DNA from: Eledone cirrhosa
Taxonomy: Eukaryota
Length of the DNA: 64,000 nt
Direction: 5' to 3'
Assembly (NCBI GenBank): GCA_964016885.1
Contig: OZ024742.1
Location: forward strand, 270,196,001-270,260,000
Shown here: positions 1-64,000 of the stretch, in pieces
How positions within the stretch are numbered: position 1 is the stretch's first letter
How the letters are laid out: every line of letters begins with the position of its first letter
Translations under genes and position numbers: made by a program
Notes under the pieces: generated by a model
Told to the model about the DNA's origin: nothing
The model's database searches: none
What the model saw: the letters and a program-made list of their open reading frames with translations, nothing else

Positions 1-137
1 ATATATTCAATTCTCGCATCTTTGAGGGCTTTGTGATTGCCTGGAATAGTGCATGCTGTACTGCAGCTTCAAATTAGGATTCACAACTAATACACACACA
101 TATGCAGACGCATATATATATATATATATACATATAT

Positions 138-231
<94 letters not shown>

Positions 232-1199
232 ATATATTAGAAAATATATAGTATTGACGTACATGTACGTCAATACTCATCTTTTTCCATTTATCTGAGG
301 GTTCTAAACCCCGTTATCAAGCTAAAATTCCTTCAGTCAAAAATACGGTGAAAGCTATATATTTTCTAATTTCAAACTCGCTCACTGTTTCAAAACATAC
401 TTACTTGATATATATATATATATATAAAGAGAGAGAGAGAGAGCTGCAAGTGGTGCAAATATATGCAGATATCTAAATATATTGTTTATTCAATACTTTA
501 ATGTGCTGTCAATACTCACTTATAATTTCATTCGTTATTTATTTACATTTTGCAATCATATAAGAGGCATCATGCATTCCGGTAAAAGTTGCTAACAAAA
601 TGAAAAATCAATAATATACATAAAGAAATCTTCCTTATAATACTTTTATCTTACTTTATTTAAATATTACACTTTTTGAAGAAACGATAATCAAATATCT
701 ACATTCGGTCTTGTACCCAAGTGTATTCATGAATATATATACCCAAGTATAATGGTTTGGATATACACAAAATTATTGTTATTCGTATGTACTAAGCAGA
801 TTATAACTAACATTATTTATGAAAAAAAGAAAACGTACGAAGACTGAATATTCCAAATGTTTAACATGTTCGCACGTTCATTCATGAAATTGTGAGGAAC
901 GTACTATGTGGAATTATTTAAAAACATAAGCTATATTCCTTATAGAGATTTGGATATGTACTGCCCGAAGTATTTTTTTTATATATTTCGATTTATTTTC
1001 TTTATATATAGGTTTTAAATGCCTTCAATATCGCGATATCATCCTGGTCAATTAGGAGAAAACGAATTTCTCCAGGCATACAAATATATACACGCATACG
1101 TATACACACAAGCATACACACACACATGAATACACACTTATCAAGTTGACCATATAAGTATTCTGGTTAAGATTGTGAATATTTGAAGATTATTCCAAT

Positions 1200-2067
1200 A
1201 TCCAAGGTCATCAATGGAGTGGGTGGCCGGACATATCTTCAACCAAATCAACTAGATGTTCTTTAATGGGTGGAAAGGAAAAACATGCAGCTGAACGCGG
1301 ATTAATTTGAGTTAATCCACTTTGGAAAAGAGAATCCACTGAAACTCCCATACACCCTTCCTTCGGGTGAAACTCTCATGACATCCAACAACATCAGGGA
1401 CTTGGGAGTAATTGTGGACAACATAAGCTAGGCCACTCATATAAACAGCAGAATTTATATGGCCCACATAATGTGTCCCTGGATTCTCAGAAATTCTCTT
1501 CTTCACTTTTGCCCGACCCTACCTTGAATATTGTTTTCCAACGTGATCTCCCCACACAAAACAAAGTATCATAGGAATTGATGCACCTCAGAGGTCAATA
1601 ACGAAAACGATAGATGGCATGACAGGCATTGCCTATTCGGGTCGACTAGTAAAGATCAAACTTTATAATCTCTAACTGTGCCGTTTGTACTATATGATCT
1701 GCATGATGTGTAAAATATTCCATCTTGCGCCCCGTGCTATCCGCCCACAGAAAAAATCAAACTCACCTCTCATAATAACAATACGGCACAATTATTTCAT
1801 CTCAATTGGACCCACTTTCTTTAAAATTACACCAAAACCGTAAAACGGAAACAGAACCCATAAAGTTCAAGTACACGTTGTACAAATTGTTTCAGGAAAT
1901 CCCGGATAGATCACCTACACCCGGATATGTCTCCGTAAACTCTCCGTAAACTCTCCGTAAACTCTCTTCTTGAGTGGGCCATGGTGTTCAAATCCAGGCT
2001 TGAAAGAGTTCACCAGCTAGTGGTGTTAAGTAAGAAATTGCCTGGCTGAATGTTACGATAAATTAAC

Positions 2068-2070
<3 letters not shown>
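1200..2070 (+). mobile_element. CR1/L2-type LINE 3' remnant (RT C-terminus, pseudogenised)
   Basis: Manual translation gives WVERKNMQLNAD*FELIHFGK, IRDLGVIVDN and RPYLEYCFPT*SPH, typical CR1-group RT motifs with stops; ends at (TA)n. Confidence 0.75.
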
Positions 2071-2109
<39 letters not shown>

Positions 2110-2112
<3 letters not shown>

Positions 2113-2715
2113 AACTACATAAACGGAGAAGCTATTAGCGATACACCAACCAATTTCCAACTCACTCAACAGACATTAGGAAATACCGGAGTATATTCCC
2201 AATTAAACGTTTGGAGTGCTAACTGTATTGCATTGTGTGGATAATTGGCTGTATTATGTTTTATGAGATATATTAAAGATCTCATTTCCCAAACGAATCA
2301 TTTTATTATAGGATTTCTACATGGTGGGTGAAATTATACCAAGTTATGTAGAAACTTCTGTAAGAGCAATGGATTCACATGAAATGTGCTCTTACAAATC
2401 TTCAGTGGGTGCCCAATAATATTAATATTAATAACTAAATCAACATCAATATTTAGCGATAATCACCACCAGTGCTAGAAGGAGCTGTTAAGTTGTAAGT
2501 CATGCAGTTCGAAAGAAAATCTCACACTGTCCCCAAAATGGGAGGAGGAGGCTACCGTGAAAAATAATATACAGGCAGGTCATTGAACTCTGACAAGAAT
2601 TCAAGCCTCGTGCAAGTAACTCAATTTGATATGAAAAAATAAATATATGTGTGTACTGTTTAAGGACACAGAGATATTTTCTGAGGCAAAATAACAGATA
2701 TGAGATACAGGATCA

Positions 2716-2720
<5 letters not shown>
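2110..2720. repeat. Interspersed non-coding repeat, second copy at ~42500-43150
   Basis: Shared blocks ctcactcaaca.acattagg, gtgctaact, ttttatgagatat, ttatgtagaa, aaatcttcagtgg, aactcaatt and gagatattttct in the same order; both copies abut (TA)n. Confidence 0.65.
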
Positions 2721-2772
<52 letters not shown>

Positions 2773-2779
2773 ATGTATG

Positions 2780-5700
2780 TTCTTCTGGTTTTATAATTTA
2801 CAAAGTTTTACCAATAGAGAGAGAGTCGGTTTCTAACATAGACACAAGCCTCTCTCATTGGAATTTACACAACATCAACTAGGTAGATATGTATGTATGC
2901 ATGCATGTGTAGATATGGCTGTTATTGTATGTGTGGATGTGGATGTTTTGAGTTGTATGTGGGCATGTGTATATGCTTTGTATCTGTACATGTGTATATA
3001 GAGTTATTGGATGCAACCTTTTTTTAATGTTTTACATATTTTACTGTTCCATTAATGGATTGGACTTGTAGTTTCCTAACTGGTTGTGTTCTTTCTGTTC
3101 CTGTGAAGCCTAGCTTCTCAAGATTTGTATTGAGGCAGTTACTAACACATCCCAGTGCCCCAATAATCACAGGCATAAATCTGAAGATGTAATCAGGGTG
3201 GAGTATCTGCAGATTTCTCATCAGTTCTGCATAAATATTCTCCTTTTCACTAATCTTTGATATTTTATTGGCATCTGCTGGGCAGCTAATTTCCACTACT
3301 GTGCATGTTTTCTTCTCCCTGTCCCATATCATAATACCTGCTCTGTTATGCCTGCATTTTATTGGGGTTTTTACTGAAACATTCCACCAGTAGTCTTTCA
3401 TATTATGTACATGGATGTCTTCCACATTGTTGTAGCTTTTAATGTGTTTATTTTCTTTTATTACGAACTGCATTGTACAGTGTTTTGGCCACTACATCTT
3501 GCCTCACAGGTAGATAGTACCGCGATGATATCTTTCGACAGCTACTGATGACATGGGTCATATCCTCGATGTTAGTTCTGCAGAGTCTGCACTTGTTATC
3601 ACATCTAGGTGTTTTGCCTGCATCCCTATCTCTTTTGTGAATCAGGTATTTCGTGCTAATCTCCTGTTCTTGGATTGCAAAAGCGTATCCTTAAAAGTGG
3701 GAGCCAATATAGCGGTTGTTGGTCCAAGATAGACTACTTTCCTTATCTATATTACTCTCACTCTGGAGCTTCCTGGCAACATATCCATGCATGATTTTTT
3801 GCTGATAGGCATGCAGTTTTTCATCCATGTATTCACCGCGATACTGCTGAGCGAAACCCCTGGGTGTGAGTTTTTGATTATCACACAGCGAATATCTCTC
3901 AAGGAGTTCCTTCCCAACTCTCATGATCTTATCTGTTTCATGCAGATAGACTTGCTCGAGAAGCGGGCTCCTACGCTTCGAGGTTCGTAGATGTTGTCGG
4001 AGAGATATGATGCGATATTCAAATGTTGTCTGGACTAATGTTAGGCCTCTGCCTCCCTGCTTACGTTTCAAGTAAAGGCGGTCTATGTCACTGTTGATGT
4101 GGAGGTTTCCGGTGTTGTTCAGTATTTTTCGAGTTCCAACATCAACTGATCGGATTTCGTATATCGTCCAATTGAGTATTCCAAATGTTGGTGTTAGGAC
4201 AGGCACAGCAAAAACATTGTGAGCCACTGTTTCGTTTTGCGCAGAGAGTTCCGATGACCAGATCTTTCTTAATCGGGCGTAGTATTCCCTGGTTACGCGT
4301 TCTTAATTACAGATACCATTATAGGATACGTTCCCATCTATCCCCAGGTATCTGTACCAGTTCTCATCAGATATCAGTGAAACAGTTAGACCATTGATGA
4401 CAATGTTGCTAGATTGGGTTGTTGTTTTTCCCCGCTTTACAGTCATGTATGAGCATTTATCTTGACCAAACTCCATTCCTATATCCTTTGAGAACGTTAT
4501 AACCAGGCCAAGATTTTTCTTCATCCCATTCATGTTCTTGTCATAGAGTTTCAGATCGTCCACAAAGAAGTTATGGGTTAGGTTCGTATTTCTGTCCTCC
4601 TGTGAGCCAATGATGTATCCCTCACATTTCTTGAGCAGAAAGGACAAGGGGTTTAATGACAAGATGAACAATATCACAGAGAGACTGTCCCCCTGAAATA
4701 TACCCCTGCAATATTTTATTTTATCAGTGAAAATAGAGTCCTCCCTCTCTGTCTTTAACCTTAGGATAGTAGCCCAAGAAGAAGACAGCCTCTCTATGGC
4801 TCTGACAATAATGGGACTTTAGCAAGTTGGAGGGCCTCTATCATCCAAGAGTGGGGAACAGAATCGAAAGCTTTCTTGTAGTCTAGCCAGACTGTAGTCA
4901 TATTCCTCCTAAGTTGTCGCACATCCGACATCGCAGTTTTGTTGATTACGAGTTGTTCAGCACATCCCCAAACCCTTTTCTTTCCAGTTGCTTGTTCATC
5001 TGTGATGATGGTATTATGTTCACAGTGATCTTGGAGGAATAGGTTCAGGCATGCTGTATACATCTTATACATCAGGTTCTGGCATGCAATGGGTCGGTAG
5101 TTTTTTGCCAAGTGGATGTCTTTGTTCTTGGGGTCCAGTAACGTTTGTGCTAATGTCAACCATTCTGGTATAAGTGTATATCCCTTAAGAACTTGATGGT
5201 AGAGGTCAGTAAGATACCTCCGATAGAATATTAGTTTTTTGTACCAGTAGCCGACACCCATGTCTCTTCTTGGCCTTTTTCTTATCTTGGAGATTTCCTA
5301 TCACAGTCTCAAGGGTACCCTCACTTATTTCGTATGTTTTTGTTGTAGTGTAGGAGCAATAGTTCTTTCGGATTTCTCTTAGCCAAACTGCATCTTGGTT
5401 GAAATTCTTCTTTTCTTCCAATATTTTTCTCCAAAAGGAATCTATGTTTTTCTGGGATGGGGCCTCAGTGACACTTATTATTTTGCCCTTCACATCTCTA
5501 TAGACTGATGTTTGGTTTCGTCTGAATCTTTTATTAAGCATTTTTCTCTCATCTACCTTCCTCAGGTATCGGCGTTTTTCGCTAACAGCTCTCAATTCTT
5601 GTTTGAGGGTGATCAGCTTATATTGGAGAGTTCTGGTTCGACTGTTACCAAACATCGCCTTTATTTTATTTTTCACTCTTTGTTGGTGAGGAGTGAGGTT

Positions 5701-6870
5701 TTTTTGTGTTTGTTTGCATGTAAGGAGCATTGTCACATGTGCTATGTTTTTTCCGTAGGTCAGCACTCTTTTTTTCTATTTTATTATATATGATGGTATT
5801 TATGGTGGTGTTTTGTTCTTGTTAATATCTCTGCTATCACCAAGATAATACTTCACTGTCGTTGCTAAGGCTTATAAACAGGCGTTGATTTGCCAACTGT
5901 TGGGGTTTTTATCCGTCGTAAATATTCATCCCCTATTTCGTCAATGACACGTAGTATTTCATTATTTGGTTTTTTATTCACCATTGTCATTTTAACACGT
6001 TCAGCCAGAGATATATTTATACATGATTTAATTTCTCTCTGAAGATTTCGTTGAGGGAAATTTTCAATTGTTTATAATTTTGATTATCATTATCGATAGT
6101 ATTTTCCACAAGAGTCGAGGTAGACTCGGATGGTATACGTGGTGTCACATTTATTCGATTATTATTATTATTTCTTCGATCATTATTATTATCGATAGTG
6201 TTTTCTCCAGCATTCGAGGCAGACTTAGATGGTACAGGTGGTGTCAAGTTTCTTACAGGCATAGTTGTTTCAAGGTGCTGTTCGACCTGGCTGCTAGGAA
6301 GTCTAGTAGTATGGCGATCTGTAGCACGTGTTGTTTATTCCATGTTTGTTGTGGGGGACTTACAATTAATAATATTTATCTTATTTTTACGTTTAACAAA
6401 CGTCGCTCGTAGCCGTAATTGTTTCGCTGTGAAGTAATTTAGCTCTGAGTGCATTTCGTCCCAGTATAGCTTCATTCTATTCAAATAGCCAATAGAGGGA
6501 TTGTTTTTTGCCATTTTATAACAATTAAATAAATCATTATTAAGTTTGCAACTCCAAGAGAAAAGCGATTGATAATTTCGGTTTCTTCTGTAGCTACAAC
6601 TGAATAAAGTTTGATTACCTTCTTTGTTATTTGTCTTCGATACTTCCTTAATTTGTTTGTTGATGTATTCAGCTATGCTGTTTGTAGAATGAATTATGTG
6701 TTTAGTCGGATATCTCTATGAATTCGAATAAAAGATGTCTTCAGAAGGGATAGTTAGAAGAATAACCAGTTATTCAACCTGGCCGTAGTTGTGGCATTAC
6801 TGTCGGAGATAGTATTCATCTTAAATTTAATAAATAGTCTCCCACGCCAAAATATGCGACTGATCGCGTT
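2780..6870 (-). mobile_element. R4/Dong-like (RLE clade) non-LTR retrotransposon, near full length, frameshifted
   Basis: ORF fragments 3024-5766: YRPIACQNLMYK, WLDYKKAFDSVPH, QGDSLS, FVDDLKLY, YRYLG; CCHC knuckle (CRLC..TH...C ~3540-3595); REL motif HNRAGIMIWD..VVEISCP; flanked by (CATA)n-type repeats. Confidence 0.9.
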
Positions 6871-7002
6871 GACTGACTGACTGACTGACTGACTGATGTA
6901 TGTATGTATGTATGTATGTATGTATGTATGTATGTATGTATGTATGTATGTATGTATGTATGTATGTATGTATGTATGTATGTATGTATGTATGTATGTA
7001 TG
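6870..7002. repeat. (GACT)n(TATG)n microsatellite
   Basis: Directly visible. Confidence 0.95.
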
Positions 7003-7389
7003 CTTGCTTGCTTCTCTGTAATGTAATAAAGCCACACGGACACATACTTTGAAAGGAAGTTGCCCCTGGAATGAGAATTCAAATGGAATAAAACATGTTT
7101 CGCGTATATCGAAGCACGGGTTCCCGAGATATGGAATTTTCTGGGTAACTTCATAAACACAGAGAGAGAGAAGAAGAAGAATAGAGAGAAAGCGATATTG
7201 GGTGTGAGAGAGCAGTGTGAAAGGGAGACATAGAGAGATGGAGATGAGACAGAGAAGGAGAATGGAAGAGAGAAACAGAGATTGTGGTGTTGTGTATATA
7301 TATGTGAGTGAGTGTGTGTGTGTCCATGACCAGTGTATATAGATCAGAGACATCCACATATAAATATACACCAACCCCCACACAAACAC

Positions 7390-7442
<53 letters not shown>

Positions 7443-7492
7443 GATATAGATAGGTAAATATACACGGGTGTGTATGATTGTGTATAGAAGAT

Positions 7493-7885
7493 TATATTAA
7501 TAAGAGGAATTCCAACTTTGTCTGATTTACTCGTTTTATTTACAATCCTTTAAAATATATATATAATATGGTATTATAATGAAATAGTATGATAGAATAT
7601 TAAATTCTAAGTGTTAATTGAACAAGTACTTTCATGCTTTTGCAATCTTCAGGTTCATGATATGTGGTGACAGTCGAGTTTGCAATTTTCAACTGTTGAA
7701 AATTGCAAACTCGACTGTCACCACATATCATGAACCTGAAGATTGCGAAAGCATGAAAGTACTTGTTCAATTAACACTTAGAATTTAATATTCTATCATA
7801 CTATTTCATTATAATACCATATTATATATATTTTAAAGGATTGTAAATAAAACGAGTAAATCAGACAAAGTTGGAATTCCTCTTA

Positions 7886-7893
<8 letters not shown>
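7493..7893. mobile_element. ~200-bp-arm near-perfect palindrome, PLE pLTR-like, with an HHR in each arm
   Basis: Arms mirror around T7694 (ttttcaac-t-gttgaaaa); right end runs into (TA)n. Confidence 0.85.
7731..7769 (+). ncRNA. Minimal type I hammerhead ribozyme (mirror copy 7619-7657, minus strand)
   Basis: tgaac-CTGAAGA-t-tgc gaaa gca-t-GAAA-gtac-TT-gttca; palindromic stem III AGTACT. Confidence 0.8.
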
Positions 7894-7931
<38 letters not shown>

Positions 7932-8190
7932 TACAACCACATACATTGATATATATACATACACGCAAGTATATATATGGGCCTTCCAGTTTCATTTTAC
8001 GTTATATACATGTCTGTGTATATTTTAATTATTTAAACATTATTTTTAAGTAAACATGGTTTTAAGATATCTTGAAGTGAACGTGACTCAACGGGTCATG
8101 GGTGCTCTAGTATATTATATAAAATTCGTGCAATTATTTCGAGTGTAATTATGCAATTTAACACACATACACATAGACATTATAGGTATG

Positions 8191-8222
<32 letters not shown>

Positions 8223-8225
8223 TAT

Positions 8226-8552
8226 AAATAACGGCGATGAATTAGTTTTGCGAGGTTTTGATATGAAATCGTGTGTCGAAACAAATATTGTTATACTTGG
8301 GGAGGGTCATATTTGTGTAATATTTCCAGAATTAATAACAGAACACACTCACTGTTTGGTTGGTTTTCGTCTACATTGTATCTGTATTATTTTTGACCGT
8401 TGGTCAGTCAATGGCAACATTGAGGACCGACTAAATTAGATTACCGATATAAAAGACACAGAAGCGAAAAGCGAAAACCAACCAAACAGTGAGTGTGTTC
8501 TGTTATTAATTCTGGCAATATTACACAAATATGACCCTCCCCAAGTATAACA

Positions 8553-8554
<2 letters not shown>
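8226..8554. mobile_element. Short inverted-arm derivative of the PLE family at 13178-15830
   Basis: Arms ~8285-8370 and ~8470-8554 are reverse complements; left arm has a ~60-nt extension; matches 13178-13330 and 15670-15830. Confidence 0.8.
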
Positions 8555-8616
<62 letters not shown>

Positions 8617-8973
8617 CCGCATGTGAAGTATGTAAGCATTTCACGGTAGTATATATTTAACACAGAGTGTATGCGCATGTTAACCTCCTTCATTGTAATC
8701 CATCGAGATTATATTAAAGAATACTCTTCAAAAACCTTGAAGCAACAAATCTTTAGATTGAGTAAATCATACTTGAAACTTCGGAATAATGACGGAACAA
8801 ATAACATGTATAATCAAATAAATAAATATATATATATAAACATGAATGACTAAAACGCCTAAGTAAAAACACCAAACTGGGAAGATATGATGCAAAGCTA
8901 AAAAGATAACTATAACTCAGTCATAAATTTCGTATTATATGCCTTAAGGAAACATTACAACACACACACACAC

Positions 8974-9063
<90 letters not shown>

Positions 9064-9092
9064 GCGCGCGCACGCACACACACACACACACA

Positions 9093-9135
<43 letters not shown>

Positions 9136-10879
9136 GTATATATATATAATAGTTCATTTGTTTCCCTGTTTGTTTGCTCGTCAATATGTGGCCATAATGG
9201 TTGTCGTGAGATATTGTATTGACTTCGACGGAATATGACGGAAAATAGTGATAATGAAGAAGTGAGGAAATGAGTGAAAGGCAGCAGACGTGAAATTAGA
9301 TAGTGCGTTGAAATCCAACAAAGGAACTAAGCAAGTAAGTTAAGATTACAGCAGCAAGGAGGAAAAACAGAAATACGGAAAGATAAGAAAATGTGCGACA
9401 TCCATTCAGCTGACACTAAAGCAAACACATCCTTGATTTAGTATTGTACGTGCCCAGCTCTTTTCTACACTAAAGAAGATATGACTAAATCATATGAACG
9501 ACACACGTGTAATCAACCTAAAGCAACAACACATGCCTGTTTTAATATCAAAACCTGCTCTCTCCTCTATTGATTTTAACATAATTTGTCATACATGCTT
9601 TATATGTTTTCTTTGTGTTTATATATGTCACATATATTTCATATTTATCCCGTGACCAAAAGGGAGCTCCATATCGTTTGAGAAAATCTTGTATTTTAAC
9701 GAACGCTAAACTAGGTAAAATCAGTGTAAGTCGTGATCATCTTTGGCAGTGGCTCTGTTGACGGCTCCACGTGAACAACGTTATTTTCCAAACATAAGTT
9801 TGAAAGCAGAGTCAAAGGAGCAGAGTTGCAGCTATATCCTGTCTACAAAATATCCATACTGTTTAAATACAGAACAATTCTCTGATATCCAAATGGCTAA
9901 AGGTTAACAAAAGGGCACCCAGTAGTCACGACATTTATAAGGCCTGGTCCTTTCAGAATATTAGGAGTTAAATATCGAAACACTTGCTTGAGAGGGCTTT
10001 CTTTTCTGTTCAGCTCTCGTAAGATTTCTTAATATTATCTTCTTTATAGTGTCCACATGTGTGTGTTTGGACGACCTTCTTCTATAGCTCCATGTCTATA
10101 TGTACGTGTATCAGCCCATCATTAAATGTTTGGTTCGTTATTTGATTTATGAAACACTACTAAACATAAAACTCGTGAAACGTTGAACACATTTGGGCAT
10201 ATTCATTTCAGTAAATATTTGATTGTTTTTTTTTTAACAACATTGAAATGTTTGCAGTGTGTCCTCATTCAATGAAATTTGACTCAACGTAGATCCATCA
10301 TTAACAGAAAAAAAATGAAGGTTCCTCTTAATTTATAGATGATAATGACATTTCAAGCTGCAAGAAACATATACCATTTATTAGAAACTCTTATAAACAT
10401 GCGGCAACACAGCCACAAAGCGAGGATGAAAGTGATGAGCAGCGACAAGAAAGAACCCTCACCCCGAATAAAAGTGAAATATAGGTAAATTGAACCAGAA
10501 GAACAAAGATAAAAATGATCGCAAATATTCGTCGAGAGAAATTTGATGTACGAAACTACAGCACAAAACAATGGATTAAGAAGATGCACACAGATCATCA
10601 AGGCTTCAACATCAACAAATAAAATTTGCACCGCATAGACACGATGAATCAGAAGAACAGTGATGGAAATTGCTTGCTGTAGATAAGGCAATGATGTCAC
10701 TATTCGCTAAGAGGAATAAGAAGTATGGAAATCTAGACAGCAAATGCAATGAAATAGAGCTGCTCAAAGGTGGCATGTAGAAACTGAAGCTACTCAAAGG
10801 CTATATGAGTATAGAGCAAGAACAGAATTTGTTTAATTATTTCCCAGTGAAGCGTTTCTATTTCAGTTACACCCAACAT

Positions 10880-11290
10880 CAATACTATGACTCGGAACAT
10901 TTAATTCCAATGTCCAAATGGTGGTGCTAAAGAAATGTAATGCAGGTCAACTGGTTTGTGCTGTTTGAATGGAAAGATTACATTTAAACTATTACCTGAA
11001 CCATCAGAACCTTTGTGTGGGACTGCTGATTTGAATAAGTACTGAATTAATACATTTTCTCCAAAAGATCCAGAAGCACGATAATGATATCATTTGGTGC
11101 AAATGTCATACATGAAGGTGGTATAAAGCCCACTTTCAATATCCAATGGCACGTATACCATAGAATTAGACCACTTCAACCACATTCAGAAGAATGATCA
11201 ATATATTTACAACTGAATTTCATCAGTTATATGAAAACCCAAGCACAGACAGTATATGAAAGAAATAAAGAAACACATATGAAATCATAA
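10880..11290 (+). pseudogene. Helitron RepHel N-terminal remnant
   Basis: Manual translation gives CCLNGKITFKLLPEPSEPL, HFLQKIQK, SFGANV and EGGIKPTFNIQWHVYHRI, with frameshifts. Confidence 0.7.
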
Positions 11291-11312
11291 ACTAGGCTCC
11301 TGCCATGCTAAT

Positions 11313-11470
11313 ACTGCTGGGTTAGTTCGGATCTAGCGGTCGAAACGGTCGGAGGTCAGCCGTCGGGGTCCTGATTCTTGTCCTATTACCCACTCTACTA
11401 CCCAAGCACCGAGTACCCTAGTGCGTTATGGTTCACCTGGTTTCTTATCACACTGTCATGGTTCTCTTCG
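11313..11470 (+). repeat. Terminal fragment of the family at 17358-17550 and 40657-40740
   Basis: cctattacccactctactaccc...gtgcgttatggttcacctggtttctta is the reverse complement of 17370-17445; ends in (TA)n. Confidence 0.7.
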
Positions 11471-11496
<26 letters not shown>

Positions 11497-11501
<5 letters not shown>

Positions 11502-12543
11502 TGTAACAGGTAAATTGGGACGATTTTCAAATTGGTATATTTCTAATTGTATAGCTTTTCTTGGAATTTGAATTTTAAGAAATGTCAGTATGTTCAGAAT
11601 AAACCTCACGTTCATTGCATTGACCAAAAACGCACATCTCATTTCTTAGCAGGACTTAAAAGGCCGATTGAGTCAAAGCCATCAAAACCGATGTCGAAGT
11701 TGGCTCAAGATCGATGAATCAGTAAAATGAGTGATTCTAGGGCTGTGAGACAGGACATCCGCATAAACATAACATTCGAGCTGAAAGAAGTTCCAAACTA
11801 ATTAGTAATCCGGAACGTCGTGGTGGTGACGGCCACGTCTTCATGGATGTAGAGAAATTCCTGTTAGACGAAGTTGCAAACCATAAAAACTCATGAATGA
11901 TAGCATACGGCCCAGTTCAAATTCCTTCAGCTGTGTATAGCAAGCATCCGGCTACCATTAAGGGTTTTGGAGAGGCTGTAACTGATGTACAATTGATGGC
12001 GCCTCATTTTATTGAAGCGGGTCTTAAAATTAACACAGCAGCGTATTTCAAAATCTGAGATTTTAACCTGGTATTGGGAGTAATTATGAAGCAATCGAAT
12101 CATATTTGTACTGGACACAGCACCCGCCCATTCTTTGAAAAGAGTGCAATAATCTTTGAAGAAGGAATTGCTCATGTGTGTCCCTAAAGATAACTAGCCC
12201 TCAGGCTCGCCAGATTTGAATCTGTGCGATGTTTGGCTATGGAGTGCAGTAAAAGCAATACCCACAACAAATTCTCACAAATGTGTATATTCACTGAAGA
12301 CCTCGATCAAGCGAACATTCGGTAAAATGAAAAAGAAAGAAATAATTTAGGCAGACGCATCATTTGGTAAACAGATTGAACATGTAAAAAAGCAAAATTG
12401 GTAGTATTAAGCTGAAATCAATGTTAAATACCCAACAATAATTTGTCATAAGGCATAAACATAAAATTGGCACTGTTTGATTCACCCGAGATATATAAAT
12501 TATATAATAGATATGTAAACGGTCCCAATTTACCTGTTGCACC

Positions 12544-12546
<3 letters not shown>
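11497..12546 (+). mobile_element. Tc1/mariner DD37D (maT-type) transposon, defective
   Basis: Imperfect TIRs (tagtgtgtaacaggtaaattgggac / gtcccaatttacctgttgcaccctg) with TA flanks; D-TAPAH...SPDLNLC-D with 37 codons between the Ds (~12114-12230), including stops. Confidence 0.85.
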
Positions 12547-12584
<38 letters not shown>

Positions 12585-12587
<3 letters not shown>

Positions 12588-12925
12588 TGGTAACGACAGA
12601 GGTAAGGTACTCAATACAGAGCAGGGTATAACAATTTAATATAGATAAGGCTTCAACATGTCTAGGACTGTTTCATTTGTGAGAACACATCAGGAAGCCG
12701 ACTGTCCAAGTCATATGGGCTATCTATATATTTAAAGGTGGTAGGAGAGGGTAGTGATTGGGATGGGTGGAGGTCATTAGTTGATGGGTTTAAAGAAAAG
12801 GGAATTCTTTAAAAACTATATTTAGAGAAGGGAACGCAGAAATATTTCCATAGACAGTTCACACTGGGTTTGCCACTCCTGATTTTTAAGGTTCATTTAA
12901 TCTAACAATGGATATGGTCAGGTGT
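12585..12925 (-). mobile_element. PLE 3' end fragment with HHR-like motif (12649-12699)
   Basis: Minus strand ggcttc-CTGATGT-..-GAAA-ca gtc cta gac a tg-TT-gaagcc; weak GIY-YIG tail similarity upstream. Confidence 0.55.
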
Positions 12926-13066
12926 CTACAAACACACTCACACACGCACACATATAAACACACACTCCCACCACATTCACACAAACACACACTCTTATAC
13001 TTATATACATATATATATACATATACATATGCATACACACACACATGTACATGTATATGTATATGT

Positions 13067-15830
<2,764 letters not shown>

Positions 15831-15849
15831 TATATATATATGTATATAA

Positions 15850-16809
15850 AAAATTAAGATAAATTAAATTAAATTAACTTAAATTAAATTAAGAGTGTCA
15901 TGCCGGATAGACATGCGCCATATCACCCGTAAAATATGCTCCAAGATTCTAATGAATAGATCCGAGCATTTTATGTCAACTAGAAATTGATTGACATATA
16001 AATAAACATGAAACAATCACAGGGGATAATTTGTAAATGTGTGTAAGCACACATAGCTAGGTAGGTAACTAAATAAAGTTTAACTAGAGCTTCAAAAATA
16101 GATACCTTATGAAATATATTTCGTTAAACTTTATTTAGTTACATACCTACCTACGTGTTCTTACACACTTTTACAAATTATCCCCTGCGATTGTTTCATA
16201 TGTTTATTTATATCTCAATCAATTTCTAGTTGATATAAAATGCTCGGATCTAGTTGATATAAAATGCTCATTAGAATCTTGCAGCATATTTTACGGGTGA
16301 TATGGCGCATGTCGATCCGGCATGACACCCTTAATTTAATTTAATTTGATTTAAATTATCTTAATTTTGGATATATATAAATAAATACGGCCCCTTAATT
16401 GTAGAGCTAACTCAGTTGAAAGGACTTGACTGGTGTTTCTAGTTGTCGATAACCCTATTCACGCCACCGGGACGAAGCTGGTATGATGTGTGTATTTTTA
16501 GTAAATACAGCACGTGTTACTTGCCAGTCGCTGATTTGAATTTGATGCGTAAATACAGATGGTTGGACCTCTTCCTTGTTGAAAATCCAGGATCTAGCTA
16601 CTGTCGTTTACCAATCGATTAATTGGTGAAATATATTTCTTTAATGGAATATATACAAGGAAGATTAATCATTTTTTAAGCTATCTATTTTTGAAGATCT
16701 AGTTAAAATTTATTTAGTTACCTACCTATCTATGTGTGCTTACACACTTTTACAAATTATCCCCTGTGATTGTTTCATATGTTTATTTATATGTCAATCA
16801 ATTTCTAGT

Positions 16810-16812
<3 letters not shown>
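15850..16812. mobile_element. Non-coding inverted plus partial-tandem element (unit ~560-580 bp)
   Basis: 15850-16110 is inverted relative to 16122-16370 and 16676-16812; 16122-16235 recurs directly at 16702-16812; further fragment at 24800-24935. Confidence 0.75.
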
Positions 16813-16889
<77 letters not shown>

Positions 16890-16932
16890 TTATATATATA
16901 TATACCCGCACACACACACACACACACATATA

Positions 16933-16970
<38 letters not shown>

Positions 16971-16989
16971 TGTATGTGTGTGTGGGTGG

Positions 16990-17056
<67 letters not shown>

Positions 17057-17357
17057 TACATATATATATACATACATGTACACAAATACATACATATGAA
17101 TACAAACACAAAGTATATATAGACACCCCCATATATATATAATAGCTGTATAACAGCCAATAATAGCTGTCACTGAAATATATATAGCGGACTATTATAA
17201 TAAACTAAGCCAAATTTAACATCTTTAACTTATTTACCATTTCTCAGGACTAAACTAACCTATCTGCGTACTTCACCGACTGCTCCAACCTGCATACTGA
17301 GTTGTCGATAAACAACCAACACATTCTCAGAATATATATGTTTATATATATATATAT

Positions 17358-17546
17358 AACGAAAAAAATGTGGTAAGGAACCAGGTGGACCATAACGCAC
17401 CAAAGTACTAAATACTTAGGGTAGTAGAGTGGGTAATAGGAACGAGTAGGACCCCGATGGCTGAGCTCAAGCCGTTTCGACGGCTAATTCTGTCCAGAAT
17501 AAGCCGTCGAAACGGCTTGACCTCAGCCGTCGTGGTCCTACTCGTT

Positions 17547-17550
<4 letters not shown>
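17358..17550. mobile_element. Small asymmetric fold-back element in (TA)n
   Basis: taggaacgagtaggacc..gccgtttcgacggct / agccgtcgaaacggc..ggtcctactcgttccta; ~80-nt unpaired extension on the left. Confidence 0.75.
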
Positions 17551-17582
<32 letters not shown>

Positions 17583-17684
17583 TATAGACATACACACACA
17601 CGTACATATATACATATATTTACATACAGACCACCTATAAACAAACATAAATATATACATATATATACGTACATATATATATAC

Positions 17685-20536
<2,852 letters not shown>

Positions 20537-20544
20537 ATATATAT

Positions 20545-20574
<30 letters not shown>

Positions 20575-20575
<1 letters not shown>

Positions 20576-23500
20576 ACAATTAAGTCAAAGATGTACATCC
20601 ATATATGTATACTGAAATACTAGTATGTATATGAATACACACACGTATACATATGTAGATGTACCAAGTTTTTTTTCACTGATCACTTTACTGTGAGTGG
20701 CCAGCTATTCTGTATGTAAACACACAGACAAACCGGTTTTTAGAGTCATACTGGTTTTTGAGGAAACACCTTTCCTCTATTCTCCAGAAAGCCAGACAAG
20801 GAATATTGAACTAGTTTCGTTGTTGTTACAACTCATCAGCAATATTTACCTATCTTCCGGCCTCTCTAGAGAATCGTAAAAGCACATATCGCTATATGCT
20901 TTTTCTATGAAAATTAGTAGTGGGCAGACCAACCTGCATAGAGTGTGAGTAAGTACCGGTTCAACGGAGACGATAAAAACAAATAACGAAACGAAATTAA
21001 ATTTCGTTTCGTTTGTAACTCACTTTTGTATGACTGACGCTCAAACAATTAAGTCAAAGATGTACATCCATATATGTATACTGAAATACTAGTATGTATA
21101 TGAATACACACACGTATACATATGTAGATGTACCAAGTTTTTTTTTCACTGATCACTTTACTGTGAGTGGCCAGCTATTCTGTATGTAAACACACAGACA
21201 AACCGGTTTTTAGAGTCATACTGGTTTTTGAGGAAACACCTTTCCTCTATTCTCCAGAAAGCCAGACAAGGAATATTGAACTAGTTTCGTTGTTGTTACA
21301 ACTCATCAGCAATATTTACCTATCTTCCGGCCTCTCTAGAGAATCGTAAAAGCACATATCGCTATATGCTTTTTCTATGAAAATTAGTAGTGGGCAGACC
21401 AACCTGCATAGAGTGTGAGTAAGTACCGGTTCAACGGAGACGATAAAAACAAATAACGAAACGAAATTAAATTTCGTTTCGTTTGTAACTCACTTTTGTA
21501 TGACTGACGCTCAAACAATTAAGTCAAAGATGTACATCCATATATGTATACTGAAATACTAGTATGTATATGAATACACACACGTATACATATGTAGATG
21601 TACCAAGTTTTTTTCACTGATCACTTTACTGTGAGTGGCCAGCTATTCTGTATGTAAACACACAGACAAACCGGTTTTTAGAGTCATACTGGTTTTTGAG
21701 GAAACACCTTTCCTCTATTCTCCAGAAAGCCAGACAAGGAATATTGAACTAGTTTCGTTGTTGTTACAACTCATCAGCAATATTTACCTATCTTCCGGCC
21801 TCTCTAGAGAATCGTAAAAGCACATATCGCTATATGCTTTTTCTATGAAAATTAGTAGTGGGCAGACCAACCTGCATAGAGTGTGAGTAAGTACCGGTTC
21901 AACGGAGACGATAAAAACAAATAACGAAACGAAATTAAATTTCGTTTCGTTTGTAACTCACTTTTGTATGACTGACGCTCAAACAATTAAGTCAAAGATG
22001 TACATCCATATATGTATACTGAAATACTAGTATGTATATGAATACACACACGTATACATATGTAGATGTACCAAGTTTTTTTTCACTGATCACTTTACTG
22101 TGAGTGGCCAGCTATTCTGTATGTAAACACACAGACAAACCGGTTTTTAGAGTCATACTGGTTTTTGTGACTCTAAAAACCGGTTTGTCTGTGTGTTTAC
22201 ATACAGAATAGCTGGCCACTCACAGTAAAGTGATCAGTGAAAAAAAACTTGGTACATCTACATATGTATACGTGTGTGTATTCATATACATACTAGTATT
22301 TCAGTATACATATATGGATGTACATCTTTGACTTAATTGTTTGAGCGTCAGTCATACAAAAGTGAGTTACAAACGAAACGAAATTTAATTTCGTTTCGTT
22401 ATTTGTTTTTATCGTCTCCGTTGAACCGGTACTTACTCACACTCTATGCAGGTTGGTCTGCCCACTACTAATTTTCATAGAAAAAGCATATAGCGATATG
22501 TGCTTTTACGATTCTCTAGAGAGGCCGGAAGATAGGTAAATATTGCTGATGAGTTGTAACAACAACGAAACTAGTTCAATATTCCTTGTCTGGCTTTCTG
22601 GAGAATAGAGGAAAGGTGTTTCCTCAAAAACCAGTATGACTCTAAAAACCGGTTTGTCTGTGTGTTTACATACAGAATAGCTGGCCACTCACAGTAAAGT
22701 GATCAGTGAAAAAAAACTTGGTACATCTACATATGTATACGTGTGTGTATTCATATACATACTAGTATTTCAGTATACATATATGGATGTACATCTTTGA
22801 CTTAATTGTTTGAGCGTCAGTCATACAAAAGTGAGTTACAAACGAAACGAAATTTAATTTCGTTTCGTTATTTGTTTTTATCGTCTCCGTTGAACCGGTA
22901 CTTACTCACACTCTATGCAGGTTGGTCTGCCCACTACTAATTTTCATAGAAAAAGCATATAGCGATATGTGCTTTTACGATTCTCTAGAGAGGCCGGAAG
23001 ATAGGTAAATATTGCTGATGAGTTGTAACAACAACGAAACTAGTTCAATATTCCTTGTCTGGCTTTCTGGAGAATAGAGGAAAGGTGTTTCCTCAAAAAC
23101 CAGTATGACTCTAAAAACCGGTTTGTCTGTGTGTTTACATACAGAATAGCTGGCCACTCACAGTAAAGTGATCAGTGAAAAAAAACTTGGTACATCTACA
23201 TATGTATACGTGTGTGTATTCATATACATACTAGTATTTCAGTATACATATATGGATGTACATCTTTGACTTAATTGTTTGAGCGTCAGTCATACAAAAG
23301 TGAGTTACAAACGAAACGAAATTTAATTTCGTTTCGTTATTTGTTTTTATCGTCTCCGTTGAACCGGTACTTACTCACACTCTATGCAGGTTGGTCTGCC
23401 CACTACTAATTTTCATAGAAAAAGCATATAGCGATATGTGCTTTTACGATTCTCTAGAGAGGCCGGAAGATAGGTAAATATTGCTGATGAGTTGTAACAA

Positions 23501-24756
23501 CAACGAAACTAGTTCAATATTCCTTGTCTGGCTTTCTGGAGAATAGAGGAAAGGTGTTTCCTCAAAAACCAGTATGACTCTAAAAACCGGTTTGTCTGTG
23601 TGTTTACATACAGAATAGCTGGCCACTCACAGTAAAGTGATCAGTGAAAAAAAACTTGGTACATCTACATATGTATACGTGTGTGTATTCATATACATAC
23701 TAGTATTTCAGTATACATATATGGATGTACATCTTTGACTTAATTGTTTGAGCGTCAGTCATACAAAAGTGAGTTACAAACGAAACGAAATTTAATTTCG
23801 TTTCGTTATTTGTTTTTATCGTCTCCGTTGAACCGGTACTTACTCACACTCTATGCAGGTTGGTCTGCCCACTACTAATTTTCATAGAAAAAGCATATAG
23901 CGATATGTGCTTTTACGATTCTCTAGAGAGGCCGGAAGATAGGTAAATATTACTGATGAGTTGTAACAACAACGAAACTAGTTCAATATTCCTTGTCTGG
24001 CTTTCTGGAGAATAGAGGAAAGGTGTTTCCTCAAAAACCAGTATGACTCTAAAAACCGGTTTGTCTGTGTGTTTACATACAGAATAGCTGGCCACTCACA
24101 GTAAAGTGATCAGTGAAAAAAACTTGGTACATCTACATATGTATACGTGTGTGTATTCATATACATACTAGTATTTCAGTATACATATATGGATGTACAT
24201 CTTTGACTTAATTGTTTGAGCGTCAGTCATACAAAAGTGAGTTACAAACGAAACGAAATTTAATTTCGTTTCGTTATTTGTTTTTATCGTCTCCGTTGAA
24301 CCGGTACTTACTCACACTCTATGCAGGTTGGTCTGCCCACTACTAATTTTCATAGAAAAAGCATATAGCGATATGTGCTTTTACGATTCTCTAGAGAGGC
24401 CGGAAGATAGGTAAATATTGCTGATGAGTTGTAACAACAACGAAACTAGTTCAATATTCCTTGTCTGGCTTTCTGGAGAATAGAGGAAAGGTGTTTCCTC
24501 AAAAACCAGTATGACTCTAAAAACCGGTTTGTCTGTGTGTTTACATACAGAATAGCTGGCCACTCACAGTAAAGTGATCAGTGAAAAAAAACTTGGTACA
24601 TCTACATATGTATACGTGTGTGTATTCATATACATACTAGTATTTCAGTATACATATATGGATGTACATCTTTGACTTAATTGTTTGAGCGTCAGTCATA
24701 CAAAAGTGAGTTACAAACGAAACGAAATTTAATTTCGTTTCGTTATTTGTTTTTAT
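20575..24756. repeat. Palindromic tandem array of a 469-bp HHR-containing unit (retrozyme-like): ~3.4 units, inversion at 22167/22168, ~5.5 units
   Basis: Unit starts at 20575, 21044, 21514, 21982; reverse-complement units follow; near identity; (TA)n on both flanks. Confidence 0.97.
22539..22583 (+). ncRNA. Type I hammerhead ribozyme of array 1 (plus copies start 22539, 23008, 23477, 23946, 24414; minus copies start 20802, 21272, 21740)
   Basis: aatattg-CTGATGA-gttgt aaca acaac-GAAA-ctag-TT-caatatt; intact core, GUU cleavage triplet. Confidence 0.92.
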
Positions 24757-25061
24757 ATATATATATATATATATATATCATCTTTTAAAAGGTAATATTT
24801 GAAGGTCTAATTAAACTTTAATTAGTTACTTACCTAGCTGTGTGATTACACACTTTACAAATTATCCCCTATGATTGTTTCATGTGTTTATTTTATATAT
24901 ATATATATATATGTCAATCAATATCTAGTTGATATATATATATATATATATATATAACTGGTTGTAAGGCGTCCACAAACGATCAGCTATATATGTGTTT
25001 ATTGAACAATGAAAAGTCGAAGACATGAAGTTTATTAATTCATTATTATACCCTCTTTGTA

Positions 25062-25405
25062 AAGGCGCATCACGTAGTGTTTAGAGCGACTGGCTTACAA
25101 TCGTCAAGTTGTGAAATCGATGCTCGGAGAAGGCTGTGCGTTGTGTTTTTGAGCAAAACACTTTATTTTACGGTTGCTCCTGTTCACTCACCTGCAGAAA
25201 TGAGTTGCGATATTACTGGCAGCCAAGCAGTATTCGCATTCACCTTTCTCTTGGACAACATCGGTTGCATGGAGAGGGGATGCAAGTTTGCATGGTTGAC
25301 TGCTGGTCTTCCTCAAACAAACTTTCCCGGACTTGTGCCTCCGAGGGGAACATTCTAGGTTCAAATTCTATGGTCATTCTTGACCGAAGTGGGTCTTAAC
25401 CTTTA
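25062..25405 (+). mobile_element. tRNA-derived SINE with CORE-like central domain
   Basis: Degenerate A/B-box head (ggcgcatcacgtagtgtttagagc...gaaatcgatgc) then tgtgtttttgagcaaaacactttat. Confidence 0.6.
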
Positions 25406-25736
25406 TAAGATCGTTTCCGAGGGATGATTGATCATGGTAGATCGATATATCGACTAGCAGCAAGTGGTTATATTGTATATGTTTCGTGTAGCTACCAACA
25501 TATCGGGAAAATTGGTTTTCAAGTGCAGCATATGGTGACACCATTCTGCATCATTCCACGTTAAGATAATTCCTATATAATCAGTAAAACCAATACCGAA
25601 CCACACATTATATATTATCACTAAGTAAACATAGACAGTTAGACAAAAGACAAATAAACGCAGACAACACTTCACTGAAATCGTCACACCATTCTCCATT
25701 GCTGGTTCACTTTGTCTCTCTCTCTACCTCTTTATA

Positions 25737-25782
<46 letters not shown>

Positions 25783-25874
25783 GTCATATATATGTCGTTT
25801 ATTCTCCATTTCATCTTACTTCTGACTACTTTCTTTACCTCAATCTCACACAGTCAGATTGAGTCTCTCTCTCA

Positions 25875-25972
<98 letters not shown>

Positions 25973-26162
25973 TTCTCTCTCTCCCTCTTTCCCTCCCTCT
26001 CTCTATGTCTCTCTTCCTCCGTCTCTTTCTCTCTGTCTCTCTCTCTACTATGTATTTCGCATCATTTATGAATCTTATCTTTACAGCCCAGTCCATTCAA
26101 TTACAATAGGATAGAGTAATATATACGAAACAACTATGTTTAAACGGTAAAGCAGCAGTTTA

Positions 26163-26171
26163 TACTATTAT

Positions 26172-26227
<56 letters not shown>

Positions 26228-26265
26228 TTACTACTACTACTACTACTGCTACCGCCGCCGCCACC

Positions 26266-26314
<49 letters not shown>

Positions 26315-26381
26315 ATACTACTACAACTACTACTACTACCATTGCTGCTGCTACTGCTACAGTTAGAAACAATTGCCGTTA

Positions 26382-26436
<55 letters not shown>

Positions 26437-26448
26437 CATCATCATCGT

Positions 26449-26492
<44 letters not shown>
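26163..26492. repeat. Compound (TAC)n/(CAC)n/(TAT)n/(TAG)n microsatellite
   Basis: Directly visible. Confidence 0.95.
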
Positions 26493-27232
26493 TTTTTATA
26501 TTATTATATGTGTGTAATCTATCTCTGCATTTCGGAATTGTTCCTATCATCGGTAGACATTTGCAATGCCTTTGGCTAAGGAGAGCGTAAGAATAAAAAA
26601 AACAAGTAAAAATATAATAAACGCCACAAGTATAGAGGCAGCAAAATAAGAGCAATACAATGGAGAGAAAGGCAAACAATCGCTGAGTGAATGAGTGCGT
26701 GAGTGAGACAGAGAGACAGAAATAATGAGAGATAAAACTTATAAGATGTGGAGAAAATTAAAGAGTGGGTTGGAAAGAACTGATGAGTAACAAGATAGAA
26801 CTATATTGAAATCTGTCCAATGTTATTGAACAGTGTGCCAGTGTTGATATCATGAGACAACGGCAGGTGCGACAACTTTCTTTGCTGTCTGCAAAACTAC
26901 CTATTTACGTTTGTATACACACATAAACACACAAATACATATATGTGTGTGGCTGTGTGTGTGTTGGGGTTATATGCAGATGTATGATGTATATTAATAT
27001 GTATTTTGTGATTCTGCTATGGCGTTCCTGTCGTGAATTTATTAGCGTTATCTGGCACATATGTCAATTCAATCATGACACCAATTCCTCTTTGTGCCGA
27101 GGTTTAACATTTAAATGAGAGAAAAAGTTTCAGAAAATAAGGTAGTCTATAAGTCTAAAAATAATTTTTACTACAAAAAAATTACAACTTTTCCCATACA
27201 TAATCACATCCACCAAACCCACACTCACGTAC

Positions 27233-27394
<162 letters not shown>

Positions 27395-27849
27395 ATTAGG
27401 TTAAATTCACATCATCTGTCGAGTGTGTGCGTTTCGCTGTGGGATTATTGTCGCAGCTCTGTCTGATATCGTGGAATGTAATATCTGTCGACAACATTTG
27501 AGTTCACCTACAGAGTTCTTATGGAAGAATAGATACATCGTTGTGTTCGTTTGCTAGTTAACTAAGGAAGGGTATCTCTTATCTAGGTTTATGTAAATTA
27601 CTATGAAGTAATCCAGGTTTGGGGATGTTATTATATAGCTTGGGACAATATAGTAGTGTATTTATCTAAAAGGTTTCTCAGGTGCTATAGAGATTAGCGC
27701 TACTTAGAAAAGGGGTTCTCTTTGTTTCTTTTTTCTTATTTTACTTATTTATAATGTTTCAAATAAATTATAGAGGTGGAAGTTGTATAAAAAGTTGGGG
27801 GATAAGTCCAGACTGCAAGTTTGTAGATTATGTCTATTCTGTTGTTATC

Positions 27850-28085
27850 TGTGTTTCTTCAAATTATGTAAGTAGTATTTCAGCACATGTGGCAGCTGGT
27901 GAATTAGTATTAAGGCTGGTTTACGTGAAATGCAGTCGTCCTTTGCTGCAATATCTACATAATTTCTTACAATATAAGTAGAGTGTTGATTTGTCTAGGC
28001 TTTTCCATCTAATGAAGATGTCTGCACCTGCAACTTTGAGGGACCAGATGTGATTTGCCACCTTCGTGGTTGTTCATTCAAAGAT
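27850..28085 (-). pseudogene. PLE GIY-YIG C-terminal remnant
   Basis: Minus translation TKVANHIWSLKVAGADIFIRWKSLDKS..CKKLCRYC. Confidence 0.65.
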
Positions 28086-28419
28086 GACTCATGGTTTAAC
28101 ACCAATCCAACAGGTAGAAAATCGTTTAGGTAAAAACCTTGCTATTGAATTTTAACCTACATAATACATGGCCCACTACTTACTGATGTACATAAATCTA
28201 AAAAGCGGTGACAACTCTTATTTAACTGGCAACCTAATACTATGACTTTTCTGCCCTGCAAAAAGAACAAGTTTTGTCGAGTGGTATTACATTTCAAGAT
28301 ATCAGAGTGATGGTCTGTGAGTCCCTAGGACCGACGGGTATTCCAATTTTGAATATAATTTGCTTACACTCTATATTCACAACACTATTGTGGTTTTTCA
28401 CGCATATATATATATTATA

Positions 28420-30796
28420 CGAACTGGATTACTCCCTGAAGAACATTCCCACTCCCTCCAACCATGTTTACCAAAAGCTTCTCCTACATAAAGCGGAAAA
28501 TGTCGTCAGACGCTCAAGATGCCCACTCCTAGCTTTTGACGGCAAAATTACAGGCACCAGTAACACCTTCAACCTAAGATCGAGAGCCTACCGTCCTAAG
28601 GTAACTGAACTTGCTCCTTTCAAGGCGGACCTTCTTGACTTAGTCGTTAATCTTTCCTTCGCAAACACCCTAACACCTTTCAAACTAAACTTAGAAATGA
28701 TATTAATAAATTTAGGTCTTCTAATAACACTTTCGTTCTTTCAGACAAAACTAATAATATTTATGAAGTCTACAACACTACTTACAGCCACTTGGCCCAT
28801 AACGCTTTTACTTCCAAATATAAGAAAGCTAACCCTATGGCCAACGACGACATTAATACAAAAGCCAAAGAACATGCCGCCGCCATTAATGTAGATAAGA
28901 AGCTACAATCACTAGCTAAGCGGGAGGCGTTCCTCACCCTGAAAGTTCACAAGGTAGACTTTACTTCTAACCCCACATGTAGACTACTAAACCCAGCACG
29001 CACAGCTATGGGACTAGTCAGTAAGGCAATACTTAGAAACATAGTTAAGATCATTAGGACCAAGTCCAGCCTGTCCCAGTGGGAGAAGAGCGACTCCGTA
29101 ATTAAGTGGTTTAACTCCTTCAAATCCAAAAAAGTGAAGTTCACACAGTTTGACATTGTTGATTTCTACCCGTCCATCTCAGAGACCCTGTTAAACAAAG
29201 CGTTAGACTTTGCTACCACTTCCACTACCGTCCATGGTTTAGACAGGGAAATCATCGCTCAATGCCGGAAAACCCTCCTCTTCAACAACGGATTAGCCTG
29301 GGCAAAGATGTCAACAACTTCAGACCTGTTCAAAGTTTCCAAGGGATCGTTTGACAGTACTGACGTATGCGACTTGGTTGGCCTATTTATTTTAGACATA
29401 TTACGTGTTAGATTCCCGGACTTCCACACGGGAATATACCGCGACCATGGACTGTACCTATCGAGCCATAAGAGTGGTCACGACCTCGACTGGTTTAAAA
29501 AAGACTTAGCTTCAACCTGCAATGAGTTAGGACTTAGGATAACAGTAGCTACCAACCCCTCTAGCGTACATTTCTTAGATATTAATTTTGACCTTCGCAC
29601 ACACACCCTACATACACTTCCACAAGCTTAACGAAAAACTCAATTACATTCACAAGGACTCATGCCACCCTCCCACTGTTTTTAGAAAGTTCGTAAATAA
29701 TATCAGTACTAGACACTCAAACGTCTCCTCTAATAAGGCTATCTTTGACAGAGCGGCACCCTACTATAACAACCTATCACATACTCTCCCACTAACAACA
29801 ACAACAATAAGAAAAGAAGGCGTAACAAGAGTCAAACTATCTGGTTCTCTCCTCCCTTTTCACTCAACGTTAAAACCAATGTAGGGAACATAATTCTAGC
29901 CCTCTTAGCTATACACTTTCCTATAGGTCATAAATACCGATCCATCTTTAACCGACACTAAGTAAAACCTAGGATACTCCTGCGCTAAGAACATGAAGGA
30001 CAACATCACCAACATCCCTATGAGCAACACCCCACCAGGGTGCTCTTGCTGTAAGCCCGAAGCTTGTCCCCATCAACATCAATGCAACACGCCCGGTGTA
30101 GTTTATGAAAGTGTGGTCACTTCCAACTGACCAAATCAACCACAGGAGGTCAAATCCTATGTGGGTATGGTGGAGGGCCGATTTAAGGAACGCTTCCTGA
30201 ACCACCAGTCGATCTTTAGGTACCCGGACAGACGTTCATCCACGAAACTCGCGAGCCACGTATGGTCCCTCAATAACTCAATATAGGCTACTCCATTCAA
30301 TGGAAAGGCATCACTAAGTACAAGCCATACGCAAGAGGCAATCCGTCGTGTGAACTATCTATTGATGAACGAATAAATATTCTAAAGAGATTACGCAATA
30401 GCGATTGCCTAAACTCAAGTTATGAATTATTCACACGTTGTCTACACGTCTGGAAATACCTCTTACATAACTATAAATCTCCGGAGTGAGTTACAACAAC
30501 ATCCTAATTTTCTCATCAACTAGAAACTTTCGGACTTTCGCAGTTATCTCCCTTACACCTCTCGCACGCAATTTAGTATTGCCTGAGTGAAGTGACCGTT
30601 TCTGCGCATGCGCGTTCGTACGGTTGTCCTTCCTATTCCGTATAACCATGTCCATTACGAGCTGAGGATCCACTAAAGGTGAAGCAATTGTTTTCGGTAT
30701 GGTGAACTAACTGTTGTGTATCCACTTCTACACCTAACTCGTCCTTGGACTGAGTGCTCCACCACTACGAATGTTACCCTCCAGGGTTCTACCACT
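28420..30796 (+). mobile_element. Penelope-like element, near full-length ORF with frameshifts (RT + GIY-YIG)
   Basis: YSLKNIP, AFLTLKVHK..NPTCRLLNP, FDIVDFYPSI, GSFDSTDVCDLVG, YRDHGL, FLDINFDL, SCHPP, YVGMVEGRFKERFLNH; degenerate HHR 30651-30702 (CTGAGGA...GAAG-caattg-TT); ends in (TA)n. Confidence 0.92.
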
Positions 30797-30811
30797 ATAT
30801 ATATATATATA

Positions 30812-31200
30812 TAAATGAATTTGTTTTGCAAGATTTTTTTTGAGAATTCGCGTGTCGAAACAAATATTGTTATAATTGGGGAGGGTCATATTGTTATAAT
30901 ATTGCCAGAAACAATAACCGAACACACTCTCTGTTTCATTGATTTTCGCTTCTGTATTATTTATATCTCTATAGTTAATTTATTTGGCAATCTATGTTTA
31001 TCATTGTTTGACCAGCTGTTAAAACTACAGATATAAATTTATATATATAGTTCTTTCAGAGTTCTTTCGTCTCACATCTACAACATCATCAGTGGTACTA
31101 TTATGTTTCCTCCCATTGTATTGTAATGTATTGTAATGTATGTCTATATCTATAAAAGTGAACATGTCTGTCTGTCTCTGTTTGTGTGGTTGTGTGTGTT
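30812..31200 (-). mobile_element. PLE pLTR arm of the 13178 family, with HHR-like motif 31047-31101
   Basis: Similar to 13185-13500; minus strand acca-CTGATGA-tgttgtagatgtgagac-GAAA-gaac-TC-tg. Confidence 0.8.
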
Positions 31201-32399
31201 CCGCAGCAACTTTTGATCCACAAGGCAGATTTTCAATATTGTTTTTGTAATCAACCACAAAACAATCAGGGCAGATCGGCACGACATTGCTAATGATATT
31301 TTGCCCGGCTGCAGAACGGGACAACAATCCAATTAATCGCATAGTCAAGAAGGCCGCACTGCTTCGTCTGCGGAGAAGCAACGCATCTGCAAGTCTTCTG
31401 CCCTCAGCTCAAAAATGCAGGGGCTCCCAAACCTATTTTGTTGCCAATATCAGTGTCAGCACGGAAAGCTGCACCACCACCACCACAAAAAACAACACCA
31501 ACAATGACACGGGTAACCCCACCAACATCAAAAACAGTCTGATCACCACCAGCACCAAAACCAATCCAAGAGGAAAACGAGGAAAGCTCTCCTACTCCCT
31601 CTACCTCTACAAGTATACACATAGACAAAACAATAATTGCACACACATACACAGATACACTCACAGCCACAGACCCTCTGTCTACGAGCAGTGAAGGTGA
31701 AGGAAAACCCAAAAGTCCCAAAAAACAAAAGAGAAAACTCACCAAAAAAGCCTCAACAAAACACAAAAAACTTACACAACAAATAATGCAGACACCACTA
31801 ACGCAAACACTACCCCAATAACATCAACACCAACATCAACATCAACACCACCCCCACAATCGCCGAAACGCAAACAAGCTAAACAAACACAATAAGAAAT
31901 AAACACACATACACCTGAAATTGCAGACACCACACCTACAACAAACGCAGAAATACCCGAAACAACATCACCAAAATCTTCATCGCCACAGTCACCAAAA
32001 CGAAAACAAATAAAACCACACGAACAAAACATTAAAAACTTCATGCTTGTCAGAAAGGCCAACGATAAATTATGGCCCTCTTAGCACGAAGCGAGGACAT
32101 ACAAACAGAGGGGGAATATTTGAATTGAACACATTTGGCGTGCCAGAAGATTTGCTTCTGGTGCGAATGTCGCTCAATTCCTACACAGAAATTCGAGAGA
32201 AATTTCCTCAAGACGTGGGAACCCCGAATGTGAAACCCACTTGTAAAGGGGTTCCCAAAAGAAACCCCACCAACCATGGAGATCGAACAACCCGAACTTC
32301 ACATGACCGCGGGAGGTAAGTAAACCTTCCCTCTCTCTTTTGGCTTGCCAACATGGCAATATTAAGAGAAGGAAGTTTTACAACTTTCCTCGTTTCCTC

Positions 32400-33599
32400 C
32401 CTGTGTGGTCAATGTTGGTGGTGGTCTTTCTATTGGTGCTCTTCCTGGTGGTTTTGCCGGTGCTGTTGTTGGTTGAGGTCCTCGCCCCGGAGTCGGCAGC
32501 AGTGGGGTCCTTCGACCCCTGTATCTTTCAGCAGTCGAGGACAGAATACTCGTAAATGGGTTTTTTCCCCACAAACAAATATTGCGGCCTTTTTGCCCTC
32601 GGTCATAATATGAATGACCGTCACATTCTGTAGACGGATGTGGTCCGGGATTGTCTTAACATTCTCCGGCCTGATCTGGAGAAGTATCTCCAGGTCAACC
32701 CCGGACCAGTCCTCCCTGGCAGTTCTTCTCACTTCTATCGGGATGGTATCCGTCCCCTCCACAATCACTCATCCCAGTAGCCACCACATGTCAAGTCCGG
32801 GTGGGATTCTTTGAATGAGGAGACGGGCCGTTATTTTTCCAATGTGGGAATGTTGGTTTTGCAAGGTGTCATAGCATGTTTCATAGCGAGGGCTTCTGAC
32901 TTAAACGGCACCGAAATGGTCTGTCCCTCGCTATATATTCGGGTCATCCATGATGCACCTCTGCGCGACTCCGACATCTGCTTGTGGAATTAAAGTTGCC
33001 CTTTTGGTTTGTGCTGATATGCATCTATAATGCACCGTTCTGCGCTCCACTGCTTCAATAGCTTCTACCGGGATAGTTAAGTTGGCACAGGTTTGCTCTT
33101 GCTTGATGAGCTTCCAGGTCTGGGCCAACTTTTCATATTTGTTCGTGAGGTCCATGCTGAAGAATGGCCTAATTTTGGCTGCTACCGCAGCGAAAGTGTT
33201 CTGCTGGTTGTCGTTGGTGGTGTTGTTGTTGTTGTCGTTGTTCTTGTTGGTGTTGTTGCTGCTGTCACTATTGCAGCTGGCTATATCTTTGGTGCCGCCG
33301 TTGTTGCTGTTCTCGGTGCAATTGGCATTGTTGCTGTTGGTGTTGTCGCTACTTGTTTTCATGTTAGTGGTGTTAATATTGTTGTTGCATTTGTCATTTT
33401 TTCTGTTATCTGTATTTTGGTTGTCGCTGTTACTGTCATTTTTTTTTAAATTAGAGTTCGCACTGTTGTTATCATTACTGTCCTTGTTCACGTTGTTTGT
33501 CGTATCAATTTCTGTAAATTTCGTCGTAGTGTTCCTCTCAACGTTTACGTCGTTGTCACACGACAGCAGACATATCGCTGGGGAGCGTGGCTCAGCCAT
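32400..33599 (-). pseudogene. LINE ORF1 (gag-like, L1/Tx1-type) remnant
   Basis: Asn-rich N-terminus, TFAAVAA motif, IPDHI...EGKK..FVCGEKTHLRVFCP decayed zinc knuckle; frameshifted. Confidence 0.5.
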
Positions 33600-34164
33600 G
33601 GTTTTTTTTTATTCGATAATTTTTAAAAATGTAAAAAAAGTTCAAACATTATACTTTCCCATTCACAGGGCAAAGTCCAAGGGTTATATCCCTTACACAA
33701 CAACAACAAATTCAATAAATAAGTTTTGACAGGTAAATAAATAGACTTAAGAGAGCGAGCAAAAAGACGGCCGTTTAGACATAATAACAACAATAATGGA
33801 TGTGTAAAATAGTGATGACAGTAATCATAAGAATAACATGAAAAGAAATACGATATATGATAGGCGAAATATAATTTATTGAGTTCATGAATTGGCGAAA
33901 TAAAAATACAAGAGGTACATCAAAAATAAGAGGTTTAAAATACAAAATAAAAAAGTAAGAGAGAAAGAGATAAAGAAAAGGAGATAGAGAATAAAGAATA
34001 CGGATTGGAGGATAAGACATAAAGGGTAGGACTAAGGATGGAGGAGCAGAGGATAGACAGATAGACAATAAAAAAGTGAAAGGGACAGTGAGGATATATG
34101 GGTAATTAATGTTTTGTAGACTGATTGTTGATAGTGTATAGCCATCTATGTGACTAAAACTGTA

Positions 34165-34327
34165 TTGGCAGTATCGGAAAAGGGTCGGATGCCATGCTTT
34201 GCAGCATAGAGTTACTGCCCTTTGCGGTCTGATTTCAAATACCGCCGAGGTTAACTTTGCCTTTCATCCGTACGGGGTCGATAAAATAATTAACTTGCCT
34301 TGTGTCAAAAGTAGAAACAATTATTAT
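34165..34327 (+). mobile_element. tRNA-derived SINE
   Basis: tggcagtatcgg A box, gatttcaaat B box, central gcctttcatcc..cggggtcgataaaata, AT-rich tail; same family as 46483-46675. Confidence 0.8.
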
Positions 34328-34839
34328 GAAAACCTTAGGACATTTCCGTTCAACTCTAGAGAATGAAACATTTAGTCTCGTATAAATCATATTCAATCTG
34401 ATGTACCACATGTTTCCGCTGGCACATGCCTGTATCGGGGATAAGGCAGTTAGTCAGCGAGCATTAATTGTTGTTGTCACTAGATTGTTTTTTAAACAGT
34501 GAAGGAAAGAGTGTGCTAATTGTATGACCAGTCCTTTGCTGATAGATTTACGGATAGCTGTGGTTATGCTTTCACTGAAATGTGGTAATATTATGAAGCA
34601 GGTGTTAGAGGCAGTTCGTGGCGCTGTCGATTATTGATTCAATTCACTGTGGATGTTGGGTATACGTTCGTCTTCAGTACATCTATGAAGTGTGCAGTGT
34701 AAGTGATCTGGTCCTCTGTCTTGCCACATTTGTTCCGGATACATGTAGGTTCATTTCTTATGTATTCGGTTTTAGCACGAAGGGGAATGGCTGATCGATA
34801 ATGCTCAAACAGATCTCTACTGGCAGCTTTCCTATAGAA

Positions 34840-35080
34840 GCTGATAGTATGCAACAAATCTAAGGAGTTGTGCATTGGTAGCACGACTCGAGCACTCCAC
34901 ACTCGTATCAAAGAACACCTCAACACACATGCATCCTCATTAAAAAAACACATTAAAAAAATGTAGAAACATCAAACAGCATATTACCGTTACTATTGAA
35001 GCTACTGATAGAAATGTCGGCAATTTAAGAATTAAGGAAGCCTTGCTTCATACGTTGATTCAACCCGCAAACAAATAATA
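34840..35080 (+). pseudogene. PLE GIY-YIG remnant
   Basis: CNKSKELCIGSTTRALHTRIKEHL...NLRIKEALL. Confidence 0.7.
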
Positions 35081-35456
35081 TATTGGAGCACAGTACACAA
35101 TATTTAACATGCACACACACTGAACAGCATCCCATACAAAAAAGAAAATTGATTCCACGAAATACTACATTGCCGACTGACGTCATTCTCGTGAATAGCA
35201 AATTAACCACACACAAAAAAAAAAAACGCTTGAAAACGACTTTAAAAAATTTGAATCACCATTTAACCCCAAAGAGAAGAAATTGAAACATTATCGACTG
35301 AAAGTTCCTTAAACAGCGAAGAAGGGACTTTTAGCTACCAAAATAATGGACATAAAAACAATAACAAAAAACTAAACAAAGATTCTTAGGTAACTTACTT
35401 TTCGTTAACGCATCTTACAATCCATTTTCACGTTTAGGCATCTATCACTTTCAACG

Positions 35457-35545
<89 letters not shown>

Positions 35546-38500
35546 TTCGTGTGTGTATATATATGTGTCTGTATGTGTGTGTGTGTGTGTGTGTATGAGT
35601 GTATGTAGTGTGAGTCTAAGTGTGTATGTGTGTGTGTGAAATGCCAATCATCCTTTCAGTTACTATGCCCAAGCTGGTGCAGCTAACATCTATACCACCA
35701 TTTATCCACTGCTGCCCACTCACACCATTTTTTTCTTTCGCTGAGCATTACACTACATATCACAGACAATACTTTATTCTAAGTATCACTTTAATCAGCA
35801 CTCGATTGCTTCTGTGTGAGTGAGTACCTGGAATTGTTTCTAAACTAAATTATTTATCCTATAAATCTGTTTTATTCGTTCCATCTTGGCGATGGAAACA
35901 CCTGCAGAGCTCCTTATTACTGTCACATCTACCAAAACGGCTATTAACAAAATAATTAAAGTGTCAGTTGGTTCAGGCTTTATTGCTATACTCATATGTT
36001 TCTGCTTCTTTGTAGATATGCTCCTCTTTATATGAATAGTATTGGTCAAATATTTTCAGTTTAGTGAACTTTAGTTAATAGATAATAACGGGTAACCAGT
36101 CAGAAAACCGACTTTTTTTAAGAAAAAAAAAAAAAAAAAAGAATTACGAATGTCAGTTCCATATGATATATTAAATATAAAGAATACATAGATTAAATAT
36201 AATACATAGAGTAAATTATAAATTTACTTAACTTTCTTCTTATTTAATGCATTGTTGCGTGTGAATCTCATCTGAAATTCCTCCAATATCTGGATCAATA
36301 GAAGTGGCGTGTAAGTAATTTCATATAAGTTTGAACATTTAATAAAATTGATTAAATGTTGAAATCGCCTAAATCCACTTGAACATGTTACAAATGGCAT
36401 GAGGCTCCGGAACAACAGAACACCGATTCATATCTCCTGAATTGTTTAAACTAGATATCCCATGATTGAATGAAAATCATAACTAACTATTTGATGTTTG
36501 GGAATCCAACATGGTAAATTGATCATTAAGTGTCTTGCCGCGTTGTCGAATAAGTAATATGTTCATATCAATAATTAGTGTACATTGGTTTTATTTGGAG
36601 AAAGGGCAAAATGCCGCTATCTTCGACAGACCTGCGGAGACCGGAGAGTTTAAGATAGTTGGTATTCCTCATGTACAACTGCAATTCGACAGCTGTTAGA
36701 AACAAATGCATACACAAACTGGCAGTTCATGTGGCAGAGGTTATTAGAAGGAACGAGGCGATAACATTTTCTGTATAGTTTATGGAGAGGAACTCAGTAT
36801 AAATTGTTAGAAAATCTTTGGAGTGGTCGATAAGGTGAGGCAAATGAATCTATGGGAGTAAGTCTATGTGTCACGGGTCCGATTATAGCGAGAGGAAGAA
36901 ATCGATATAGGAACAGTAAAAAAGACAGTGCGGATTCAGATCATCTGTATATCAGAAGTTATAATGGGCTTGCTATGACTCCAATTCAAACAAAAGATAT
37001 TTTCCTCTCAGTTTTTATGATTTCTAAATTGTAGTAGTGATAATCTGAAATGTACAGAACAAGTATACCGTTCCTGGTATCACTTGATCCTTTAAAATAT
37101 GTAATAGTTTAGGAGTGGAAAGATTCTCTGATCCAGACAAATAAGGTATTGTTGCTTTCTCTCCAGCTAAGGCTAACTAAATTTCAATCGATCAAATCTT
37201 ACGTATCATAAGTTTTCTCTAGTTTTTACAATTAACTTTTTAAAAATATATAATGGTGATACTAGTAACCTTCAGTCATTACCTCTGGGTGGATATTCAT
37301 AACTGAAATAAGATTACTGAAGCGGTCATTATGTAAGAAGATAAATTTCGTGAAATGATTTTTGGCGAATGTTGGATGTTGGAGATGAGATAATAGAGTG
37401 AGGTTGATACATGTTTACGCAAGGTTTTGTAGCTATGCCAGAGAAAGAACTATAGTAAATAATTCCAAAATATTTTGAAGGGGAAATATTACATTCAGGT
37501 ATAGTAAGTTGTTGAGCAAGAAATAAATGTTTCCTCATTGCAATACATTTATCGTGTCTCCAGCTTTTTCGTTTACTTCTCAAAGTCAGCATTGATTGAG
37601 AAACCCTATGACCAAACGCTATCCATCAGTGCCCGCTTTATCTTTACCTAGCATTATATTGTACAATATACTATATTATTTTTAAAAGAGCGCATTGAAT
37701 TATTTGACAGTTTTATGGAAGTCAACTTATCATCGGGAGGCTTCTTCATTCCATGCTTAGCGTGTTTTTGTAAGTGTCGACAATGCTAAGTATAAATAAA
37801 CAAAATCTACAATCAGTTCAGACGTTTTATTCATTATATGAAAATACGTCGCCATGACCCTACTATTCTTTTTATACATATGTCAGGTCTCTGTAATTTC
37901 TATTAGTCATTATGTTAGCAAGATGTTTTTTTTCAATAGGCATCGTTTGAATGGTAAATTAAATCTCGTAGCAATTAATCATTCTCACATTCTCTTAAGA
38001 ACTGAGATATTTCTCAACAGGACATGAACTGTGTCGTGTGTATGCTCTGATAAGTGCCATTACGCAATTATCACGATTAATATGTTTTTTTTAAGGAAAT
38101 GTGTTTATTTTTTCTTAATCTCTCAATGAGGAGAGAGAAGATTTCTAAGGAGTGCATGACATTCTCAATTAAAAGTATGTAATGACCAGTGAAGTTGGTG
38201 ATATAAAAAGCCTCAAAATAATTCTCCCAATACTATAGCATATACCCATTCATTGAACGGCGCTATAATTCTAACCTTCATGTTATCTATGAGCTTGCTA
38301 GAAAGAGCTGACAAATGTCCCCCAAGGTAACTCAATATACTTTAGAAATGAACAACATCTGGCAGGTAGGGATGTAACGATATTTGCATTTGAGTGGAGG
38401 TCTGTTGAAGCAAATAGCAGGTGAAGCAAATTAATAGCATCGTGGCTACGTACACGTCCATAATATTTCCAACGTAGTGCTGATTGAACGGGGAAAAACC

Positions 38501-38980
38501 GTTACACTCAATTTGATATTGTCACAATTTGAAAATGAATAAATAAAAGTAACGATCGTGATGATGAGGGGTTCGATCTAGCAAACCGATATTTAAAGAC
38601 AGGACATTCAATAAATAACCTGTCTATTACATAACAGAAAATATCTTAGAACTACATTATCCAACACGTCCCATTTTAAGCTTGTGTCAAGTAAAATTTT
38701 ACTTATACACCTTGTAATTCAAATGATTATATTAACGGTCTGACACCGGCTAGATCATATTACAGTAGCAAATTGTTTCGGGGTAAGTTTGTAATCAAGA
38801 TACGGTCACGGGGACAATGCTATGACTACCTTCAATAATAAGGTCTAGCTAATGACGGGTTACATCATCAATAGCTGCACACGAATAATTTGGTTCATAC
38901 TTTCACATTCATATAGAATCCTTCGATAAGAGTGTTTTCATTATCATTGCTTCCCCTCCCTCTTTCTCTCTCTCTCTCTC

Positions 38981-39065
<85 letters not shown>

Positions 39066-39157
39066 ATAATAATAAATTTGAAGATCCCGTTAAGGGTGAA
39101 AGCAGCGATTCTTTGCTTAAACTTTAATCTGTTATTTTAATATATATATATATATAT

Positions 39158-39927
39158 AGTATAAAGAAAACGAAAAATCAGTGATGCATCCGGACTTAAT
39201 TTATTGCGTGTACAATTGTTTCGCCAGCAGGTAGCTCGAGACATGTTGCTTGTATGGATCTGGGTCATTCTACTGCTGCAGGTTCTTTCAGACACGGGTA
39301 TTTCGTTCGGAGCAAATTTTATGACTGGGGTGTTATCATCAAAAACCACCCTCAAGAAACCCTACTTCCACTCCTGTCAAGCCATTGGCTGTTTTTACTC
39401 CACGTCAGCACACGTTCTGGTCAGTATTTACTGCCACACGGGTCATCAGCCATTTTCCGTCCGACACATGTCATTGGATTCATGCTAGGTTCAGTATCTC
39501 ACGCGTCTGTTCACACTTCAGAGTAAGCAACCACACAGACGAATATACACACACATAGAGAGACACATGCAGACACAGACACATTCATGCATACACACAC
39601 GTACGCCTACATGCGCAGACACCCCCCACACATACATACATATATGTATATATACACTTACACTCTCTCCCTCACTTCCACACACCCAGTCGCACCAACT
39701 TGTAGATAGATATCGCCACAAGCCTTATAACGGCTGCTTAATTCGCGCCATGTATCCGGTGGGATAAGCATGGCCTACAAAAACATACACATATATACAT
39801 ACATACGCGCGCACACATACATACGCAAAACCTTATATACATTTATGTATAAGTATATATATGCACACTCATACACACACATATATACATACACACACAT
39901 ACGCATACATACATATACACACACATA

Positions 39928-39991
<64 letters not shown>

Positions 39992-40618
39992 CATATACAC
40001 ACATATATATATACTCACACATGCCCACACATACATACACATACGTACAGACAAATTACATACAACCTAACATGCATACGTACACCCACATATATACATA
40101 CATATACCTACGCGTATGCAGACAAATATACATCTACACATGCATACGCACACGTGGTGCCACATGCATACACCTGCACATATGAATATCTGCCTACACA
40201 CACATGTGCTTCCATATATACATATATAAACAAAACCGTAAAATAAAAAAATAAAAATACATTATACATTAAAATACAGAATATACCATAAAATAACGGT
40301 AAAATACTATAACATAACATATAAAATATAAGGTATAAAATATCAGTAAATTATACAATATGATATATATATATATATCTCCCCATATATATATATATAT
40401 ACACACACACATGTACACAGATTCATACATACATACACGGATATATACAAAGGATATGTGATAAAGTAGTACAAAAAGAATAATAGTAATAATAAAAACA
40501 CATATACTCCATATATAATCATCCATACATATTCCTGTGATATGCACATAAACACATACATGTATGCACAAATACACATACACACATATAGAGGCCCACA
40601 TATGCATACACCCGCACC

Positions 40619-40657
<39 letters not shown>

Positions 40658-41470
40658 CGAATGAAAAGTGGTAAGGTACCAGGTGGACCATAACGCACCA
40701 AAGTACTCAATACTTAGGGTAGTAGAGTACTTGTTCCTATATATATATATATATATATATACATATATATACATATATATATATATATATACATATATAT
40801 ACATATATATACACACTTACTCAGCCCCCCCCCGCACACACACCTACTCATACATGGATATACGTACACACGCACACATATATAGACATACATATATATA
40901 TATATATTCGTATATACACACATATATACACACATACACACACATTTTCCGCCACATATGTACATACATGCACATGTTTGCTCATACACACGATTATAAG
41001 CTTATGCACACACGCACCCATGCCCACATGCCCATATATATATCCCCGCACACACCCACGTATATATACATCTACATCTACACACACACACACATACATA
41101 TACCTACGCAGAGGTCCACACATAAAAACACGCGAATAAAAACACAATATGATAATAAAATAAAATAAATAAATAAATTTACAATATTTTAGGGTACTTT
41201 AAAATATGTATGTAACTGCATAAATAGGTACAAGAAACGAAATACCCGTGTCTGAAAGAACCTGCAGCAGTAGAATCAACCAGATCCATACAAGGGCAAT
41301 GTCTCGAGCTACCTGCCGGCGAAACAATTGTAACACGCAATAAATTAAGTCCAGATTCATCACTGATTTTCGTTTTTCTTTATACTATCTACACTTTACT
41401 CTGCTCAATATCGACTGCTACTGTTGGCTTGCCGCCTATGGAAGCACCATAGCTACCATTTTACACAACT
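39158..41470. mobile_element. Inverted-arm element (39158-39309 / 41236-41387, plus ~85-nt tail) with HHR-like motif; interior filled with microsatellites
   Basis: Arms are reverse complements; cgtgt-CTGAAAGA-(long stem II)-GAAA-caattg-TA-acacg at 41247-41337. Confidence 0.75.
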
Positions 41471-41479
41471 ATATATATA

Positions 41480-41893
41480 TGTAGGAAGGTGAGTTTTATT
41501 GTAGTACAATAAAGCAATGCAGATATCGGATAAGAAGCACTCTACAATTTGTAGGACTGGAGTATACATAATATATACGATCATCCTTCCTCATCCTTCC
41601 TCAGTATACTCCTCCCCCTCCACTTTTTACTCTCATCTACTCCTCTTTTTCATCCTTTCCACCCCCACCCCCCTCAAAAAATCTTTTTTCCCAATATCAC
41701 ACATCAATCTAAAACTACTTTTCATATGTTGATTTAAAACTGCACTATTCACAAGTGTTTTTTAACCTTCACATCATGTCTTCCTATTTTATCTGATGAA
41801 AACACAAATGTTATTGCATGATGATATTTGTTTTGGAAATGCGCATAATAAAATACATGGAACTGTTTTAACCATCTTTTGATCTTATATATT
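41480..41893. mobile_element. Asymmetric pLTR-like element with HHR at 41785-41855(+); sister copy at 62645-62957
   Basis: tattttat-CTGATGA-aaacacaaat..atttgtttt-g-GAAA-tgcgca-TA-ataaaata. Confidence 0.8.
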
Positions 41894-42100
41894 ATATATA
41901 TATATATATATAAAATACACAAACATCGTGGTAATACACGTACAGAAGCACTAAACTGATCTATCTATCTATCTCTCGATCTATCTATAAATATATATTG
42001 CAACAGATGTCAACGTGAATGGACATATTATTTTTATCTAAAGATATTTTTTCCTATTCCATCCCGCCCGTCCCTTTAATCTATTTTATGTCTCATTCTT

Positions 42101-42135
42101 TCTTCTGATGGGGACTAGCGTCTGAAACGTTAAGA
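42101..42135 (+). ncRNA. Minimal HHR-like motif (A9G variant) in a probable pLTR remnant
   Basis: tctt-CTGATGG-ggac tagc gtct-GAAA-cg-TT-aaga. Confidence 0.55.
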
Positions 42136-42272
42136 CCCTCTTCCTGCTTTATCAAGTGTTAACCTAATACATACCTTCCATATACTGTACCGATTGTGTT
42201 GTTATTTCTGTTTACTTTTTACACACACACATATATATATATACATATATATATATACACACAATATGTATA

Positions 42273-42358
<86 letters not shown>

Positions 42359-42371
42359 TGTATATGCATAC

Positions 42372-42492
<121 letters not shown>

Positions 42493-43213
42493 TATATTTA
42501 ATACAATAACAGAGATAGCTTAACGCTAAACTCCGACTGGTAGCCATCTCACTCAACACACATTAGGTTATATGTTAGTATAACCCAACTTAAGTTTTTG
42601 GGGTGCTAACTATATGTATTTTGTGGAAAGCCAGTTGTATTATTTTATGAGATATAATTAAAGTTAAAATATATCTCTCTTTCCAAACAATTGTTTCATT
42701 ATAAGTTTTCTTCAAGTTGGGAGAATGTTTCCAGTTTATGTAGAAGCCTAACATATATTCATGTAAGAATATATTTAGGTGGGCACTTATAAATCTTCAG
42801 TGGAAGCCCATTAAACTTTGAAATAAGAAAACATTTCTTACCGCAGTTAAAAATCGTGTCCGCTAAGCTGCTCCTTCACGCATCGAATGACCGCCAAATT
42901 TGAAATTCCAGCAGTCTTTTGACTGAGGAAGTTTCATAGCGTCACGAAGCGGGAAAGGGAGACAACCACGACACGAGAAAAGAAAAAAATAATATACACT
43001 CGGGTTAATTAGTTTTTTCAAAAACATTATCAATTCAACGTGTTAAGAACTCAATTGAAATTAAAAAAATAAATGTATGCGTGTATTATTTACACACTCA
43101 TATAGATATTTTCTTAGGCCAATCACAGAGGTGATACCAAAATAACAAACCACATCACATCACCGCAGTAATATATATTAATATATATATATATACACAG
43201 GCACGCACACACA

Positions 43214-43286
<73 letters not shown>

Positions 43287-43297
43287 GCGCGCACACT

Positions 43298-43355
<58 letters not shown>

Positions 43356-43615
43356 TCCAGTTCCTCGGAGGACGTACAACACACTCAGGAGCTGGACATA
43401 TCGATGTTTTGACATTTCAACATGTGTACTTGTCATTTCCACACCAATTCGGACTGCAGAGTTCACAGCCAATAATAGATGTCATGGAAATATATATATA
43501 CCAGAACATTTTTTATTTATAATAAACGAAGCCAAATGTTACATGTTTGCCATATTTAAATTTGATTACATTAAATATACCAACCTGCATACTTCGTCGA
43601 GTGCATAATATATTG

Positions 43616-43685
<70 letters not shown>

Positions 43686-43709
43686 TATATATATGTATAT
43701 ATATATATA

Positions 43710-45310
43710 GTTAAAGAATGAAGATTAACCTGGTTGTCTGTACAATAAGGGCTTTATTTAATGTACTGACAATTGTTTCGTTGATCATGTGGGTCTAGAG
43801 TTCGCTAATCGCTTGATGTTGCGTTATTGTATCTCCAATACATTATTCACCTATGGTCAACACATCAGAGCATGTAGATATGAAAATAATTCACTCGAAG
43901 CAAAAGTTATATAGAGAAATAGCGTATAATTAAAACAATAACATCAATAATAAAATACCGTATACTATAAACAATAACATCAATAATAATACATGTATGT
44001 TAAATAGGTAGAGAAGTTACAGATGTAAAAAGTAAAATTAGAGTAAAAGATAGGGTACATAAAAAGGTAAGAACATGAGAGAATCGAAAATATAAAGAGA
44101 TACATAAATAAGTGAGATCGTGTAAGTACATAGTGGTAGTTTTTGAGTAAGTTTTCTTTAGTGGGAAGCTAGGTTTGAAATGTACATAGGTACGTGTAGA
44201 GGGTCCGATAAAAGAGACAATAAATTAGAGATTCATTTCTGGATGTATATATGATATTTATGTGCTAGATATGACAGGACATTTGATAAACGCTTATTGT
44301 AAATGTTTTGCTGATTGTTCTATCTTAATAGGGCGGATGGAGAGAGGGTGGAAGACGTTTACAGAGATTTATTATTCAGTGATTGGTTGGCAGTTTGAAA
44401 GCTAATAGCAGTGCGATTGTATGCATTCTATATGTTAAAATCTAGGTGGTTTAGTACTAATTTAGAGATTGTTGGTTCAATTCATGGTGGTTTAAAATTT
44501 GTGAATAGCTATTTTATGTCCACAGAAAATAGATCTTTCTATTTTGCTGTTAAGCAGCATCCCATCGTACCTTAAGAGATGTAGTAGTTCTAAATTACAA
44601 AGCTCGCAGTGGGACATAACTTTGCTGTAGGCTTTCGCTACCGATAATTTTGACCAGCTAATGTTATAGTCTAGGTTTCTGTCCTTAAGTTTCTAGATTT
44701 TATTGGCGAGCTTTGTAGAGTTCTCCAGTGCACGGTTCTTCATGGAGGGTCTGAGGACGTACCAGCTTTTCTTAAAGTCCCCAGACGTAGAACATGTGTA
44801 GTGCCAGGTGGAATTGCCTGAATTCACAGTACACCGGTATACCATACTTGAATCCAGGCAACTGTTCTGTAGTGGGCACTTATCCGGTAGGTGGCAATTA
44901 CAATTAGAATTTTATTTTGTGCAGGTTCATCGTTGCAGTTTTGTAAGTTGTTGAGGGTTGGTTGTGATTTAGGCCTATTAATGTTTTGTCGTGATGTGTT
45001 CCGATGCGTTTGTGGTTGTGATGTTGTTATATGTGTATTTTGTATTTGGTGGTATGGTACGTGTTGGTAGGTTAATTTCTTTAGATATATTTGTGTGGTT
45101 GATCTTACGTATGTGCGATTCTATGTTGGCTGGAGTAAAGTAGAAAAGTTTTATAGTTTTTCTATTGAAGATTGTATGGTATTTGTGTAGTGCATAGCAA
45201 TGCTTATCTATTAGTTTAAATAATGTAGAAGGTAGTTTAGTTGTTATAGAGGAGTTGAATATTGGATTGAACCATATGTACTTTCTATCTCTGATTATTT
45301 TATAGTTTTT
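43710..45310 (-). mobile_element. 5'-truncated PLE (linker + GIY-YIG + 3' UTR with HHR-like motif at 43762-43875)
   Basis: WFNPIFN..FKLIDKH..IFNRKTIKL, CNCHLPDKCPLQNSC..MVYRCTV, STKLANKI, CELCNLE. Confidence 0.85.
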
Positions 45311-45416
45311 TTGGACCCTTATTTATTTTTTGGGGTCCTAATATATTTATAATAAATTTAAGTGAAAGCAACTGGTGCGTGTGTTTCTTATTGGCAACAT
45401 CATGACCCTCCCACAG

Positions 45417-45526
<110 letters not shown>

Positions 45527-45575
45527 TACATATGTATTTATATACATATATATTTATATACATATATATATATAT

Positions 45576-46258
45576 AATACCACATTGGTTTGATAAATTT
45601 AACCTTAAGCAAACGGAAAATATAGAATAGATATACAGACCGTCTCAATAACTATTTAATCTCTCGGAGAAATTAGAGATTTAATCTGTTTCGCCCTGAA
45701 AATTGTGTTTGTAACAGATAATCCGTAGGCATTTCTCGGCGAGAGATAATATTAAATGCAACACGCACATACAACTAAAAGCCACACAAGTGAATATCCC
45801 ACCTCGTGCGCCGGACGTTAAAAGTGGTGTGAGACGATATGCTAAAAACAATAGACTTAATACACCCAACTTATAAGCTCACCCAGATAAGGAGCCGAAA
45901 TTCAAATAATATACATAGTTACTAACTCATATTGATAGCCTGTAATTAACAAGCTCAAAGTATAAATACTGAATAAGAAATAAACACAGTAAATTGTGTC
46001 TAAAATTACGAGGGTTGTAATACCACATTCGTTTGATAAATTTAACCTGAAGCAAACGGAAAATATAGAATTAATATACAGACCGTCACAATAACTATTT
46101 CATCTATCGGACAGATTAGAGATTTAATCTGTTTTTGGACACAAAATTTACTGTGTTTATTTCTACATATATTGTTATATAATGCTCAGTATTTATATTT
46201 TGAGCTTGTTAATTTCAGGGTATCATCAATATGAGTTAGTAACTCTGTATTTTATTTG
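45576..46258. mobile_element. ~441-bp-unit partial tandem plus inversion, with decayed HHR (45660-45746, minus)
   Basis: 45576-45692 repeats directly at 46018-46133; 46133-46258 is the reverse complement of ~45903-46005; (TA)n flanks. Confidence 0.8.
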
Positions 46259-46333
46259 TATATAAATATATATGTATATAATTATATACGAGACAAGCGG
46301 AACTCAGCTGACAGAGGCCTGGCTCTTTTCATA

Positions 46334-46387
<54 letters not shown>

Positions 46388-46482
46388 AAAATGTGTGCGA
46401 TCCTTGGTACAGTTAGGTATATTTGAAAAAAAGAAAAGAATGACTTCACTTGTAGTGTTAAAGAATTTATGATTTAATGTCA

Positions 46483-46675
46483 AAATATAATTGTTTCTAC
46501 TTTTAGCACAAGGCCAGCAAAACTCCAGTACATTACTGGTACGTTATTTTATCGACCCCGTAAGGATGAAAGGCAAAGTTAACCTTAGAGGGATTTGAAC
46601 TCAGACATAAAGGGACGTAACTATGCTGGAAAGCATGTCCGGCCCTCTACCGATACTGCCAATTCATCTCCCTAT
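46483..46675 (-). mobile_element. tRNA-derived SINE inserted in the inverted arm
   Basis: Reverse complement of the family at 34165; absent from the partner arm near 50185. Confidence 0.8.
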
Positions 46676-47642
46676 TATAATATTATGAGTTGGTAGATCC
46701 AGTAAGTTCTTTTTTAACTTCGGTGGGAAGAATTTTAGAAATTCCTTGTTAACTTGGGTTGGAGAACTTTCTAGCATTCGTCTGTCTGTGGTGATTGCCA
46801 AACTGAGATCAGGTTGTGTTGAAATGTGTGACTATATATAAAAGATATTTGGATGTGTTTGGGTGTGGCGTGTGTGGTGTTAATGAGTGTGGATGATGAT
46901 GAAGGTCCGGAGGAATTAATGAATACATACACGTACAGACACACACACACACAAATATATATAAATTGTGAGGTTGTAAGATAAGGGTGTTTGAGTAGGT
47001 AGTCGAAAACCTATTCTCCTGCTGGTTTTATTTCATTAGCTGACCTTTGATGAGTTTATAATGCCATAGCTGAATCACCTCATCCATACCATAAATAATA
47101 TCTTCTACATATTTCTCTATCAAAGATGAATTCAGATGCTTGTCTTGGTTTTAATGAGGTATAAGATACATGTCTATTGATAAGAATAGGATGACAGGAA
47201 AAAGAGAAAACAAGGATAGTTTTGGAATGTTTGTCAAAGATGTGTTGTTGGTATTGGTCTGGGAGAGGAAGTGTGGGGAGACATGTTGGCTCATATACTC
47301 ACTTCCCTATATGTAAATATATCTACAGTCCATATATACTACATACAAACACATATCAACACATATATACGTACATATATATATATATACACATATATAT
47401 ATACACACACATACATACTCATACACACCCATAAATATATTTACTTATACATATATATGCACACACACATACATATATATATATATATACACTTATATAT
47501 CTATCTATCTATATATATATATATATATATTTACACACATATATACACACACACATGTATATACACCCATATATATACACACACAGATTTTATGTATGTT
47601 ATATACACATATATACATATATATTATACATATCTTTTACAT

Positions 47643-47691
<49 letters not shown>

Positions 47692-47781
47692 ACATACATA
47701 CACATATATTTTCTACATACATACACATAGATATATACATACACACACATACATACACATACATGCATACATATATATATT

Positions 47782-47860
<79 letters not shown>

Positions 47861-47961
47861 TATACATACATATAAATATATTTCAAAAATATATATATAC
47901 ATATATATACACCACATATACAGACACATATATTTTTTCTACATATATATATCATATACAC

Positions 47962-48000
<39 letters not shown>

Positions 48001-48820
48001 TACACATATACTGTACATACATGTTATACACACACCATATATATCCTATATATATACCACACATATATCCCACCCATATATCATATACATCCTATATAGG
48101 CACACTATACATATCCAACATACATATTATATATATCTCCCACACACATACATACATATGTATATAAGTATTCACATCGTGAATGGTTGCCAAAGCATAT
48201 ATATCTGTGAATTTGTCTAGTTTGTGTATATGTAAATCTTTATATTTAATAATCTCCTATAAGGTTGAGATGCAATTTGGGCAATATTGGGCTGCGCTTT
48301 CTAGCAACTAGCCCACTCTCCGTAAGCAAGCATTGACATTCTTTCTGACTTGACCACTGTCACATCACAGTTCTTAGCCATTTTGAATTCGTTTCTGGCG
48401 GAGATCACTTAAGAAAAATCCTTGTCCAAATGAGTTTATTTTCTTACCAGTTCAAAGCTCGAGATTTTATCCTTAATAGGATATTTCCGAAAGCCTACGA
48501 AACCCTAGGGTAGAAACTAGATCCTGGTATGTGTATATGCATTTTTTTCTTCTAAATTTAATGTTATACCTAATTGTGTATGGCTGACGGTATATTTAAT
48601 CGATTTCCACGTGCTGTTGAAATGTTGGGTAAATATTCTATGGCGGTTGGTCGCGAAGAGATTGCTGTAGTTTATTTATCTACTATTTCTTCGTAGGTAC
48701 CTTTTAATTTTATAGCCTGGTCTAATTGATTTTTTGTGTGGTTAATTATGGTAATTGGGAGAGGAAATGGTGTATATATATTATCAAATGATTCTATGGA
48801 CATAATTTATAGTATATATA

Positions 48821-48878
<58 letters not shown>

Positions 48879-49084
48879 ATATACACACATATATATTTTA
48901 TACATACATACACACATACATATACACACACATATATACTTACATACGCTCACGCACATACATATACACATACATATATATATTCTCCACACTTTTTATA
49001 TACACACACATACACATATATATTCCATTTCAACACATTTTATACCTCCTACATATATATATATTTTTGTTTATAAGCAGAAGG

Positions 49085-62991: not shown

Positions 62992-64000
62992 TATACATAT
63001 TCATTCATGTGAGTGTGTGTGTACATGTGTGTATATCTGTTTGTGTCTGAATAAGTACCACAACCTGTATGTGTGTTTTCAATTATTGTCGACGTCCCAG
63101 TGGTATTTGCTCTTTGAACAACCAGGCACCTAATTGGATATCATAACGCATCAATTTAATAACTCAACTGTGTTGGTCACCTTCAGCTGTCTAGATTTAT
63201 AAATAATACAATTCATTTCGGCGCTGAATTTTTTTTTCTTTTTTATAAATAATTCATCTCTCTTCATTCCGTTGCTGAAAACAAACAGTGGCATATATAG
63301 TCTTCTGTAGTTGACCTTTCGGTAGAAATTTCTGAATCCAACTATCTGATTTGAAATGTCACAGGTTTTTTAATAGTTATTTAAATATGTCTCCATTCTA
63401 CAGAATAATCCAGAGTTGATATTTTCCTTTTTGGAAACTATATTGAAACGAAAATAGTTCATTAATGTGTTCCTAGAAATGTTATATTCTTTACTAAATA
63501 AAAGGAAATGTTGAAGTGCCGGATCCATGATTATATTTTTAGTGATATGAAAAGATATGGTGCTATGTTTACATGGCCTAATTGGGATATACAAATCTCT
63601 ATTAGTGATATTTGTAATACATATTAAATACCTAGATAAGAATGTAGAAAATAATCTTCCCCTTCTTTGTTATTCTCCTAAAACGATGTATGCATATGCG
63701 TGTTGGTGCTCTGAAATAGCGATGTATATAAATATACTTATTGTACAGCAAAAGAAAAAGGGAAGTAATCGATGATCATTTCTCACTTTTGAGTAGTTGT
63801 TAAGACTACATATTCCTTCGCCTATGCTGTAAGCTATAGAAGCTGGATTCTTTTAGAATTAAAATTATGTTTATGAGCTGTTGAAACTCATTTGTATACA
63901 GAGCAGTTACCGCCCCAGCATCAATTAGAAATTTGAGTTGGTGTTCTGAAATAGCGATGTATATATGAATGTACGGAGTGTATTTAATAATATTCTGTAG

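Follow-up and report, generated by a model that had tools for sequence, protein, structure and literature searches.

The question raised by this locus is why two palindromic arrays of ribozyme-motif repeats stop at the same two points of their repeat unit, neither of which is the predicted ribozyme cut site. The window, the 64-kb stretch of the Eledone cirrhosa genome that was analysed, contains two head-to-head palindromes, A1 (20575-24756) and A2 (51165-56445), both set in (TA)n. The units are 469 nt long in A1 and 474 nt in A2. The sense strand points outward in both arms of each palindrome, and thus both outer ends of an array correspond to RNA 3' positions.

Two head-to-head arrays of ribozyme-motif units

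Units were numbered from the first base after the predicted hammerhead ribozyme (HHR) cut, and an end was taken as the last base of the longest exact match. The outer ends fall into two classes, a short site (S) and a long site (L), and each palindrome has one of each: unit positions 234 (S, window 20575) and 305 (L, window 24756) in A1, and 263 (S, window 51165) and 318 (L, window 56445) in A2. The features are as follows (window coordinates):

20537..20574, unstranded: A1 left flank, (TA)n target
20575..22167, minus strand: A1 left arm, 3.4 units of 469 nt, sense outward; outer end S, unit 234
22167..22168, unstranded: A1 head-to-head centre, unit positions 49 and 61; blunt, zero overlap
22168..24756, plus strand: A1 right arm, 5.5 units; outer end L (TTTAT, 303-305)
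24403..24474, plus strand: hammerhead of the last A1 unit, predicted as type I, with its CTGATGA core at 24421 and the cut predicted at 24451/24452
24682..24686, plus strand: site S within the last A1 right-arm unit, unit 231-235
24686..24756, plus strand: A1 'tail', 71 nt from S to L; right end only, missing from the left end
24716..24744, plus strand: GAAA..TTTC hairpin of A1; it forms one arm of a three-way junction in the predicted fold, and the stem that closes this junction depends on bases 3' of L
24757..24778, unstranded: A1 right flank, (TA)n target; pure repeat, so that the duplication length is unreadable
51155..51168, plus strand: A2 target-site duplication, left copy; longest match 14 nt, 7 nt unambiguous
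51165..54398, minus strand: A2 left arm, 6.8 units of 474 nt; outer end S (~259-263)
54409..56445, plus strand: A2 right arm, 4.3 units; outer end L (316-318)
56083..56145, plus strand: hammerhead, predicted as type I, in the last complete unit of the A2 right arm; cut predicted at 56127/56128
56391..56445, plus strand: A2 'tail', 55 nt; contains the hairpin 56411-56432
56443..56456, plus strand: A2 target-site duplication, right copy

The original prediction had both right arms ending after TTTAT (24756 and 56445). These coordinates hold, and the L sites of A1 and A2 align exactly at TTTAT/CG, where the slash marks the end. It had also placed the left ends just upstream of CATAC, and in both families S indeed follows CTTA.T, 13-14 nt upstream of CATAC. 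The left ends do lie earlier in the unit, by 71 nt (A1) and 55 nt (A2) rather than by the 60-70 nt first given. The sequence TATATATGTATACT is found at both A2 edges (51155-51168 and 56443-56456); thus the left A2 end, read as ttaagta, keeps its coordinate of 51165, but its last bases are partly target sequence and the actual S junction is as much as 4 nt before that point. The GAAA..TTTC hairpin noticed between the two ends is present in both families (A1 265-293, A2 284-305). That the right arm is the long one and the left arm the short one in both palindromes is, in contrast, chance orientation: among young A1 pairs elsewhere in the genome, S is on the left in 10 and on the right in 10.

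Nineteen hammerhead cores occur in the window, one per unit, and are predicted to be of type I with a palindromic CTAG helix III. Compared with Rfam Hammerhead_HH9, the A1 hammerhead scores 37.7 bits (E 1.6e-8), below the gathering score of 52, and the A2 hammerhead, at E 0.024 only, also lies below it; an Rfam search at the gathering score gave zero matches for the arrays. Stop-to-stop frames of 100 aa are absent from A1, and A2 has only 101-aa frames per unit and frames in the TA repeat. Neither array has an open frame for a reverse transcriptase (RT) or a GIY-YIG endonuclease; such frames sit elsewhere in the same genome. The A2 HHR 40-mer has 10,122 exact, dispersed matches in the genome, and a non-A2 HHR pattern has 9,292, mostly A1-like among the 100 listed. 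Folded as circles, the units reach minimum free energies of -151.6 (A1) and -155.9 kcal/mol (A2), with z-scores of -9.0 and -11.2 against 30 shuffles. Metazoan non-LTR retrozymes likewise consist of non-coding units in tandem that carry a type I HHR, the palindromic helix III of which is weak (PMC7229834, PMC7761336), and share the copy numbers in the thousands, the stable circular fold and the presence of Penelope-like elements (PLEs) alongside (PMC7229834, PMC7761336, bioRxiv 10.64898/2026.07.22.740005). Our units exceed the 170-400 nt given in PMC7229834 and fall within the 51-972 bp of bioRxiv 10.64898/2026.07.22.740005. Judged by their sequence, the A1 and A2 arrays are non-coding ribozyme-motif repeats of a non-autonomous, retrozyme-type element.

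The window has two further features of note. One A1 unit carries G438A in hammerhead helix I (23952), and broken reverse-transcriptase frames (RVT_1, E ~1e-9), likely of a decayed LINE, lie on the minus strand at 4303-5297.

Paired outer ends and target duplications across the genome

Junctions were mapped in three samples. For young A1 copies we took 33 of the 34 sites seen among 150 listed matches (166 others were unlisted), plus the window array; because the search used a single full unit that ends at L, this sample is mildly biased toward one-unit copies. The A2 sample comprised 40 of ~49 clusters among the first 100 of 10,122 pattern matches on C1 (31 taken in order from the start and 9 multi-hit clusters from further on), plus the window array, and the A1-like sample comprised 19 of ~25 clusters among the first 100 of 9,292 matches. 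The latter two samples were picked by the HHR motif, independently of the ends.

The original prediction had expected each arm to end at one defined site unlinked to the HHR cut, and both parts are borne out. The outer ends lie in an S or L interval in 149/163 sampled cases (54/57, 33/35 and, for A2, 62/71), where the intervals together cover 23 of ~470 positions and were drawn after the first sample had been seen. None of the 163 lies within 6 nt of the predicted HHR cut. The 14 outliers comprise assembly gaps, truncations by other insertions, A2 ends that fall in a TA tract inside the unit, and S ends that BLAST put in the wrong place (L061, L068). The A2 S calls adjoin this internal TA tract and are less secure, and 9/71 A2 ends fall outside both intervals. 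When both ends of a two-armed insertion lie in an interval, one is S and the other L in 47/48 (p 1.7e-13 against a 50:50 null); a further 15 pairs, with one end outside the intervals or beyond the fetched stretch, were left uncounted. The sole exception, L082, is a possible S+S pair with an ambiguous right end. Three seemingly one-armed copies hold S stubs of 8-11 nt. The L arm is the longer one in 12/22 insertions and the two arm lengths are uncorrelated (rho 0.06), which argues against two tightly coupled RTs.

Locus L154 had been considered as an array ending near the HHR cut; it is in fact truncated at +18/19 by other sequence. At L151/L152 (G000:C1:5738331-5752439) one arm has 31 units and the other 0.7 unit, and two adjacent units are shorter by 5 nt.

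In short-read contigs from one independent sample (two runs), (AT)n loose ends occur at L (24287) in 12 contigs per run and, among the ends listed, at S (24213, 24217) in 1-3 contigs. Because these contigs end at the same L and S, the junctions are not an artefact of this assembly.

The target sites carry a second regularity. Of the 49 two-armed insertions examined, 15 are informative because the TA alternation is interrupted in both flanks. A direct duplication of at least 9 bp is found in 13 of these 15, compared with 21/210 mismatched pairs; the longest match is 11-16 bp with a mode of 12, apart from one of 25 in a periodic flank. When microhomology is allowed for in L053, L035, L055, L033 and L064, the permitted duplication lengths overlap at 10-12 bp. 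This duplication, which fixes the geometry of the cut, had been missed in the earlier reading. A direct duplication together with arms that are both sense-outward would imply two 3' overhangs, each running into sequence of cDNA polarity. The argument made earlier that the palindromes are no sequencing fold-back is strengthened by these duplications and by the independent contigs.

One could suppose that satellite DNA or an assembly artefact is at work, with TA-like bases of the unit recombining or mis-joining with (TA)n. Both sites are indeed TA-rich, and some A2 ends collapse into the internal TA tract. However, the non-TA targets L053 and L064 have the same ends and clean duplications, many other TA-rich stretches of the unit are unused, the junctions recur in the independent contigs, PLE families of unrelated sequence obey the same rule (see below), and the one-of-each pairing would be left unexplained. 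This explanation is refuted in the main, and we give it almost no weight. The two fixed end sites, one per arm, are real and genome-wide.

Of the TA microhomology to the target that had been proposed, a short one is found at L. All 43 pure-(TA)n junctions at L keep register with UAU 303-305 and none is out of register; 37 have five T, 6 have three T and none has four. This pattern suggests a primer pairing of 1-3 nt with UAU.

At the centres, the overlap between the arms averages 1.6 nt compared with 0.75 by chance (p 0.005, n=15). Six more insertions have centre inserts of 4-30 nt, some copied from nearby unit sequence, and three were unscored. The centre of one insertion (L031:4969-5225) has an extra jump (337-469, 1-76, then 418-469), either a template switch or a short duplication.

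These centres bear on a reading with a single target-primed event. The cDNA would fold back on itself at the centre, or prime itself there, after which the endonuclease would resolve this DNA intermediate at the other site, so that the tail would mark a cleavage and not a second priming. Self-priming (PMC3846280) and endonuclease-mediated resolution (PMC8557442) have both been proposed for PLE inverted repeats. Such a course would account for the centre microhomology and for the shared haplotype of the two arms described below, and L039 has equal inner ends in the hairpin, while L045 has a mirrored variant. Against it, the inner ends of the two arms are equal in only 1/24 young A1 pairs, variants are unmirrored in L039, L042 and L044, the longer arm can be at either site, and one-armed copies end at either. 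Moreover, both tail borders are RT start sites in vitro (PMC11167929). We regard a single folded-back event as improbable.

Template continuity and the predicted fold around S and L

The inner ends show what the RT passed through. They are uniform along the unit in all three samples (KS p 0.54, 0.73, 0.15), and 3/166 lie within 6 nt of the HHR cut compared with 4.2 expected; the pile-up at the cut that a linear monomer template would give is absent among the 166. Thus, copying runs through the predicted HHR cut site. The original prediction of an intact circular or multimeric template holds as far as continuity across the cut is concerned; the template may be a circle or an uncleaved multimer, and some arrays are mosaic.

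The two arms of an insertion resemble each other more than they resemble other arms (0.003 vs 0.024 in 36 A1 insertions, 0.006 vs 0.027 in 17 A2 insertions), a comparison that left out 10 loci with several or interrupted insertions and 4 with too little overlap. In six insertions a variant is fixed in every scored unit of both arms, and in four of the six it is private among the sampled insertions. In L165, A339G is present in 18/18 units and A343G in 19/19 over both arms; other fixed cases are A5G in L059 and T6C in L070. Of the fixed variants 5/9 are A>G, compared with 6/66 of the changes confined to one unit (post hoc p 0.0025); this hints that an edited RNA was copied many times. A stepwise A>G series is also seen at A1 unit 344-345 (window 24326-24327), in which older subfamilies have AA, most young copies AG, and the window and four other insertions GG; the position is in a predicted stem, and the series possibly reflects RNA editing.

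Other arrays are mosaic: L156 has three linked variants in 2/6 scored units, L039 has a period of 2, and L110, L042, L044 and L049 are further cases. A variant occurs in only some units of both arms in 5/57 two-armed insertions. Thus, a single monomer circle fails for these arrays unless conversion or template switching followed. Conversion between the arms at a later stage can also make them similar, and it blurs the circle and multimer readings alike.

In another version of the same priming at S and L by a PLE, the RNA that is copied is a linear multimer left uncleaved, or a pair of RNAs from one source array, and the long arms grow later by unequal exchange. The mosaic arrays and period-2 unit variants fit this version, as do the uncorrelated arm lengths. 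Unprocessed RNA was the main substrate in vitro, with multi-copy mRNA rather than a circle being proposed (PMC11167929), and local tandem amplification is favoured in bioRxiv 10.64898/2026.07.22.740005. On the other side stand the variants fixed in all units of both arms, private in four of the six and biased to A>G, and the arms of up to 31 units, which would need equally long uncut transcripts. The units also fold as stable circles, and related retrozymes accumulate as circles (PMC7229834). We consider the linear multimer unlikely, though less so than the fold-back event. A 503-nt circularly permuted monomer contig was set aside as evidence for a circle, as tandem-repeat DNA yields the same.

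In the predicted fold, two hairpins of a three-way junction are joined by a U-rich, single-stranded linker that contains L; S is located 5' of this junction, in the loop of a small hairpin or next to it. The GAAA..TTTC hairpin, put forward earlier as a candidate RT-recognition signal, is one arm of this larger predicted junction, and autonomous families with other sequences share the same kind of ends. The closing stem is predicted as AGUGAG/CUCAC in A1 and A2, AGUGGG/CCCACU in an old A2 copy and GAGCGA/UCGCUC in A3 (a third family, see below), a covariation that comes from single folds, as the cross-family MAFFT alignment of the S-L region is too poor for pair counts. Local folds of the region are modest (z -3.3, -2.1, -1.4 and -1.9).

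Penelope-like elements of the same genome and the proposed pathway

A search of the genome for GIY-YIG gave 10,597 candidates, 150 of which were scored, and long frames carrying both RT and GIY-YIG were found. In three RT/GIY-YIG families the two-armed copies have one S and one L in 6/6, 6/6 and 3/3 cases (15/15 in total), and their tails measure 68, 41 and 45 nt. The corresponding count is 6/6 in a fourth family, in which no frame was seen. These pairs were counted by eye, with tandem duplicates counted once. The autonomous families (L131:7924 and 2945 on the minus strand, L136, L150:8300-8753 on the minus strand, L186, L198, L199 and L203) have L ~25-30 nt upstream of the ATG and a predicted hammerhead with the core TTGA.AA instead of CTGA.GA and a CCGG palindrome. 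HHRs are present in PLE pLTRs, and a U3-A8 variant like the TTGA.AA core is described (PMC4209133). L131, from the family whose tail is 68 nt long, has a CxxxxCxxC motif ahead of the endonuclease, which is assigned to Neptune and Nematis (PMC8557442). The window itself holds a small two-armed stub of an autonomous PLE family (7448-7893, HHR core at 7736), with the left arm ending at its own family's L and the right arm at its own S. PLE-type families are nested in one another's (TA)n tracts at L136, L140, L142, L148 and L170, so that each insertion makes new targets.

An autonomous partner of A1 and A2 was sought by similarity. Across 80 GIY-YIG-linked or HHR loci (~9 families), BLAST showed no similarity between either array and PLE sequence, and no pLTR similarity to an autonomous PLE was seen in these loci, with 150 of the 10,597 candidates scored. 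One HHR family first taken as the partner proved to be a third non-coding relative, A3, laid out as A1 and A2 are (L140:1672-2237, L143:4569-4815, L145:4200-4760, L150:3189-3585). Its S site, TTACATTTATT/G, resembles those of A1 and A2.

A1 and A2 share with PLE-mobilised copies the one-end tail, the inverted 5'-truncated arm, the short target duplication and the microsatellite (TA)n target. Their footprint is a Penelope tail on a non-autonomous retrozyme-type element. This correspondence with the published tail (PMC11167929, PMC8557442) was overlooked in the earlier reading, and to that extent the two-site signature is already known. Purified PLE, which is predicted to act as a dimer, cuts and extends both strands (PMC11167929). 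In vitro, Poseidon PAc of Anolis starts reverse transcription at two adjacent internal sites that bound the tail, downstream of the HHR and with no need of its cleavage; its targets are AT-rich, and sequence 3' of the sites is needed (PMC11167929). That report finds start sites that do not differ between the strands and no primer-template homology, whereas our L junctions are locked in the UAU register; as far as its available text goes, it does not treat paired site use or circular templates. Genomic PLE copies show head-to-head arms, a one-end extension, microsatellite targets and a short duplication, of 8-10 bp in Adineta (PMC8557442, PMC3846280). Unlike them, A1 and A2 have non-coding multi-unit arms, a tail of 55-71 nt instead of 30-40 and a duplication of ~10-12 bp, and the one-of-each rule, near-strict here, is given as 'often' or 'optionally' in those papers. 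For retrozymes, mobilisation by PLEs has been proposed from co-occurrence and pLTR similarity, and the accessible parts of the retrozyme papers do not describe palindromic insertions, fixed ends or target duplications (PMC7229834, PMC7761336, bioRxiv 10.64898/2026.07.22.740005). According to PMC7761336, retrozymes lack any motif that would point to the mobilising element.

The arrangement recalls twin priming. In L1 twin priming, both strands of a staggered cut prime on the RNA, giving an inverted arm with microhomology at the centre; the internal position used by the second primer varies, and the arms are free of overlap. A1 and A2 differ in having two constant sites with 55-71 nt between them, and in having one arm repeat the sequence of the other. 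A literature search gave no account of PLE twin priming, paired site use or palindromic retrozyme insertions, although older Penelope reviews may hold one. Relative to the literature found, the strict one-of-each pairing, the stagger and the presence of both on retrozyme arrays are new.

Because A1 and A2 carry the same footprint as PLEs of the same genome, a PLE enzyme is likely to start on both sides of a staggered cut, with a continuous and probably circular RNA as its template. Twin priming at two internal sites, whatever the template, has our considerable confidence. The fuller reading, in which a Penelope-like RT/GIY-YIG enzyme primes on both sides of one staggered cut and copies an uncut, probably circular RNA, seems to us fairly probable. 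On this reading, a PLE protein dimer would bind the RNA around the S-L segment and nick both (TA)n strands ~10-12 bp apart, leaving two 3' overhangs. One overhang would prime at L, through 1-3 nt of pairing with UAU, and the other at S. Both RTs would pass the HHR cut site, copy from 0.1 to ~31 units and stop at random; the two cDNA ends would then join by microhomology or short templated inserts, and fill-in would yield a head-to-head palindrome with a tail at one end only. Failure of one primer would leave a one-armed copy ending at L or S.

Two matters are stated as open in the papers cited: how PLEs form inverted arms with a one-sided tail, and which enzyme moves animal retrozymes. The array ends are a direct genomic footprint that ties retrozyme arrays to the PLE machinery. 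They also provide numbers for the existing in vitro PLE assay, namely starts at 231-235 and 301-305 of a 469-nt RNA, with one start per strand and nicks 10-12 bp apart. A more specific reading, which we hold only tentatively, is that the PLE dimer sits asymmetrically on one RNA motif, offers one start to each strand of a cut staggered by a helical turn, and sends both RTs rolling on ribozyme-made circles. If this is true, twin priming would be the normal Penelope pathway, and the tail, the inverted arm and the spread of retrozymes would be explained together.
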